In this document: piece after piece, positions 1 to 64,000 of the stretch
How positions within the stretch are numbered: position 1 is the stretch's first letter
Layout of the letters: every line of letters starts with the position of its first letter
NCBI GenBank assembly: GCA_048887145.1
Contig: JBHLKA010000001.1
Location: 212-64,211, forward strand
Origin: Candidatus Hodarchaeota archaeon
GTDB lineage: Archaea > Asgardarchaeota > Lokiarchaeia > Sigyniarchaeales > SOKP01
DNA: 64,000 nucleotides
Direction: 5' to 3'
Program-made: the position numbers and the translations under genes
The notes under the pieces: model-generated
The model's database searches: none
Seen by the model: the letters and a program-made list of their open reading frames with translations, nothing else
Told to the model about the DNA's origin: nothing

Positions 1-320
1 ATCCATTTCTTTTTAGGTATCAATAATTCTCCACCAATATACATACCCAAAGTTATACCCGGAGCAGCCCACATATAACTTAGTAATGGATATACCCAAT
101 ATGGTTCAATATTAGTGTCTGTTATAAGAATTTTAATAAAATCGGTGGTTGGCCCTAACCATAATAATCCAACAAAAATAATAGTCAATGCAGTTACCGT
201 TAGAAGTTTAGCTTTCATTTTTCTTGCTTTATATAACCCGTAAAAACCTATTATTAGATTTAAAGTAAGTACACCCAAGGCAGAAATCCCGTTAAGCCAT
301 TCTACGTATGTAGCGAACAT
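1..320 (-). CDS. Membrane protein, truncated by the window edge (N-terminal part present)
   Basis: My own minus-strand translation from the ATG (complement of 318-320) gives MFATYVEWLNGISALGVLTLNLIIGFYGLYKARKMKAKLLTVTALTIIFVGLLWLG... It stays open to position 1 and has hydrophobic TM-like stretches. It is absent from the ORF track because it runs off the edge. Confidence 0.4.
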   Translation of the reverse strand, partial: MFATYVEWLNGISALGVLTLNLIIGFYGLYKARKMKAKLLTVTALTIIFVGLLWLGPTTDFIKILITDTNIEPYWVYPLLSYMWAAPGITLGMYIGGELLIPKKKW

Positions 321-631
321 TTTTATTATTCACCTTTTTCTAATTTAAAAAATTAATTTTTAATACTTTACATATAATAGAATTATTTTTGTTTAAAAGA
401 TATAATAATATACGGGTATGCAATATTTATACTTTTAGGCTAATTTGTTTCATTAAAGATACGTACTGGATTTGGATGGCTACTTTTAATCCAAGTTATT
501 TTATTCGGACCATTTTTTGGGCTCTAGGGTGAAGTTTAGATTTTACTTTGAGAAAAAAAAGGAGTAAGGACTAAATTCAATTCAAAGGATTAAAAAAAAT
601 TCTATAATTTTTAATTAATTTTAACTAAATT

Positions 632-1939
632 TTATTTATTAATTTTCACGTCAGCTTCTTTTTCTAAATAGATTTCATAAAACCAATCCACGATATATTG
701 AAGAAAAACACGTTCTCTAAGAACATCAAAATGAGATTTTTCTTTTAAACTTGTGAGTTTTGCTATATCTTCAGATCTTAACTTTCCATCTGCTAATAAA
801 TCCATTCTAGCTTTAAATTGGTCTATCATTTCAATTGGTCTTAAAATTTTAGAAATTCTTTTTGAAATTTTATAAATTAACTTTTGAAAATGTTCGTTTT
901 TATTGATTAAAATTGAAATATTAGACTCGAAAAAATATTTAATTTTACTTAAAATCTCTTCCTTTTTATAATAATTAATTAAGTTCTTAGGTTTAAGTAA
1001 TTCTAAGAGGTATGCATTTAATTTATCTATTATTGAACCCTCAACATTAAGATCAATTAATTCTTGCTTTAGTTTCAGTAAAAACTGTTCAGTTAAGAAT
1101 TGTTTGTATTTTATTATTATAGCATCATTTTCTTTTACATCAGAGCAGATTTCAATTACCTCCCCCTTGGGTGTTGAAAAGGTGAATCCAAATCCTTGAG
1201 GACCAATTCCATATAAAATAATCATTGATAAGCTATAGAATTTATATTGTTCTTGAGAAGCAATTCTTTTCATGTTTTTTAAGATGTTTTTTGGTGAAAC
1301 TAAATGTTTTTTATTTGCAAACATAAATTCGAAAAATTTCTCATCCTTATTCATATATTTCTTATTAAATGAGGTAATAAAATCCTCTAAATTACCCAAT
1401 AATTTAACAGTTAATCCATAAACGTTATATTCGTTTAAATAATTTAATATTAAATTTATATCATAACTATGATTAGAATAATAAGAAAATTCGCTAAAAA
1501 AGTTTATGTAATAGTTATATAAATTGGAAGGCATTGCTTTTCTAACGTAAAGGATAAAACTATTAGAAACAATTCCAAATAAATCAATTAAATTAGTAAT
1601 GAATAGGGAATCTTTTTTAATATTTTCAACAATTTTTAATTCTGAATCAGTTAAATCTTTATCAACTAAATCGTATTTATTAACAAACCTCAAAATATTA
1701 AAAATCTCACCTAAATTAAGATTTCTAATGCATTCTACTAATAAATTGGAAATTATTTCAAATCGATTAGGAATTTTACGGGGATCGATAAAAACATCTA
1801 AATCTGTCGATTTCTCAATTAATTCTCCAACTTTTTCAAATTTTTTATTTTTTAAAAAGTAAGATATATATCCATGATATTTATTTTCTAACTCTCTTCT
1901 TTTTGATTCACTTTGTATGCTCAATTTGAATTCATCCAA
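632..1939 (-). CDS. Hypothetical protein (435 aa), downstream partner of a Roadblock/LC7 gene
   Basis: Long ORF with no P-loop or other motif I recognise. It starts at TTG with an in-frame TAG 12 nt upstream. It lies 101 nt downstream of the Roadblock gene on the same strand. Confidence 0.55.
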   Translation of the reverse strand: MDEFKLSIQSESKRRELENKYHGYISYFLKNKKFEKVGELIEKSTDLDVFIDPRKIPNRFEIISNLLVECIRNLNLGEIFNILRFVNKYDLVDKDLTDSELKIVENIKKDSLFITNLIDLFGIVSNSFILYVRKAMPSNLYNYYINFFSEFSYYSNHSYDINLILNYLNEYNVYGLTVKLLGNLEDFITSFNKKYMNKDEKFFEFMFANKKHLVSPKNILKNMKRIASQEQYKFYSLSMIILYGIGPQGFGFTFSTPKGEVIEICSDVKENDAIIIKYKQFLTEQFLLKLKQELIDLNVEGSIIDKLNAYLLELLKPKNLINYYKKEEILSKIKYFFESNISILINKNEHFQKLIYKISKRISKILRPIEMIDQFKARMDLLADGKLRSEDIAKLTSLKEKSHFDVLRERVFLQYIVDWFYEIYLEKEADVKINK

Positions 1940-2040
1940 TCCCTTTTTCTATAGATTGATTTAAAGTTTGAATTCTCTGTTGATATCTTTGAAGAATTAG
2001 CAATTCTAAAATCAATCATATAATTTTTCTATCATTAAAA

Positions 2041-2412
2041 TTAATCCAATAAAGCTGCTATTCTATTTGCGACACTCTGAATGTTGAGAAAAACCATTCC
2101 TAAACTTGCGTTAGCATGGCATAATGTACATAATATAGCATTTTCACCAGCTTTAGATAAAATTATAATTCCACTTACACCCTCAATAAGAATCCTTTTT
2201 AAACCTCCACGATCTAATTCCTCAACCGCTCTTTCTGATACACTCTGAATTGCTGCTGACATAGCAGATACAATACCATCATTTACATCACGGCTTAAAA
2301 CAGAACAAATTGGAAGTCCTTGTACACTAACAATAGCAGACCCTTCTATATCCGAATTTACAGCAGATAATTTTCTTAGTAGATCTGTAAGTTCACTGAT
2401 GTTTTCAGACAA
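2041..2412 (-). CDS. Roadblock/LC7 (MglB-like) domain protein
   Basis: 123 aa. The pattern is typical of Robl/LC7: L..L......IEGSAIVS.QGLPI.S.......DG..SAM.AA....SER...EL..G.L....IEG..G.I.L...G. Confidence 0.8.
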   Translation of the reverse strand: MSENISELTDLLRKLSAVNSDIEGSAIVSVQGLPICSVLSRDVNDGIVSAMSAAIQSVSERAVEELDRGGLKRILIEGVSGIIILSKAGENAILCTLCHANASLGMVFLNIQSVANRIAALLD

Positions 2413-2639
2413 AATTTATTTCCTCCATAATGTATTATGTTGTAGAATTAATCTCCTTAACTTTTTCCTCAACAATAATGTAAATTAAATGGGTGATAAA
2501 TTATTCTATTATATGATCTATTAAAATTAACTATATTTAATTATTAATATTTACTTTATTTATTTTTATTTTTATTTTTAGTGTGAAATAATAAGCTTTT
2601 AAAAAATATTTTTATCAAAATTTACATTTACTGATTTTA

Positions 2640-3620
2640 ATGAGTAAGGATCAAAAATTAAAAAGTAGACCTGATGAAAAGAAAAGTAAAGAGGAATTAG
2701 AAAAAGAAGCTGAAGAAAAACAACATGAAATTGAATCACTCAGAAAAGCGGGAAAAATAGCTCAAGAAGTTAAAAGCTTTATTAAACCAAGGATAAAAAT
2801 AGAAGCTAAAGTTTTAGATTTAATTGAATCAACAGAATCTAAAATAGTGGAATTAGGAGGAAGCTGTGCTTTTCCTGTAAATGTAGGAATAAATAATATC
2901 GCAGCTCATTATACATCTCCATTAAGAGATGATAATCTAGTGATAAAGGATGGAGATATTGTAAAAATTGATTTAGGTGTACATATTGACGGATATCTTG
3001 TTGATACGGCTTTTACTATAAACTTTAATGATGAAAAAGCATTAGAAAATATTATTCAAGCAACAGAAGTGGCTGTAGAAGCAGCAAAAATGATGGCAAA
3101 ACCAAAAATTAATACAAAAGATATAGGAAAGAAAATTGAAGATATTGTAAGAGGATTTAAATATATTCCAATTAAAGAACTAGGTGGACATCAAGTTGAA
3201 AGATGGACAGTTCATGGCAAAAAACAATTACCTGAATTAGGATCTCAAAGCGGTGATATAATGGAAGAAGGAGATGTGTTTGCTGTCGAAATATTTGCCT
3301 CAACAGGAAACGGCTCTGTTCATTACACAAATGCCTCATATATTTACGAACTTAATCCCTATACTGGAAGGGTTCCTTTAAGAAGAAAATTTTCAAAACA
3401 GATCTTAGGATTTATTAATAAAAATTATAAAACCCTGCCGTTTGCTGAAAGATGGTTAGGTAAAGAATTTAGAATGGGTGTTCTTTTTGGAATTCAAGAA
3501 CTAGTACAACAAGATAAATTAAAAGTTCATAATGTTTTAGCAGAACAAAAAGGTACTTTCGTAGCTCAAACTGAAGAAACTATATTAATAACTGAGGATG
3601 GTTATGAACAACTAACTTAA
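2640..3620 (+). CDS. map: Methionine aminopeptidase, type 2 (archaeal/eukaryotic MetAP2 class) with a charged N-terminal extension
   Basis: Matches include LRKAGKIAQEV, GGSCAFPVNVGINNIAAHYTSP, GDIVKIDLGVHIDGYLVDTAFT, LGGHQVER, GDVFAVEIFASTG and LPFAERWL. It aligns to Pyrococcus-type MetAP from about residue 31 onward. Confidence 0.9.
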   Translation: MSKDQKLKSRPDEKKSKEELEKEAEEKQHEIESLRKAGKIAQEVKSFIKPRIKIEAKVLDLIESTESKIVELGGSCAFPVNVGINNIAAHYTSPLRDDNLVIKDGDIVKIDLGVHIDGYLVDTAFTINFNDEKALENIIQATEVAVEAAKMMAKPKINTKDIGKKIEDIVRGFKYIPIKELGGHQVERWTVHGKKQLPELGSQSGDIMEEGDVFAVEIFASTGNGSVHYTNASYIYELNPYTGRVPLRRKFSKQILGFINKNYKTLPFAERWLGKEFRMGVLFGIQELVQQDKLKVHNVLAEQKGTFVAQTEETILITEDGYEQLT

Positions 3621-3663
3621 CTTATATTTATTATCAATTGAAAATAGAAAAAAAATTCTGCAT

Positions 3664-4773
3664 ATGAAAAAGTTGAAAATTGCTCTTGTTTCTTTAACAA
3701 TTTCTCCAGATAGTCAAGATGGAAGCGCAAAATTTTTTTCAGGGATATATAATTATCTGAAAAATAGAGGTCATGACGTTAAGGTTATAACTGGTAGATG
3801 GAACCTCAATTTAGTTGATCCAAATATCTCACAAATTAAAATAATTCGAAAGAGTTATTTATGGATACCTCAATTCGCATTAAATGTTATTAAATTTCTA
3901 ACAAATATTGATTTTGATATTATTCATGGAAATGGACCTAAAGGTACTTTACCCTTACTATTATACAATAAAAATAATTTCATCTCAACTATTCATGATC
4001 TAGGACCTATTGAATCTAGTTTTTCAGTCATCCCAATTGAGAAGCTTTTAATTAAGGAAGTTATTAAAAAGGCTAATATCATAACAACATGTTCAGAATA
4101 TACAAGACAGCAAATTAAGAATTTCTTCCCTAAAATTGACCTAAAAAAAGTTCATAATTTATATTCGGCTATTGAAAGCAAGTTTAAACCTTATCCTAAA
4201 AAAGCAGAGCAACTTAAAGAAAATTTAGGGTTAAAAGGTCCAGTAGCTTTATATATTGGACGTATAGCCTTATATAAGGATATCGAAAATGTTATTAGAG
4301 CATATAAATATGCAAAAAGAGAAATCCCAAATCTCGAATTAGTAATTGGTGGAACTCCAGATTTTTATATGAAGGAAACTTATAAAAGGTGGAAACAAAA
4401 ATATAAAGATATTCATTTTATTGGGTTCATTCCAGAAGTAGAACTACCTATTTATTATAGCTTGGGTGATGTTTTTATTACTTATTCATATTCTTCAGAA
4501 GGATTTGGACTAACTCCAATTGAAGCAATTGCTTGTGGGACTCCTGCTATTTGCTCTTCTATAGGAGCATATAGAGAAGTTTTACAAAACCATGCGATTT
4601 TTGTTCCACCAAAAAACCCGAAATTTTTAGCAAAAGAACTAATTAATTTAATTAAAAGTGATGAAAAGCGCAGAGAATTACTTAAGCATGCTCAAGAATT
4701 TATATCCAGATATTCATGGAATTCTGTTGGAAAAAAATTAGAGGAAGTTTATGAAAAATTCTTATCAATATAA
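3664..4773 (+). CDS. Glycosyltransferase, family 4 (GT-B, retaining)
   Basis: C-terminal GT4 signature: YSSEGFGLTPIEAIACGTPAICSSIGAYREV. 369 aa. Confidence 0.85.
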   Translation: MKKLKIALVSLTISPDSQDGSAKFFSGIYNYLKNRGHDVKVITGRWNLNLVDPNISQIKIIRKSYLWIPQFALNVIKFLTNIDFDIIHGNGPKGTLPLLLYNKNNFISTIHDLGPIESSFSVIPIEKLLIKEVIKKANIITTCSEYTRQQIKNFFPKIDLKKVHNLYSAIESKFKPYPKKAEQLKENLGLKGPVALYIGRIALYKDIENVIRAYKYAKREIPNLELVIGGTPDFYMKETYKRWKQKYKDIHFIGFIPEVELPIYYSLGDVFITYSYSSEGFGLTPIEAIACGTPAICSSIGAYREVLQNHAIFVPPKNPKFLAKELINLIKSDEKRRELLKHAQEFISRYSWNSVGKKLEEVYEKFLSI

Positions 4774-4774
4774 A

Positions 4775-5845
4775 TTAGTTTTCTATTTTTTTACTAAATT
4801 CATTCAAGGCAATTTCTATTGGATTTTCGAATTGTCTTAATTTTTCTTTTGTATCTATTTTGTAATTCTTTTCTAAAAATTTTAAAGCGGTATTAATTAT
4901 TAAATTGGCATTCTTTACATGTTTTAACGGAAAACCATTATCTATAAGAAATTGCTCTTGAGGGTAAGTAGCTAATGGAAAAAATTCTATTGATGGAACA
5001 CCTAATAGCGCAGATTCTCTAACCATCGTCCCTCCTCCAGTTATAACCATTTTAGCATAAAACATAAAATGTGCTAGATTGTTTAATCCAGTGTATACTC
5101 TTATTACATTTTGTTTTATAGATTCCTTGAAAAATTTACTTAAGTATTTAAATTGTTCAACATTCCGGGTTAATATTAAAAATTTAAAATCAACTTCATT
5201 TTCAAGTAATTTTGGTATAATTTCACTCAATTTGGTTTCATGCGGAGCCATTTTATCTGTTAAATAGCCTGCTTTTGATGGCTCTGTTCGACATACAATA
5301 TACTTTTCAGGATTAAGCCCATGGGCTTTAATAATTTCTCTATTTGGTTTAAAATCAGAAAGCCATCCAACCTCATCAATCCCATTAAATCTAATTATTT
5401 TCTCCTCCTTTAATCCATAATCCAAATACCACTCGATAGGAATACATTGAGGAACTATAATTTGGTTAACATATGGAAACGTTGTGGAGCATGGGCCATA
5501 AGATCGCGGTTCGTCGTTAAACATAATATTAGGAATTTGAAGACCGAAAGAAATTCTCATCGCTTCTGGAGAAGTGATACAAAACAAAAAATTAGGCTTT
5601 CTTTTTATTATAATTTTTATTAACTTTGATAACCTATTCGAATATGCTAATAACTTTCCTTTTAGTGTTCCACCACCATAGCTTCCTACAGGAGTATAAT
5701 TGATACCCCACTGATCTAATAAGAAGTGAGTAGAATCAAAATCCCTAGCTGTTATAAAGACGTTATGATCACCTATTAATTTCTCATATAAAGGTCTTAA
5801 CATAGTCACACTTTTAGGTTCGCAAAAATCTAACCATATTTTCAT
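4775..5845 (-). CDS. DUF354-family protein (GT-B/epimerase-like, glycan biosynthesis associated)
   Basis: The N-terminus MKIWLDFCEPKSVTMLRPLYEKL... resembles the DUF354 start (MKIWIDI..PK....F.PLI.EL). GGGTMVRESALLGVPSIE is a GT-B-like C-terminal motif. Confidence 0.5.
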   Translation of the reverse strand: MKIWLDFCEPKSVTMLRPLYEKLIGDHNVFITARDFDSTHFLLDQWGINYTPVGSYGGGTLKGKLLAYSNRLSKLIKIIIKRKPNFLFCITSPEAMRISFGLQIPNIMFNDEPRSYGPCSTTFPYVNQIIVPQCIPIEWYLDYGLKEEKIIRFNGIDEVGWLSDFKPNREIIKAHGLNPEKYIVCRTEPSKAGYLTDKMAPHETKLSEIIPKLLENEVDFKFLILTRNVEQFKYLSKFFKESIKQNVIRVYTGLNNLAHFMFYAKMVITGGGTMVRESALLGVPSIEFFPLATYPQEQFLIDNGFPLKHVKNANLIINTALKFLEKNYKIDTKEKLRQFENPIEIALNEFSKKIEN

Positions 5846-5867
5846 GAAATCCCTTCTAAGTATTTAA

Positions 5868-6872
5868 TTATACACGTGGTTTATAGTTCCAAAATTCTGG
5901 ATTTTTTTTTATCCATTCAAGTTCTTTCTTTATACCTTCAATTAAACTCGTTTTTGGTTTATATCCCAATGTTTTATGAATTAAAGAATTATCAAGTATA
6001 AAATCTTGTAATTCTCCTGGTAACCTTTTTCGATCTGGTTGATACTTACTGGCTTTTCCTGGTGGAGGATTGTCAAAAATGGGGCTTATAGAATTTCCAA
6101 ATTGTTTTATTAAGATATGTGCTAAATCAATAATTGAATATGAGGTTCCTCCACCTACATTGAAAACCATACCATTGGCCTTTTCACTTTTTATTGCCAT
6201 AATATTTGCTGCAATAGCATCCGATATATAAACAAAATCCCTTCTTTGTTTACCGTCACCGAATATAACGGGTGATTTTCCCTCTAATAGACGTTTTATA
6301 AAAATTGTTAGTACTCTTCCGTACCATTCTCGAGGACCATATACTATTCCATATCTCAGAGAGATAGTTGGGAGGCTATATAATAAATAATATTGACTAC
6401 AATACTTCTCTCCTGCTAATTTACTTACACCATAAGGCCAATGAGGCATAAGAGGATGGTTTTCTGTTTCAGGAATAAATTGCGCTTGACCATAAACGCC
6501 TCCCGATGACGCATACACTAATTTTTTAACATTATTTTTTAGAGAAGCATTTAAAACATTTAGAGTCCCGATAATATTTGTTTTTAAGTCATGTAGGGTA
6601 TTTTCTATTCCCGTAAAAACTTCTAATTCAGCAGCATGGTGAGAAACAATGTCTATATTTTTCATGCATGAATTTAATTTGTTAAAATCTAATATATCGC
6701 CGTCAATAATCTCAACGGGTTTATTTTGGATGAAATCTTTAGTTCCTGTTGAAAAATTATCGTATATAATTATATTCCTTGCTTTCTCTTCTATAATGCG
6801 ATCTACTAAATGAGATCCTATAAATCCTGCTCCACCTGTTATTAAAACACTTTTATCTTTGATTTCCATCAT
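5868..6872 (-). CDS. NAD-dependent nucleotide-sugar epimerase/dehydratase (SDR family)
   Basis: Rossmann motif VLITGGAGFIGSHLVDRI, catalytic YGVSKLAGE (YxxxK), 334 aa. Confidence 0.85.
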   Translation of the reverse strand: MMEIKDKSVLITGGAGFIGSHLVDRIIEEKARNIIIYDNFSTGTKDFIQNKPVEIIDGDILDFNKLNSCMKNIDIVSHHAAELEVFTGIENTLHDLKTNIIGTLNVLNASLKNNVKKLVYASSGGVYGQAQFIPETENHPLMPHWPYGVSKLAGEKYCSQYYLLYSLPTISLRYGIVYGPREWYGRVLTIFIKRLLEGKSPVIFGDGKQRRDFVYISDAIAANIMAIKSEKANGMVFNVGGGTSYSIIDLAHILIKQFGNSISPIFDNPPPGKASKYQPDRKRLPGELQDFILDNSLIHKTLGYKPKTSLIEGIKKELEWIKKNPEFWNYKPRV

Positions 6873-7114
6873 GATTCCTTTTTAATTATTTATTTAGGAT
6901 TCTACTCCTCTAAATATTATCAAAAATCTATTACTTTGTTGAAAATGAATTTAACTATTATTATATAGTTAAATACTGTCCCTTTATTATATCTTTCATT
7001 ATATGTTTCAATAAAACTTCACATCTAAAGAGTTGTAGAAAAATTAATTTAAATTATGTTTAATTTCTTAAAGTCATATTTTATTTTTAAAAAAACAATT
7101 AAAAAATCGAATCT

Positions 7115-8479
7115 ATGATTTTAATATCACAATTTAATTGGGAAATACTTGAATTTTTTTATTTAGTCATTATATTTATCAGCGGCTTTTTTGTAACTTA
7201 TACATTTATACCTTATCTCATAAAATTTATGAGAAATAAAGGGTTTGTTGGTTATGATATTCACAAAAATGCAAAACCTGAAATTCCTGAGTCAGGAGGC
7301 TTAAGCCTTATCCTTGGTTTGACTGTAACTTCGTTATTCGCCATCATTTTTTTTCCTATTTTGCGTAATGAATTGCTAGTTTTTCTCTTAACGATTTTAT
7401 TATCCGGAGCAATAGGTTTTATTGATGATCGGATAAAATTAAGATCTTTATATAAGATTTTATTAACGGTTTTTACAGGAGCAATTATTTTTGTAGCAAA
7501 TTTTTTTGGTTTTATAACCATCCATTCTCCTACAATACCTTTTCTAGGATTTACAAGATTAACAAGAATTTATCCATATGTGGCTCCTTTCATCGTAGCT
7601 TTTTTTGCAAACACATCGAATATGCTAGAAGGATATAATGGTGAAGGTTCAGGGACATCATTAATTGCATTATGTTTTCTTCTAATTTGTGCAATATTTT
7701 GGAATTCTGCTGAAGCTGTAATATTCATTATTTCTGGAATTAGTGTTTTGATTCCTTTTTTCCTATATAATAAATTTCCTGCAAAAATCTTTCCTGGAGA
7801 TATAGGTACTTTAGGCACGGGTTCTCTTTTTGCGTGTATTGCATTATTAGGGTCATTAGAGGTTGCAGTATTTTGTGCACTTCTTATTCAAGTTATAAAT
7901 AGTTTTTATGTAATTAGTTCAGTAAAAGGTTTTTTAGAAAGCAGTCAGATTCAAACTCAGAAAAATGATATAATCCTTTTAGAGGATGATAGAATCAAAG
8001 CCTCAGATCAAAAGGATGCAGCATTAACCTTACCGAGATTAATCTTAGCAAAAGGACCATTAAAAGAACCAGAATTAATAAAACAATTTTATATTATTTC
8101 AATTATTTGTGGGATTTTTTCCATAACTGCCTTCTTATCTATACAATGGACATTGGGTAATTTAAATGCTCTTACCTTTTTCCTTATTTTCATGGTTTTT
8201 CTAGTTTTAATAATATTAATATCATACTTTTTTCCCAGAATAAGGGGAACCGTAATTTTGATGATAATTCTTTTAGCTATAATTAGTATATCATTGATTT
8301 TTATCGATTCTGTTATCATGTCGATTTTTCAAGAGGATATTAACTTAGGAATAATAGTAATTCCTAGTAATATCCTTTTTTCAATCCTTTTAGTTACTCC
8401 AGGATTAATATTATGGTATTTGTTAACAATCAAATTTTTTTGGAGAGAAATTGACAAAATGAAAGAATTGGGAACTTAG
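7115..8479 (+). CDS. Polyprenyl/dolichyl-phosphate N-acetylhexosamine-1-phosphate transferase (MraY/WecA/ALG7 family, AglH-like)
   Basis: Polytopic membrane protein with GFIDDRIKL, NMLEGYNGEGSG and FPGDIGTLGTG motifs of the GPT family. It has an extra C-terminal multi-TM extension. Confidence 0.75.
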   Translation: MILISQFNWEILEFFYLVIIFISGFFVTYTFIPYLIKFMRNKGFVGYDIHKNAKPEIPESGGLSLILGLTVTSLFAIIFFPILRNELLVFLLTILLSGAIGFIDDRIKLRSLYKILLTVFTGAIIFVANFFGFITIHSPTIPFLGFTRLTRIYPYVAPFIVAFFANTSNMLEGYNGEGSGTSLIALCFLLICAIFWNSAEAVIFIISGISVLIPFFLYNKFPAKIFPGDIGTLGTGSLFACIALLGSLEVAVFCALLIQVINSFYVISSVKGFLESSQIQTQKNDIILLEDDRIKASDQKDAALTLPRLILAKGPLKEPELIKQFYIISIICGIFSITAFLSIQWTLGNLNALTFFLIFMVFLVLIILISYFFPRIRGTVILMIILLAIISISLIFIDSVIMSIFQEDINLGIIVIPSNILFSILLVTPGLILWYLLTIKFFWREIDKMKELGT

Positions 8480-8586
8480 ACTTTTATGTAGAGTACAGCA
8501 TGATTCTCTTTAATTAAAACCCAATATTAATATTTTTCACAAAATTTTTGCAATCATAATTTTTATTAAATTACTTTAAGGCAATC

Positions 8587-9651
8587 ATGAAAAAAATATT
8601 AGTTACTGGTTCGGGAGGTCCAGCAGGAGTGAATTTTCTAAAATCGTTGAGCTTAGTTAAGGAGAAAATCCAATTATATGGTACAGATATTAATCCTTAT
8701 CATTTAGAATTTGGAAAACCCTGGACAAATAAAATGTTTTTAGTTCCTCGTGCAGTTTCAGATCAGTACATACCAAGCTTAAATGAGATAATAAATCAAT
8801 ATAAAATACAATTTATCCATCCTCAACCTGATATTGAGGTCTTTAAAGTTTCTGAAAATCGTGAAAAACTTAACGCAATTACATTTTTACCAAAAAAAGA
8901 TACAATTCGAACTTGTCAAGATAAATTTTTAAGTGCTGATATTTGGAGAAAAAAAAATTTTCCTTCTGTTAGAGCCATTGAAATAAGGGATACCCATTTA
9001 GAAAGTGATCTGGAAAATGCTTTTGATTGGTTAGGAGAAAAATTATGGATTCGTGCCAAAAAAGGTGCTGGTGGTACTGGAAGCACTCCAATTAAAAATG
9101 TAGAAACTGGAGTTAATTGGATTAAATATTGGCGTGCCCGCGGAAAAAAATGGGATTTTATTGCCCAAGAATATTTACCAGGCAGAAATATTGCTTTTCA
9201 AAGCATTTTTAAGAATGGAGAGTTAATTACCTCACAAGCTAGAGAAAGAATTGAATATATTTATCCTTATCTCGCTCCTTCGGGAGTTACGGGAACCCCT
9301 ATAGTAGCTAAAACTATACATGATGATAATGTAAACAAAATGGCAACTGAGACAGTATTAGCAATTGATCCAGACGCAACAGGCGTATTTTGTGTTGATT
9401 TAAAAGAAGATAAAAATGGAGAAATTTGCCCTACAGAAATTAATGCGGGTAGATTTTTTACAACGAGCTATTTTTTCTCTTATGCCGCTAAAAAATTCAA
9501 TAAACCTTTAGCAAACATGCCTTATATTTTGGTAAAACTTGCATTTAAAGAATCAATTCCTGAAAGTCAAAAATTCAATATTTTGCCAAAAGATCTCTAT
9601 TGGATAAGGCATATAGATTGCTCTGAACATTTAATTGAAGGGAAAGTTTAA
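8587..9651 (+). CDS. ATP-grasp domain protein
   Basis: Matches LVTGSGGPAGVN, KKGAGGTGS, IAQEYLPGRNIAFQS and CPTEINAGRF (the E.N.R of ATP-grasp). It sits in a glycan-biosynthesis neighbourhood. Confidence 0.65.
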   Translation: MKKILVTGSGGPAGVNFLKSLSLVKEKIQLYGTDINPYHLEFGKPWTNKMFLVPRAVSDQYIPSLNEIINQYKIQFIHPQPDIEVFKVSENREKLNAITFLPKKDTIRTCQDKFLSADIWRKKNFPSVRAIEIRDTHLESDLENAFDWLGEKLWIRAKKGAGGTGSTPIKNVETGVNWIKYWRARGKKWDFIAQEYLPGRNIAFQSIFKNGELITSQARERIEYIYPYLAPSGVTGTPIVAKTIHDDNVNKMATETVLAIDPDATGVFCVDLKEDKNGEICPTEINAGRFFTTSYFFSYAAKKFNKPLANMPYILVKLAFKESIPESQKFNILPKDLYWIRHIDCSEHLIEGKV

Positions 9652-9676
9652 CTGATATTAAAAAAGATTTCATATT

Positions 9677-9976
9677 TTAATATTCATTCGTACATTTACA
9701 GGGCTTATAACCACATTTTTTACACTGATTTGGGTATTTATTAAAGAGAGCATGCTCTAAATCAATGTTCAATAAGTTTGCTAATGAATTTGTCCACGCA
9801 ATGATATCAGCTAATTCTTCTGAAATTTTAGCAGTATCAATATTATTTTTTTTCAAAAGTGTTGCCAATTCACCAATTTCCTCTACTAACCATAAGAATG
9901 TATTTTTAATGCCTCTCTTACAATCTTTCTTAAAATATAACTCTTTCATTAAATCTTGAAACTCAGAAATCTTCAT
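9677..9976 (-). CDS. MazG-like nucleotide pyrophosphohydrolase domain protein with a Cys-rich C-terminal tail
   Basis: LVEEIGELA...EELADIIAW is the EExxE/ExxD MazG helix pair. The tail is CKKCGYKPCKC. Confidence 0.6.
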   Translation of the reverse strand: MKISEFQDLMKELYFKKDCKRGIKNTFLWLVEEIGELATLLKKNNIDTAKISEELADIIAWTNSLANLLNIDLEHALFNKYPNQCKKCGYKPCKCTNEY

Positions 9977-10017
9977 AATACAATCTTGTAAAGTGTAATA
10001 AAAATAAGTTATTTAAA

Positions 10018-10236
10018 TCAGCCAGGTGTAAATAACCATTCAAAAATACCAAGATGAGCAAAAATTACTATTAAAATTAATGCAACTGTCAAAATAACTG
10101 TACTAATAGGTCCCACCTTTATACCAATAGAACTATCCTCGAAAAACCTCATTAACCCCGCTCCTCCCATAGGCATTGGAGCAGTTCCACTTCGTCTTTT
10201 TCGGCGTCTTGATTGGGATCTTCTTTTTGTAGACAT
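10018..10236 (-). CDS. secG: Protein translocase subunit Sec61-beta (archaeal SecG)
   Basis: 72 aa with a basic N-terminus, GGAGLMRFFEDSS.GIKVGP, then a single C-terminal TM. This is the Sec61beta signature. Confidence 0.75.
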   Translation of the reverse strand: MSTKRRSQSRRRKRRSGTAPMPMGGAGLMRFFEDSSIGIKVGPISTVILTVALILIVIFAHLGIFEWLFTPG

Positions 10237-10394
10237 GATTTCTAATTTATCAAAAAGTTTTTAATCAGGAATTATTTTAATATAGAATTCTATTAATATT
10301 AAGTTTTATCCCGAATTATAAAAATAAAATTAAATAAATTTTTATTATTTATTTTAATTATTTGTAGTTAATTTAAGGAGTAAAATATAAAGAT

Positions 10395-12269
10395 ATGTTC
10401 AGAAGAAAAAAAATTTGTTTATTAGCTATAGGATTGATTTTTCTAATTATTCTAATATCAAATATTCATTATAATTCTGAAAACAGTAAGATTAACGAGG
10501 AAAATATAACTCCAAAATTATCTACAAGTTTAGAAGGAGTAGAGAATATTTTAATTACAGATATGATACGAACTGTAAATATTAGCGGATATGATCTAGT
10601 AAATTTTAAAGACAAATTAACGATTTTAAATCAAAATAATAACCCAATAACTTCAATATTTTTTCCAATACATTTAAACAAATCAAATGATGTAATATTT
10701 TGTAAAGCAACGGGTGAGAGCAAGAATACTCTATTAACTGAAAGAAACTATCTTGTTTTAAATGATTATGAACTAATAGCTATCTATTTTGATTCACCAC
10801 TATTACCCCATCAAAAAACAACTATATCTTTTTACCATTCACTCACAAATTGTCTAATTTATTATACAGAATTAACTGCGGAATATCAACTTGAACAATA
10901 TATCAATATAACAGAATCTATTTTTCCAATTTTACCTTATAAAGCAGAAGGTGGGGAAATCCAGACAAATTTCATATTACCTAAGACCTCAAATGTTATT
11001 TGGTTTGATACAGTAGAGGATCTTGGATTCCCTATCATTGAAACTCACATAGTATATGATTTGACTCAAACTCTTTATTTTGATCGTGTAGACCCATTTC
11101 TAGCAAATTTCAATAAATCTCAACAAGAGGTCTTAATTACTTTTCAAGACAATAGATTTACCAAAATGGAATTCGAAAAAGTCAATCGCGAAATAAATAT
11201 CTCACCATGGGGAATAATTAAAGTTAAAGAGAATTACATATTCCAGAATTTGGGAGCTATTGATATAAGCACTTTCCCATTACATATTCCGTATAGCTCC
11301 AAAAATGTGCATGTGTATGATGATATTGGCAACATTGGTGAAGATGTTGTTTTAGATGATAGTGAGGCATTTTCAAATAAAAAATCATTTATTATTAATT
11401 TAGCTCAAAACAGAGTCCCATTGAAACCATTATCTAAAATCAGTTTTACTGTAGAATATTTTTTAGACATTAGTGATTACAATTCAATAAATTGGTTTCA
11501 AGAATCAATCCAAATCAATTTATTTACAACAACCTTTGATTGGGTAAGTAGGGAACAAACTATTAATGTTGTTGTTCAAGGATGTAATAATTTGGAATAT
11601 GTGTCGCTTCCACCTGATGCAATAATTGATTCTGGAGGTTCAAAAACTTTGGTATATAACTTTAACATTGTAACCTCAATTGAATCTAAAATGATTCAAT
11701 TCACTTTTTCAATTGATCTCTTTGAATTATTACTTAGACCAATTTTAATTTCATTAATAATTGGACTTTTAGCATCAATTTATGTTATTGTAATTAAAAT
11801 CAAAAAAGAAAGAGAAGAAAAATTTGTTACTGAAAAAGTTGAAATTCCTGTAGATGAACTTCGCGAATATTGTTCATTATCAGAGGAAAAAAATGCTTTA
11901 GTTTTAGAAATTAGAAGAGCGGAAGAAGATGCTAAACGAAAAAAAATAGCAAAGAAAGTATACAGTAATCTCTTAAGCAAAAACACTACCAAAATAGAGC
12001 AAATCAAACAAGAATTACTTCCATTTAAAAAAGTTCTAATAGAAACTAGTGAAACTTTTGAAAATACAATCAAAAAATTAGATGTTTTAGATGCTGAAAG
12101 AGAAAGCGTGAATGATAGTCTAACTTTATTAGATAATCGATATAAAAGAGGTAAGTTACCCTCTAAAGCTGCTTATCAAAAACTTCTTGAAGATTTCATG
12201 AAAAGGAGGAGAAGGATTGATAGAACAATAGATAAAAATATTCAACAGTTAAGAAGCTATTTACTATAA
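10395..12269 (+). CDS. Ribophorin I / OST1-like oligosaccharyltransferase subunit homologue
   Basis: It has an N-terminal signal-anchor, a ~430 aa extracytoplasmic domain, one TM ([24 protein letters not shown]) and a ~155 aa charged coiled-coil tail. Remembered human RPN1 motifs are matched. [12 protein letters not shown] resembles [35 protein letters not shown] resembles [34 protein letters not shown] resembles VYYRDEIGNV. Confidence 0.6.
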   Translation: [624 protein letters not shown]

Positions 12270-12303
12270 AAATTATTATTTTTCTCTAAAAGGGTGTTGT
12301 TTT

Positions 12304-12927
12304 ATGAAACCATGGCTATTTGATATTTTAGCATGCCCTATAGATAAACACTTCCCTTTAGAATTATTTATTTTTTCATTTGGGACAAGCGAAGATGAAT
12401 TTCAATTATTTGTAAATAATTATAAGAAAAGAGATTTAGAAATTGTTAAAAAAGAAAATATTATTGAAATATATCGAGAAAATGATAATTTATTTGTCAA
12501 AGATAATATTATCATCGAACAAACTCCCATTCAAAAATACCTTGAGTTAATAAGTTTAAGTATTAACGAATTAGATTTTATACATGATAAATCATCAAAT
12601 AAAGCTAGCAAAATATGTTTCAATATAATTAAAAATGAAATTAAAAAGAAAATTATAAACTATTCTAAAAATATAAAGCTTGACAAGATTGAAACATTAT
12701 TACCGGAATTTATTTTTATAAATAAAATTAAACTCGAAACTGAGATTGAATCAGGTCTTTTATTTTGTCCAAGATGTAAACGCTGGTTCCCCATAAGAGA
12801 CAGCATTCCACAAATGCTTCCAGATGAATACAGAAATGAAAACGAAGAAATTGACTTTTTAAAACTTAATAGTAAATTATTAGGAGAAAAATTTTTTAAA
12901 CACGATTTAAAACCATTTAATATTTAA
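12304..12927 (+). CDS. Trm112-like zinc-ribbon protein with a large internal insertion
   Basis: The N-terminal half-motif LFDILACPIDKH and the C-terminal half LLFCPRCKRWFPIRDSIPQMLPDE form the Trm112 signature. They are separated by about 130 aa. Confidence 0.55.
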   Translation: MKPWLFDILACPIDKHFPLELFIFSFGTSEDEFQLFVNNYKKRDLEIVKKENIIEIYRENDNLFVKDNIIIEQTPIQKYLELISLSINELDFIHDKSSNKASKICFNIIKNEIKKKIINYSKNIKLDKIETLLPEFIFINKIKLETEIESGLLFCPRCKRWFPIRDSIPQMLPDEYRNENEEIDFLKLNSKLLGEKFFKHDLKPFNI

Positions 12928-12959
12928 ACTCTAATGAATTTATTTATTACATAAATAAA

Positions 12960-13032
12960 AGCCCGGTGGTGTAGCGGCCAAGCATATGGGGCCTTGAACC
13001 CCGTGACCACGGTTCGAATCCGTGCCGGGCTA
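12960..13032 (+). tRNA. tRNA-Gln (anticodon UUG)
   Basis: Hand-folded cloverleaf. The acceptor AGCCCGG/CCGGGCU has A1-U72 as in archaeal tRNA-Gln. T arm is CACGG-TTCGAAT-CCGTG. Anticodon arm is TGGGG-CCTTGAA-CCCCG, giving 34-36 = TTG. No CCA is encoded. Position 33 reads as C. Confidence 0.8.
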
Positions 13033-13228
13033 ATATTAGATATAATTTATTTTCTATAGGAAAAAAATATTAACAACTACTTCAACTCAAACTTAATTCA
13101 AAAGGAATTAAATTTAATTAACAAATTTGAATAATAAATTAAGATAAAAAGTTTTGAAGAAATTTAAACTAACAACGATTTTTTCCCTTAATAAAGTTTA
13201 ATTTAGATGTCCTTTTTAAAAAATTAAT

Positions 13229-14179
13229 ATGATAAGCACTGTTAAAAATATTTTAAATCTTTTGCGAATAAGACAGTATTACAAAAATTTATTAATTTTT
13301 GTAGGTTCTTTCTTTGGTGGGAAATTATTAGACATTTCAATTTTACCACTTCTTATTTTAGGCTTTATTATTTTATGTTGCGCATCTTCAATCAATTATA
13401 TTATAAATGATATAATCGATATCAAAAAAGATAAACTACACCCAGAAAAATTAGAAAAAAAAGCCCTCGCTTCTGGAAACCTTTCTATATTGTTTGCCCT
13501 GGTCTTAATGGCATTCCTTTCTGCAGTTATAATAATTTTATTGATATTTTTAATCCCAAATTTAAATTTCATCATCATGCTGGGATTAGTATTTGGAACG
13601 GGACAACTATATAATTATTTCTTTAAAAAGTTTGCATTTATTGATGTTTTAGTTTTAGCATTAATTTACCTATGGCGTGCATTAGCAGGATGCGTCTTGA
13701 TAGATATTATTGTATCTCCATGGTTAATTTTAGCTGTATATGAAGCTGCATTATTTTTGGTTATTGCAAAAAGAAAAGGAGATTTAATATTATTAGGAGA
13801 AGAAAAAGCCAAAGTACATAAAAAAATCTACAAACAATATAACATGAAATTGTTAGACCAATTCCATACCATCACTGCTGCTACAATCTTAATTACTTAT
13901 ACTATGTATTTAATATCTCAATTCTATCTATTCGAAGATTTAAGTTTTTTTTATCAATACTTAATAATATTATCTATACCCACTCTATTTTATATTATTA
14001 TGAGATATATGTTTTTAACAAGAGCGAAACCCGAAATTGCTCGGAGTACTGAAAAAGTAATTTTCGATAAGGGAATCCTTATCGCTGGGTTATTTTTAGG
14101 TGCGATATTCTTTTTTACTTTTTATTATATTGATATAAAGCAGATTCTATATGATCTGTTTAAAATATCTTTACCTTAA
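13229..14179 (+). CDS. UbiA-family prenyltransferase (decaprenyl-phosphate phosphoribosyltransferase-like subfamily)
   Basis: Polytopic membrane protein. It has LRIRQYYKNLLIF at the N-terminus and the NDIIDIKKDKLHP (NDxxDxxxD) motif. Confidence 0.75.
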   Translation: MISTVKNILNLLRIRQYYKNLLIFVGSFFGGKLLDISILPLLILGFIILCCASSINYIINDIIDIKKDKLHPEKLEKKALASGNLSILFALVLMAFLSAVIIILLIFLIPNLNFIIMLGLVFGTGQLYNYFFKKFAFIDVLVLALIYLWRALAGCVLIDIIVSPWLILAVYEAALFLVIAKRKGDLILLGEEKAKVHKKIYKQYNMKLLDQFHTITAATILITYTMYLISQFYLFEDLSFFYQYLIILSIPTLFYIIMRYMFLTRAKPEIARSTEKVIFDKGILIAGLFLGAIFFFTFYYIDIKQILYDLFKISLP

Positions 14180-14206
14180 TTTTTAATTTGAGCTTATTAC
14201 AGAAGA

Positions 14207-15406
14207 TTATTCAACTTGCGAATCCAAATATGATATGGTTTCATAACAAATCCCTAAACATCCATTCAAAATTTTATTTGAACATTTATCTGGAGTATCT
14301 TTTATAGAATGAATATATTTTGAATCTCGATCTGAATGGAAACAGGCTATCTGAAAAAAACTTTTAAGTTTCTTTCCAAAACGTCGAAATGAAGTATAAT
14401 CACCAGCTGGTCCACGCACTTTATCAAATAAATCTAAAGGAATATTTAATCTCTGTGCGGATTGTTGAATTATTTCGTTTAAATTCTTATTAAGTGCTTT
14501 TTTTCTTATTAATCCCTTTTTATTAAATAGTCCTATATATGTACCTACCATATCTATATTAATATTCATAGATTTGTTGAGATCGTATTTATTTTTGAGA
14601 TAATATTTATTTTTTTTTATATAGTTCTTTGAACCCTTCAACCCCCATTCCTCTGCTCCACACCAGATGAATATAACATCATGGTTTTCAAGTGGTTTGC
14701 TTTTTATTAATTTAGCTAATTCAATTAAAATAGAAACCCCACTTGCGTTATCTATAGAACCAGTTGATTTATTTGCAATAAAGAAGAATAAAAAAAGCGG
14801 AATTACTACACTTAAAGAAATTATTGAAACTATACTTACTAAATAAACAAAAATTACATCATACGCGGTAATTTCAAACAAATTTAGTGCTATCCAAATC
14901 GTCACGAATATTGTTAGACCAATATATGGCAAGATTATAATCCTTATTATGAATAATAATATATTTTGAACTTTATACGAGATCCTTGAAGACACAGAAT
15001 CATAATGAGCAGAAAAAATAATAACTGGCCTATTTTTTACCCGTCTTCTAGCTTTTATGGTGGCAATTAGGTTTTTAGATTGTTCTTTTTGTGTAAATGA
15101 AATCTTTCTAGTTTTTTGAAACATGTATTTAATAAAGAAAAAGAGTACAATTACTAAGAATAGCTTAAAAGCAACTAAATAAGCTAATATCATTAAATAA
15201 ATAGTTTTCATTAGATATCTTATTGGACTGCTCCATGCAAAATATTCCAATTTGAAATTAATATTATTATCAAAAAGTTCTTCTTGCATATAATTAACTG
15301 CTTTTGTTTCTCCCACCGTAGCTGCCGCACGATCAAATGCTAAGAAATACACATGTTTAATGGTATCTAACTCATCAATTAGTTTTTGTTCTAACATCAC
15401 ACCCAT
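14207..15406 (-). CDS. M28-family metallopeptidase, membrane-embedded
   Basis: Matches FSAHYDSV, IDNASGVSILIELAKLI and IWCGAEEWGLKGSKNY (M28 zinc ligand motifs). Several TM segments are inserted. Confidence 0.7.
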   Translation of the reverse strand: MGVMLEQKLIDELDTIKHVYFLAFDRAAATVGETKAVNYMQEELFDNNINFKLEYFAWSSPIRYLMKTIYLMILAYLVAFKLFLVIVLFFFIKYMFQKTRKISFTQKEQSKNLIATIKARRRVKNRPVIIFSAHYDSVSSRISYKVQNILLFIIRIIILPYIGLTIFVTIWIALNLFEITAYDVIFVYLVSIVSIISLSVVIPLFLFFFIANKSTGSIDNASGVSILIELAKLIKSKPLENHDVIFIWCGAEEWGLKGSKNYIKKNKYYLKNKYDLNKSMNINIDMVGTYIGLFNKKGLIRKKALNKNLNEIIQQSAQRLNIPLDLFDKVRGPAGDYTSFRRFGKKLKSFFQIACFHSDRDSKYIHSIKDTPDKCSNKILNGCLGICYETISYLDSQVE

Positions 15407-15711
15407 TTTAAGCCAAATTATAATTTATTTGATCCTTTTTAATTTTAATTATTTTAGGCAAAATTTAATTTTTTTTGATTTTAGTATAAGCACTTTCAAT
15501 TATTTTATTATCTATTTTAGAAATTCAAAATTTGAGATATGTGAAGTTTGCCCTAATCAATCTTGTTTAAAAAATCTATAGTATTTATTTTTTGATTATT
15601 TTTACATAAAAACAAAAAAAGGGTAAAACTTATAAGTTTACAAATTAAAAGAAATAATTAACAAATCATCTAAAAAAAATAAAAACTAAAATTATTATAA
15701 GTGATATTTAT

Positions 15712-17523
15712 ATGGAAATGGAAAAGAAAAATGTAGCAATCATTATCCTTGCCATAGCATTAATCGCCTCCGGTGTTGGTAACATTATCCTTGTTCTAGA
15801 GCCGGAATTTGTGCCTCCACCGGGAGTACGGACCCTTTTATTCGGTAATATGTATATAGCAGAAGATATCGACCCTCAATATGCTTGGGATTCTGCTTCT
15901 TTTGATGCGACTATGATGGTATATGAGTGTTTACTTAAGAATAATTTGACTCAAGCTTCCTTAGGACAACCAATGACCTCCTTTCCCTTACTTGCATCTG
16001 ATATGGGTACTTACGATGTAACCGGAACAGAATTAACGTTTAACCTTAGACAGGGGATTACATTCCACGATGGCGCTCAATTTAATGCTTCTGCTGTTAA
16101 ATTCAGTTTTGATAGATTAGCATACTTAATGAATGTTACTGGTCATCCTTGGGGCCCTCTGCCTAATACTAACGTTTATGGAACCATAAGTGTTATCGAC
16201 TCCTTATATAGGTGGGGTGATGGTACACCAATCATTAACCGCACTGAAGTTATCAGTAATTATATTGTAAAGATTATACTAAATAAACCTCATGGTGTAT
16301 TCCGTGCTTTGTTAACATTCCCAGCAGCAGCTATTATGTCACCTGTATCTACACCTCAACTTGATTTCATAGATCCAGCTTTAGCGGGATTAGATCCTTT
16401 AGGAATAATCCCTAATCCTGTTGCTGGAACTGGTCCTATGATATTAGAAAATATAGATACCTACGAAGTAAGATTCTCTGCTTATGAAGATTATTGGCGA
16501 CCCCGAATAGCTATAGATGTCTTAGTACATGTTAAAATTACAGATTCTGATACTAGAAACTTGGCAGTGATGGCTGGTGATGTTGATCTTATACAAGATC
16601 CATTCGATGCTTACCATGCACAAATGAGGACTACTCCAGGTCTTACTCTTTTAGATACTGGAACAACCAGCGCGATCACCTCATATATGGGGATCAATAC
16701 TAGACTTTATAATGTAACCTGGAGAGAGGCGTTTTCATACGCATTCAACTATTCCGCTGTAATTGATGGTATTAAGATGGGTAACGCAGTTAGAATGGTA
16801 TCTCCTGTACCAATAGGAATTAAATGGCATAATGGCACATTTGATTACGCAACTTATGACCTTGCACATGCCAGATCAGTCATGAATAGCATGGGTTTTG
16901 GAGTTGGCTTTACAGATCAAGATTGGATAGACCAGGCGAACGGCCCATCGCCGTTCTTAACTTTGAACTACACGTATAACATTGGTAACCCAATCAGAGA
17001 AGGTATAAGAGATGTAGTGATGGACAATTTCGAAAGAATTGGAGTACTTGTTACGGATGCGGGTGTGACATGGGAGGATTACAAGGATCGATTCTACAAT
17101 AGAAGGACTCCCGGTGTAAGTCACGGCTGGGATTCATTAAATATTTATTGGCTTGGATGGATCCCTGACTATAACGATCCCGAGAACTTCATTAACCCAA
17201 TGTTCAGTAATATTTCATACAGTAACGCTTGTCAAATAAATGATCCTATTTTAGAAACATTAATGGCAGCTGGAATCGAGGAAACCGATGAAGATATGAG
17301 AAGACCTCTTTATATGGCGATGCAAAAACGTCTCGTTGAGGTTCTTATGCCTTTTATGTGGGGCTACCACGAGATTAACTTTGAAGCCTTCAATAGCCAA
17401 CTTAAGGGATGGTGGAGTAACCCAATCTCATATAATGATTTATATGGAGTGTACTGGGAGGGACAACTTAATCCAGGCGAATTTGGATATATGGGAGATG
17501 GACACATACCCTTACCCCCCTAA
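15712..17523 (+). CDS. ABC transporter substrate-binding protein, family 5 (Opp/Dpp/Nik type), membrane-anchored
   Basis: 603 aa with an N-terminal TM anchor (VAIIILAIALIASGVG). SBP_bac_5-like features include LTFNLRQGITFHDGAQFNASAVKFSF and GTGPM. It lies upstream of cognate permeases and ATPases. Confidence 0.85.
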   Translation: MEMEKKNVAIIILAIALIASGVGNIILVLEPEFVPPPGVRTLLFGNMYIAEDIDPQYAWDSASFDATMMVYECLLKNNLTQASLGQPMTSFPLLASDMGTYDVTGTELTFNLRQGITFHDGAQFNASAVKFSFDRLAYLMNVTGHPWGPLPNTNVYGTISVIDSLYRWGDGTPIINRTEVISNYIVKIILNKPHGVFRALLTFPAAAIMSPVSTPQLDFIDPALAGLDPLGIIPNPVAGTGPMILENIDTYEVRFSAYEDYWRPRIAIDVLVHVKITDSDTRNLAVMAGDVDLIQDPFDAYHAQMRTTPGLTLLDTGTTSAITSYMGINTRLYNVTWREAFSYAFNYSAVIDGIKMGNAVRMVSPVPIGIKWHNGTFDYATYDLAHARSVMNSMGFGVGFTDQDWIDQANGPSPFLTLNYTYNIGNPIREGIRDVVMDNFERIGVLVTDAGVTWEDYKDRFYNRRTPGVSHGWDSLNIYWLGWIPDYNDPENFINPMFSNISYSNACQINDPILETLMAAGIEETDEDMRRPLYMAMQKRLVEVLMPFMWGYHEINFEAFNSQLKGWWSNPISYNDLYGVYWEGQLNPGEFGYMGDGHIPLPP

Positions 17524-17567
17524 TGAAGGCGGAGATGCGTTTTAATTAAATAAATAATTAAATTATA

Positions 17568-17580
17568 TTTTTTTTTCTTT
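17568..17580 (+). terminator. Oligo-T tract downstream of the SBP gene (archaeal-type terminator candidate)
   Basis: A T9-C-T3 run sits 45 nt after the stop codon. Archaeal RNAP terminates at oligo-T, but the AT-rich background lowers specificity. Confidence 0.3.
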
Positions 17581-17645
17581 AATTTTTGTCTTATCTTAAA
17601 TTTATACACAAAGATTACAAAAGAGTGAACCAAGTAAATTATTAG

Positions 17646-17663
17646 TGTTCAGATTTCTGAACA
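17646..17663. promoter_or_regulatory. Perfect 8+8 palindrome TGTTCAGA-TT-TCTGAACA (operator or hairpin candidate)
   Basis: Read directly from the sequence. It is about 105 nt upstream of the ORF at 17768 and stands out from the surrounding A/T-only sequence. Confidence 0.3.
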
Positions 17664-17767
17664 GAATAGGTTTAGCATAATTTTAAAAAGTAGGAAATAA
17701 AAGAATTATTTAGAGAAAATATGAAAAAGAAATCTGATTTGGGATTAAATGGCGGAGGTCCATTTTT

Positions 17768-18640
17768 ATGAACCGAAAAACTCTATTTAGAAATCCTCCT
17801 TCCAAATTAAAATCATTTAAAAACGATATTGCTCCGGTTGGATTTTATTTTGATTTATTTACCACTGATCTGTTTAAAATTCCTGTAATGCCAATTCCAA
17901 TGAGAATTGATAAAATATCAAATGGAGAGCCTACTTTATTTATATTTCCAGACTTCATTAAACTAAATAAATTATGTGAAAAATTAGATTTATTTTTAGA
18001 TTTTCAATTGTTTTTCGTTTTAGGGATTAAAAATTTAATAAATTTTACAAAGAACAAATATAAAGAAATAACTTTTCGTCCATTGGATGATAATAAAATT
18101 CGAAAATGGTTTATTAATTCAAAAATAATAAACACAGATATTTCTTTTTTGAATAATGATTTTACGTTTCTAATTTCTGAATTTTTAAAATTGTATTCTA
18201 ATATTAATGCCAATATGGATTTAGAAGAATATCATCCTGACCTAATCAAGTATTGTAACACAATAATTAATTTTTTAAAGGAAAAAATAGAAAATAATAT
18301 ATTGCGCGTTGAAAATGATAATATAATTAAAACAGAAAAATTATATGAGGAAAGAGAAAATAAATATTTTCCTAATATAATAACTATTAAAGTTTATAAT
18401 TCTAACACAAAAAAAATGAAAGAAATGAATTTCATTCCATATTTGATATACGATGATCTGTTTGATTCATTTTGCTATAATAAAAAATTATTGCTTGAAC
18501 ATAATTTTTCACTATTTAATTTACAATCATGGAAAAAAAATAATATAATTAATAACGGATCGAAAACTAACGAAGTTGATTCTGAAAAACTTCTTAAAAA
18601 TATTGATCTAGAAAAATTAGACTTGGGATTGATATTATGA
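17768..18640 (+). CDS. Hypothetical protein (290 aa), extremely AT-rich
   Basis: ORF with an N/K/I/F-rich product and no recognisable motif. It has a 4-nt ATGA overlap with the next ORF. Confidence 0.5.
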   Translation: MNRKTLFRNPPSKLKSFKNDIAPVGFYFDLFTTDLFKIPVMPIPMRIDKISNGEPTLFIFPDFIKLNKLCEKLDLFLDFQLFFVLGIKNLINFTKNKYKEITFRPLDDNKIRKWFINSKIINTDISFLNNDFTFLISEFLKLYSNINANMDLEEYHPDLIKYCNTIINFLKEKIENNILRVENDNIIKTEKLYEERENKYFPNIITIKVYNSNTKKMKEMNFIPYLIYDDLFDSFCYNKKLLLEHNFSLFNLQSWKKNNIINNGSKTNEVDSEKLLKNIDLEKLDLGLIL

Positions 18641-19092
18641 AAAAAAAAATCGAAGTTGGAAGACAATCTAAATATATTTTAGCATGTTTTTTGATTCATT
18701 TCCTATTCTTTGGATATATCTGCAATGTATATGAAAAATCGATTGGAGAGAATATCCTCTTTTTACATAGAGCAATCTTTAATCCTTCTTCATATTTATC
18801 GGCAATTATTTTATTCGCTATCGTTTTTATTACGGTATATAGAGAGAGATTTTTTGAATATGGAATTAGAAATAGTATTTGGTTAATTCTATTTATCATT
18901 TTCGAATCGTGGATATGGTATTGGTTCATTAATGGATTTGATATTCTAATTATTTTTATTTATTTTACAAAATTAGAAACATTACTAACGATACTTTCGC
19001 TATTAGGTATAAATTTGCTATCGGCTTTTCTTGGTGCCAGTTTAAAGCAAAGATATCTAAATTCTCTAAAAAAACTTAAAACAATTTCATAA
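18637..19092 (+). CDS. Hypothetical membrane protein (about 4 TM)
   Basis: 151 aa with hydrophobic segments. It is translationally coupled to the preceding ORF. Confidence 0.5.
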   Translation: MKKKIEVGRQSKYILACFLIHFLFFGYICNVYEKSIGENILFLHRAIFNPSSYLSAIILFAIVFITVYRERFFEYGIRNSIWLILFIIFESWIWYWFINGFDILIIFIYFTKLETLLTILSLLGINLLSAFLGASLKQRYLNSLKKLKTIS

Positions 19093-19151
19093 TCTAAAAA
19101 AAAAATAAAAAAAGGGTTATTAAATAGAAAAATGTGGTGATCTAATAGAAT

Positions 19152-20168
19152 ATGAGTATGATCAAATATATCTTCAAAAGGATGCTAGCAATGATACCTG
19201 TGTTGTTTGGTGGATTATTACTATCATTTTTTCTTTCTAGAGCTATGCCGGGTGATCCTGTTGGAGTATACCTCCCTCCTAGAGCCACTCCTGAACAATA
19301 TTGGGATGCATATTATTCGCACGGATTTCATCTTCCTCTGTGGCAACAATTCTTTATATACCTTGGGGATATCTTTTCAGGAGATTGGGGTTATTCTATA
19401 ACTGTAGCTAGACATGTACCGGTTTGGGATTTAATTTGGCAGAGATTTCCTAGGACATTAGATATAACTATGTTTTCAATGATTATTGCTTCTTTTCTAG
19501 GAATTAAAACCGGTGTAATTTCTGCAAGGCATCGAAATAAGTGGAGGGATACTGTTTTTAGGGGAACAGCTCTTATAGGTGTATCAATCCCTGTTTTTTG
19601 GTTAGGGCTAATATTGCAGTATTTTATCGGTTATCAACTGGGTTGGTTGCCCGTTTATCACTTTAAAGATGCTGGTTTTGTTGACCCTCCTCAAGTTACG
19701 GGTTTTAGAATAATTGATTCGTTGATATCGGGGCAGTGGTATTTAATAGGGGATTATTTAGTCCACTTGGCAATGCCAGTTTTCTGTTTAGCTTTTATTA
19801 TGCTCGCATCGATTACACGACAAACCCGTTCAAGTATGCTTGAAGTTCTTCAACAAGATTATATAAGAACTGCTCGCGCAAAAGGGTGTAGAGAAAAAGA
19901 TGTAATTAAAAAGCATGCCCGTAAGAATGCACTAATTCCCACTGTGACAATTATTGGATTAAACGTTGGAGGGTTATTAGGCGGAGCGTTTTTAACTGAA
20001 ACAACTTTTAATTTATTTGGAGTTGGTAATCTTTTGTTGGAGGCTATTACGGGTCGTGATTATAGTGTTCTGAATGCAATCGTTGTCACGACAACCCTGA
20101 TTTTTATAGTTGTGAATTTATTTGTAGATTTAATCTATGCTTATTTAGATCCTAGAATAAAATATTAA
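19152..20168 (+). CDS. ABC transporter permease (OppB/DppB type)
   Basis: N-terminal YIFKRMLAMIPVLFGGLLLSFFL..MPGDP, the EAA-loop region DYIRTARAKG, and a C-terminal DPRIKY end. Confidence 0.9.
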   Translation: MSMIKYIFKRMLAMIPVLFGGLLLSFFLSRAMPGDPVGVYLPPRATPEQYWDAYYSHGFHLPLWQQFFIYLGDIFSGDWGYSITVARHVPVWDLIWQRFPRTLDITMFSMIIASFLGIKTGVISARHRNKWRDTVFRGTALIGVSIPVFWLGLILQYFIGYQLGWLPVYHFKDAGFVDPPQVTGFRIIDSLISGQWYLIGDYLVHLAMPVFCLAFIMLASITRQTRSSMLEVLQQDYIRTARAKGCREKDVIKKHARKNALIPTVTIIGLNVGGLLGGAFLTETTFNLFGVGNLLLEAITGRDYSVLNAIVVTTTLIFIVVNLFVDLIYAYLDPRIKY

Positions 20169-20185
20169 AAAAGGTGGAAAAGTAA

Positions 20186-21202
20186 ATGAAACAAGAAGTA
20201 AGTCTTCAAGAATTAAAGGGAGAATTAGAAGGTGAAGAAGAGGAGAGTGCTAGTAGGAGTGTTTTTAAATGGTTCTTCAATAATATTAAGTTTCTTCTTA
20301 TTCCTGCTTCCAGATTAGAGGAACTTACAATTCGAGAACGTGAATATGATAAGACTGTGAGTAAAAGAAGTTTTCTTAAAAGATTAAAATCAGTTTTAAC
20401 TATTTTAGGAATCGTTATAGTTTTGTACGTCGTAACCCTAGCCATATTCGGAGCTTGGATTTCTCCATATACTTTTCAAGAAGCTGATGCTGTGTATAAT
20501 GCCCCTTTATTCTGGGCTGAGCCTTCTCCTGCGCATCCTTTAGGAAATACCTATATGGGGCGTGATGTTTATGCAAGAATGATATATGGGGCCAGAGCTT
20601 CATTAACCATGGCTCTACCAGCAATAGGATTAAGCCTTATTTGTGGTATTTTTTTTGGAATATTAGCTGGTTACGTAGGCGGTTGGCTAGATTCTATAAT
20701 TATGAGGGTTTTTGATATTTTGCTTGCATTTCCAGCGTTAATCTTTGCTATAGTTTTTGTTTCAATCTTTGGAAGATCATTGAGTATTATTATTATGGCA
20801 TATGGTGTTCTTGGGATTCCCTATTATTCACGATTAATTAGAGGAAATGTATTACAAGCAAAAGAATTGCCCTATGTACAAGCAGCAAGGGTATCTGGTG
20901 CTAAAACTTGGAGAATAATGTTTAGACACATCTTACCAAACACTATCCAACCAATTATTATATCAGTTACGTTAGATATTGGTGGAGTTATTCTAAGCTT
21001 TGCAGGTCTTGCGTTTTTGGGATACAGTGATCCAGATTTAATAGAATGGGGTAGAGATATCAGTGATGCCCGTGGTCATATTTTAGACGCACCTTGGGCG
21101 TCTCTTTTCCCAGGGTTGATGATCGTCATTACAGTATTGGGATTCATGCTACTTGGTGATGGTTTAAGAGATGCTCTAGATCCGCGATTGAAGAATTTAT
21201 AA
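20186..21202 (+). CDS. ABC transporter permease (OppC/DppC type)
   Basis: Matches HPLGNTYMGRDVYARMIYGAR, PYVQAARVSGAK and LRDALDPRL. Confidence 0.9.
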   Translation: MKQEVSLQELKGELEGEEEESASRSVFKWFFNNIKFLLIPASRLEELTIREREYDKTVSKRSFLKRLKSVLTILGIVIVLYVVTLAIFGAWISPYTFQEADAVYNAPLFWAEPSPAHPLGNTYMGRDVYARMIYGARASLTMALPAIGLSLICGIFFGILAGYVGGWLDSIIMRVFDILLAFPALIFAIVFVSIFGRSLSIIIMAYGVLGIPYYSRLIRGNVLQAKELPYVQAARVSGAKTWRIMFRHILPNTIQPIIISVTLDIGGVILSFAGLAFLGYSDPDLIEWGRDISDARGHILDAPWASLFPGLMIVITVLGFMLLGDGLRDALDPRLKNL

Positions 21203-21247
21203 AATTTCTTTTATTAATAATTTGATTAAGACAGATGATTAAGAAAA

Positions 21248-22495
21248 ATGGAAAAAGTAGAAGAAAGGCAAGAATTTAAAGAAGATATATCATCAATAAA
21301 AAGAGACATTAAGAAATTACTTGAGGTTACAAATTTAAAAACCTACTTTTATACTGAAGAAGGTGTAGTAAAAGCTGTAGATGGTGTTTCTTTTGACATG
21401 TATGAGGATGAAGTCCTTGGGCTTGTTGGTGAAACTGGTTGTGGAAAATCGGTTACGGCACTCTCTATTATCGGCCTTGTAAGGGAACCAGGAAAGATTA
21501 TAGATGGATCTATAAAACTTAAAGGCGAAAACCTACTGGATTTAGAAGAAAGAAGAATGAGGGATCATAGAGGTAAAGATATAACTATGATCTTCCAAGA
21601 TCCTCTAAATTCACTAAATCCAGTTATGACAGCTGGATTTCAAATTGGAGAAGTCTTTTTACTTCATCAAGAAAATGAACTTAGAAGAATGCTAGATGAA
21701 AAAATTCTGGAAAGGAAACAAAAAATTGAAGAAGTTAAAGAACTAAATGCAAAATTAAAGGATACAGAACTATCAATAGAAGAAAAAGAAGATATCAAAA
21801 TTAGAATTGAAGAAACCAAAAAAAAAGTACCAAAAATACCATATCTAAAAGATATCTTAAATGATAAAGTAGAAAAAATCATTAAAGAAGTGGGTATTGC
21901 GGATGCGAAAGGAATATTAAAAAGATATCCCCATGAACTTAGCGGTGGTATGAGACAACGTATTATGATTGCTATGGCGCTCTCTTGCGAACCGTTATTA
22001 TTAATTGCTGATGAACCAACAACTGCTTTAGATGTTACCATTCAAGCTCAAATTTTAGATTTAATGAAGGAATTAAAAGATAAATTTAGAACGTCAATAC
22101 TGATGATTACTCATGACTTAGGAATCATTGCCGATACATGTGATAGAGTGGCAGTGATGTATAGCGGAAATATAGTTGAGTATGCTACAGCAGAACGCTT
22201 ATTTAAAAATCCCCGACACCCATATACACAAGGATTAATCGGAGCAATTCCTAGTATTGAAAAAAAAGACCAAAAGTTAAAGGTTATTCGTGGTATGGTC
22301 CCTAATCTAATATATCCTCCATCAGGTTGTAGATTTCATCCTAGATGTGATCATAGAATGGAAATATGTGATAAAGTAAAACCAAAACTGAATGAAATTG
22401 GAGAAAGATATTTCGTGGCATGTCATCTTTTTGATCCAAAATATAAGGATTCACCTAAATATGATGAGAGTAAAGAAAAGATTGAAATTCCATAA
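21248..22495 (+). CDS. ABC transporter ATP-binding protein (OppD/DppD type) with a coiled-coil insertion
   Basis: Walker A GETGCGKS, Q-loop MIFQDP, signature LSGGMRQR, Walker B LLIADEPTTALD, and a C-terminal oligopeptide-transporter Cys motif (CRFHPRC). Confidence 0.9.
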   Translation: MEKVEERQEFKEDISSIKRDIKKLLEVTNLKTYFYTEEGVVKAVDGVSFDMYEDEVLGLVGETGCGKSVTALSIIGLVREPGKIIDGSIKLKGENLLDLEERRMRDHRGKDITMIFQDPLNSLNPVMTAGFQIGEVFLLHQENELRRMLDEKILERKQKIEEVKELNAKLKDTELSIEEKEDIKIRIEETKKKVPKIPYLKDILNDKVEKIIKEVGIADAKGILKRYPHELSGGMRQRIMIAMALSCEPLLLIADEPTTALDVTIQAQILDLMKELKDKFRTSILMITHDLGIIADTCDRVAVMYSGNIVEYATAERLFKNPRHPYTQGLIGAIPSIEKKDQKLKVIRGMVPNLIYPPSGCRFHPRCDHRMEICDKVKPKLNEIGERYFVACHLFDPKYKDSPKYDESKEKIEIP

Positions 22496-22542
22496 AAAAT
22501 AATTTTAAAATATAAATTAATTATAGGGTTGGAAAAATTAAT

Positions 22543-23679
22543 ATGACTGTAGTTGAGGAGAAAATAGAGGATTCCACAAACGGCAGAAAGGTCATCTTAG
22601 CAGCCAGAAATCTTAAAACTTATTACCCTGTTTATGGTGGGCTTTTTAAAAGAAGAATTGCAGATGTGAAAGCGGTTGATGGAGTCTCATTTAATCTTTA
22701 TGAAGGAGAGACTTTAGGTATAGTTGGAGAAAGTGGATGTGGCAAAACTACAATAGGGAATACCATTTTAAACCTAGTAAAGCCTACAGCCGGTGAGATA
22801 ATTTATCGAGGAAAAAAATTAGTCCTTTCTAAGAAATTACATAAAAAGCAAATTAAAGGAAAACAAACAGATATAAAACAAACTAAAGAAGAAAAAAGAA
22901 GACTTAAGGCTATACCATACTCAACAGAAACTCGTAAGAAAATTCAAATGGTATTCCAAGATCCGGACTCATCTTTGAATCCTCGCTGGAAAATTGTAAA
23001 TATTATTGGTGAACCACTTAGAATATTAGAAGGAATGAAAAAAAGGAGTAGAATTCGCGCAAGAGTTCTTGAATTATTAGAAACAGTTTCAATGAAAGCA
23101 GAACATCTAGATCGATTTCCCCATGAATTTTCAGGAGGTCAAAAACAAAGAATAGTCATTGCTAGAGCTCTTGCCTGTAATCCTGATATAATGATTTTGG
23201 ATGAACCAACCTCTGCCTTAGACGTATCAGTTCAAGCACAAATATTAAACCTTTTAAGAGACCTTCAATCTCAATTCGATTTATCTTATATGTTTATTAC
23301 TCATGATTTAAGTGTAGTGCATCATATAGCTGATAGAATTGCCGTTATGTATTTAGGTAAATTTGTTGAGACAGGTCCTATAGAGAAAGTTTTCTATCAT
23401 CCTCTACATCCATATACCAAAGCTTTATTATCAGCACGCCCAACTTTTGATCCTACTTCAAGAATAACTAGAATAATCTTAAAAGGTGATGTACCAAGTC
23501 CTATTAACCCTCCTGAGGGATGTGCCTTTAATCCTAGATGTTATGAGAAAGGTAAGCATATAGGATGCGGAAAAGAGGATCCTGTAAGAATTGAAATGGG
23601 TAAAGATCATTATATCTGGTGCAGACCTTTTGTAAAAGAAGAAAAATCTTATGAAGGAATGGAATATATATCTGATTAA
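22543..23679 (+). CDS. ABC transporter ATP-binding protein (OppF/DppF type)
   Basis: Walker A GESGCGKT, MVFQDP, FSGGQKQR, MILDEPTSALD, and C-terminal CAFNPRC. Confidence 0.9.
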   Translation: MTVVEEKIEDSTNGRKVILAARNLKTYYPVYGGLFKRRIADVKAVDGVSFNLYEGETLGIVGESGCGKTTIGNTILNLVKPTAGEIIYRGKKLVLSKKLHKKQIKGKQTDIKQTKEEKRRLKAIPYSTETRKKIQMVFQDPDSSLNPRWKIVNIIGEPLRILEGMKKRSRIRARVLELLETVSMKAEHLDRFPHEFSGGQKQRIVIARALACNPDIMILDEPTSALDVSVQAQILNLLRDLQSQFDLSYMFITHDLSVVHHIADRIAVMYLGKFVETGPIEKVFYHPLHPYTKALLSARPTFDPTSRITRIILKGDVPSPINPPEGCAFNPRCYEKGKHIGCGKEDPVRIEMGKDHYIWCRPFVKEEKSYEGMEYISD

Positions 23680-23680
23680 A

Positions 23681-23720
23681 TTTTTTTAATTTTTATACTA
23701 TTTTTTTTGATTTTTGTTTT
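23681..23720 (+). terminator. T-rich tract after the last opp gene (terminator candidate)
   Basis: Runs of T7, T5, T8 and T5 occur within 45 nt after the stop at 23677-23679. Confidence 0.3.
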
Positions 23721-23794
23721 CGCATCTATAAAACGTTTTTAAATCAATTTTATTTTCAATAAAGAAGTTAAACAATCAAATATTAGAATTAAAA

Positions 23795-24967
23795 ATGAAA
23801 AGAAATAAATCTCAAGTTTTTGTAATTAGGACCTCTCCAAAGTCAATTTATGAAGATTATAAGAGATTGATGCATCTTACAGAATATCAAAATTATTATT
23901 CTAAACGAAAGAAAATCATCATCAAGCTTAATTTAAGTTGGTCTAAATTTTTTCCCGCATGTTCAAGTCCTCCTTGGCAAGTAGAGGGTGTTTTGAAAAC
24001 TATGATTGAGGATGGTTATGATCCTAAAAAATTATTTACAGCTGAAAATAGAACTGTAGTTACAAACATTGAAAAAGGTTTAAAAGGAAATTGTTGGTGG
24101 CCAATCATAAGGAAATATAAAGTATGGTTTATACCCTTAACGCGTATTCCTTTTGTCCCTTATAAGTCTCTGAGACCAAAATTCTTGAATTTAAAAAATC
24201 AGAAGTTTTTAGCTTTAGATTCCAAAATATTTCCTGAAGGATTTAAAATACCTAAATTTTATTTTGGGAAATCTATTATTCATCTTCCTACGATGAAAAC
24301 ACATGGACATACTGGTGCTGAAGGTGGATCATTAGAGTATACTAAAAGTGAAATGAAACATGGGGGAATTACTTGTGCTATGAAAAATGCATTTGGTGGA
24401 TTACTAACAAAAAGAAGGCACTTTTCTCACCAATATATGAGTGAAGTACTTGTTGATTTACTTATAATTCAAAAGCAAATACACCCAAACATTATGTCTA
24501 TAGTTGATGGTACTGTTTGCGGAGATGGAGCAGGACCAAGGACTATGATACCAAAAATCAAGAACATTATTCTCGCTGGATATGATCAAGTAGCTATAGA
24601 TGCAGTAGTTTCGAAAATGATGGGTTTTGAACCATTAAAATTGCCTGCTATAAAGTTATCTCATGAAATGGGATTAGGATGTGGCGATTTCGATCAAATT
24701 GAGTTAATTGGTGAGGATGTTTCAAATATCAATTGGAATTTTAAAGTGAAGAGGAGCTTAGTGATCTGGGGTGATCAGATGGTTAGAAAAGGGCCGCTAC
24801 AATTTATATACCCTTTATTTAAGAGTGATCTTTTTTTTATGGCACCAATCATGGCATCTCTGATATATCATGATATGTTCTGGTATCCAACTATAGGAAA
24901 ACGTAGGATTAAAAAATTTATGCAAACAGAATGGGGAAAATTATTTAGGAGTTATCAATCTATTTAA
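23795..24967 (+). CDS. DUF362 domain protein
   Basis: Matches IIIKLNLSW, LPTMKTHGHTG, IVDGTVCGDGAGP and ILAGYDQVAIDAVVSKMMGFEP, as I remember the DUF362 pattern. Confidence 0.6.
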   Translation: MKRNKSQVFVIRTSPKSIYEDYKRLMHLTEYQNYYSKRKKIIIKLNLSWSKFFPACSSPPWQVEGVLKTMIEDGYDPKKLFTAENRTVVTNIEKGLKGNCWWPIIRKYKVWFIPLTRIPFVPYKSLRPKFLNLKNQKFLALDSKIFPEGFKIPKFYFGKSIIHLPTMKTHGHTGAEGGSLEYTKSEMKHGGITCAMKNAFGGLLTKRRHFSHQYMSEVLVDLLIIQKQIHPNIMSIVDGTVCGDGAGPRTMIPKIKNIILAGYDQVAIDAVVSKMMGFEPLKLPAIKLSHEMGLGCGDFDQIELIGEDVSNINWNFKVKRSLVIWGDQMVRKGPLQFIYPLFKSDLFFMAPIMASLIYHDMFWYPTIGKRRIKKFMQTEWGKLFRSYQSI

Positions 24968-25760
24968 GCTCTCTGATATTCATATTATCGATAACTTCTT
25001 CAAGTTCTTTAAATATATTGAATTGCGTCCTTTCTTTATCTATTCTAAAATGAACTAAAAACTCTATTGAGCCCCCCTTACCTAAAATTGGAGATTGGGT
25101 TATCCCATAAGGAAAAAATCCATTTTCAGAACTCCAGCATAAAAAATCATGTAAAATTTTTTTAAGCCTCTGTAAATTTGTGATTATTTTAAAAAATTTT
25201 TTCTCATAAAAATTTGTTTCAAAAAGTGGTTTAACTAAAACGATAATATCTCCATTTCTTTTTAAATAATTCTTAACATTGGGAAGGATTGTTTTTAATG
25301 AAGCAAACGTAATATCTATAGTTACTAACTCAATTTTTTCATCCAATTCAATTAATGATCGCGCATCAACTCCTAACAACTTGATAATTCTATTATATTT
25401 ACTTGTTAATGATGGATGAAGAATATTTTTTGCTGTATCTATAGCATAGACTTTTAATGCTCTATTTTTTAGGAGACAATCGGTAAATCCCCCAATAGAA
25501 GCTCCAATATCAGCGCATACCTTATTTTCCACTTTTATGGCAAATTTATTTAGTGCTGCTTTTAACTTTAAGCCACCACGCCCTACATAGGGAAATTCTT
25601 TTTTCAACGTAATATTAGCGTTATTATCTACCTTTTTTCCTGGTTTCTTTAATAAAACTCCATTTACTAATACAAAACCACTTTTTATTAACCACTGGGC
25701 TTTTACTCTACTCTCTACTAATCGGCTTTCAACTAAAATTATATCAATACGCTCTTTCAT
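24960..25760 (-). CDS. tlyA: TlyA-family rRNA 2'-O-methyltransferase (S4 domain + FtsJ-like MTase)
   Basis: Matches RIDIILVESRLVESRVKAQWLIKSGFVLVNG and VGRGGLKLKAALNKF....K.CADIGASIGGFTDCLL. It overlaps the convergent DUF362 gene by 8 nt. Confidence 0.8.
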   Translation of the reverse strand: MKERIDIILVESRLVESRVKAQWLIKSGFVLVNGVLLKKPGKKVDNNANITLKKEFPYVGRGGLKLKAALNKFAIKVENKVCADIGASIGGFTDCLLKNRALKVYAIDTAKNILHPSLTSKYNRIIKLLGVDARSLIELDEKIELVTIDITFASLKTILPNVKNYLKRNGDIIVLVKPLFETNFYEKKFFKIITNLQRLKKILHDFLCWSSENGFFPYGITQSPILGKGGSIEFLVHFRIDKERTQFNIFKELEEVIDNMNIRELK

Positions 25761-25826
25761 AAAACAATTTCATTGATATCGAGATCTTAAATTTTAAGAT
25801 TATCCCTTGTTTTTTAAGGTTTTTAG

Positions 25827-26912
25827 TTAATTTAATTTAATTCGCTCTGCTAATGCTCTACTTAATCTTCCAATCTGTATCTTTATTGAAAAATGTGGGC
25901 CGAATTTAATATGGATAATTCTCAGTAAAATCCCAAGTAAAAAGAGAGTGATTGAAATGTACATTAAGAGATATATATGTTGTAAACTGTTTTGAAAAAT
26001 AAAAAATAATACATTATGAAGTAGATAAATAGAAAGGGAATAATATGAGAAATAATAAAGAAATTTGTAATTTTTCTTAAAATGAAATACTTCTATTTCC
26101 TCAATAAAAATCAGAGAAGATATTAAAATCAGTTGGATACCTAATGAATAAACCAACCAAGAAAATGTCCGATGATGTAAGAAATTAGGAAATCGAAAGA
26201 ATACCCCAAAAATTATCAAAATTATACCAAATATTAATCCTGGAATCAATAATTTCTTCTTTAGGATGAACTTTCTCTCTTTCTGATCCTCTATTAAATA
26301 AATTTCAAAAATTATCTCTCCAACAACTGTTCCAATTATAAAAAATGTGAAGAATGATAAAATAGGATCTAGTCCTAATCTATTATATAGGAGATGATTA
26401 AGGATGCCAAGAAAATTCATTTGTCCACTAAAATTTGATAAACAATTCATTAAAAATAAATTAATTACCCATAAAAATAAACCTAAATATATTCTGAAGA
26501 GTTTACTGGTTTTCAATAAGGGCCAACCTAAAAATAATGACACAGAAACTGTTTGTAAAATAAACCAAGTCCAAATATCTGCTGGATTATTCAATTTTAT
26601 AGATATAATAGCATTATATATCAAGGCAATTATAAATATAATGGATGTACGGAGCAAATACGCTCTCCTATACAACTTTATATTACTAAATTTATTTATT
26701 TCTATCTCCTGAATATTTTTCTTATATGACAACGCAGTGCTTACTCCAGCAATAAATAAAAAGGCTCCTGAACCTAATGGGTCTCCTATTGAACGAAGTG
26801 TATTGAAAAACCAAATTTCCTCATTTAATATCCACCACTCAGTCAAATGGCCAATTATCATCCAAACAATGCTTATACCCCGAAGAGTGTCAATCGTTTT
26901 AAATCTCTTCAT
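25827..26912 (-). CDS. Polytopic membrane protein, DUF1624/HGSNAT-like acyltransferase family
   Basis: The N-terminal RFKTIDTLRGISIVWMIIGHL motif is followed by about 10 TM segments. Confidence 0.5.
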   Translation of the reverse strand: MKRFKTIDTLRGISIVWMIIGHLTEWWILNEEIWFFNTLRSIGDPLGSGAFLFIAGVSTALSYKKNIQEIEINKFSNIKLYRRAYLLRTSIIFIIALIYNAIISIKLNNPADIWTWFILQTVSVSLFLGWPLLKTSKLFRIYLGLFLWVINLFLMNCLSNFSGQMNFLGILNHLLYNRLGLDPILSFFTFFIIGTVVGEIIFEIYLIEDQKERKFILKKKLLIPGLIFGIILIIFGVFFRFPNFLHHRTFSWLVYSLGIQLILISSLIFIEEIEVFHFKKNYKFLYYFSYYSLSIYLLHNVLFFIFQNSLQHIYLLMYISITLFLLGILLRIIHIKFGPHFSIKIQIGRLSRALAERIKLN

Positions 26913-27003
26913 TCCAAAACTGATTAATTAGTATAAATTCTAACAAATAAATGGTAACTAAATCTTATCCTAAAGTTTACAAATACAAATAAAAACTTAT
27001 TAA

Positions 27004-27885
27004 TTAATTTTTGTTTTTCGAAAGATAAGAAGAATGTTCTTTAATAATCTTAATTGATTCCATTAAGGATAATTCTCCATTTAGTACTCTTTTTGCTATT
27101 ATTTCTAATGAAAGGCTATTATTCTTTTCAAATTTAAGATCCTTCCATCTCTCAATCTTTAATCTTTTTGTCTTAATGTGATTAAAAAAATTTTCATAAT
27201 TAACGAGATTTACTTCTACACCTTCTCTCAAAGATATAATCAATGCGGCTATCTCATCTTTAGTGAATTTTGTAGTTCTTTTATTGCCTATTTTCATTTT
27301 TGACGATTTATATTCGTCAATTAAAAAAATTCTTATAAATTTTCTGTTTTTATAATTACTGAATATAAGTTTCACTAAATTATAAGTTACTGAAATAACA
27401 CCTATCCCAAATTTGAAGTTTAACTGTAAATTTTCATTTTTATCCACAAAATATGGGATATATTCTTCTAAAATATCTATAAGGGCGACTTCTTTAAAAC
27501 AGCAATAAGAATCTAAAAAATAATCATCTAGAAAAATCATTAAACCTATTTTTTCACCAGGATCAATTGAAAATGTAAGAGAGGAATAAATTTCTTTATA
27601 TCCAACTCTATAAGAAGATAACACTTCTAAAAGATAATTTTCAAATTTTTGAGTATCTGAATAAGCTAAAATTATAGATTTACAATTTACTCTTTCTACT
27701 CTATTAAGCTCTTTGCATGTAGTAAGGACTAATGAGGGAGTGTTTGGTAACTTCCTTCCGATATTCAAAATTTTAAATTGGATTTTTTTCTCTTTTAATG
27801 CCTTATTTAATCTAAAAAAAAAATTCAAATTTTCTGTGAATATATATAAGGGTAATTTTCTCAAATTAATTATATAAATTAACAA
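27004..27885 (-). CDS. Hypothetical protein with a possible RuvC/YqgF-like RNase H-fold nuclease core
   Basis: LTFSIDPGEKIGLMIFLDD resembles the first acidic strand of RuvC/YqgF-like nucleases (IDPG.K.G). A later IFLIDEYKSSK resembles the V(D/E)E.YTS motif. This is weak, motif-level evidence only. Confidence 0.3.
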   Translation of the reverse strand: MLIYIINLRKLPLYIFTENLNFFFRLNKALKEKKIQFKILNIGRKLPNTPSLVLTTCKELNRVERVNCKSIILAYSDTQKFENYLLEVLSSYRVGYKEIYSSLTFSIDPGEKIGLMIFLDDYFLDSYCCFKEVALIDILEEYIPYFVDKNENLQLNFKFGIGVISVTYNLVKLIFSNYKNRKFIRIFLIDEYKSSKMKIGNKRTTKFTKDEIAALIISLREGVEVNLVNYENFFNHIKTKRLKIERWKDLKFEKNNSLSLEIIAKRVLNGELSLMESIKIIKEHSSYLSKNKN

Positions 27886-27906
27886 TTGATTTAATAATTT
27901 ATAATA

Positions 27907-28599
27907 ATGGATTCCTTAATAAAACCCTTCAACGAGTTATTTAATCTTATTTTTCCTATTAAGGGAATTCTTTCTGTTTGGGGTGATTTTGGAGTTGGAA
28001 AAACAACATTTTCACTACAAAAAGCTATAAATTATGCATCAGGTAAAAATAAAATAATTTATATTTATACAAAACCTAATACTCCTTTTGAGAAAATAAA
28101 TAATTTTGCCCAAAAATCCGTAAGAAATGCATTAGATAACATAATTTTTATTAAATCTTTAAATTTTGAAGATCTATATTCTTTAGTTTTCAATTTAGAA
28201 TTTATAGTGCTAGATGCTTATAAAAAACCTTATAACAGTATAGAATTAATAATTATCGATTCTATAACTGATTTATACCGATTGGAGCTCAATAGAGAAA
28301 GCAAAGAGAAAAATTTTCTATTAAATTACAAATTAAATCAGATTTTAGCCAATTTATTTTATTTAAATAAGAAATACAGCATCAATATTATAGTAGTAAA
28401 TACTCAAACTAATATTAATCAAAATGGGCATTTAATTGAAGTTCAAAGTGGTGGTAAGGTTATGGATTATTGGATTGACAGTTCACTCAAAATTTTACGA
28501 ACAAACAAATTAAACTGCCGGAGATTTGTTTTTACGAAAAAAGATAATAAAAAAACAATTGAATCTTTGTCAATTCTCACCCAAAATGGATTTATTTAA
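27907..28599 (+). CDS. RecA-superfamily ATPase, RadB-like paralogue
   Basis: 230 aa. Walker A is WGDFGVGKTTFSL and Walker B is LIIIDSITDLYRLE. The size and lack of an N-terminal HhH domain fit RadB. Confidence 0.6.
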   Translation: MDSLIKPFNELFNLIFPIKGILSVWGDFGVGKTTFSLQKAINYASGKNKIIYIYTKPNTPFEKINNFAQKSVRNALDNIIFIKSLNFEDLYSLVFNLEFIVLDAYKKPYNSIELIIIDSITDLYRLELNRESKEKNFLLNYKLNQILANLFYLNKKYSINIIVVNTQTNINQNGHLIEVQSGGKVMDYWIDSSLKILRTNKLNCRRFVFTKKDNKKTIESLSILTQNGFI

Positions 28600-28752
28600 A
28601 CTATAAAATAATTCACAATAGGATAAGGGGTTTTAAAAAAATTTTTAGCTATTTTTTTGCATTAACATGCATGTATAAAGAATTATCTATAATTTTTCAT
28701 TATTACAATTGAAGTATTTAAAAAAAATTTCAAGAAATTAAATATTATACTT

Positions 28753-29745
28753 ATGAATGTTAAAAATGAGAAAATAAAGCTATCTAGATGGTTAGAGAGA
28801 TATATTCCGCCCTCCTTCCCAAATAAAGAAGAAATAATTAAAATTATTGAAACTATTGCTGAAGCCACGATTCCCATACGAGGTTTATTAGAACGAGGAA
28901 TAACCTCTCGTGAGATAGAACATAGAATGAATATTAAAAAGCCAACTTATGATTCCAAAAACATTTTTGAAGAAACACAAATTCATGAAGATATTTTAAC
29001 TCATAGTATCATTTTAAAAGCCTTAAATGAAGGAAATGTAGGTTTTTCTTTTATCGCATCTGAGGAATCTGAACCTGTGTTAGGTGATGGAATTTTTGGA
29101 ATCACTATTGATCCTGTTGATGGCTCTTCTAATGTTGCTGTCAATAGAACAGTTGGAACTATAGTAGGAATTTATGATGAATCGGGGAAAATAATATGTG
29201 GGTTTTATGTGCTCTATGGAATCTTTACCAATCTGGTTTTAGCTATTAATGGTAAAGTTGCTGAATTCATTTTAGATACCTCACCTTATAGTATGACTTT
29301 CTATCATTATGTATTTCAAGAATTAAAAATAATGCCCAATAAAGATGAGAAAAGTATCAGGTGTATTGGAGGAGATATTACCCAATGGATTGATAAATAC
29401 AAAGATTATGAGAAATTGTTAATGAATAAACGCTTCAAAGATCGTTATAGTGGTAGTTTTGTGGGAGATTTTCATGCAATCGTTAATTATGGTGGTGTAT
29501 ATGCATATTTTCCCTCTCCAAATCCAAAAATAAGAGTTTATTATGAATGGTTGCCATTGGCTTTTATTACTAAATCTCTTCAAGGAGAATTTATAGCTTT
29601 AGAATATCTAGATAGAAAAGAAAAAATAAAATATTTTGAAGATTTTGAGCCTTTAAAGAGAGATAATGTTCAAAAAATTCATTCTCTTACATATGGTGGA
29701 ATTTTAGGTAGTAAAAAGGCAGTAGATCTATATCTTACACTTTAA
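28753..29745 (+). CDS. fbp: Fructose-1,6-bisphosphatase, class I type
   Basis: IASEESEP......ITIDPVDGSSNVAVNRTVGTIVGIY and RYSGSFVGDFHAIVNYGGVYAYP....K.RV.YEWLPLAF closely follow E. coli Fbp motifs. Confidence 0.75.
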   Translation: MNVKNEKIKLSRWLERYIPPSFPNKEEIIKIIETIAEATIPIRGLLERGITSREIEHRMNIKKPTYDSKNIFEETQIHEDILTHSIILKALNEGNVGFSFIASEESEPVLGDGIFGITIDPVDGSSNVAVNRTVGTIVGIYDESGKIICGFYVLYGIFTNLVLAINGKVAEFILDTSPYSMTFYHYVFQELKIMPNKDEKSIRCIGGDITQWIDKYKDYEKLLMNKRFKDRYSGSFVGDFHAIVNYGGVYAYFPSPNPKIRVYYEWLPLAFITKSLQGEFIALEYLDRKEKIKYFEDFEPLKRDNVQKIHSLTYGGILGSKKAVDLYLTL

Positions 29746-29797
29746 AATTTAATTATGTATTCCAATAAACTTTTTCAATAAAATAAAAATTTTAAAT

Positions 29798-31042
29798 ATG
29801 AGAATAAACAAGAAGAGCCAAGAAAATAAAAGATATTCATTACGGAAGGAAAGTTTTGTTGATTTTTATATACATAATTCAGATAAAGATAAAATTCCAT
29901 CAAAATCTATGAATGTTTTTTATAATAAAAAGATGGAAATAAATCGTGATATAACTAATTCCTCTATTGTTGCATATAATGAAATTTTTAATCCAGAATC
30001 TTTAATAATAGTTGATTCTATGGCGGCATCGGGAATAGGGTCTATAAGATTACTACAAGAATGCAAAAATATCAAAAAAATATATATAAACGATATAAAT
30101 CCTTTAGCAATAAAACTTGTAAAAAAAAACTTAGAGTTAAATAAGATTAATCCTAATTATGTAGAAGTAAGTAATGAAGATTCCAATTTATTGTGTTTAA
30201 AGTTAGCCCAACAAATCAAAGTAAATTCAAAAATACTTACTAAGCGTCCAAATGTAATTATAATCGATCCATTTGGTACACCTTCTCACTTTATTGATGC
30301 TGCTTTGAAACTAATTCAAAAAGAGAATGGGCTATTATGTATAACTGCAACTGATACAGCAGTTCTGTTTGGCGTAAGAAAAGAAGCGTGCTTCAAAAAA
30401 TACATGTCTAAACCTCTTCATAATGAATATTGTAAAGAAACTGGTGCAAGAATTTTGCTTCATTTTATATCAAAAATAGCTAATATAAATAATCTTGGTA
30501 TAATTCCATTATTAACGTTTTATTCAGGTCATTTCATAAAAATTTTTGCCCATACTTATAAGAATAAAGATAAGATTTATACAAACTTTTCCAATTATGG
30601 ATATATCATACATTGTAATAATTGTGGGCACCGTTCTGTATATACAAACAACATTGTAAAAATCCCTCATCAATGCCCCTATTGTAAGGAAGATAAAATA
30701 CCCGAATATGCTGGACCTCTTTGGATTGAAAAAATCCATAACAAGGAATTTATTAAACGAGTTCTTTTTCATAATTTAAACTCAAATCATTTTACAAAAA
30801 CAAAAGTCAATAAAATTTTAAGCTTAATATCAAATGAAATTGATATGCCTATTACTTATTATAATATACATCTTTTATGTGAAAGATTAAAACTATCCCA
30901 AGTACCTAAAATTGATTTAATTATTAAACAAATAAAAAGAAATGGTGGTCAAGCTTCAAGAACCCATTTTGATTTTTTATCAATAAAAACAAATATCGGA
31001 ATAGAGGAGTTACAAAAAATACTAATTGAAATAGAGAAATAA
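29798..31042 (+). CDS. trm1: tRNA (guanine26-N2)-dimethyltransferase Trm1
   Basis: Matches FYNKKMEINRDI, DSMAASGIGSIRLL, IIDPFGTPSHFIDAA and LLCITATDTAVL, plus an internal CxxC...CxxC zinc motif. Confidence 0.85.
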   Translation: MRINKKSQENKRYSLRKESFVDFYIHNSDKDKIPSKSMNVFYNKKMEINRDITNSSIVAYNEIFNPESLIIVDSMAASGIGSIRLLQECKNIKKIYINDINPLAIKLVKKNLELNKINPNYVEVSNEDSNLLCLKLAQQIKVNSKILTKRPNVIIIDPFGTPSHFIDAALKLIQKENGLLCITATDTAVLFGVRKEACFKKYMSKPLHNEYCKETGARILLHFISKIANINNLGIIPLLTFYSGHFIKIFAHTYKNKDKIYTNFSNYGYIIHCNNCGHRSVYTNNIVKIPHQCPYCKEDKIPEYAGPLWIEKIHNKEFIKRVLFHNLNSNHFTKTKVNKILSLISNEIDMPITYYNIHLLCERLKLSQVPKIDLIIKQIKRNGGQASRTHFDFLSIKTNIGIEELQKILIEIEK

Positions 31043-31054
31043 GAGTCGTCAAAT

Positions 31055-31708
31055 GTGACTAAATATCCAATAAATCATAGAAAAGAATCTCACTATAGAG
31101 AAGCTAAACAAAAGGGATATAGAGCACGTTCTGCGTTTAAACTTATTGAAATACAAAAAAGGTTTAATATCTTTAAAAGAGCATTTTATATTCTTGATTT
31201 AGGAAGTGCCCCTGGTTCTTGGTTACAGGTTGCAAAAGAATTTGCCAATGAAAATTTAGAAAAATATAATGATGATCACTATTCTAGAACCAATTATAAA
31301 ATTATGGGAGTTGATCTTAAGAAGCTATCTCCAATTGAGGATGTAGAAATTGTTAAAATGGATCTCACGAAAGAAGAATTAAGGAATAAAATAAATGAAT
31401 ACTTTAATGGAGAAAAGTTAGATTTAATTATATCTGATGCAAGTATAAATAAATCTGGAAACAAATTTAGTGATCAAGCAAGACAAATAAAGTTATGTTA
31501 TGAAATATTAAAATTAACAAAATTTTTGAAATATAAAGGAACTTTTGTTATTAAACTCTTTCAAGGAAAAGATTATGAAGAATTTTTTAAGGATTTAAAA
31601 AAGAAATTCATTAATATTAAAAGTTTTAAACCAAAATCTTCATATAAAAAAAGTAATGAAATATATCTTATAGCATCAAAAAAGAAATTGTTAATCGAAA
31701 GTCTCTGA
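31055..31708 (+). CDS. rlmE: 23S rRNA (uridine-2'-O)-methyltransferase RlmE/FtsJ
   Basis: YREAKQKGYRARSAFKLIEIQKRF and ILDLGSAPGSWLQV match the family. GTG start. Confidence 0.85.
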   Translation: MTKYPINHRKESHYREAKQKGYRARSAFKLIEIQKRFNIFKRAFYILDLGSAPGSWLQVAKEFANENLEKYNDDHYSRTNYKIMGVDLKKLSPIEDVEIVKMDLTKEELRNKINEYFNGEKLDLIISDASINKSGNKFSDQARQIKLCYEILKLTKFLKYKGTFVIKLFQGKDYEEFFKDLKKKFINIKSFKPKSSYKKSNEIYLIASKKKLLIESL

Positions 31709-32302
31709 TTGAATCTCCTCAAAATTCACTTTATAAATTCTACCTTCTAATAAGGAATAAATCCAATCAGTGAGCCAAGGACAAACCTTAGGATTAAATT
31801 GATCATTACTAGTCTCACTACACCTATTGATGAATGGACAAATTAAGCACGGTTGATATGAAAAAATATCTAAAATAAAATCTTTTTTATTTTCATCAAC
31901 TTTAACATCTTTAACTTTTAATTCAATTTCCTCAATAGCCGATATGTATTTTGTCCAAGAAGCATCAACTAATTCTCTTCTTAGTTTGATTTTTGATTGT
32001 AAAGCTAAAATATCTAAAATATCGTCCAATTCATTGCGATTTTTATTTGTAAATTCTTGTAGCTCTTCAAAGTATAAACTTCCTCTTTTGTTTATGATGT
32101 CAAGAACAATCTTTTCTTCTTTTTTAAGACTCCTAGTAAAATGCTTTTTCCTTTCTTCTATTCTTTCTATTCTTCTATCAACCTCAGATTTATCAGAATC
32201 TTCAGAACTCTCCAATCTCTCTTTTACTTTACATTTATGGCGCGATAAATATGCAAAACTATTACCACAGTAAGGACAAACTTCTTTTTTTTTCTTTGCC
32301 AT
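31691..32302 (-). CDS. RPC34/RPC6-TFE-beta-like winged-helix protein with a C-terminal cysteine cluster
   Basis: It has a central wHTH-like segment (VLDIINKRGSLYFEELQEFT...). The C-terminal PCLICPFINRC-x13-CPWLTDWI resembles the 4Fe-4S motif of RPC6/TFE-beta (PC..CP....C.....C.....W). An extra N-terminal CPYCG...HKC knuckle is present. Confidence 0.5.
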   Translation of the reverse strand: MAKKKKEVCPYCGNSFAYLSRHKCKVKERLESSEDSDKSEVDRRIERIEERKKHFTRSLKKEEKIVLDIINKRGSLYFEELQEFTNKNRNELDDILDILALQSKIKLRRELVDASWTKYISAIEEIELKVKDVKVDENKKDFILDIFSYQPCLICPFINRCSETSNDQFNPKVCPWLTDWIYSLLEGRIYKVNFEEIQSETFD

Positions 32303-32453
32303 ATTTAATATTGATTATTTAGTTTAGCAATATACTTTATGTTTATTTCAAAATTAATTTTATTGTTTATTTTTTTAGTATTAATTATTAACGTTTTATT
32401 GATTAAATTCTTCATAATAATTAAATTTTTTAAATCAAATTTATAGATAAAAG

Positions 32454-33248
32454 ATGAATATTAATATTTCCAAATTTCTTAATAAAAAAAATCAATACAT
32501 TGATGCTAATGATATAATTAATGAAAAAAGCAAAAATTTAAAACAATCCAATTTATTATGTTCAGGCTCAAAAGATTTGAATAAAATATTGAAAGGTGGA
32601 TTCCATTCAGGAAAAATGTATTTAATATTTGGTGCAAATAGTACAGGGAAAACTCAATTATGTCATCAATTATGTATAGAAGCATATAAAAAATTTTCTA
32701 ATTCTATTTATATAGATACTGAAAATACCTTTCGACCGGAGAGAATTAATGAACTAGCCGAAATTCATAAACTTAATTCGGCTAAGGTGTTAAAAAGTAT
32801 TTTAGTTTCAAAGATTATGAGCAATTCGATGTTCCTCTTAAATATAAAAAATATTAAAAACTTGATAACAAGTAAAAATTACAAAGTGATTTTGATAGAT
32901 TCAATTAATAATCATTATCGCCTTGAGCAAGCTGATTCAAATATAAGTTATTTGAAAGCTAAAACAACTTTTATGAAGATCTTGGAATATTTTAATCATA
33001 TTACTGATAAATACAATTTAATTACAATCACTACAGCTCAAATTACTCCTAATTTTATTAATAACTCTATCATTAATCACATTCCCGTAGGAATTCAATT
33101 TCTTAGCCATTTCTTTTCAGAGTTCTTATATTTAAGCTTTAAGGAAGAATCAATTGGATATGCCCATTTAGTTAATTCTTTTTCCCTTCCAGAAAAAAAA
33201 GCATTATATAAAATAACTTCTGAAGGCATTCAAGATTATGAACTCTAA
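32454..33248 (+). CDS. RadA/Rad51-family recombinase paralogue (core ATPase domain only)
   Basis: Walker A is GANSTGKTQLCHQL. IYIDTENTFRPERI is the Rad51/RadA-specific motif. Walker B is VILIDSINNHYRLE. At 264 aa it lacks the N-terminal HhH domain. Confidence 0.65.
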   Translation: MNINISKFLNKKNQYIDANDIINEKSKNLKQSNLLCSGSKDLNKILKGGFHSGKMYLIFGANSTGKTQLCHQLCIEAYKKFSNSIYIDTENTFRPERINELAEIHKLNSAKVLKSILVSKIMSNSMFLLNIKNIKNLITSKNYKVILIDSINNHYRLEQADSNISYLKAKTTFMKILEYFNHITDKYNLITITTAQITPNFINNSIINHIPVGIQFLSHFFSEFLYLSFKEESIGYAHLVNSFSLPEKKALYKITSEGIQDYEL

Positions 33249-34091
33249 TTAATATTTATTTAAAACTAATTTCTCAAAACTATTTAATGAAATGTTTAGA
33301 AAGTTCTTAGATTTAGTTGTGGAATTTACATAATAAATCGGACATTCAATCTGATTTTTAATCCATTCTATTAACTTCTTTGCGAAAGTTAATTTCATTA
33401 TTTTAATTTTTGAACCTTTAAAATTCTCAAGTTTACCAACCTTACTATATTTTCCAATTATTTTGTCAAAATCCATCCCTATTAAAAAAATTTTATGTTC
33501 TGGCGATACTAGAGATTTTAAAAAAAAAAGAATTCGATCTCCATCAGTAAAACCACCATGATTTATGATACTTTCAAGAGGTTCCACTTGAGTAGTACAT
33601 ATTATATTTTCAAATTTAATAATATGCTCTTCAAAATCTTGCAATTTATTTAGATTATCTCCATGAGCATGAAGGACTACAAATTTAGAGTAGTAAAATT
33701 CCGTATTTGTTATGCCGTCTAAATCCGTAAAAACAGCATCAACACGTATTTCATTTTCTCGTAATAATCTAGATGCTCCATCTGCAGTAAAATTAAGAAA
33801 ATTATTAAAAATATGCTTTCCTTTAGTATCAAGAATATAATCTATTGTTTCTTCTAAAGAAGGGCCACAACCATATACTAAAATTGTATTTTTACTTTTA
33901 ATAAGACTATTAAGAGAATCAAGAACTTTTTCAAGATTCCATTCTTTAGATTTTTTTAATATAATTTTGTGTAAAAAATCTCTTGCTTCATTATCACTAT
34001 GGATATCGAACTTGAAAGCTTTTATGATTTTAACATAAAATTGTTTGAATTCTTCATAAAAGTTAATCCTATCTTTTAAGGAAGCTATCAT
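33249..34091 (-). CDS. mptE: MptE-like 6-hydroxymethyl-7,8-dihydropterin pyrophosphokinase (DUF115)
   Basis: Matches ILVYGCGPSLEE, ADGASRLL, FTDLDG and LHAHGDN, as I remember the DUF115/MptE pattern. Confidence 0.6.
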   Translation of the reverse strand: MIASLKDRINFYEEFKQFYVKIIKAFKFDIHSDNEARDFLHKIILKKSKEWNLEKVLDSLNSLIKSKNTILVYGCGPSLEETIDYILDTKGKHIFNNFLNFTADGASRLLRENEIRVDAVFTDLDGITNTEFYYSKFVVLHAHGDNLNKLQDFEEHIIKFENIICTTQVEPLESIINHGGFTDGDRILFFLKSLVSPEHKIFLIGMDFDKIIGKYSKVGKLENFKGSKIKIMKLTFAKKLIEWIKNQIECPIYYVNSTTKSKNFLNISLNSFEKLVLNKY

Positions 34092-34222
34092 TTTAATGAA
34101 TTCAATTTTAAGAGTATAGCCAATAAAAAAATTTTATATTTTTGATATAATTAATTTTATCATATAATTAAATTCAATATAATTTTAATTCATAAAATTA
34201 TTAACAAGGAGTTTGATATTGT

Positions 34223-34624
34223 ATGACAGTATGGTTTACTAAAACCCATCAGTGGTTTAATGATGCAACTGGAGAGGTTGGAATTACCCCCTATGCTGCT
34301 GAACAATTAGGTGAGATTTCTTTTGTAGATGTTGAAGCTCTTGAAGGAGCTACCATAGAACAAGTTAAGATGGATGGTGACGAGCCAAGTAGCGATCCAT
34401 TGGATTGTACCGTTGAATCAAGTAAAGCTGTTGGAGATATTTATAGCCCAGTTTCAGGCAGTGTTACCGAAGTAAATGTTGATTTAATGGATGAGCCTGA
34501 AAAAATCAATGAAGATGCTCTCTCTGCATGGTTATTTAAAGTTAACCCTTCCAATTGGGATGCAGAGAAAGGAAATTTATTAGACGAAGCCGCTTATAAG
34601 GCTTTCATTGAAACACTAAAATAA
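34223..34624 (+). CDS. gcvH: Glycine cleavage system H-like lipoyl-carrier protein
   Basis: Matches FTKTHQW....GEVGITPYAAEQLGEISFVD and VESSKAVGDIYSPVSGSVTEVN (lipoyl-lysine context). 133 aa. Confidence 0.8.
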   Translation: MTVWFTKTHQWFNDATGEVGITPYAAEQLGEISFVDVEALEGATIEQVKMDGDEPSSDPLDCTVESSKAVGDIYSPVSGSVTEVNVDLMDEPEKINEDALSAWLFKVNPSNWDAEKGNLLDEAAYKAFIETLK

Positions 34625-34778
34625 ATAATTTTTAAAATATAGATTGAACACAACTAATTTATCCTTTTTTTTTAATTTTATTTAAATAGCTTTGGTTTTA
34701 ACTCAAATTGCCAGAAATTGAGATCTTGAAATGCTATATATCATAAAAATAAGTTATTAAGCTTTTTCTTTTAAAAAA

Positions 34779-35291
34779 TTAAACATTAAACAACCTTTCG
34801 CCAAGCTTTATCGTTATTATTGCTTGTAGTGCGACAAAAGCTGAAATTATAAAAATCATTCCAATTACCAAAATCTTTACAGCTGTTTTTTTATTATATA
34901 CGTATTTGGATGCTTGATAGACTAATAAAAATCCTATAGAACAAAGAAAAATGAAAATTGAAGCTACTATACTCTCAATTATAAAAGCTTCGTTAAGATC
35001 AGGATATAATAGAACAGCGTTACCTTGTTGATCTGCTCCTATTGCTACAGGTTCTCTGTAAATAATATATACTATTCCCATCTGAAGTAAGAATAGGATA
35101 ATATAAATTCCTATAACTACTAAAGATTTACCTGGTAAAGGCATATCCATTTTAGGTAGTTTTATCTGCGGATAGGCTATTTTAGGTTTCCTTAATGAAT
35201 TTCCAAATATCCAAGGAGTCTTACTCTTTATTTTTTCAAAAATTGTTTCTGAACCACTGATTTCTTCTTTTGTAGTTTTTCGTTTTTGCAT
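34779..35291 (-). CDS. OSTC(DC2)/Ost3-Ost6-family-like three-TM membrane protein
   Basis: 170 aa. IKLPKMDMP...GIVYIIYREPVAIG...AFIIESIVASIFIFLCSIGFLLV parallels remembered human OSTC (LKLKKPPW...GGIIYDVIVEPPSVG...[23 protein letters not shown]) with the same TM topology. Confidence 0.4.
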   Translation of the reverse strand: MQKRKTTKEEISGSETIFEKIKSKTPWIFGNSLRKPKIAYPQIKLPKMDMPLPGKSLVVIGIYIILFLLQMGIVYIIYREPVAIGADQQGNAVLLYPDLNEAFIIESIVASIFIFLCSIGFLLVYQASKYVYNKKTAVKILVIGMIFIISAFVALQAIITIKLGERLFNV

Positions 35292-35375
35292 AGTTTGTAT
35301 TTGTGTTTTTTTTAAAATTAATTAATCTTCTTTAAATTAAAAACTTTTTAATTATTCTTCTTCTTTTCAGAATAT

Positions 35376-36887
35376 CTATACTAATTTCTTTAATAATGCT
35401 ATCAAGAAATTCCAAATTCTTTCTACACTCTTTATTTTTAAGCGTTCATCTGGTGAATGAACATCAGTTATATCTGGTCCGATCGAAATTATCTCCATAT
35501 TTGGATAATGATAAACAAAATAGGCACATTCTAAACCTGCATGAATAGCCTGAATTATAACTTCATTATCGAATAGTTCTTTATATATTTTTCTAGAAAG
35601 TTTTGAAATTTTTGAACTGAAATTTGGAGGCCAACTTGGATATTCATATTTGATATTTACATTTAAATCCAAACCAGATATTTCAAACAAAGTTAAAAAT
35701 CTTTCATATAATATATCCTGTTCATATTGAGTTAAACTCCTTTGGCTTATAACAAAATTTATAGAATTTTTTTCAGTTCTTATTGAAGAAAGGTTAGTAG
35801 AGGTGTGTACCAATTCTTTAGTTATAGGATGTATCGAAATGGGGCCGTTTGGCATTGAAAATAATAAGTCTATTAATCTGTTCTGTAATTCTCTAGAAAT
35901 CATTAAGTAATCATTGAAATCTTCTAATTTTTGAATTAAAATTTCCATATTCGATTCAATTCCATTATATAACATCTTAATATGCAGAGAATTGTTATTA
36001 ATAAAATTAGTTATCTTAGAAAGGTCATTCTCTTCAATAAAAAATATAGCTTCCGCTTCTCTTGGAATAGCATTATCCAAATTACCCCCATTTAAGGAAT
36101 TTAAATAAATATTATATTTCTTTTTTAATTTCCATAAAATTTGTGAAATTATTTTTAGTGCATTCGCTCTACCTTTATTAATATCTCCCCCAGAGTGCCC
36201 ACCAACCAGTCTTATAACTGAAAGCTTCATTGGGATCACTTCTTTTTCCTTATCTACAGATTTTCTTCCGTCTTTTACAATAACTTCAAAAATTCTTCCT
36301 CCTGCTGCACCAATAGTAAATCTATTTTCTTCTTCTGAATCAAGATTTATCATGTAGGAGCCACTAATCATATTTTTATCAATTTGACTTGCACCAATTA
36401 GCCCTCTCTCCTCATCTACAGTAAAAAGAAGATCTATTGAAATAGGACCTAGGTCTAACTCTCCTTTGTAGATTTTTTTCATTAAAGCTAATTGATAAGC
36501 CATTCCAACAGCATTATCCGCTCCTAAAGTAGTACCGTTTGCGGTTATCCACTTTTCATTATTAATTTTAATTAATTTTATATCTAGCGGGTCTTTTGAA
36601 AAGTCGTGCTTAACATCATCATTCTTTTCGCAAACCATATCCATGTGGCTCTGTAAAATAACTCTGGACTTTTCACTTTTTAATTTTGAAGGAATTTTAA
36701 TTACTATGTTTTTAATTTGATCTATCATGGTTTGGAAACCCATTTTTTCTGCCTCTTTTTGAATAAAAACTCTCATTTGATCTTCGTACCCAGAGCATCG
36801 AGGAATTTTTGATATTTCATAAAAGTATTCCCAAAATTCTAAAGGTTTACCCAATTCTTTTAAGTCTTCCATCATAATCGCTTTCAA
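35376..36887 (-). CDS. pepD: Xaa-His dipeptidase PepD (M20C family)
   Basis: Matches LQSHMDMVCEKN, TLGADNAVGMA, DEERGLIGA, GGHSG, and C-terminal VHSPDERL. Confidence 0.85.
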   Translation of the reverse strand: MKAIMMEDLKELGKPLEFWEYFYEISKIPRCSGYEDQMRVFIQKEAEKMGFQTMIDQIKNIVIKIPSKLKSEKSRVILQSHMDMVCEKNDDVKHDFSKDPLDIKLIKINNEKWITANGTTLGADNAVGMAYQLALMKKIYKGELDLGPISIDLLFTVDEERGLIGASQIDKNMISGSYMINLDSEEENRFTIGAAGGRIFEVIVKDGRKSVDKEKEVIPMKLSVIRLVGGHSGGDINKGRANALKIISQILWKLKKKYNIYLNSLNGGNLDNAIPREAEAIFFIEENDLSKITNFINNNSLHIKMLYNGIESNMEILIQKLEDFNDYLMISRELQNRLIDLLFSMPNGPISIHPITKELVHTSTNLSSIRTEKNSINFVISQRSLTQYEQDILYERFLTLFEISGLDLNVNIKYEYPSWPPNFSSKISKLSRKIYKELFDNEVIIQAIHAGLECAYFVYHYPNMEIISIGPDITDVHSPDERLKIKSVERIWNFLIALLKKLV

Positions 36888-36970
36888 TGAAAATATAAAT
36901 ATGCATTATTTTTTATTACTTATAAAAATAATATTAATTTTCTTATAATCTTAACGTGAGAGATTTTTAA

Positions 36971-38077
36971 ATGAGTAGCTGGAAAGATTTATATTCTGAA
37001 GTTAAACAACGTAAAATGGAAGCCCTCAATAAAAAGGATGTTGTTAAAGCAGTTGAAGAACATGGTAAAATCTTGGCTGTTGAAGGAAGATATGAGAAAC
37101 CTAAAAAAATTATTGAACATATGTATGCCGCAGCTCATGAAACAATAAAGCCAAAACAAATAATGAAATATAACCTTAAAGATTATGATGTTGTGTTGAT
37201 TGGATGCCCGGGTGATGGAGTGCCACATTCAGCTTATCCAAAAATTAAAGAATATGTATCAACACATGGAGGTTGGTTAATTACAACAGATTGGGCAATT
37301 AAAACTTTGGTTGAAGTAATTTTTCCGGGGTATATACGCTGGAATGGAAAAAAGACTGCTGATGCAGTTGTTGCTTGTCAAATAATGGAACCAAATCACC
37401 CCTTTTTGGATGGTGTCTTAACTGAAATCCAACAGAGTAAATGGCAAAAAGGTGCCTCAAAAAATACTAAAAAAACAGAATTTCGATGGTGGTTGGAGAC
37501 TAAAAGTTTTCCCATTACTATATTGAATCCAACTGTTCATATTTTAATATCATCGCAAGATATTCTTCGAAAGTGGGGAGAATCTCCTGTATTTTTATAT
37601 TTTGATTATGGTAAAGCTGGTGGTAGGGTAATTCATATGATCTCCCATACTCATTTACAAAAAGGAGGTCCTAAAGGAAAATACGCATCAGCACTTATAT
37701 TAACTAACATTTTAGATGAAAAAGTCTCTCAAAAGACAGGTATTTCAAAATCACCTGCGACAGGATATATTTCTAATTGGGAACAAGCCCAACAACCTCA
37801 ACAGCAATATATAACACCTAATCAACAAAAAAACTTTTTAACTCCTTCGGATGCAGTTATTGGATTAACCGGAACTGCACAAATCGTAGAAATTAATGAA
37901 AATAGCAACGAATTTTCATTTGCTAGTAAATGTGGTTATTGTGGATATGATTTTGGTGAATATACTGGCAAAATTTATATGTGCAATGCCTGTAAAACAC
38001 CATATCATGAAACCTGTCTAAATATGCAGATAAATGAGGGTAACTGCAAGAATTGTGACAAAATCTTGTTATGGTAG
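36971..38077 (+). CDS. Two-domain protein: GATase1-like/DUF4159-like N-domain, Q/P-rich linker, C-terminal C4HC3 cross-brace zinc finger
   Basis: The N-domain has VVLIGCPGDG.....YPKIKEYVSTHGGWLITTDWA. The C-terminus reads C-x2-C-x13-C-x2-C-x4-H-x2-C-x9-C-x2-C (CGYCGYDFGEYTGKIYMCNACKTPYHETCLNMQINEGNCKNC). Confidence 0.5.
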   Translation: MSSWKDLYSEVKQRKMEALNKKDVVKAVEEHGKILAVEGRYEKPKKIIEHMYAAAHETIKPKQIMKYNLKDYDVVLIGCPGDGVPHSAYPKIKEYVSTHGGWLITTDWAIKTLVEVIFPGYIRWNGKKTADAVVACQIMEPNHPFLDGVLTEIQQSKWQKGASKNTKKTEFRWWLETKSFPITILNPTVHILISSQDILRKWGESPVFLYFDYGKAGGRVIHMISHTHLQKGGPKGKYASALILTNILDEKVSQKTGISKSPATGYISNWEQAQQPQQQYITPNQQKNFLTPSDAVIGLTGTAQIVEINENSNEFSFASKCGYCGYDFGEYTGKIYMCNACKTPYHETCLNMQINEGNCKNCDKILLW

Positions 38078-38178
38078 AACTATATTTGATTTGTATCAGA
38101 TTTATTTTTTAGAAAAAACAATAAAATTAATTCTAAATTTTCAATTTTTATTATTAATGTTTTATAGGACAGGTTACA

Positions 38179-39459
38179 ATGAATTTCCAAAAAGTTTTTG
38201 AAGAAGTAGATAATTTGGATGAAGAAAAAATTATGGAAATTATGAGAATCCTCATTAAAATAGACACATCAGTTCCCCCTGGTAACACTTACCGTGAATA
38301 TGTAAACGCGGTCGCCTCCTACTTTAAAGATTTAGATTTTTTATTAGAAGAGCTCATTATCCCAGAAAGATTAATTCGAGAAATCCCATACCCATTGGAA
38401 GGACCTCGTATTAATCTTATCGCAACAAAAGATTACAATCAAGAAAATTGGATTAGTTTTTATGGCCATATGGATGTAGTACCAGCAACAACAAAAGGAA
38501 AAAGTAAATGGCGATTTCCACCCTTTGAAGCAAAATTAGTTAAAAGTGGAAAGATTTATGGAAGAGGGACAGCTGATATGAAAGGTGATATGGTGTGTCT
38601 AATATTAGCACTTCAAATTATTGATAAATTGAATCTTATACCAAAATTTAATATTCAAGTTTTAAATTGTACAGATGAGGAAGTGGGGGTGTATCCTGGA
38701 ATTCGTTATCTAACAGAACAGGGATACTTAAAAGGAACTACATTTTGTATGGATGGTGTTATTACTCCATTACTTTCTATAGGAACTGCTGGTGACTTAA
38801 ATATAATTGTTGAGATTATAGGAAAAAGTTGTCATTCAGGCTATAATTTTTTAGGTGTAAATGCTATAGAAGAAACTGTTCCGATTTTAAATGAATTAAT
38901 GCTACTTAAAAGTAAGGTTGAAGATCGTAGAAGTAGAGATATTCCTGGAGACCCCCGAGACAAACTTGGTGAAAACTTAAGACCCATGTTTAGCCTTGTT
39001 ATTATTGAGTCCGGAGAAAAAGAAAATATAATTCCTGGATATTGTAAATTAATTGTAAATAGAAGAATTATACCAGATGAGAAATATGAAGATGTAAAAC
39101 AAGAAATCTTGGAAGCTATTAATAGAGGAAAACAGAAAAGTAAGGCATTAGATGTTAAATTAACTTTTAGATATGATAATCCGCCTTTAAAAGTAAATCA
39201 TAACTTATCTATCATAAAACGTTGGAAAAAAACCATGGCAATAGTTAACGATATTCCAGAGGATAGAATCCAGATGATTGGAACTTCAGCTTCTACCGAT
39301 ATGGGATTCGTAGCTGAAATCCTTAATAAGGAAGATATTATTATAGCAGGTATCGAATCTCCAACATCTAAAGCTCATGGAGAAAATGAATTTACTAGAC
39401 TGAGAGATATTAAAATATTTATAAAAGAAATATTAGTTTTTCTGTGTGGCGATTTATAG
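38179..39459 (+). CDS. M20-family metallohydrolase (ArgE/DapE/CPG2-like)
   Basis: Matches FYGHMDVVPA, GRGTADMKG, CTDEEVG and KAHGENEF. Confidence 0.85.
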   Translation: MNFQKVFEEVDNLDEEKIMEIMRILIKIDTSVPPGNTYREYVNAVASYFKDLDFLLEELIIPERLIREIPYPLEGPRINLIATKDYNQENWISFYGHMDVVPATTKGKSKWRFPPFEAKLVKSGKIYGRGTADMKGDMVCLILALQIIDKLNLIPKFNIQVLNCTDEEVGVYPGIRYLTEQGYLKGTTFCMDGVITPLLSIGTAGDLNIIVEIIGKSCHSGYNFLGVNAIEETVPILNELMLLKSKVEDRRSRDIPGDPRDKLGENLRPMFSLVIIESGEKENIIPGYCKLIVNRRIIPDEKYEDVKQEILEAINRGKQKSKALDVKLTFRYDNPPLKVNHNLSIIKRWKKTMAIVNDIPEDRIQMIGTSASTDMGFVAEILNKEDIIIAGIESPTSKAHGENEFTRLRDIKIFIKEILVFLCGDL

Positions 39460-39586
39460 TTTCTATATCCAAAATAATATTCTTATATTACTTTAGATAT
39501 TATATAGATATATATAAATTCTCATGAAAGGGGGGTTTCACGAACTAATTTTAAAAAAATAAAAATTGAATATTATTATATAAATT

Positions 39587-39943
39587 ATGAAAAAAAAAGT
39601 CTGTCAAGTCATAGAAGATTATCATTCCCCTTATCCAGATCCTTTTATAGTAAATAAGGGTGAAATATTAAGAATTGAAAATAAAGAATGTGAATGGCCC
39701 GGCTGGATATGGTCTGTTAAAAATGATGGCGAAGGAAGGTGGGTTCCAATGGATCATATAGAACTTCAAGAAACTCAAGCAAAATTTATCAAAGATTATA
39801 ATTCAATAGAATTAACAGTATCTACTGGACAAATCCTAACTATTGAAAAAGAGTCATACGGCTGGATTTGGGTAATTGATGAAAATAATAAATATGGATG
39901 GATACCATTAAAGAATGTGAAAATTTTAGAAGATAAAAAATAA
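39587..39943 (+). CDS. Tandem SH3-like domain protein
   Basis: There are two internal repeats: KGEILRIENKECEWPGWIWSVKNDGEGRWVPMDHIEL and TGQILTIEKESYGWIWVIDENNKYGWIPLKNVKIL. Both fit the SH3 pattern GD.l.v....dgWW.g....G..G.fP..YV. Confidence 0.5.
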   Translation: MKKKVCQVIEDYHSPYPDPFIVNKGEILRIENKECEWPGWIWSVKNDGEGRWVPMDHIELQETQAKFIKDYNSIELTVSTGQILTIEKESYGWIWVIDENNKYGWIPLKNVKILEDKK

Positions 39944-39995
39944 AAAAAAGTAATGTTAATATCCTTAATACTTACTTCAAGTTTTCCTTTTACAC

Positions 39996-40193
39996 TTATT
40001 CTTCAGTAATAGTAATAGCTTCTTCAGGGCATTGTGTTTCACAAGCTCTACATCCTACGCAATCGTCTCTATTCTCCTCAATTATGTTAACTTTACCGCC
40101 TTCAGGTTCACCAAAACATTCACTAGGACAAACTTCATAGCATGTTCCACATCCAGTGCAAGCGTCTTTATCAATTTCAATCCCGAAACTCAT
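39996..40193 (-). CDS. 2x[4Fe-4S] ferredoxin
   Basis: Two CxxCxxCxxxCP motifs: CTGCGTCYEVCP and CVGCRACETQCP. 65 aa. Confidence 0.9.
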   Translation of the reverse strand: MSFGIEIDKDACTGCGTCYEVCPSECFGEPEGGKVNIIEENRDDCVGCRACETQCPEEAITITEE

Positions 40194-40352
40194 ATATAAA
40201 ACCTTTTTGTTATTGAATTTTTTTTGTTCGATAAATGTATTTATAAGTAATTATCAGAATAATGTAAAAAATTTAAATTTCGTTTTTATTTTAAGAAATA
40301 TTCTTTTGAAGATTTAGTTTGAAATTTAATTTGCAGGATTAAAAAAAAGAAA

Positions 40353-40787
40353 TTAAATATTTTTTTGCTTTAAGAAAAACAAAATTGAATTGAGAATCCC
40401 CCCAACCACGCTTCCATAAAAACCTAAATCGGCCCACCACTCGTCTCCTATGTGTATAACTCCAAAAGAAATAAGACCAATAATTGCTAAAGCAAATGTT
40501 GTTATTGCTATATATATATTATATTTAGTTAAATCGAACGATATAAACTTCTTTGGAACTAAATCATTCAATGCAATAACCATTTGAATCATAAATAGGA
40601 TCAGAATGAAAATCTGTGCGATTAAATCACCAGCTGTCCAATAATCACAATATAAACAAGAATATCTGTTTCCATATCCCCAATAATAGAATCCAGCGAA
40701 AGGACCAATTATTACTAATACAATGGCAATGATACTAATTACAAGTATTAATACTGAGAAAATATCAACATCTCTACGTTCCGACAT
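40353..40787 (-). CDS. Hypothetical membrane protein (4 TM)
   Basis: 144 aa with four hydrophobic segments. No motif recognised. Confidence 0.45.
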   Translation of the reverse strand: MSERRDVDIFSVLILVISIIAIVLVIIGPFAGFYYWGYGNRYSCLYCDYWTAGDLIAQIFILILFMIQMVIALNDLVPKKFISFDLTKYNIYIAITTFALAIIGLISFGVIHIGDEWWADLGFYGSVVGGILNSILFFLKQKNI

Positions 40788-40960
40788 TTTTATATCACAA
40801 ATTTAGTGTTTAGAGGATAGTTAGGTTTTAGAGTAAATAAATTGTTTTATTTTATAATATTACTATTTATGGAATTTATTATTAAAAATTGAAATTTTAT
40901 ATAAAATATCATTCTTATAAAAATTTGAATCTATTAATAACTAGAATTATTTGAAGTATT

Positions 40961-42073
40961 TTGAATATTGAAAAAATTTGGGATTTTAACACAAATGAAC
41001 AGTTACTAGGTGTAGAATTAGGAACTTTAATCAAAGGTAATAATAAACAAATTATAACATATACTAAATCTGGAAAGATCCTAATTTTCTCATTAAACGG
41101 GAAATTATTGTTTAAAGATGAAATAACGCAGGAAACACCAATTTGGAAAGCATTAATCTATGATATTGATAATGATGGTAAAGAAGAGTTACTTCTGGGT
41201 GGAATGGATGGAATTTTAAGAGTCTTAAAATATAAAGCTGAATTTAAGTTAAAACTCTATTGGACACATAGATTTAATTTCTCTATTGGGGGAATTTTAG
41301 TAGATGATATTAATAATGACGGAATTAATGAAATTATCACCTTTTCTCTTGATAAAAGTCTACGCGTTCTAAACCCATTAGATGGATCTTTAATATGGGG
41401 ACAAATTTTTGAAGAAGGTATTGGGGATGCATTAATATGGAGAAACTTTAAAGATCCTAATGAGATTGAAATTATTGCATGTAGTAATGATGGGACAATA
41501 AGAATTTTTGATAATAAATATGGAGAATTACTCTGGTTTAAACGATTTTCTAATAAAGTTAGATGTCTTTCTTATATGCGTTCATATCAACACGATTACA
41601 TCGTATGTGGAGGAGATGATAAAAAATTACATATTATCGATAAAGAGAGAAAAGAAGAAATTAAAACTTTCGAGACAGATGAGATTATATGGAAATGCCT
41701 TTCATTTCCTCCACAAAGACACAATAATTTATTAGCAAGTTCCTATTCTTTTAAATTTTTAGATAAATCAATTCCAATTAAAGATATTAAATTAAAATCC
41801 AAAGTACTTTGCTTCAATGAAAATTTTGATGTAAAATGGGATTACAAAAATGTAAATACTGAAATTCTTAGCTATATTAATACTTCTGAAAACAAATGCA
41901 TTGTAATTGGAACAACACGAGGATATTTAATGTTAATAGATGAAATGAATGGCAAAGTACTAGCTCAAATTAATAATCCTTCTTGTTTAAATGGTTTTTA
42001 TTTTGATAATGATTCAAGGATTTTAATAACTTGTCATGATAATGGATATATCTATGGTTTTATTCTTGATTAA
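40961..42073 (+). CDS. Beta-propeller repeat protein (FG-GAP/VCBS- or PQQ-like blades)
   Basis: Six to seven repeats of the type DIDNDGKEELLLGGMDGILRVL, DDINNDGINEIITFSLDKSLRVL, ACSNDGTIRIFD and CGGDDKKLHIID. TTG start per the ORF track. Confidence 0.55.
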   Translation: MNIEKIWDFNTNEQLLGVELGTLIKGNNKQIITYTKSGKILIFSLNGKLLFKDEITQETPIWKALIYDIDNDGKEELLLGGMDGILRVLKYKAEFKLKLYWTHRFNFSIGGILVDDINNDGINEIITFSLDKSLRVLNPLDGSLIWGQIFEEGIGDALIWRNFKDPNEIEIIACSNDGTIRIFDNKYGELLWFKRFSNKVRCLSYMRSYQHDYIVCGGDDKKLHIIDKERKEEIKTFETDEIIWKCLSFPPQRHNNLLASSYSFKFLDKSIPIKDIKLKSKVLCFNENFDVKWDYKNVNTEILSYINTSENKCIVIGTTRGYLMLIDEMNGKVLAQINNPSCLNGFYFDNDSRILITCHDNGYIYGFILD

Positions 42074-42142
42074 AAGTATGAATACTGTAAAATTAAAAAT
42101 AAATTTAATATAAAAAAAATAAATAAATTTTAGTTGTTCTCT

Positions 42143-42466
42143 CTAACCTTCTGAAGATTCTTCTTCCTCAGCCGCTAATTCTTCTTCTAACTCTTCGAGT
42201 GGAACAGGTGCAGGGGTGGTGAGCATACTATACCCTATCCAAATAGCGATAATACAAATTAATATTACAATCAACCACATTGGTAAAACAACGAATGCTT
42301 CATAATCTAGCCAATCAATATCAAAGAATCGAAAAGCTAGATCCCAGTTTGGATTATTAAGCAACTTATCAAATATGAGATCAACAAGGGACCCCATTGT
42401 ATAGATAATTGCGATTAAAATTCCTAAAATTGCAACAATAGCACCAATAATTTTATCTTTTGCCAT
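42143..42466 (-). CDS. Small membrane protein with an acidic C-terminal tail
   Basis: 107 aa, two TM segments, tail EELEEELAAEEEESSEG. Confidence 0.45.
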   Translation of the reverse strand: MAKDKIIGAIVAILGILIAIIYTMGSLVDLIFDKLLNNPNWDLAFRFFDIDWLDYEAFVVLPMWLIVILICIIAIWIGYSMLTTPAPVPLEELEEELAAEEEESSEG

Positions 42467-42640
42467 AATTTTTCACTTTTTGGTTTATAGTTAGTTTCTT
42501 ATTATAATAAGCAACTTAGTTATGATTAATATTATTTTTTAAAATAATATTAAATTAAAACCATTCGATAGGATACAAATGATTTTAATGGTGATGATCC
42601 ACAATTAGTGAATAGGATCTAAAAAATTTATATTAGTATT

Positions 42641-43609
42641 ATGAGTATCCCCAAAAACTATGTTCTTATCATTGGTTCAAGTAATATGGACTTAAATATT
42701 TATTTAGAAAGGATACCAAAATCGGGTGAAACTGTTACAGGCGGGACTTTTAAGCAATTTTTGGGAGGAAAAGGAGCTAATCAATCAGTTGCGTCCGCAC
42801 GCTCTGGTTCAAACACAATTTTCATCGCAAATATTGGGAGAGATGCTTTCGGTGATCTAATGATCTCTCAATTAAGAAATGAAGGCATTAATATAGACTA
42901 TGTAATTAGGGATCCAAATGAACCAAGTGGAATTGCTTTTATAATGATAGATAAAAATGGTGAAAACATTATAAGTGTCGCTCCAGGAGCAAATGTTAAA
43001 TTAAAACCTGAAGATATTGAAAAACATGCAGATTTAATTAAAAATGCAAATTCCTTATTAGTACAGATGGAAATTTCAATTGAAACTATCAAAAAAATTT
43101 TCCTTCTTGCTTCCAAAGGAAACGTAATTAAAATTTTTAATCCTGCTCCTTTAAAACCAATTCCAGTTGACATTTTAAAAAATATTGATATTATCATCCC
43201 AAATGAGGGAGAATTAGTTCGATTATATTCATTATTAGGATTTAAAGAGTTAAAAATTAAAGGATATAAAAAATTAATTCAAATTTCAAGAGATATTACT
43301 CGATTAGGAGTCAGAGATGTGATTATTACTTTAGGAAATAAAGGATCATTAATATATCAATCTGAATTAGATAAAGCTACTAAAATTCCCGCAAGAAAGG
43401 TTCATGCTATTGATACAGTTGGAGCAGGTGATTGCTTTAACGGAGTTTTAGCGAGTAAATTAAACCAAGGAGAGAGTTTAATAACAAGTGTTAAATATGC
43501 CACCACCGCAGCTTCTATAGCAGTAACTCGCAGGGGAGCACAAGCATCAATGCCTTATCTACATGAAATTGAAGAAAAATTTGTAGAATTTAATAGTTTA
43601 TTTAATTAG
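42641..43609 (+). CDS. rbsK: Ribokinase (PfkB family)
   Basis: Matches GSSNMDL, GGKGANQSVA, and DTVGAGDCFNG with the anion-hole motif. Confidence 0.85.
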   Translation: MSIPKNYVLIIGSSNMDLNIYLERIPKSGETVTGGTFKQFLGGKGANQSVASARSGSNTIFIANIGRDAFGDLMISQLRNEGINIDYVIRDPNEPSGIAFIMIDKNGENIISVAPGANVKLKPEDIEKHADLIKNANSLLVQMEISIETIKKIFLLASKGNVIKIFNPAPLKPIPVDILKNIDIIIPNEGELVRLYSLLGFKELKIKGYKKLIQISRDITRLGVRDVIITLGNKGSLIYQSELDKATKIPARKVHAIDTVGAGDCFNGVLASKLNQGESLITSVKYATTAASIAVTRRGAQASMPYLHEIEEKFVEFNSLFN

Positions 43610-43621
43610 AGGTATTTCTCT

Positions 43622-44296
43622 ATGATAAGTGAATATTTGCTTCCTAAGAGAAGTAATTTTCTAAGGAAAAATGGTACAAATGAATTAGTAATTAACATTA
43701 ATCTTAATGAGCTTAATGATATATTCCTCATAAATGGAACCTCTTTTATCACAAAAGATTTATCTGCTAAAGATTTGATTATTGACCCCCACAACTACTA
43801 TATGATAATAAATAATGGTAAGAAGAAGATTCAAATTAATTACAACCATGAAATTTTTACTCATGATATAATTTACAATCCATATAAATACGAGCATTCT
43901 AAAAAAGTAGATCTTGACCCAGAAACCTTTAAGAAAGTGTATAATATTCCTAAAGGTTTTATTGACGTATTGGCAAAGTGGTACAGCATAAAATTCACAT
44001 ATCCCGATTATAACTTAATATTTATTAAACCAGAGATGGGAATTTCTATTCAGGTTCATCATCTCAGGAGTGAGACTTGGGAAATTATTAATGGAAACCC
44101 TATTGTTATTAATGGTAATAAGGTTGTCTATTTTGTAAAAAATGGCACTTTTTTTGAAAATTCAATTAAAACGTATCATTCAGTGATAAACCCAAATATT
44201 AATCCAGAAAATTTCGTGTTAATTAAAGAAAAATGGAAAGGAAAATTTGACGAGGAGGACATAGAAAGGGTATATAATCCTAACAAGTATTATTAA
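43622..44296 (+). CDS. Cupin-domain protein (type II phosphomannose-isomerase-like C-terminal barrel)
   Basis: ISIQVHHLRSETWEIINGNPIV resembles the LSLQ.HHHR.E.W.V..G cupin motif. Confidence 0.45.
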   Translation: MISEYLLPKRSNFLRKNGTNELVININLNELNDIFLINGTSFITKDLSAKDLIIDPHNYYMIINNGKKKIQINYNHEIFTHDIIYNPYKYEHSKKVDLDPETFKKVYNIPKGFIDVLAKWYSIKFTYPDYNLIFIKPEMGISIQVHHLRSETWEIINGNPIVINGNKVVYFVKNGTFFENSIKTYHSVINPNINPENFVLIKEKWKGKFDEEDIERVYNPNKYY

Positions 44297-44526
44297 TTAT
44301 GATCTATTTGAAAAATAACTACCAAAACCCTCGATAAAATTAATATATTAAAGATCTTATAGCCTTCCATCAAATTTGTTTTACAACCTTTTAAATTTTA
44401 TGTTTTTCAGTTCTCTTGTTTTAATAAAATTAAAATTTAATAGATAACTAATAACCTTACATGTCAAAATAATTAAGTAAATAATAAACAATAAACGAGA
44501 AACGGAACAAATAGATTGGTGGAAAA

Positions 44527-45063
44527 ATGGCTCCGAATGAGGAACTTGACAAGGAAGATCAAGAAGATTTAGAAAAAGAAGAATCTCTTGAGGAAGTAGA
44601 AGAAGAAATTGAAGAAGAAGTAGAAGAGGAAGAAGAATTAGATGTCGAAAAAGAGCGTGATAGATTACGTTTTCATTATCGTGGTCATACTTTAGATGAC
44701 TTAAAAAAGATGAATATGGATCAATTATTACAATTATTACCTGCAAGAGCTAGAAGAAGTTTAAGAAGAGGACTTCCTCCAAGACAGAAAAAAGTTATTG
44801 AAAGGTTAAGAAGAGCATATAGAGCAAAAAAAAGAGGTAAAGATCTAATTGTGAGAACACACGTACGAGATTTGATAGTTTTCCCAGAATTTGTAGGACT
44901 TAAGGTTGGAATTTACAATGGAAGAAATTTTGAAATTGTAGAAATACGACCTGAGATGATTGGTCATTATTTAGGCGAATTTGCCCTCACAAGAAAGAGA
45001 GTACAGCATGGTTCTCCTGGGATCGGAGCAACACGCTCAAGTAAATATGTTCCCCTTAAGTAA
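44527..45063 (+). CDS. rps19: 30S ribosomal protein uS19 (S15e-like) with a ~45 aa acidic N-terminal extension
   Basis: The C-terminal 130 aa closely follow eukaryotic S15/archaeal S19: FHYRGHTLDDL, RRSLRRGL, GVYNG-type VGIYNGRNFEIVEIRPEMIGHYLGEFALTRK.VQHGSPGIGATRSSKYVPLK. A GGTGG Shine-Dalgarno-like element sits before the ATG. Confidence 0.9.
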   Translation: MAPNEELDKEDQEDLEKEESLEEVEEEIEEEVEEEEELDVEKERDRLRFHYRGHTLDDLKKMNMDQLLQLLPARARRSLRRGLPPRQKKVIERLRRAYRAKKRGKDLIVRTHVRDLIVFPEFVGLKVGIYNGRNFEIVEIRPEMIGHYLGEFALTRKRVQHGSPGIGATRSSKYVPLK

Positions 45064-45087
45064 TGTTAAATATTAATAAAATATGAG

Positions 45088-45576
45088 ATGATTATAATGC
45101 CTACCTGGGGTTATTCATTTATTGAACAGAAATATGATGCAGAAAGATTAGCAAAAGCATCTGGAAGAGATTTAAGAATTAAGCCAAAACATGCAAGAGA
45201 AATTTGTGCTGTAATTAAGGGTATGAATATTGAAAAAGCTAAATCATATTTAGAAAAGGTTATTCAGTTAAAACAATCAATACCATTCAGAAGACATAAA
45301 AAGAAGCAAGCACATCGAAAAGATTTAAAAGAATTTAAATGGTATGCTGGGAGATATCCCCAAAAAGCAACTGCTAGAATTTATGAATTATTATCTGCTG
45401 TTGAGTCGAACGCAGAATATAAGGGATTAGATACTGAATCATGTAGAATAATCCATGCCGCAGCTCATCGTGGAAGAATTATTAAACGATTCATCCATCG
45501 TGCCCATGGAAGATCTACTCCAAAGTATAGGCACTTAAGTCATGTCGAAATTGTAATATATGAATTTCCAAGTTAG
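45088..45576 (+). CDS. rpl22: 50S ribosomal protein uL22
   Basis: Operon position after uS19. Matches AKASGRDLRIKPKHAREICAVIKGM and IPFRRH. Confidence 0.9.
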   Translation: MIIMPTWGYSFIEQKYDAERLAKASGRDLRIKPKHAREICAVIKGMNIEKAKSYLEKVIQLKQSIPFRRHKKKQAHRKDLKEFKWYAGRYPQKATARIYELLSAVESNAEYKGLDTESCRIIHAAAHRGRIIKRFIHRAHGRSTPKYRHLSHVEIVIYEFPS

Positions 45577-45608
45577 GTAAAAAAAATTGAGGTTTAAATT
45601 ATAAGAGA

Positions 45609-46397
45609 TTGATGATTATGAGCCCTTTAGCTAAACATTTCATTGAACAAGGAATAAAATTAATGCAAATAAATGAATATCTAAGATCTGAACTAGTACG
45701 TGCCGGATTTGCAGGTGTTGAAATTCAAAAGACGCCTTTAGGCGTTAGAATCACCTTAAAGACCTCACGCCCTGGTTTGGTAATTGGTAAAGGAGGAAAA
45801 AGAATTCAGGAGATTACTGACACCTTACAAGAGCGTTACGGACTTGAAATGCCTCAGATAGAGGTAGAAGAGGTCGCAAATCCAGACTTGGATTCCCAGA
45901 TAATGGCTGAGAGATTAGCTTATAGTCTTGATAGAGGTAGACACTATCGCAGAGCAGGTTATTATATACTAAGAAAAGTAATGGATGCGGGTGCTCGAGG
46001 AGTAGAAATTCGCATATCTGGAAAAGTAACTTCGCAAAGAGCTAGGTGTCAAATATTTAGGGCAGGCACAATGACAAAATCTGGCCAGCCAGCAGAAGAA
46101 GGAGTAGATAAAGGTGTTGCCCAATGTATTCAGAAGAGTGGTGTTCTTGGGATTATTGTTAAAATAATGAGAGCTGATACTAAGATGGGAGACGATATAA
46201 AAATAAATGAAGATGAGTTAGCGAAAGTGCAGAAAAGAGCAAAAGCAAAAGTAAAGAAAACTAGGGCAGAGAAAATTGCAGAAGAATATGAAGTAATCGA
46301 GGAAGAAGTAGCTTTATCCGAAGAAGATAAAGATTTGCTAGATGATGTTGACGAAGAAGATATTTCAGAAGTTTCAATAGAATCTGGTAAAGAATAA
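45609..46397 (+). CDS. rps3: 30S ribosomal protein uS3 with an acidic C-terminal tail
   Basis: KH-domain motif GLVIGKGGKRIQEI and operon position. The track start is TTG at 45609. An ATG at 45612 or 45618 is an equally plausible start. Confidence 0.9.
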   Translation: MMIMSPLAKHFIEQGIKLMQINEYLRSELVRAGFAGVEIQKTPLGVRITLKTSRPGLVIGKGGKRIQEITDTLQERYGLEMPQIEVEEVANPDLDSQIMAERLAYSLDRGRHYRRAGYYILRKVMDAGARGVEIRISGKVTSQRARCQIFRAGTMTKSGQPAEEGVDKGVAQCIQKSGVLGIIVKIMRADTKMGDDIKINEDELAKVQKRAKAKVKKTRAEKIAEEYEVIEEEVALSEEDKDLLDDVDEEDISEVSIESGKE

Positions 46398-46430
46398 AAT
46401 ATTAAAAATTTAATAGTAAGTGAAAAAATA

Positions 46431-46646
46431 ATGCCAGATATAATAACTGCAGAAAAAGTGCGAGAAATGGATGAGAGAGAAAGAGAAAGAACTTTAATTA
46501 CATTAAGAGAAGAATTGATGATGTTATATAGTCAACAGACTGGTGGTGGTATTGCTGATAATCCTGCAAAAGCTAAACTACTGAGAAAACAAATTGCTAG
46601 AATTCTTACAGTTAAAAACGAAGAAAAACTAAAGGAGAACGAATGA
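46431..46646 (+). CDS. rpl29: 50S ribosomal protein uL29
   Basis: 71 aa. Matches LREELMMLYSQQTGG and operon position. Confidence 0.85.
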   Translation: MPDIITAEKVREMDERERERTLITLREELMMLYSQQTGGGIADNPAKAKLLRKQIARILTVKNEEKLKENE

Positions 46647-46936
46647 TTAGTCCAAAATACTTAATATATCATGATTTAATTGGATTTCATATATATGCAA
46701 AACTGAAATCAAGGTTAAGTAGTAGAGGTTTCTCTTATATTGGAATTGTTATTGATGAAACGTATAATTTGTTAATAACCGAAAAGGAAAATAAAGTTAA
46801 AAAGTATATTAAAAAAGATCATATTTTCAGGTTAAAACTTAATGGAGATTTATTGGAAGTTGATGGTTCAAAAATTATTGGAATTCCTGAAAATAGGTTA
46901 CGAAGGTTAAAAAAGAAAAAGTGGATGAAAGTATAA
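46643..46936 (+). CDS. rnp1: RNase P protein component 1 (Rpp29/Pop4)
   Basis: It holds the conserved archaeal position between uL29 and uS17. Matches LIGFHIYAK, YIGIVIDETYNLLI and IPENRL. It overlaps uL29 by 4 nt. Confidence 0.75.
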   Translation: MISPKYLIYHDLIGFHIYAKLKSRLSSRGFSYIGIVIDETYNLLITEKENKVKKYIKKDHIFRLKLNGDLLEVDGSKIIGIPENRLRRLKKKKWMKV

Positions 46937-46937
46937 A

Positions 46938-47288
46938 ATGAGTATTCGAAATATTGGTATTCCAGGAGTGTCCCCTCCAAAGGCAAGGGAATGTAATGAT
47001 AAGGATTGTCCATTTCATGGAACAACAAGAATAAGAGGCAAAATCACTAGTGGTGTGGTAGTGAGCAAAAAGTCCCGGAATACTGTTGTAATTAGACGAA
47101 ATTATGTTCAATTTATCAAAAAATATCAAAGATATGAAAGACGTAATACACGCCTTGCATGTCATTTACCAGATTGCTTAAAAAATGAGATAAATTTAGG
47201 AGATTTAATAAGAGTTGGTGAAAGCAGAAAGCTTTCCAAGACTAAAGCATTTATTGTGTTAGGAAAAATATCGAGGGAGGAGATTTAA
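46938..47288 (+). CDS. rps17: 30S ribosomal protein uS17
   Basis: Matches C.D..CPFHG, G.VVS.K...TVVI.R and GD.I.VGE.R.LSKTK. Operon position fits. Confidence 0.9.
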   Translation: MSIRNIGIPGVSPPKARECNDKDCPFHGTTRIRGKITSGVVVSKKSRNTVVIRRNYVQFIKKYQRYERRNTRLACHLPDCLKNEINLGDLIRVGESRKLSKTKAFIVLGKISREEI

Positions 47289-47714
47289 ATGGGAACAAGA
47301 AGAAAGCTAGGAAGAAAAAAACTAGTTAAACCTCGGACAAGTTATGGTTTGCAAAACGGTTCTAGATTATTCATTGCAGATAATTCTGGAGCAAAAATTG
47401 CCCAGATAATTAATGTAGATCACATAAAAACAAGGATGAGACGATTGCCTAAAGCAACTGTAGGTTCTGTTTGTTCGGTAACCATCAAAAAAGGTCGTCC
47501 TGAAATGCGTGGAAATATAATGAAAGCAGTAATAGTAAGACAAAAGATGATTTATAAACGATTAGATGGAACACGTTTATGTTTTGAGGATAATGCTGGA
47601 GTAATAATAAGTAAAGAAGGAGATCCTAAAGGAACAGAAATTAGAGGTCCAATTGCGAGAGAGGCTGCCGAATTATTTCCTAGGTTAGCATCAATATCCT
47701 CTTTAATAATATAA
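47289..47714 (+). CDS. rpl14: 50S ribosomal protein uL14
   Basis: Matches ADNSGAK, FEDNAGVII and GPIAREAAE. Operon position fits. Confidence 0.9.
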   Translation: MGTRRKLGRKKLVKPRTSYGLQNGSRLFIADNSGAKIAQIINVDHIKTRMRRLPKATVGSVCSVTIKKGRPEMRGNIMKAVIVRQKMIYKRLDGTRLCFEDNAGVIISKEGDPKGTEIRGPIAREAAELFPRLASISSLII

Positions 47715-47738
47715 AAATTAATAAGAAGTGTTGAACCT

Positions 47739-48173
47739 ATGAAAGTTATATCAAAAAAGCCTGGAAAACAAAGGAAAGCATTGTACAATTATAAAAATCA
47801 TCAAAGATCAAATTTATTATCAACCAGAATTGCAGATTTTCTTCGAGAGGAGTATGGAATTAAAAAACTCCCCTTAAAAGTCGGTGATCAAGTTCGTGTT
47901 TGTAAAGGGGAATTTAAGGACTTCGAAGGGGAAGTTCTTGAAATAACTAAAAATCAAAGAGTAAAAATCAAAGAGTGTAAATTCGAAAAAGCAGATGGTA
48001 CTGACTTTAATCCAGCTATTCATATTTCAAATTTAGTGATTACAAAATTTGGTAAGGAAAAGAAACTAGATCCTTGGAGAGCCAGCATGATTGAAAGAAA
48101 AGCCTTATATGTATTTGGTGAAGAAGAATTAGTTGCTCCAAAAAAATTCAAAGAGGAGGATGAGATAATATGA
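47739..48173 (+). CDS. rpl24: 50S ribosomal protein uL24 (L26e-like)
   Basis: KOW motif VGDQVRVCKGEFKDFEGEV. Operon position fits. Confidence 0.9.
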   Translation: MKVISKKPGKQRKALYNYKNHQRSNLLSTRIADFLREEYGIKKLPLKVGDQVRVCKGEFKDFEGEVLEITKNQRVKIKECKFEKADGTDFNPAIHISNLVITKFGKEKKLDPWRASMIERKALYVFGEEELVAPKKFKEEDEII

Positions 48174-48925
48174 CTCGCCACGGTGGCATGAAAGTCCTAA
48201 AAAGATTAAATACTCCAAAATTTTTGCAAATTAGGAGGAAACATGGTAAATTCTTTGTAAAATCATCACCTGGCCCTCACCCAAATCGATTTTGTTTACC
48301 ATTACTGCATATTGTAAGAGACATACTTAAAATTGTCGATTTTCATAGGGAGGCAAAAAAATTGATCGGTTTAGGGGATTTTAAAGTTGATGGAAAAGTC
48401 ATAAAGGATAAATCATTTCCTGTAGGATTAATGGATGTATTAACTATTGAAAAGATGAATAAACATTATCGGATTCTTCCAGATTCTCATTACGGTTTAA
48501 TATTACATGAAATCTCAGAGGAAGAGAGTGAATACAAACTGTGTAGGATTAATCAAAAAACAACAATTAAGGGAGGTAATATTCAATTAAACTTACATGA
48601 TGGAAGAAATATAGTTATTCGGGTGAAAGACGCCCAAAATCCTAAAGAAGACATATATAAAAGAATGGATGTTTTAAAAATTACAGTCCCAGAACAAAAA
48701 ATTGAGAAAGTGCTAAGATTTAAAGAAGGAAATTTAGCTGTTATTATTTCTGGAAAAAATATTGGGCAAATTGGAAAAATTATTAATATTTTAAAACGAT
48801 TTGGCCCAAAAGCAAGTACAGTATCAATTCAGCATAATTCTGAACATACTGAAACTTTGTATGATTATACATTTATTATTGGAGAAGATAAATCTGAAAT
48901 TAGTTTACCTCAATTTGAAAGTTAA
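48170..48925 (+). CDS. rps4e: 30S ribosomal protein eS4
   Basis: Matches G.K.LKRL..P, PGPH and FPVGLMDV. 251 aa. It overlaps uL24 by 4 nt. Confidence 0.9.
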   Translation: MTRHGGMKVLKRLNTPKFLQIRRKHGKFFVKSSPGPHPNRFCLPLLHIVRDILKIVDFHREAKKLIGLGDFKVDGKVIKDKSFPVGLMDVLTIEKMNKHYRILPDSHYGLILHEISEEESEYKLCRINQKTTIKGGNIQLNLHDGRNIVIRVKDAQNPKEDIYKRMDVLKITVPEQKIEKVLRFKEGNLAVIISGKNIGQIGKIINILKRFGPKASTVSIQHNSEHTETLYDYTFIIGEDKSEISLPQFES

Positions 48926-48937
48926 TCAAAATAAGAA

Positions 48938-49543
48938 GTGAGATTTGAATTGTCAGTTAAAACTAAAACAAAAATCCCAAAAGCACAAACAGAAGAATTT
49001 GAAAATTTATGGAAAAATATTATGAAAAGACCTTTTCTTGAGAAGATTGTGTTAAATATTGGTGTTGGTGCTGGTGGTGAAGAATTAGAAAGGGCGGTAA
49101 CGGTCTTAGAAACGATTTCCGGCAGAAAACCTATAAAAACACTCTCAAAAAGAAATATAAAAGAATTTAATTTAAGAAAAGGACGCCCTATAGGGACTAT
49201 GGTTACTATAAGAGGTATTGAGGCAGAGAAATTATTGAAAAGACTATTAATTGTAAACAATAACAAAATTCTTCGTAGGAGTTTTGATAATTATGGTAAT
49301 TTTGGTTTTGGAATAACTGAGCATATTTCTATACCAGGTATTGAATATGATAATTTAATAGGTATATGGGGTTTAGATGTTGTTGGAAGAATTATTAGAC
49401 CTGGTATGAGGGTAAAATATCGAAGGAAGGCTCGAGCTAAAGTTCCAAAACATCACTATGTTTCTAGATTAGAAGCTCAATATTTTTTAGAAAAAAATTT
49501 TGGAGTGGATATTGTAGATCAATTGGATTTAGAATTTATGTGA
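48938..49543 (+). CDS. rpl5: 50S ribosomal protein uL5
   Basis: Matches IEKIVLNIGVG, FGFGI.EHI and operon position. GTG start per the track. Confidence 0.9.
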   Translation: MRFELSVKTKTKIPKAQTEEFENLWKNIMKRPFLEKIVLNIGVGAGGEELERAVTVLETISGRKPIKTLSKRNIKEFNLRKGRPIGTMVTIRGIEAEKLLKRLLIVNNNKILRRSFDNYGNFGFGITEHISIPGIEYDNLIGIWGLDVVGRIIRPGMRVKYRRKARAKVPKHHYVSRLEAQYFLEKNFGVDIVDQLDLEFM

Positions 49544-49579
49544 GTTAATAAAAGAAATTAATAAAAAAAGAGGATTCAG

Positions 49580-49726
49580 GTGCCACAAGGTAAAATTGGC
49601 AAGGGTCAAAGAAATTGTAGAAGATGTGGAACTCATAGAGGATTAATAAGAAGGTATGGTTTATATATTTGTAGACGATGTTTCTATGAAATAGGTAAAG
49701 ATATTGGTTTTCGACGGTATGATTAA
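49580..49726 (+). CDS. rps14: 30S ribosomal protein uS14 (zinc type, S29e-like)
   Basis: It is not in the ORF track (48 aa). My own translation from GTG 49580 gives VPQGKIGKGQRNCRRCGTHRGLIRRYGLYICRRCFYEIGKDIGFRRYD. It has the CxxC...CxxC zinc ribbon and the expected position between uL5 and uS8. Confidence 0.85.
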   Translation: MPQGKIGKGQRNCRRCGTHRGLIRRYGLYICRRCFYEIGKDIGFRRYD

Positions 49727-49750
49727 AAAAATTGAAAAAATTAAAAAAAG

Positions 49751-50143
49751 GTGAAAAAATTGGTAAATACAATCGCAGATGCGATGAATATGATGCGTAA
49801 TGCAGAAAGAGCAAGAAAGAAAGAAGTAATTATAAGTCCCGCATCTCAATTAATCCAAAAAGTTCTATTAATTCTGCAAAAGCATGCTTATATTGGGGAA
49901 TTCGAAAGATATGATGATGGACGCCAAGGAAAGTTTAGAGTTGCTCTATTAGGGAGAATAAATGAGGCAAAGGGACTATTAAGACTGAATTATAAGGTCT
50001 CCCAGTTTGAAATGATCGAGAGAAAACTATTACCAGCACCAGGTTTAGGATTAATAATTATGACCACTAATCAAGGTATAATGACAATGAAAGAAGCGGA
50101 AGAAAAAAATATAGGTGGCATTTCATTATGTTATGTCTATTGA
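49751..50143 (+). CDS. rps8: 30S ribosomal protein uS8
   Basis: Matches IADAMNMMRNAE and ILQKHAYIGEFE. Operon position fits. GTG start. Confidence 0.9.
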   Translation: MKKLVNTIADAMNMMRNAERARKKEVIISPASQLIQKVLLILQKHAYIGEFERYDDGRQGKFRVALLGRINEAKGLLRLNYKVSQFEMIERKLLPAPGLGLIIMTTNQGIMTMKEAEEKNIGGISLCYVY

Positions 50144-50165
50144 AAATGAATAAAGGTAATTAAAA

Positions 50166-50744
50166 ATGGTAAAAACAGCATTTTTTAAACAAGAATTGGA
50201 GATTCCCAAAGGTGTAAAGGTTAGTTTAGGTGGAGGACACCAAATTACTGTAAATGGACCAAATGGAGAAATAACAAAAGATTTTTCACATATAAGAGGA
50301 GTTAAAGTTTCTATTGAAGGAAATACTGTTATATTTTCATGTTACTTCCCTAAAGGTGGTACTCTTGCGTTAACCAACACAATATTTAACCTTATTAAAA
50401 ATCTAATTATTGGTGTTCAGAAAAATTATAAATATTACTGTAAAATTGCTTACTCTCACTTTCCTTTTACTGCAGAGGTGAACACAGACAAAAAAGAAAT
50501 ACATATCATCAACTTTTTAGGAGAAAGAGCTCCAAGAATATCAAAATTTTTAGATAATGTAGAAGTAAAGGTTGAGGGGGAAGATATTATCCTAATTGGC
50601 CCTGATAAAGAAAAATTAGGACAAACTGCTGCAAATCTTAAAAAATGCTGCAGAATTAAAAAGAAAGATCCTCGGGTATTTCAAGATGGTATTTATCTTT
50701 TTAAAAAACAAGTTGGAGATGATATTCTCTGGCAAATTAAATAA
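50166..50744 (+). CDS. rpl6: 50S ribosomal protein uL6
   Basis: 192 aa. Operon position fits, with two-domain L6 features (AYSHFP, DPRVFQDGIY). Confidence 0.9.
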   Translation: MVKTAFFKQELEIPKGVKVSLGGGHQITVNGPNGEITKDFSHIRGVKVSIEGNTVIFSCYFPKGGTLALTNTIFNLIKNLIIGVQKNYKYYCKIAYSHFPFTAEVNTDKKEIHIINFLGERAPRISKFLDNVEVKVEGEDIILIGPDKEKLGQTAANLKKCCRIKKKDPRVFQDGIYLFKKQVGDDILWQIK

Positions 50745-50759
50745 TATGGAGAAATAATA

Positions 50760-51227
50760 ATGCAACAAAAGAAATTATTACAATTCAGGCAAAATTTAAA
50801 GAAAAAGAAACCCTCATTCAAACGAGTAGAGTCATGGAGATATAAAAGAGTAAAAGATTCATGGAGAAAAGCTAGAGGTATTGATTCAAAAACAAGAAAA
50901 AAGAAAAAAAGTGGTGTTAAATCTCCCACAATAGGTTATAGAAGCCCTAAAAAAATAAGGGGATTACATCCATCAGGATATGAAGAAGTAAGAATTTTTA
51001 CATTCAATGATTTTAAAGGATTAAGTAATAAGAAACATGCTATTAAAATTTCAGGTAGAGTAGGTGCTAAAAAAAGAATTAAACTAGTTGATTATGCCCA
51101 AAATAGGGGATTTAAAGTTCTTAATTTAGGAATATCACAAAAAGAGTTAGAAAGTTTAGAATCAATGTTAGAAGAAGAGGAATACCTCGATTTAGAAGAT
51201 CTAGAAGAATCATTAGATGAGGAATAA
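50760..51227 (+). CDS. rpl32e: 50S ribosomal protein eL32 with an acidic C-terminal tail
   Basis: Matches SWRKARGIDSK..KK and GYRSPK..RGLHPSG. Operon position fits. Confidence 0.9.
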   Translation: MQQKKLLQFRQNLKKKKPSFKRVESWRYKRVKDSWRKARGIDSKTRKKKKSGVKSPTIGYRSPKKIRGLHPSGYEEVRIFTFNDFKGLSNKKHAIKISGRVGAKKRIKLVDYAQNRGFKVLNLGISQKELESLESMLEEEEYLDLEDLEESLDEE

Positions 51228-51248
51228 ATATAATATCGGTGAGAAATT

Positions 51249-51704
51249 ATGAGTCTAAAACCCCAAAAAAGAATGGCAGCAGAAATATTAAAATGTGGTG
51301 AAAACCGGGTTTATTTTGATCCTTACTTAATTGATGAGATTCAATTAGCTATAACTAGAGAAGATATAAGGAGTTTAATTAAAGAAGGAATAATAAGAAA
51401 AAAATATAATAAAGGAATTTCAAAATATAGGAAAAACTTACATCATCAGAAGAAGAGAAAAGGAAGGGCTAGGGGTTTAGGAAAGAGAAAGGGGACAAAA
51501 TATGCTAGAAGTCCAAAGAAAAAAGCTTGGATGAAGAGGATTCGCCCTCAAAGAAGAGAATTAAAAAAGTTAAGAGACCGAAAATTAATAACTGCTGCTA
51601 TTTATCGAAAGTTATATAAAAATGCTAAAGGTGGTATGTTTAACAGCGTTGCCCAAATGAATCGGTACATTAGAGAGAAGGAATTATTAAGAAGAGGAAG
51701 GTAA
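51249..51704 (+). CDS. rpl19e: 50S ribosomal protein eL19
   Basis: LKPQKRMAAEILKCGENRVYFDP and the basic C-terminal helix match. Operon position fits. Confidence 0.9.
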   Translation: MSLKPQKRMAAEILKCGENRVYFDPYLIDEIQLAITREDIRSLIKEGIIRKKYNKGISKYRKNLHHQKKRKGRARGLGKRKGTKYARSPKKKAWMKRIRPQRRELKKLRDRKLITAAIYRKLYKNAKGGMFNSVAQMNRYIREKELLRRGR

Positions 51705-51706
51705 TA

Positions 51707-52300
51707 ATGACTAAAGGACCAAAGTATAGAAGAGCTTTTAGAAGAAGAGAAAATGGCAAAACGGATTATCATAGGAGATTAAAATTACTTAAATCAAAAA
51801 AATTAAGAATTGTTGTAAGAGCATCAAATAATCATATAATAGTTCAACTCATTCAATCTAAAATTGGAGGAGATAAAGTTTTATCATCTGCATTTTCTAA
51901 AGAACTAAAAGATAAATTTAGCTGGAAAGCAAGTACAGGAAATATTCCTGCTGCGTATTTAACAGGATATCTTGCAGGCTTAAGAACTAAGAAAAAAGAT
52001 ATTTCAGAAGCAATTCTTGATTTAGGAATATTACTTCATCGTAATAGACTACTTGCGGCATCTAGGGGGATAATTGATGCTGGTTTAGAAGTTCCATATG
52101 ATGAAAAATTCTTTCCAGAGAACTTGGAAGAAAGAATCAAGGGTGAACATATCGAGAAGTATGCTAATACTTTAAAAAATGAAAATTCTGAAAAATATGA
52201 GAAAATATTTTCAGGTTATTTAAATAAAGTAAAAATTAATCCAACAAATTTTAATCAAATGTTTTCTTCCACGTTGAAAGCAATTGAGAATGGTGTTTAA
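51707..52300 (+). CDS. rpl18: 50S ribosomal protein uL18 (L5e-like)
   Basis: Matches RRRE.KTDY..R and N.HIIVQLI. Operon position fits. Confidence 0.9.
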   Translation: MTKGPKYRRAFRRRENGKTDYHRRLKLLKSKKLRIVVRASNNHIIVQLIQSKIGGDKVLSSAFSKELKDKFSWKASTGNIPAAYLTGYLAGLRTKKKDISEAILDLGILLHRNRLLAASRGIIDAGLEVPYDEKFFPENLEERIKGEHIEKYANTLKNENSEKYEKIFSGYLNKVKINPTNFNQMFSSTLKAIENGV

Positions 52301-52314
52301 ATGAGTGAGTTAAT

Positions 52315-52929
52315 ATGAGTCGATTAAGAAATATTGAAGAAACATGGGTTCCAAGGACACGCCTTGGTGAGCTTGTTAAACAGGGATTGATAACTCTAGA
52401 TAAGATATTTGCAAATAATCTTGTTGTTAAAGAGAAAGAAATAATAGATGTTCTTCTCCCGCAACTACGTGAAGATGTTGTAAAAATAGCTATGGTTCAA
52501 CAAATGAGCGCTAGTGGTCAGCGATCTAAATTCAAGGCAGTGGTGCTTGTGGGCGCTGAAGGATTTATAGGAGTAGGGGCAGCTAAGAGTCGTGAAGTAG
52601 GTCCTGCAATAAGGAAAGCAATTAGTAAAGCTAAATTATCTGTTATTCCTATTCTTCGAGGATGTGGTAGTAAGGAATGTGGGTGCGGAGGGACTCATAG
52701 CATTCCTTTTAAAATAAATGGTAAATGTGGGTCGGTTAAAATTCAACTCATTCCCGCCCCAGCAGGAGTAGGATTAGCATGTGCAGATAAGGTAAAACAA
52801 TTATTACGATTAGCTGGTATTGAAGACATATGGAGTAAAACCTTTGGTGATACTAGGACAAGTGAAAATTTAGTTAAAGCTACATTTAATGCCCTAAAAA
52901 ATGCTCATAAATATAGTTTCAATTTATAA
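52315..52929 (+). CDS. rps5: 30S ribosomal protein uS5
   Basis: Matches W.PRT.LG.LV, GQRSKFKAVVLVG...G.IGVG.AKS.EV..AI.KA. Operon position fits. Confidence 0.9.
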   Translation: MSRLRNIEETWVPRTRLGELVKQGLITLDKIFANNLVVKEKEIIDVLLPQLREDVVKIAMVQQMSASGQRSKFKAVVLVGAEGFIGVGAAKSREVGPAIRKAISKAKLSVIPILRGCGSKECGCGGTHSIPFKINGKCGSVKIQLIPAPAGVGLACADKVKQLLRLAGIEDIWSKTFGDTRTSENLVKATFNALKNAHKYSFNL

Positions 52930-52936
52930 ATAATAA

Positions 52937-53482
52937 GTGGTTAATATGATGGCTAAGAATGAATCAATTATAAAAAAGAAACCTAAAATTAAAGAATCGC
53001 GTCCTCCAGTATTATATTTTGCAATTAGAGTAAGAGGCGCTCCTGGAATGAGAAGAACTATTCTTAATACTCTACAGATGCTAAGAATGCATAAGGTAAA
53101 TCATGGAGTTCTTATTTGGGGAGAAAAAAGTTATATGGGAATGCTCAATAAATGTAAAGATTACATCTCTTATGGGGAAATTGATGAGAAAACGCTAATC
53201 AGACTTTTAAGAGTTAGAGGGAGAGTAGAAGGAAATAAACCACTTACAGATGAACATATTGAGAATTTAACCAAATATAAAAGCGTCAAAGAAATTGCTA
53301 AAGCTTTATTGAAGGGTGAAATACAATATAAAACTAAAAATATCAAAAAAATTAAACCTGTATTTCGATTGCATCCTCCCCGAAAAGGTTATCGAGGCTC
53401 TATAAAAAAACATTATGGAGAAGGGGGTACTTTAGGATATGTTCGAAATTATATAAATGAATTAATACGTAAGATGATTTAA
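52937..53482 (+). CDS. rpl30: 50S ribosomal protein uL30 (L7e-like)
   Basis: Matches AIRVRGAPGMRRTILNTLQMLRMHKVNHGVL. The track start is GTG at 52937. ATG at 52946 is an alternative. Confidence 0.85.
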   Translation: MVNMMAKNESIIKKKPKIKESRPPVLYFAIRVRGAPGMRRTILNTLQMLRMHKVNHGVLIWGEKSYMGMLNKCKDYISYGEIDEKTLIRLLRVRGRVEGNKPLTDEHIENLTKYKSVKEIAKALLKGEIQYKTKNIKKIKPVFRLHPPRKGYRGSIKKHYGEGGTLGYVRNYINELIRKMI

Positions 53483-53502
53483 AGATTAAAGGTGTAATAA
53501 CT

Positions 53503-53982
53503 ATGAGAAAATTTCCAAGAAAAATAAGAAAAATGAGAGGAACTCGAACATGCGGCTATGGTAGAGTAGGACAACATCGTAAAACAGGACAAAGAGCAGG
53601 TCGTGGAAAAACTACTCAGTGGAAAAAAAGCAAAAAAACTTACTATCTTAAGCAAAAAGAACTAGGTTTTCCTGACCCTGATTGGAATATGGGTAAAAAA
53701 GGTTTCAAAAGACCCCAAGATATAACTCGCATTTATAAAACTAATACTCTAAATATCAAAGATTTAGATCTAAAAATTGATAAATTAGTACTAGAAAATA
53801 TCGCAACTAAAACCGGAAATACCTATATCATTAATTTAAATGACATTAATGTTCAAAAAATATTAGGTCGCGGAGAAATTAATAAAAAGATTAATATTTC
53901 TGTCAATAAAGCCTCAAAACAAGCTATTGAAAAAATTGAAGCTGCAGGGGGGAAAGTCATCCTAATTACAAAAGTTGAATAA
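53503..53982 (+). CDS. rpl15: 50S ribosomal protein uL15
   Basis: Matches RKMRGTRTCGYGRVGQHRK.G.RAGRG and C-terminal KIEAAGGKV. It is the last gene of the operon here. Confidence 0.9.
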   Translation: MRKFPRKIRKMRGTRTCGYGRVGQHRKTGQRAGRGKTTQWKKSKKTYYLKQKELGFPDPDWNMGKKGFKRPQDITRIYKTNTLNIKDLDLKIDKLVLENIATKTGNTYIINLNDINVQKILGRGEINKKINISVNKASKQAIEKIEAAGGKVILITKVE

Positions 53983-54044
53983 CTAAAAATAACAGTCTCA
54001 ACTTTACCTAAATTTGATCTAAACTTAACCATCTTTGCTATTTA

Positions 54045-54716
54045 TTATTGAAGTATTTTATGAATTAATAGTATTAATCCAGGTAATAAAAAAATAAATC
54101 CTAGAGTATTTCCAATGATATGGGTAATTAATAAAGGTATGCCAGATAAAAAATATGATGAAAATCCTCCTAAGTTACCACTTAAAAAAAATAAAAAAGC
54201 ATCAATTAAGTAAGAAAAAAATTGAAAATTGAAAGTAATTAATGCCCCTATCAATCCAAATCGTATTATCACTGGAAATACATACAAATCCTCACCCAAT
54301 TTAAAAAAATCCTTCTTTTTAAGATAGTCAGAAGATAATCCTCCTAAAAAACCAGTCAATGAATAATGATATAACTGAAAAGCAAAAAAGAGTATTGATG
54401 GAGGCGGTCCGACTGGATTAAAGAAATAATAAATAAATGAACTAAAAAAACCAACAATTAATCCATCTCTTTTACCTAAAATAAATCCTCCCAGGAAAAT
54501 CATTAAAGTGAATAATTCAATATTTGGAACATATGCTAATGCATATCCTAAAACTACTGCTAATGCTGAAAAAGTACTAACCAAAACAAGTCGAAAAGTT
54601 TTCTTTTCCAACCAAATCGAGCCATTGTAGTTTTCTGTCTTATCTATTTTGATAATTTCTTCATACTCTGAAGATTTTTCAGCATCAGTTCCATCAAGTT
54701 TAATTTTAGTTTCCAT
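54045..54716 (-). CDS. Polytopic membrane protein, possibly an ECF-transporter S-component-like substrate-capture protein
   Basis: 223 aa with about 6 TM and G-rich helices (LMIFLGGFILGKRDGLIVGFFSSFIYYFFNP) reminiscent of ECF S components. The call is weak. Confidence 0.3.
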   Translation of the reverse strand: METKIKLDGTDAEKSSEYEEIIKIDKTENYNGSIWLEKKTFRLVLVSTFSALAVVLGYALAYVPNIELFTLMIFLGGFILGKRDGLIVGFFSSFIYYFFNPVGPPPSILFFAFQLYHYSLTGFLGGLSSDYLKKKDFFKLGEDLYVFPVIIRFGLIGALITFNFQFFSYLIDAFLFFLSGNLGGFSSYFLSGIPLLITHIIGNTLGFIFLLPGLILLIHKILQ

Positions 54717-54874
54717 AATTCTTGCATTAGTCGGTAAGATATCCTAATTTAAAAATATTATCATATTATAAAAATTTATTGTAAAAAGTTAAATACTATC
54801 GAACTTTCTTAAAAAATAATAAAAATATGTAGGGCAAGTTTCCTACTCTACTTTGAGAGGGGTCAATATAAAAT

Positions 54875-56263
54875 ATGAAAAATAAAAAAATCTTAACCGT
54901 TCTAATAACATTTTTTATGATTTTTCAAGGGTTACTAATTTTTTCTATTCAGAACGTAAAAGGAACTGAAGTAATACCACCGCAATATTCTGAAGAATTA
55001 GACTTAAGTGGTGAATATTTATATAATATTTTAGATTTTGGCGAAAACTCGAATTGGATTAATTTTTCAGATGATTCTGAAGGGAAATGGGCAACTAATA
55101 TTAGCGATGAGATAAGAATTAATATTACCGGTTTTTATAAACGAGATCCTTATGATCTAGTTGGAGATACATTTTCTGATACAGATATGCCATGGTTTGA
55201 TATTAAAATATTTAAAAATAAAAATCTAAATTTTACACTTTTAAATGTTTCTAATAGTGAACTAGCGAGAAATCTAAAATTAGGATTTTCCCGATTTCAA
55301 TCTGGGTTTTTAATACCAAATAACCAGACTGAATGGATAAAAGCTAATGCAACTTTAGAAGCTAATGGAGCATCAGGTTTAACAGCAGACCTTACAATGG
55401 AAGAAACAATTAATTTCTTATATTTTAGGTTTGATCAATTTGGTGAAACTCAAAATCAAATAACAGAATTAATTTATGACAAAAAAACGGGATTATTAAT
55501 AAGAGCTAATACCACTTTAGGAAACTACAAACTTGCTTTATCATTAGCGAATTTTACTTTAGACATTGAAACTGAATATAAGTATAATGTTAATACTTTT
55601 GAACCTTTAGGGTGGGCAATTTGGACGGATTTATGGGGAACCTATAAAGATATTTATGCTACTGGATCAGAAAGAGGATGGATATTAGTAAATTTTACAG
55701 GATTTTATCATCGAGATCCTTTATTGTGGGATCCAGATCCTTTTAAGTATGCAGATGGAAGACCATGGCTAGATATTAAAGTAGTGTACGAGGGTGATGT
55801 TAGGACAGATATCACAATGCAAATGAATAATGTTTCAGATTCAGAATGTGCCAATAATTTGTTGATCTCTTTTCCTGGATTTTTATCAGGGTTTCTATTA
55901 CCTATAGTAAATAATGAGACTTATGATATTGAGGCAGAAGTTATAGCAGCTTCAGGGTTTACAGAAGATCGAGAATTTATATATGAGGAGACTGATTTAA
56001 CAATTGATATGTATTTCAAATGCGGAGGGTCTTTTCCGCAAGAGACAAGACTAATTTATGAAAAAATAACCGGTCTATTATTATATGTAGATACGACGGG
56101 ACAAAATTACCACCTTGAAATGAATATAGAAAATTATGAACTAGTTCAAAACGGTGTTGATACACCTTCAGAAATACCTTCATTCTCTATGATTGTTATA
56201 GTGAGTGTAGTTTTAATGACAATCTTAATAATCATCAAAATCAATAAAAAAAAGATGAAATAA
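54875..56263 (+). CDS. Secreted, C-terminally anchored surface protein with an internal domain duplication and many N-glycosylation sequons
   Basis: It has an N-terminal signal/TM and a C-terminal TM followed by KKKMK. Two homologous halves are present: NITGFYKRDPYD...PWFDIKIF...NVSNSELARNLKLGFSRFQSGFLIP versus NFTGFYHRDPLL...PWLDIKVV...NVSDSECANNLLISFPGFLSGFLLP. There are at least 12 N-x-S/T sites. Confidence 0.6.
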   Translation: MKNKKILTVLITFFMIFQGLLIFSIQNVKGTEVIPPQYSEELDLSGEYLYNILDFGENSNWINFSDDSEGKWATNISDEIRINITGFYKRDPYDLVGDTFSDTDMPWFDIKIFKNKNLNFTLLNVSNSELARNLKLGFSRFQSGFLIPNNQTEWIKANATLEANGASGLTADLTMEETINFLYFRFDQFGETQNQITELIYDKKTGLLIRANTTLGNYKLALSLANFTLDIETEYKYNVNTFEPLGWAIWTDLWGTYKDIYATGSERGWILVNFTGFYHRDPLLWDPDPFKYADGRPWLDIKVVYEGDVRTDITMQMNNVSDSECANNLLISFPGFLSGFLLPIVNNETYDIEAEVIAASGFTEDREFIYEETDLTIDMYFKCGGSFPQETRLIYEKITGLLLYVDTTGQNYHLEMNIENYELVQNGVDTPSEIPSFSMIVIVSVVLMTILIIIKINKKKMK

Positions 56264-56309
56264 TTGAAATCTTATAAAAGAATTACTATTTTATTTTATG
56301 GTAATATAA

Positions 56310-56735
56310 ATGAAAAAAAACCTTAAATTTGCAATCATTACTTTAATTGGAATTTCAAGTTTTACAGTTTTAATCTTATATAGCTTTGGTTTCTTCCCAA
56401 TTTTAAATCAAAATCGAAGTGGATATAATACTGGCAGAGATACAGCTTTACCGGAAGTTTTTAATATTAGTTTAACAGTAGAATATGTTACTCAACCTAC
56501 TCAGACATGGGAAAATATTTCCTTATATAATTACGATACAACTGTATTAGATGCACTGCAAGAAAAATGCAGCGTAGAATTATCCTACTTTAGTAATGGG
56601 GCTTTAGTTATAGGTATTAATGGTGTTAATGGAGATTGGATTTATTATGTTAATGATATGTTTGCTGGAGTTGGAGCAGCAGACTATTATTTGAATCATG
56701 GGGATAAAATTTACTGGAAACACGTAAATATATAA
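56310..56735 (+). CDS. DUF4430 (transcobalamin-beta-domain-like) secreted protein
   Basis: It has an N-terminal TM. Matches TVLDALQEKC.VE, G.LV..INGV....GDW.YYVN and AADYYLNHGDKIYW, the DUF4430 pattern as I remember it. Confidence 0.6.
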   Translation: MKKNLKFAIITLIGISSFTVLILYSFGFFPILNQNRSGYNTGRDTALPEVFNISLTVEYVTQPTQTWENISLYNYDTTVLDALQEKCSVELSYFSNGALVIGINGVNGDWIYYVNDMFAGVGAADYYLNHGDKIYWKHVNI

Positions 56736-56763
56736 TAAGATTTAAAAATTATTTTCTACAAAA

Positions 56764-57198
56764 TTAAGTTTTTCGGTATTTAGTTTCAATTTTCTTTAAT
56801 ATTGGTTCCATTTCCTTAAAAGATTTACGAATTTTATGGAAGTAATACCCTAATTTATAACCTTTTTTACAATTAGTAAAAAGCATGAAATTATTTTCAG
56901 CATCACCAACAATAATAATTGTGTATCCTTTTATGCCTCTAATCACGATTTCTCTTAATTCGCCTTGACCAAGTCCGCTACTTATCTTTTCCCCTAAGGA
57001 AATTAAAGTTGCAGGACTTGCGCTATATACATCAGCAACAATATCAGCAGTTTCAGAACTAGCAATTCTCAATCCTGTTTTTGATACTAAAGCAGTTCCC
57101 TCAAGGTCTGTGGAACTCTCTAATTGTTCTAAATTACGCATTAATTCATCTAGAATTTCTTGATCGATATCAATTTCAGTACTATGTATTCTTTCCAT
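56764..57198 (-). CDS. Roadblock/LC7 domain protein, immediately downstream of selB
   Basis: LEGTALVSKTGLRIAS......DVYSASPATLISLGEKIS..LGQGELREIVIRGIKGYTIIIVGD is the Robl signature, followed by a basic C-terminal tail. It lies 27 nt after the selB stop, with a GAGGT motif 7 nt before its ATG. Confidence 0.8.
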   Translation of the reverse strand: MERIHSTEIDIDQEILDELMRNLEQLESSTDLEGTALVSKTGLRIASSETADIVADVYSASPATLISLGEKISSGLGQGELREIVIRGIKGYTIIIVGDAENNFMLFTNCKKGYKLGYYFHKIRKSFKEMEPILKKIETKYRKT

Positions 57199-57225
57199 TA
57201 TTACTACCTCAATTAATTATATAAA

Positions 57226-58677
57226 TTAATTTTGAACATTTAAATCTTTTTTAGATTTCAATTTAAAACTTCTTAATTCTTTCAAAATGACTTTATCTCC
57301 CTTTCTTATAATTTTTCTAGTACTTTCAATCCCCACAATTACAGATCCTTTTGTTCCAAATGGACTAATTATTTTTGTAAAAGGAGGCTCTAATTTTCGC
57401 CCAATAATCTTTTTAGCACCTACTAAACTCTGTGCTAACCCACTACAAATAATACCTTGAGCATGTGATGGATTTTGAATGATTCCTTTTTTTATTTTAT
57501 ATTTATATAGTAATGGTGGTTCTTGATGTATCTTTATTAACTCTGCTGATCCTAAAATCCTTAAAGACGTTGGAGGCAAATCTAACCGACTTAATAACAT
57601 GGTTGTTTTTTCTTTACTAACTAGGATTCTCTCATTTAACCATAAAAAAGCTTTAAAGTTGGTTAAATCATTCTTCATATTCATTTGAATTCTTTTTCCG
57701 TCGAATTCATAATAAGGATATAAAAACCCTGCTGTAGTAAACATTCCAATTGTTACATGGAGTTGAGTACCAAAATGGGTTTCTTCTTTAAATAATTTGT
57801 TTTTATTTACTTTCACTTCAATTAAATCACAATAATCAAAAGCACGTATATTATCTGTTGCATAACACCCCCTATATATCTTGTTTGCATCCACTCCTTT
57901 AATATTGATCCCAATTCTATCACCTGCTTTTGCAAATTTTACTTCCTGATGAAAAATTTGAATCGATTTAACTCTCCCTGAAATTCCTAAAGGCATTATA
58001 TATATTTTTTGATTTAATTCTAATTTTCCCCTTAATAATGTGCCTGTGATTATTGTCCCTCTCCCTTTTATCGAAAAATGGTGATCTATGGGTATTTTGA
58101 TACTCCCCTTGAATTCTCTCTTTATATCAAGCTTTTTAATCTTTTCTAAAATCCCCTCTTTTAATTTTTCAAAACCCACTTTTTTTTTCGCAGATACAGC
58201 ATAAATCGGTATTTGTGCGCCAAAAGATGTTGATTGAAAGAAAACTCTTGTTTTTTCTATTTCTTGCTTAATATCCCCCTTAAATAGATCTATTTTGTTA
58301 AGCACAACTATGATATCTTTAATATTTAAAGCTTCTACCATTATTAAATGCTCACCAGTTTGAACTTGCGGTCCTTTATTAATGTCTATCACGATTATAG
58401 CACAATCAATTATTTCTACTGAGGAAGCACTTATTTTTATTAAATCTGCATGACCAGGACCATCAACCAATGATACTAAATAATCATCCAATACAAAACT
58501 TGTAAACCCTAAATCGATAGTTATGCCTCTTTCTTTACTTTGTGGATGAGCATCAATTCCTGCAGTCGATATTATTTCACTTAATACAGAAGCTATGGCA
58601 GTTTTTCCACAATCAATATGCCCGAACAATCCAATATGGATCGGTATTAATTTCTCAACGTCAATCATAAAAATCAC
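57226..58677 (-). CDS. selB: Selenocysteine-specific elongation factor SelB (archaeal type)
   Basis: G1 is GLFGHIDCGKT, G3 is VDGPGHADL, G4 is NKIDL. Domain II has IDHHFSIKGRGTIITGT. C-terminal archaeal-SelB motifs RLDLPPTSLRILG, GLAQSLVGAKKIIG and SPFGTKG parallel remembered Methanococcus SelB. 483 aa. Confidence 0.85.
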   Translation of the reverse strand: MIFMIDVEKLIPIHIGLFGHIDCGKTAIASVLSEIISTAGIDAHPQSKERGITIDLGFTSFVLDDYLVSLVDGPGHADLIKISASSVEIIDCAIIVIDINKGPQVQTGEHLIMVEALNIKDIIVVLNKIDLFKGDIKQEIEKTRVFFQSTSFGAQIPIYAVSAKKKVGFEKLKEGILEKIKKLDIKREFKGSIKIPIDHHFSIKGRGTIITGTLLRGKLELNQKIYIMPLGISGRVKSIQIFHQEVKFAKAGDRIGINIKGVDANKIYRGCYATDNIRAFDYCDLIEVKVNKNKLFKEETHFGTQLHVTIGMFTTAGFLYPYYEFDGKRIQMNMKNDLTNFKAFLWLNERILVSKEKTTMLLSRLDLPPTSLRILGSAELIKIHQEPPLLYKYKIKKGIIQNPSHAQGIICSGLAQSLVGAKKIIGRKLEPPFTKIISPFGTKGSVIVGIESTRKIIRKGDKVILKELRSFKLKSKKDLNVQN

Positions 58678-58836
58678 TATAGGGATAAAAAGCGACTATA
58701 TGTTTCTTATAAGATTAGAAAAGTAAAACATTTTCCTATATTTTTAATTAATCTTTTAAATATTGGACTCCAATAAAATTTAATTAAATAGAATTTACTT
58801 TTAAACATAATATCAATTTTTAAATGTGAATAAAAA

Positions 58837-59706
58837 ATGAAATATTGCGTGTATTGCGGAAACCCCTTAAAATCTACAGATAAATATTGTATAATATGCG
58901 GAAAACCAGTACTTAGAGATATAGAAAAACCAAAAGCTGCTCAAAAACCTAAAGATGTTATAAAAGAAAAAGTGAGAGAAATAAAAGGTGAAGAACCTTC
59001 CACCGAGATCGAAATTGAAGAATATCCTATGGAAGAAGTCGAAATTGAAGAGAAAGTAGAAAAGAAGAAAAAAGCTAAAAAAGGAGAAATAAAGGTAGAA
59101 AGACCATTACCATTTGAAGTAAAAGAACAAATGATCCTTTATATTGAATATAATGATATACAATTAAATAAAAAATTGTTAGTTGAGAAGTTAAAAGAAA
59201 TTCAAAAATCTTTAAAAGAACCTCGTTATGATGTAGACGAGGAATTTAAAAAATCAATTAATGTAAAAATTGAAGCACTAAAGACATTAATCAATGAGCT
59301 TAAGCAAAATGAAATTGAAGTTAAACAAAAAATGGAAAAACCATTTATTGTTCAGAGGATAAAAGATGATATTGATAAGAGAATTTTCCAACTCAAGAAT
59401 TTGACTAAAGAATTCAAATTGCATAAAATGGATAAAGAAACTTTCGAATCTCTTAGAGAAAAATACAAACAAGAGAAAGCAGATTTTGAGAATGAAAGAG
59501 AAGACTTAATCTCTGGTATGAAGCTATGGATAAAAGAATTGAAAATGGAAAAGTCAGATATTAAAGCAGAAAGAAATCTTAATAAAGGTAGATTTTCAGC
59601 TAAGGAAATTGAAGAAGAAGATTATAAAGAAAAAGATAAAGAATTTGAAGTGAAACTTAAAAAGATTGATGTGAAAATTACTACTTTAGAAGATCTTATT
59701 AAATAA
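58837..59706 (+). CDS. N-terminal zinc-ribbon protein with a long K/E-rich coiled coil
   Basis: YCVYCGNPLKSTDKYCIICGKPV (CxxC-x10-CxxC) is followed by about 250 aa of heptad-like K/E-rich sequence. It is divergent from selB. Confidence 0.5.
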   Translation: MKYCVYCGNPLKSTDKYCIICGKPVLRDIEKPKAAQKPKDVIKEKVREIKGEEPSTEIEIEEYPMEEVEIEEKVEKKKKAKKGEIKVERPLPFEVKEQMILYIEYNDIQLNKKLLVEKLKEIQKSLKEPRYDVDEEFKKSINVKIEALKTLINELKQNEIEVKQKMEKPFIVQRIKDDIDKRIFQLKNLTKEFKLHKMDKETFESLREKYKQEKADFENEREDLISGMKLWIKELKMEKSDIKAERNLNKGRFSAKEIEEEDYKEKDKEFEVKLKKIDVKITTLEDLIK

Positions 59707-59751
59707 TATCATTCCAAAATTTTATTTTATTTCCAACATTATATAACATCG

Positions 59752-59877
59752 ATGAGGAAAAAATTAATTGGGTTTATAATAGTTTTACTTGCTTTATCAC
59801 TTCTAACAATTGGAATTATTGAAGCTCAATATTCAATAATTGGTAAAATGTATGAAGAGATGGCAGGGATTCCATAA
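59752..59877 (+). CDS. Possible small membrane protein (41 aa)
   Basis: My own translation gives MRKKLIGFIIVLLALSLLTIGIIEAQYSIIGKMYEEMAGIP. It has one TM and is below the ORF-track size cutoff. Confidence 0.25.
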   Translation: MRKKLIGFIIVLLALSLLTIGIIEAQYSIIGKMYEEMAGIP

Positions 59878-59901
59878 ATCTTTTTTGATAAATGGGTATA
59901 T

Positions 59902-60204
59902 TTAATCATATCTCTTCATTTTTCCTATAGAAAGAGAATCCTCTAAAAAACCCTTTTTCTGGTATATTTTTTCCTGAGATTTTCGTAATTTATTTGCTCC
60001 CTTGTAATGATTTTTACAAAGATAAATTTTATTTTGTTTATTCTCTTTATATCTTAAATCTGCTTTTTCTACATAAGATTTCCATTTGTTTTCGGAAAGA
60101 GACCTCACTGCTAATTCACTACACCCTATCACAGAACATTTCTTTCCTTTATTTGTTGTTCCGCTTAAATCACTTTTTTCTTTTAGTTCCTTTGGGAGTT
60201 TCAA
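59902..60204 (-). CDS. Small basic C2CH zinc-finger protein (THAP-like spacing)
   Basis: 100 aa and Lys-rich. The pattern is CSVIGC-x34-CKNHY, that is C-x4-C-x34-C-x2-H, with a Trp between. Confidence 0.45.
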   Translation of the reverse strand: MKLPKELKEKSDLSGTTNKGKKCSVIGCSELAVRSLSENKWKSYVEKADLRYKENKQNKIYLCKNHYKGANKLRKSQEKIYQKKGFLEDSLSIGKMKRYD

Positions 60205-60288
60205 TTTTAAGCACTTCCTAAAAATTTTATTAGGATTAAATATTATGTTTTTTAATTAATCAACATCTTAAAATTTTTCCTATAATTA

Positions 60289-60999
60289 ATGGATCCTTTA
60301 AGTTTAGTATTTGATGAAAACTTTATTAGTACGAAATTATTTCCTTGTGATTCACCCTCAAGAATAAAACTAAAAGATGTGTTCTTTACAAGTTCAGCTG
60401 TCCTTTTCTGTATCATCCCCTATAAAGATAAACCCTATGATTTAGTATTAATTCATCGCTCAAATCGTGGAAAAAGACACCGGGGAGAAATATCATTCCC
60501 GGGGGGAAAATTCGATCCTATTAAAGATACTTCATTGGAAGACACAGCTTTAAGGGAAGCTGAAGAAGAAATTGGATTACTACGAAAAAATGTAAAAATA
60601 ATAGGTTGTTTAGATGACTTTCCGACTATGACTAAATTCGTAATTACTCCTTATGTGGCCATCATCAATAAGGATCAAAAATTAATAAAGGATGACAGAG
60701 AAGTTCAGAAGATATTAAAAATCCCAATAGATTTTTTTGTAAGTAAGAAAAATTTTAGAGAACAAGCAGTGGATATTGATGGCAATAAATTCCCTATTTT
60801 TTACTTTAATTATAAAAATGATGAGAATGAACAGATTTATACGGTTTGGGGAGCAACAGCCTACATGATATCTACATTTATCGAAACAATTTACGATATC
60901 AATATGTCAAACTTAGGTTTAAAACGATTTAAATTAGAAAAAATAAAAGATCTTAAAGAATATATCAAGTATAGAGACCAAATTACAAAAAAGTTTTAA
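60289..60999 (+). CDS. NUDIX hydrolase, CoA-pyrophosphatase-like (NUDT7/8/PCD1 type)
   Basis: Nudix box GGKFDPIKDTSLEDTALREAEEEIGL, preceded by LIHRSNRGKRHRGEISFPGG (the upstream motif typical of CoA diphosphatases). Confidence 0.7.
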   Translation: MDPLSLVFDENFISTKLFPCDSPSRIKLKDVFFTSSAVLFCIIPYKDKPYDLVLIHRSNRGKRHRGEISFPGGKFDPIKDTSLEDTALREAEEEIGLLRKNVKIIGCLDDFPTMTKFVITPYVAIINKDQKLIKDDREVQKILKIPIDFFVSKKNFREQAVDIDGNKFPIFYFNYKNDENEQIYTVWGATAYMISTFIETIYDINMSNLGLKRFKLEKIKDLKEYIKYRDQITKKF

Positions 61000-61027
61000 G
61001 ATGGTATTGTAATCAAATAAAAATATA

Positions 61028-61705
61028 ATGGATAAAATGAATTTTATCTTTAATGAGAAATATATAGCAGATAAGTTAAAGCAATTAGATTCTCCTGAAC
61101 GAATTTCAATGCACCATGAACATTTTGTAAATTCTGCAGTTATATTCTTAATAATTCCATATCAAGAAATACCATATGATCTAGTCCTAATTCGCAGGAC
61201 TAAACAAATAAATGATAAACATTCCGGGGAAATGTCTTTTCCAGGTGGAAAATTTGATCCCAATCGAGATAAATCGTATTTAGATACAGCTTTGAGAGAA
61301 TTGAGAGAAGAATTAGGAATTCCAAGAGATAACGTAACCATCTTAGGATGTATTGATGATCACCTCACCCCGAAAGGATTCATTATAACTGCTTTCGTAG
61401 CCTGTATAAATGAAAACCAGAAAATGATTAGACAAGAAGGAGAAGTCGAAGAGATCGTGAAAATTCCAATTACATTTTTTGCGAATAAAAAGAATTTCAA
61501 AGAAAGAACTTATAAACTCAAGGAAGATTTAATTGGAGTAGGTAAATTCAAGTATAGATCTCCAAATGATAAAAAATATGTAATATTTGGAGCTACATCC
61601 CACATTATTGTAAATTTCTTGGATACTATATACAATTTAGGTCTAATGACTCCAGGTTGCAGACGAATAACATGTGAAGATATTAAAGATAGGATCATTA
61701 ATTAG
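61028..61705 (+). CDS. NUDIX hydrolase, CoA-pyrophosphatase-like (tandem paralogue)
   Basis: LIRRTKQINDKHSGEMSFPGGKFDPNRDKSYLDTALRELREELGI. It is collinear with the preceding paralogue. Confidence 0.7.
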   Translation: MDKMNFIFNEKYIADKLKQLDSPERISMHHEHFVNSAVIFLIIPYQEIPYDLVLIRRTKQINDKHSGEMSFPGGKFDPNRDKSYLDTALRELREELGIPRDNVTILGCIDDHLTPKGFIITAFVACINENQKMIRQEGEVEEIVKIPITFFANKKNFKERTYKLKEDLIGVGKFKYRSPNDKKYVIFGATSHIIVNFLDTIYNLGLMTPGCRRITCEDIKDRIIN

Positions 61706-61782
61706 TTAAAAATAATTAGAAATAATGAGCTGAAAAACTGTTTTCCAATAAATAAGTTAATTAAGAAATTAAAGGATAAAAG

Positions 61783-62805
61783 ATGGATGATAAAAATTCA
61801 AAAGCAGGAAAAAATATAGTTGAAACTTGTTCACGATTGATGCCTTCTGAAACAGCAACTATAGTAACTGATAAAGAAACCATAAATATTGGGGAACTTA
61901 TACAAAAGTTTGCTGAAACCATTACAAAAGAAATCAATTTTCATGTTTTAGAAGATTATGCTGAAAGACCGCTAACTACAATCCCCAAAAAAATTAAAAG
62001 TGATGTTGGAAAAAGCGATGTTCTATATTTCGCGGCTCGATCCAAGCCGGGAGAATTAAACCGATTTAGAGGCCCTTTAATTAGACTTGCTATATCTAAA
62101 GGAAGAGAAATTCATATGCTAGATATCAATGATAATATTATTCAAACTGGTATGCAAGCAGATTATTTTAAGATTGCTTCTTTAACATTCTCAATTATGA
62201 GTTTTGCCACAATCTCTAAATCTGCTATAGTAGAAACTCCTGGAGGAACAAATCTCAAGGTATCATTTTCAGATAAGTTGAGGTGGGTTCCAGATACAGG
62301 GCTATTATGGTATAAAGGTATGTGGGGAAATTTACCTGCAGGAGAAGCGTTTACTTGCCCTGAAAATATCGAAGGTATAATGGTTGTAGATGGCACATTA
62401 GGAGATTTCTTCAATGAAAAGTATGGAGACCTTAATAAGACTCCTGTTTCAATACCCATTACAAATTCCAGGGCTGATATTGAAAATATTACATGTGAGA
62501 ATCAAGAATTATTACCCGAATTTAAGCAATATTTAAGACAAGATGAAAATGCTAATAGAGTAGGAGAATTTGCATGCGGGACAAATATCTATTTAAAAAA
62601 TTTTATAGGAAATCTTTTACAGGATGAAAAATTTCCGGGTGTTCATGTTGCTTTTGGAAACCCTTTTACACAGAAAACAGGAGCTAATTGGAATTCAATC
62701 GGACACGTGGATGGGATAATGAAAAGATGTTCATTATGGTTTGATGATAAAAAAGTAATAGAAGATGGTAGGTTTATTATGGAAGAGCTTTTAAATTTGG
62801 AGTAG
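61783..62805 (+). CDS. M29-family aminopeptidase (AmpS/aminopeptidase T-like)
   Basis: LPAGEAFTCPE..EG..VVDG and VGEFACGTN match my remembered M29 pattern. 340 aa. Confidence 0.6.
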   Translation: MDDKNSKAGKNIVETCSRLMPSETATIVTDKETINIGELIQKFAETITKEINFHVLEDYAERPLTTIPKKIKSDVGKSDVLYFAARSKPGELNRFRGPLIRLAISKGREIHMLDINDNIIQTGMQADYFKIASLTFSIMSFATISKSAIVETPGGTNLKVSFSDKLRWVPDTGLLWYKGMWGNLPAGEAFTCPENIEGIMVVDGTLGDFFNEKYGDLNKTPVSIPITNSRADIENITCENQELLPEFKQYLRQDENANRVGEFACGTNIYLKNFIGNLLQDEKFPGVHVAFGNPFTQKTGANWNSIGHVDGIMKRCSLWFDDKKVIEDGRFIMEELLNLE

Positions 62806-62919
62806 ATTCTTTTTATTAAAATTTAAATGAATCTTAATTTAATAGAAATTATAAAGAAAATTAATCAAAAAATTCATTTTATTTCAAATACTTTTTAATT
62901 TAATAATGTTATTCAATAT

Positions 62920-63012
62920 GGCCCTTGACGGTTAGAGTGGTCTCTGACGCTGGGCTTCAAACCCAGTTATCCTGCGGAGGGATAGGGGTTCGATTCCCCT
63001 CGAGGGCCGCCA
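62920..63012 (+). tRNA. tRNA-Sec (anticodon UCA), 9/4 fold, encoded CCA
   Basis: Hand fold. The acceptor is 9 bp (GGCCCUUGA/UCGAGGGCC, one U-G). The D stem is 7 bp (GUUAGAG/CUCUGAC) with a 4-nt loop UGGU. The anticodon arm is CUGGG-CUUCAAA-CCCAG, giving UCA. A long variable arm has UAUCC(U)/(G)GGAUA. The T arm is 4 bp, GGGG-UUCGAUU-CCCC. The discriminator is G and CCA lies at 63010-63012. Confidence 0.9.
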
Positions 63013-63029
63013 ATTTTTATAAAAATCGC

Positions 63030-64000
63030 GTGATAAATTTGATTGATTTCAACAAAATTATTGATTATTTTAAAAGCACACCTATTCCTCAAAATATGCT
63101 GAATAGAGGGCAATTAGGGCTAAATGAGTTCTTAAATCCTATTAAAATTTTATTTGAGCAGAAAGCTATTCCTAAGGAACCTTGGAGTGATGAGCAAATT
63201 GAATTTTTCTTACAAGCTCTCTCGAATATGGACACAGATAAAGATTATAAGGCAGCAAGGGTAGGTGAAAGAGAAGCAAGGGTAGCATCTAAAATACATT
63301 TAAAAACTTCAGCAGGATTTTGTCATGGTGTGGGTAGAAGTGGTTTTTTAACTGCTCCTCAGCCCAAAGCTCCCGGTGGATCAATTATGTATGAAATAAC
63401 TAATTACTTAGCAAGAAACTTTCTTAGAAAATTTGGTTTACCTAATATAAAAAGCGCAATTGCTGTACCCTTATGTACAGGCATGTCTTTAGCTTTATGT
63501 ATAGGTGCTCTTAGACCAGATTGGAATAATCTAAACCTGGTAGAAAAAAGAACTGTTCTTGTTCCCCAAATTGATCATAAATCTCTCATAAAAGGACTCG
63601 ATTTAATGGGTGTAAAAAGAAAAACTATAGAAGGTAAGTTATTTGGTGATGCTGTCAGAATCCCTATTGAAGATATTAAATCAAAATTAGATAAAGATTG
63701 TTTTGCGGTAATATCAGTTACAAGTTTTTTCCCTCCCCGTGAATTTGATAATATTAAAGAGATAAGTAAATTTGCTAAGGAAAATGATTTAGTTCACATT
63801 GTAATCAATGCATATGGAGTTCAAAGTCCAGAATGGATGGAATTAATTCGTTCGGGAATTGATGCCGGAAAAATTGATGTAATAATACAGTCAACTGATA
63901 AAAATGTACTTACTCCTGTTGGTGGTGCTATTATTGCCTCACCAAATAAGGAAGTAATAATTAAAATAAGTCAAGCATATGCTGGACGCGCTTCAGCTAC
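63030..64000 (+). CDS. spcS: O-phosphoseryl-tRNA(Sec) selenium transferase SepSecS (N-terminal ~320 aa; continues beyond the window)
   Basis: My own translation, with codon starts at positions divisible by 3, gives (V)INLIDFNKIIDYF...QNMLNRGQLGLNEFL...MDTDKDYKAARVGEREARVASKIH...GFCHGVGRSGFLTAPQPKAPGGSIMY...FFPPRE...IQSTDKNVLTPVGG...YAGRASA. It follows remembered M. maripaludis SepSecS motif by motif, including the PLP-lysine context. The start is GTG 63030 or TTG 63039 (ATG 63096 is less likely). It is not in the ORF track because it is open at the edge. Confidence 0.85.
   Translation, partial: MINLIDFNKIIDYFKSTPIPQNMLNRGQLGLNEFLNPIKILFEQKAIPKEPWSDEQIEFFLQALSNMDTDKDYKAARVGEREARVASKIHLKTSAGFCHGVGRSGFLTAPQPKAPGGSIMYEITNYLARNFLRKFGLPNIKSAIAVPLCTGMSLALCIGALRPDWNNLNLVEKRTVLVPQIDHKSLIKGLDLMGVKRKTIEGKLFGDAVRIPIEDIKSKLDKDCFAVISVTSFFPPREFDNIKEISKFAKENDLVHIVINAYGVQSPEWMELIRSGIDAGKIDVIIQSTDKNVLTPVGGAIIASPNKEVIIKISQAYAGRASA

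Follow-up and report, generated by a model that had tools for sequence, protein, structure and literature searches.

A selenocysteine tRNA gene directly upstream of SepSecS in an Asgard archaeon, and the probable production of both RNAs from one transcript

In the genome of an archaeon described as Asgard (Lokiarchaeia-like), the gene for the selenocysteine tRNA (tRNA-Sec) directly precedes, on the same strand, that for O-phosphoseryl-tRNA(Sec) selenium transferase (SepSecS). A preliminary description of the locus proposed that the tRNA and the enzyme share a transcript, there being no space for a promoter between them. Does SepSecS have a promoter of its own, or is it expressed from that of its substrate tRNA? 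The question is addressed here in the window, the whole 64,000-nt stretch of DNA analysed, to which all coordinates refer (Table 1), and in a comparison set of 99 related loci, 88 of them non-redundant; as these have a common ancestry, counts exaggerate the independent support that they provide. The adjacency itself is real: the tRNA gene is followed closely by an in-frame SepSecS start, and the abutment recurs in relatives.

Table 1. Features of the tRNA-Sec/SepSecS locus and its surroundings
Feature	Position	Strand	Basis
Archaeal SelB/EFsec (aSelB); context only, outside the proposed unit	57226..58677	-	Pfam GTP_EFTU, GTP_EFTU_D2, aSelB_III
Conserved promoter-like motif CAAAAAATTCATTTTAT, with A-rich BRE-like and TATA-like parts (candidate)	62866..62882	+	Conservation across loci
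tRNA-Sec gene, intronless	62920..63012	+	ARAGORN, Rfam RF01852, MFE cloverleaf 9/7/6/6/4, covariation in 16 orthologues
26-nt spacer, proposed 5' leader of SepSecS mRNA	63013..63038	+	Sequence, fold z-score, gap lengths in relatives
T5 run directly after CCA-A, possible weak oligo-T terminator/attenuator	63014..63018	+	Sequence
Shine-Dalgarno-like GTGAT	63030..63034	+	Positional conservation, 4 nt upstream of start codon
SepSecS (O-phosphoseryl-tRNA(Sec) selenium transferase) CDS, start TTG	63039..64000	+	PF05889, TIGR03531, start alignment

The tRNA gene and the start of SepSecS

The gene called as tRNA-SeC by ARAGORN at 62920-63012 scores 62.1 bits against Rfam RF01852 (gathering score 47), and has a TCA anticodon at 62957-62959, the discriminator G73 at 63009 and a genomically encoded CCA at 63010-63012. 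Its minimum free energy (MFE) fold is a clean cloverleaf comprising a 9-bp acceptor stem, a 7-bp D stem with a 4-nt D loop, a 6-bp anticodon stem, a 6-bp variable arm and a 4-bp T stem. The RNAalifold consensus of 16 intronless orthologues has the same structure, with compensatory changes at 12 of the 32 pairs. The 9/4 fold, D stem and D loop remarked on in the preliminary description are therefore all present, but there is nothing unusual in them, as together with the long variable arm they match the canonical archaeal tRNA-Sec (PMC4989117, PMC5330540). Members of this tRNA family are charged with serine by SerRS, after which PSTK and SepSecS act in turn on the bound amino acid.

The tRNA-Sec gene is likewise intronless (length 93), with the gap behind it unchanged, in 28 other non-redundant loci. 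Some relatives instead carry a T-loop intron, which in L005, for instance (...TTTTTAAGAATAT...), places an A/T-rich block approximately 20-50 nt before the CCA. Most tRNA-Sec genes of these loci are missed by standard tRNA finders because of such introns: ARAGORN and Rfam detected one beside SepSecS in just 5 of 19. The poor conservation of the pair suggested by this figure was rejected, since direct inspection and pattern searches revealed the tRNA to be present and intron-interrupted.

The SepSecS coding sequence runs off the end of the window after 320 codons, full-length orthologues being 454-458 aa long. These 320 residues match PF05889 (E=8e-82, 275.4 bits against a cut-off of 21.1) and TIGR03531 (347.8 bits, cutoff 224.85). 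The PLP-binding lysine, which is Lys278 in the M. maripaludis enzyme (PMC2275076), is retained, the Lys of QSTDKNVLTP aligning with that of SSSDKNLLTP in the M. maripaludis sequence 2Z67.

A non-ATG start had been claimed for this gene, at either GTG 63030 or TTG 63039, and it is the second of these that alignment favours. TTG 63039 aligns with an ATG, GTG or TTG in all relatives (99 loci), and the equivalent TTG is the PGAP start of a 94%-identical orthologue, P0001 (MIDFSK..., complete at 455 aa); GTG or TTG starts are found in 33 of 68 abutting loci. The codon equivalent to GTG 63030 is destroyed in L003, L020 and L021, and the GTG itself forms the positionally fixed core of the Shine-Dalgarno-like GTGAT, so it was rejected as a start. 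An ATG further downstream, at 63096, was also rejected. The Met that it encodes, residue 20, is replaced by Ile in L015 and L018; codons 1-19 are conserved, with mostly synonymous changes (alignment A1); and both the TIGR03531 model and the M. maripaludis crystal sequence, at its N-terminus, reach further upstream than this position. The M. maripaludis enzyme is, moreover, inactive once residues 1-34 are deleted (PMC2275076). TTG 63039, inside the short gap, is accordingly the start codon, giving a predicted N-terminus of MIDFNKIIDYFK with Met decoded at the TTG. This fixes the SepSecS gene model for these Asgard genomes at a TTG, ATG or GTG 15-36 nt after the tRNA.

The SepSecS frame is indeed open back through the tRNA, to 62907, as the preliminary description noted, but this is a coincidence that is not kept in relatives, L003, L020 and L021 having an in-frame TAG at -12. 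Its effect is only to mislead gene callers: database SepSecS proteins of 482-498 aa include a translated tRNA gene or its intron, and are artefacts.

The gap and its capacity for a promoter

The sequence following the CCA is A TTTTT ATAAAAATCGC GTGAT AAAT TTG. The title of the preliminary description put the gap at 18-27 nt; counted exactly, 17 nt separate the CCA from GTG 63030 and 26 nt separate it from TTG 63039. Across 69 non-redundant loci the gap measures 15-36 nt, with modes at 26 and 33, the shortest being those of L071 (15 nt) and of L091, L019 and L059 (21-22 nt).

In M. jannaschii, the measured distance between TATA box and transcription start site (TSS) is 23 +/- 2 nt (PMC2699501). 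A TATA box lying wholly within the gap, at 63013-63020 at the earliest, would on this spacing direct initiation at around 63042 or later, beyond both GTGAT and TTG 63039; the 26-nt spacer, like the 15-36 nt of relatives, is too short to accommodate a BRE, a TATA box and 23 +/- 2 nt ahead of the start codon. By these rules, which derive from methanogens and Thermococcales rather than from Asgard archaea, a promoter in the gap cannot fit with a transcript that retains the start codon. The gap is preceded by 60 nt of G+C-rich tRNA exon, free of introns, in which no A/T run exceeds 4 nt.

The gap contains a TATA-like run, TTTTTATAAAAAT (63014-63026), as well as the T5 run, neither of which was discussed in the preliminary description. 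From the best TATA-like 8-mer, at 63016-63023, the predicted TSS falls at approximately 63045-63049. It could be envisaged that the tRNA transcript ends at the T5 run and that SepSecS is transcribed from a promoter in the gap, with a TSS at around 63042-63049 and translation from ATG 63096. The quality of the TATA-like sequence, the T5 run directly after the CCA, the apparent absence of Shine-Dalgarno sequences from many genes in the window, which may be leaderless, and the conservation of the in-frame ATG in most relatives would all agree with this. However, such a transcript would lose the conserved start codon, the GTGA motif and 19 conserved codons, and would have to be reconciled with the Ile at position 20 of L015 and L018, with the extension of TIGR03531 and the M. 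maripaludis protein upstream of the ATG, and with the requirement of the M. maripaludis enzyme for its N-terminal extension. Furthermore, conservation within the gap is confined to the GTGA motif and the start codon. It extends neither to the TATA-like sequence nor to the T5 run: the run after the CCA comprises at least five T in 12 of the 68 abutting non-redundant loci, four in 19 and three or fewer in 37. Gaps of 15-23 nt in relatives are also too small for a TATA box at a useful distance. Hence a promoter of this kind is very unlikely, although the A/T-rich, TATA-like character of the gap, and the origin of the promoter rules in methanogens and Thermococcales, leave some room for non-canonical initiation.

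An independent mRNA might alternatively begin in the gap if a cryptic promoter lay within the tRNA gene. In relatives with a T-loop intron, such as L005, the A/T-rich block is spaced roughly as a TSS close to the CCA would require. By contrast, the tRNA of the window and of 28 other non-redundant loci has no intron and yet the same gap, and its G+C-rich exon is without a TATA-like run; we know of no internal promoters in archaeal tRNA genes. A cryptic promoter of this kind is very unlikely.

Nor does the locus resemble one producing a leaderless mRNA. GTGA(T) occupies -9 to -5, and the start is TTG rather than AUG. The TATA box of such an mRNA would be centred some 26 nt ahead of 63039, over GCCAATTT at the 3' end of the tRNA, and the actual TATA-like run is approximately 7 nt too close to 63039 for a leaderless start. 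Among the non-redundant loci, 61 of the 69 that abut and 15 of the 17 that do not have a GTG at -9 or -10, compared with 1% of control 13-mers, and the motif column is invariant in alignment A2; loci of the L003 type have a weakened motif, CTGAT. GTGAT is complementary to the 3' end of 16S rRNA, taken as the universal sequence rather than the host's own, and this and its fixed position suggest a Shine-Dalgarno-like ribosome-binding motif. The fixed GTG(A/T) motif and the frequent GTG or TTG starts are both signs of translation beginning on an RNA that has a leader. Within the window, the 55 gene starts inspected are a mixture of Shine-Dalgarno-led and Shine-Dalgarno-less genes, with modest anchored enrichment (GTGAT at 11% against a background of 3%). 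No significant secondary structure was found in the 63013-63038 spacer (fold z-score -0.43), ruling out a structured leader that hides the ribosome-binding site.

A probable shared transcript and the conservation of the gene pair

Because no promoter fits between the tRNA and SepSecS, the two genes are read as sharing one transcript, as had been proposed; gap geometry and conservation support this well, and co-transcription followed by processing by RNase P and RNase Z is the best explanation and a probable one. The unit would be driven from upstream of the tRNA, where a BRE/TATA-like motif at 62866-62882, the sole exact match to AAAAWTTCWWTTWA in the window, is a candidate promoter. It ends 37 nt before the tRNA, and the M. 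jannaschii spacing of 23 +/- 2 nt (PMC2699501) predicts a TSS at approximately 62904-62908. Of 75 distinct loci, 63 carry a degenerate form of the motif in the 80 nt preceding tRNA-Sec, compared with 26% of AT-matched control windows, and its modal distance to the tRNA is 37-42 nt. As a general or Sec-specific element it shows no enrichment in the window (22 matches, 19.6 expected), and its significance therefore comes from conservation between loci. A scan of the window for sigma-70 promoters and hairpin terminators, irrelevant for an archaeon, gave no enrichment, and a profile of TATA positions across all loci, built on crude gene calls, was too noisy to be of use.

The primary transcript would consist of a short 5' leader, tRNA-Sec, the 26-nt spacer and the SepSecS mRNA. 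RNase P would remove the 5' leader, and archaeal RNase Z would probably cut between 63012 and 63013, directly behind the encoded CCA, so that the tRNA would be complete at its 3' end and the mRNA would retain 26 nt of leader; ribosomes guided by GTGAT would then translate SepSecS from TTG 63039. Archaeal RNase Z is known to cleave directly after an encoded CCA and to accept intron-containing pre-tRNAs (PMC7479834), and in Haloferax volcanii RNase P and tRNase Z excise RNAs from between tRNA-like elements in vivo (PMC4946936). The mRNA was earlier called nearly leaderless, which does not hold, given the leader of 26 nt and its Shine-Dalgarno-like motif that would remain after cleavage. An oligo-T stretch being an archaeal intrinsic terminator signal, the T5 run may partially terminate the tRNA transcript, and read-through could be low; by halting some polymerases, it might combine with the weak TTG to give far more tRNA than enzyme. 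The further proposal that the arrangement couples the stoichiometry of the two was hence too strong, as co-transcription amounts to co-regulation, and a weak start codon, a possible attenuator and the unlike stabilities of the RNAs argue against a 1:1 ratio.

Two Logan short contigs, both starting exactly 63 nt before SepSecS, were considered as transcript ends and rejected in favour of an assembly break at the conserved tRNA, 63 nt being about the gap length plus what we take to be one assembler k-mer. A link between the encoded CCA and abutment through co-evolution was also discarded: the CCA is encoded in a Helarchaeota tRNA-Sec that does not neighbour a SepSecS start.

A stricter version of the processing model, in which the SepSecS mRNA of Lokiarchaeales has no source other than the tRNA-Sec precursor, being its 3' product after processing, with possible feedback by the precursor, is improbable. 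Were it true, the enzyme could be made only if its substrate tRNA had folded correctly and been matured at the 5' end, 5' maturation of the pre-tRNA being a requirement of archaeal RNase Z, and the tRNA moiety of unprocessed precursor could bind SepSecS, PSTK or aSelB, thereby feeding back on processing or translation of the message.

The relatives reinforce the view of the two genes as a unit. Abutment with a gap of 15-36 nt is present in 69 of 84 evaluable non-redundant loci, behind at least three different upstream neighbours (an M29 peptidase, a NUDIX or an Fe-S-type protein), and thus persists, amid changing flanking synteny, in approximately 80% of loci, which span 66-94% protein identity. 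A neighbour-joining (NJ) tree indicates that it is the ancestral state of the main clade, within which the tRNA has separated from SepSecS on several independent occasions. Loci in which 65 nt to 1.9 kb lie between the two have, as expected, an AT-rich, promoter-like block 35-75 nt before SepSecS.

It is possible, if not the favoured view, that co-transcription is a neutral by-product of genome compaction, SepSecS having lost, or having always lacked, a promoter of its own and being read from whatever precedes it, with no selected coupling of tRNA and enzyme levels. The repeated departures of the tRNA are in keeping with this, as are its abutment on the 3' end of an unrelated gene in L073, L074, L075 and L087, the position of SepSecS behind aSelB in other Asgard lineages, and the weak start codon and possible attenuator, which speak against stoichiometric coupling. 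The persistence of abutment in some 80% of loci despite changing synteny, on the other hand, suggests a degree of selective retention, in which function and inertia are not separable.

On the shared-transcript reading, these data indicate that the last enzyme of selenocysteine synthesis in Lokiarchaeales owes its expression to the promoter of the tRNA that is its substrate, and that tRNA processing sets the 5' end of the mRNA. This would offer a straightforward and testable means of co-regulating tRNA-Sec and SepSecS, and a naturally occurring archaeal case of an mRNA produced by tRNA punctuation.

Comparison with known systems

Within the Asgard archaea, the order tRNA-Sec then SepSecS is specific to this clade, and can serve as an evolutionary marker, other lineages having aSelB followed by SepSecS. 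In the window aSelB lies on the other strand, 4.2 kb upstream of tRNA-Sec, and so forms no operon with SepSecS, matching the layout reported for Lokiarchaeum (PMC4989117). The aSelB-SepSecS operons of Helarchaeota, Freyarchaeia and Atabeyarchaeia are similar in that SepSecS is a promoter-less downstream cistron behind a gene of the Sec machinery. They differ in that the upstream partner is a protein gene, which overlaps SepSecS or is separated from it by 37 nt or 88 nt (37-88 nt spacers), and in that tRNA-Sec is elsewhere (on the opposite strand in L102), whereas in the window the tRNA takes the upstream position.

A close parallel in gene order is pylT-pylS, treated as one unit, pylTS, in the pylTSBCD clusters of Methanosarcina and other pyrrolysine-using archaea (PMC9499178, PMC12626013). 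In both, a tRNA dedicated to a non-standard amino acid immediately precedes, on the same strand, the gene for the enzyme that acts on that tRNA. By contrast with PylS, an aminoacyl-tRNA synthetase, SepSecS is a PLP-dependent converter of a tRNA-bound amino acid; the tRNA family also differs, and the gap here, of 15-36 nt, contains a conserved ribosome-binding motif. Similarly, in the Escherichia coli thrU-tyrU-glyT-thrT-tufB operon, tRNAs upstream of the EF-Tu mRNA share its transcript and are separated from it by tRNA-processing nucleases. That system is bacterial, relying on a sigma-70 promoter and on RNase E and RNase P, and the protein that it encodes does not use its tRNAs as chemical substrates, while here a single tRNA is the enzyme's direct substrate and the 3' cut is proposed to be made by archaeal RNase Z behind an encoded CCA. 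Bacterial sel clusters that include selC, such as selDABC of Eubacterium acidaminophilum, also group the tRNA-Sec gene with those for amino-acid conversion and delivery; they use SelA rather than SepSecS, the tRNA gene usually follows the protein genes, and we know of no evidence that it supplies a promoter.

The ends of neighbouring RNAs are likewise defined by tRNA processing in the tRNA punctuation of mitochondria. The same principle operates in the H. volcanii constructs, in which cleavage at tRNA-like elements delimits the RNA transcribed together with them (PMC4946936). The former is organelle-wide and the latter an engineered crRNA cassette, whereas the present case concerns a single natural archaeal gene pair: the example is new, and the mechanism is not new in kind.

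The tRNA-Sec gene and the SepSecS start codon

[quoted passage not shown] The minimum free energy fold of the tRNA is a clean cloverleaf, comprised of a 9 bp acceptor stem, 7 bp D stem, 4 nt D loop, 6 bp anticodon stem, 6 bp variable arm, 4 bp T stem and G73; the consensus structure of 16 intronless orthologues is identical, with compensatory changes at 12 of 32 pairs. The combination of a 9/4 fold, 7 bp D stem and 4 nt D loop, pointed out originally, is ordinary, as canonical archaeal tRNA-Sec has the same features, along with G73 (PMC4989117, PMC5330540).

Related loci were drawn from genomes (19) and metagenomes (80), giving 88 non-redundant sequences with the window. The nearest, with SepSecS identities of 66-94%, belong to Asgard MAGs labelled Promethearchaeota or Lokiarchaeia-like. 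Either GTG 63030 or TTG 63039, respectively 17 and 26 nt past the CCA and both in the SepSecS frame, had been suggested as the start; of these, the comparison identifies TTG 63039 as the start codon. Its position is occupied by ATG, GTG or TTG in all aligned loci, and it corresponds to the PGAP-annotated start of the 94%-identical orthologue, P0001. The GTG is destroyed by a 1 nt deletion in L003, L020 and L021, leaving an in-frame TAG at -12, so only the TTG equivalent can initiate there. ATG 63096 (Met20) was rejected: it is replaced by Ile in L015 and L018, codons 1-19 are retained with mainly synonymous changes, and both the TIGR03531 model and the M. maripaludis crystal sequence start further upstream. 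The M. maripaludis enzyme needs its N-terminal extension to be active (PMC2275076).

The frame is indeed open back through the tRNA, to 62907, as first described, although this arises by chance and misleads gene models; several database SepSecS proteins whose N-termini run on across tRNA-Sec or its intron (e.g. MSWPLSVGVVFDAGLQTQLSCGGIAVRF...) are consequently gene-calling artefacts.

Features of the tRNA-Sec/SepSecS region and of related loci (L, loci; P, database proteins)
Feature	Position	Strand	Remark
tRNA-SeC, anticodon TCA	62920-63012	+	ARAGORN; intronless
Encoded CCA of tRNA-Sec	63010-63012	+	sequence
Conserved motif CAAAAAATTCATTTTAT	62866-62882		upstream of tRNA-Sec; sole exact match in 64 kb
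Archaeal SelB (aSelB)	57226-58677	opposite to tRNA-Sec	
Two tandem NUDIX hydrolase paralogues	60289-60999, 61028-61705		between aSelB and tRNA-Sec
Roadblock/LC7-domain protein	56764-57198	minus	directly downstream of aSelB, same strand, 27 nt away
Intron-bearing tRNA-Sec	L003:1285-1440, L005:3823-3974, L008:3853-3977, L015:3740-3862, L037:440-589, L093:2352-2474		examples
tRNA-Sec close behind another gene	L073:2221-2324, L074:2072-2175, L075:1277-1412, L087:2259-2361		reciprocal layout
Overextended SepSecS models	L001:3887-5368		P0039, 482 aa; P0050, 495 aa; P0105, 498 aa

Conservation and neighbourhood of the abutment

In nearly all evaluable loci SepSecS is preceded, on its own strand, by tRNA-Sec. 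The gap between CCA and start is 15-36 nt in 69 non-redundant loci (most often 26 or 33 nt; shortest in L071, at 15 nt), 65-700 nt in 12 and approximately 1.1-1.9 kb in three; two have no tRNA within the upstream sequence present, and in two of the 88 this sequence is too short for evaluation. In a neighbour-joining tree the larger gaps fall in one basal clade and, within the main clade, at several tips that are independent of each other, a distribution indicating that abutment is ancestral in the main clade. Elsewhere, SepSecS follows aSelB, overlapping it or separated by 37-88 nt, in Helarchaeota, Freyarchaeum, Atabeyarchaeia and one 'Lokiarchaeota' MAG; L102 has its tRNA-Sec on the opposite strand, and in Methanococcus and Methanocaldococcus an Rfam search found none in the 3 kb around SepSecS. 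Among the lineages compared, the unit of tRNA-Sec followed by SepSecS is therefore specific to the window's clade. SepSecS appears to be a downstream cistron across Asgard archaea generally. The abutment is not mentioned in the main texts of the relevant papers examined.

Which gene lies upstream of tRNA-Sec differs from locus to locus: the window has one for an M29 peptidase, L004 and L005 have a NUDIX gene, and L019, L053 and L059 have one for an Fe-S-type protein. Four loci (L073, L074, L075 and L087) have a reciprocal layout, with tRNA-Sec 7-8 nt past the stop codon of a gene encoding approximately 410 aa (C-terminus ...CPQQI...SEVFE), leaving no space for the tRNA's own promoter, and SepSecS 139-1088 nt further downstream behind its own A/T-rich block. 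The same gene is 73-94 nt from tRNA-Sec in L019, L053 and L059, where the tRNA abuts SepSecS instead. Placement of tRNA-Sec within transcription units of mRNAs seems to be routine in this clade. The position of the window's aSelB, on the strand opposite tRNA-Sec, agrees with the layout reported for Lokiarchaeum, whose SecS was reported on a separate contig (PMC4989117). A NUDIX gene also separates SepSecS from SelD in another Asgard lineage (L104:4435-5067), and the association of such genes with selenocysteine genes may be recurrent.

An encoded CCA is unusual, being present in just 5% of 20 archaeal tRNA-Sec genes (PMC5330540). It is found in the window and every related locus with a visible 3' end, as well as in one Helarchaeota tRNA-Sec (L102:5139-5141, minus strand); it is absent from the window's tRNA-Gln (13033-13035, compared with 63010-63012) and two other tRNAs of relatives, the comparison also listing L006:6711-6713 and L001:6198-6200. 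Encoding of the CCA is independent of abutment. The clade's tRNA-Sec genes contain zero, one or two introns at three positions: the D arm (~30-33 nt, after gene position ~17), the canonical anticodon-loop site (~27 nt, as in L037) and the T loop (~30 nt), such that gene lengths cluster at 93, ~123-126 and ~150-158 nt. Only a 31 nt T-arm intron is reported in the relevant literature examined. As most copies are intron-bearing, and most such copies escape ARAGORN and Rfam, these detected the tRNA adjoining SepSecS in only five of the initial 19 loci. In L031, what looks like a second, partial copy of the tRNA-Sec 5' end (2349-2381; GGCCCTTGATGGTCCAAAT...) lies ~33 nt upstream of the real one and may be left over from an intron or a rearrangement.

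Candidate promoter and ribosome-binding signals

That the gap has no room for a separate promoter, as originally claimed, is borne out by the 23 +/- 2 nt TATA-to-TSS spacing of M. jannaschii (PMC2699501). A TATA box wholly inside the gap predicts a TSS at ~63042 or later, past GTGAT and the start codon, and the top TATA-like 8-mer (63016-63023) one at 63045-63049; relatives with 15-23 nt gaps likewise lack the space. Upstream of the gap, the exon of the tRNA is G+C-rich and its A/T runs reach at most 4 nt. Of 75 distinct regions upstream of tRNA-Sec, 63 contain a degenerate form of the conserved motif, as do 26% of AT-matched controls. Its distance from the tRNA is mostly 37-42 nt, which predicts a TSS ~12-16 nt ahead of the tRNA. 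Where the tRNA is distant, an A/T-rich, promoter-like block lies 35-75 nt before SepSecS.

The CCA is followed by A-TTTTT-ATAAAAATCGC-GTGAT-AAAT-TTG. Among non-redundant loci, 61 of the 69 that abut and 15 of the 17 that do not have a GTG at position -9 or -10 relative to the start; its frequency is 1% in control 13-mers taken from the A/T-rich stretch preceding the tRNA. The consensus, (G)GTGA(T), can be read as a Shine-Dalgarno element, given its complementarity to the conserved 16S 3' end, ...GAUCACCUCCU. GTGAT-like motifs precede a minority of window genes, often within operons. Shine-Dalgarno sequences are described as rare in Lokiarchaea in a review (PMC12993045), so that the fixed motif before SepSecS stands out more; it also fits a transcript on which another element precedes SepSecS. 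Folding detected no significant structure in the SepSecS leader (z = -0.43), and tRNA-Sec folds independently inside the modelled precursor. At least five T residues directly follow the CCA in only 12 of 68 abutting loci, hence there is no conserved terminator between the genes; partial termination at the window's own T5 run is possible.

Proposed expression and known analogues

On this anatomy, one promoter would give a transcript of leader, tRNA-Sec, 26 nt spacer and SepSecS mRNA; RNase P would mature the tRNA at its 5' end, cleavage by archaeal RNase Z would fall between 63012 and 63013, and translation would initiate at TTG 63039 with GTGAT. Archaeal RNase Z cleaves right past an encoded CCA, needs a 5'-matured pre-tRNA and accepts intron-containing precursors (PMC7479834), and in H. 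volcanii RNAs between tRNA-like elements are freed in vivo through RNase P and tRNase Z (PMC4946936). The arrangement is of an already known kind: its closest analogue is pylT-pylS, and precedents for the mechanism exist in the tRNA-tufB operon and in tRNA punctuation.
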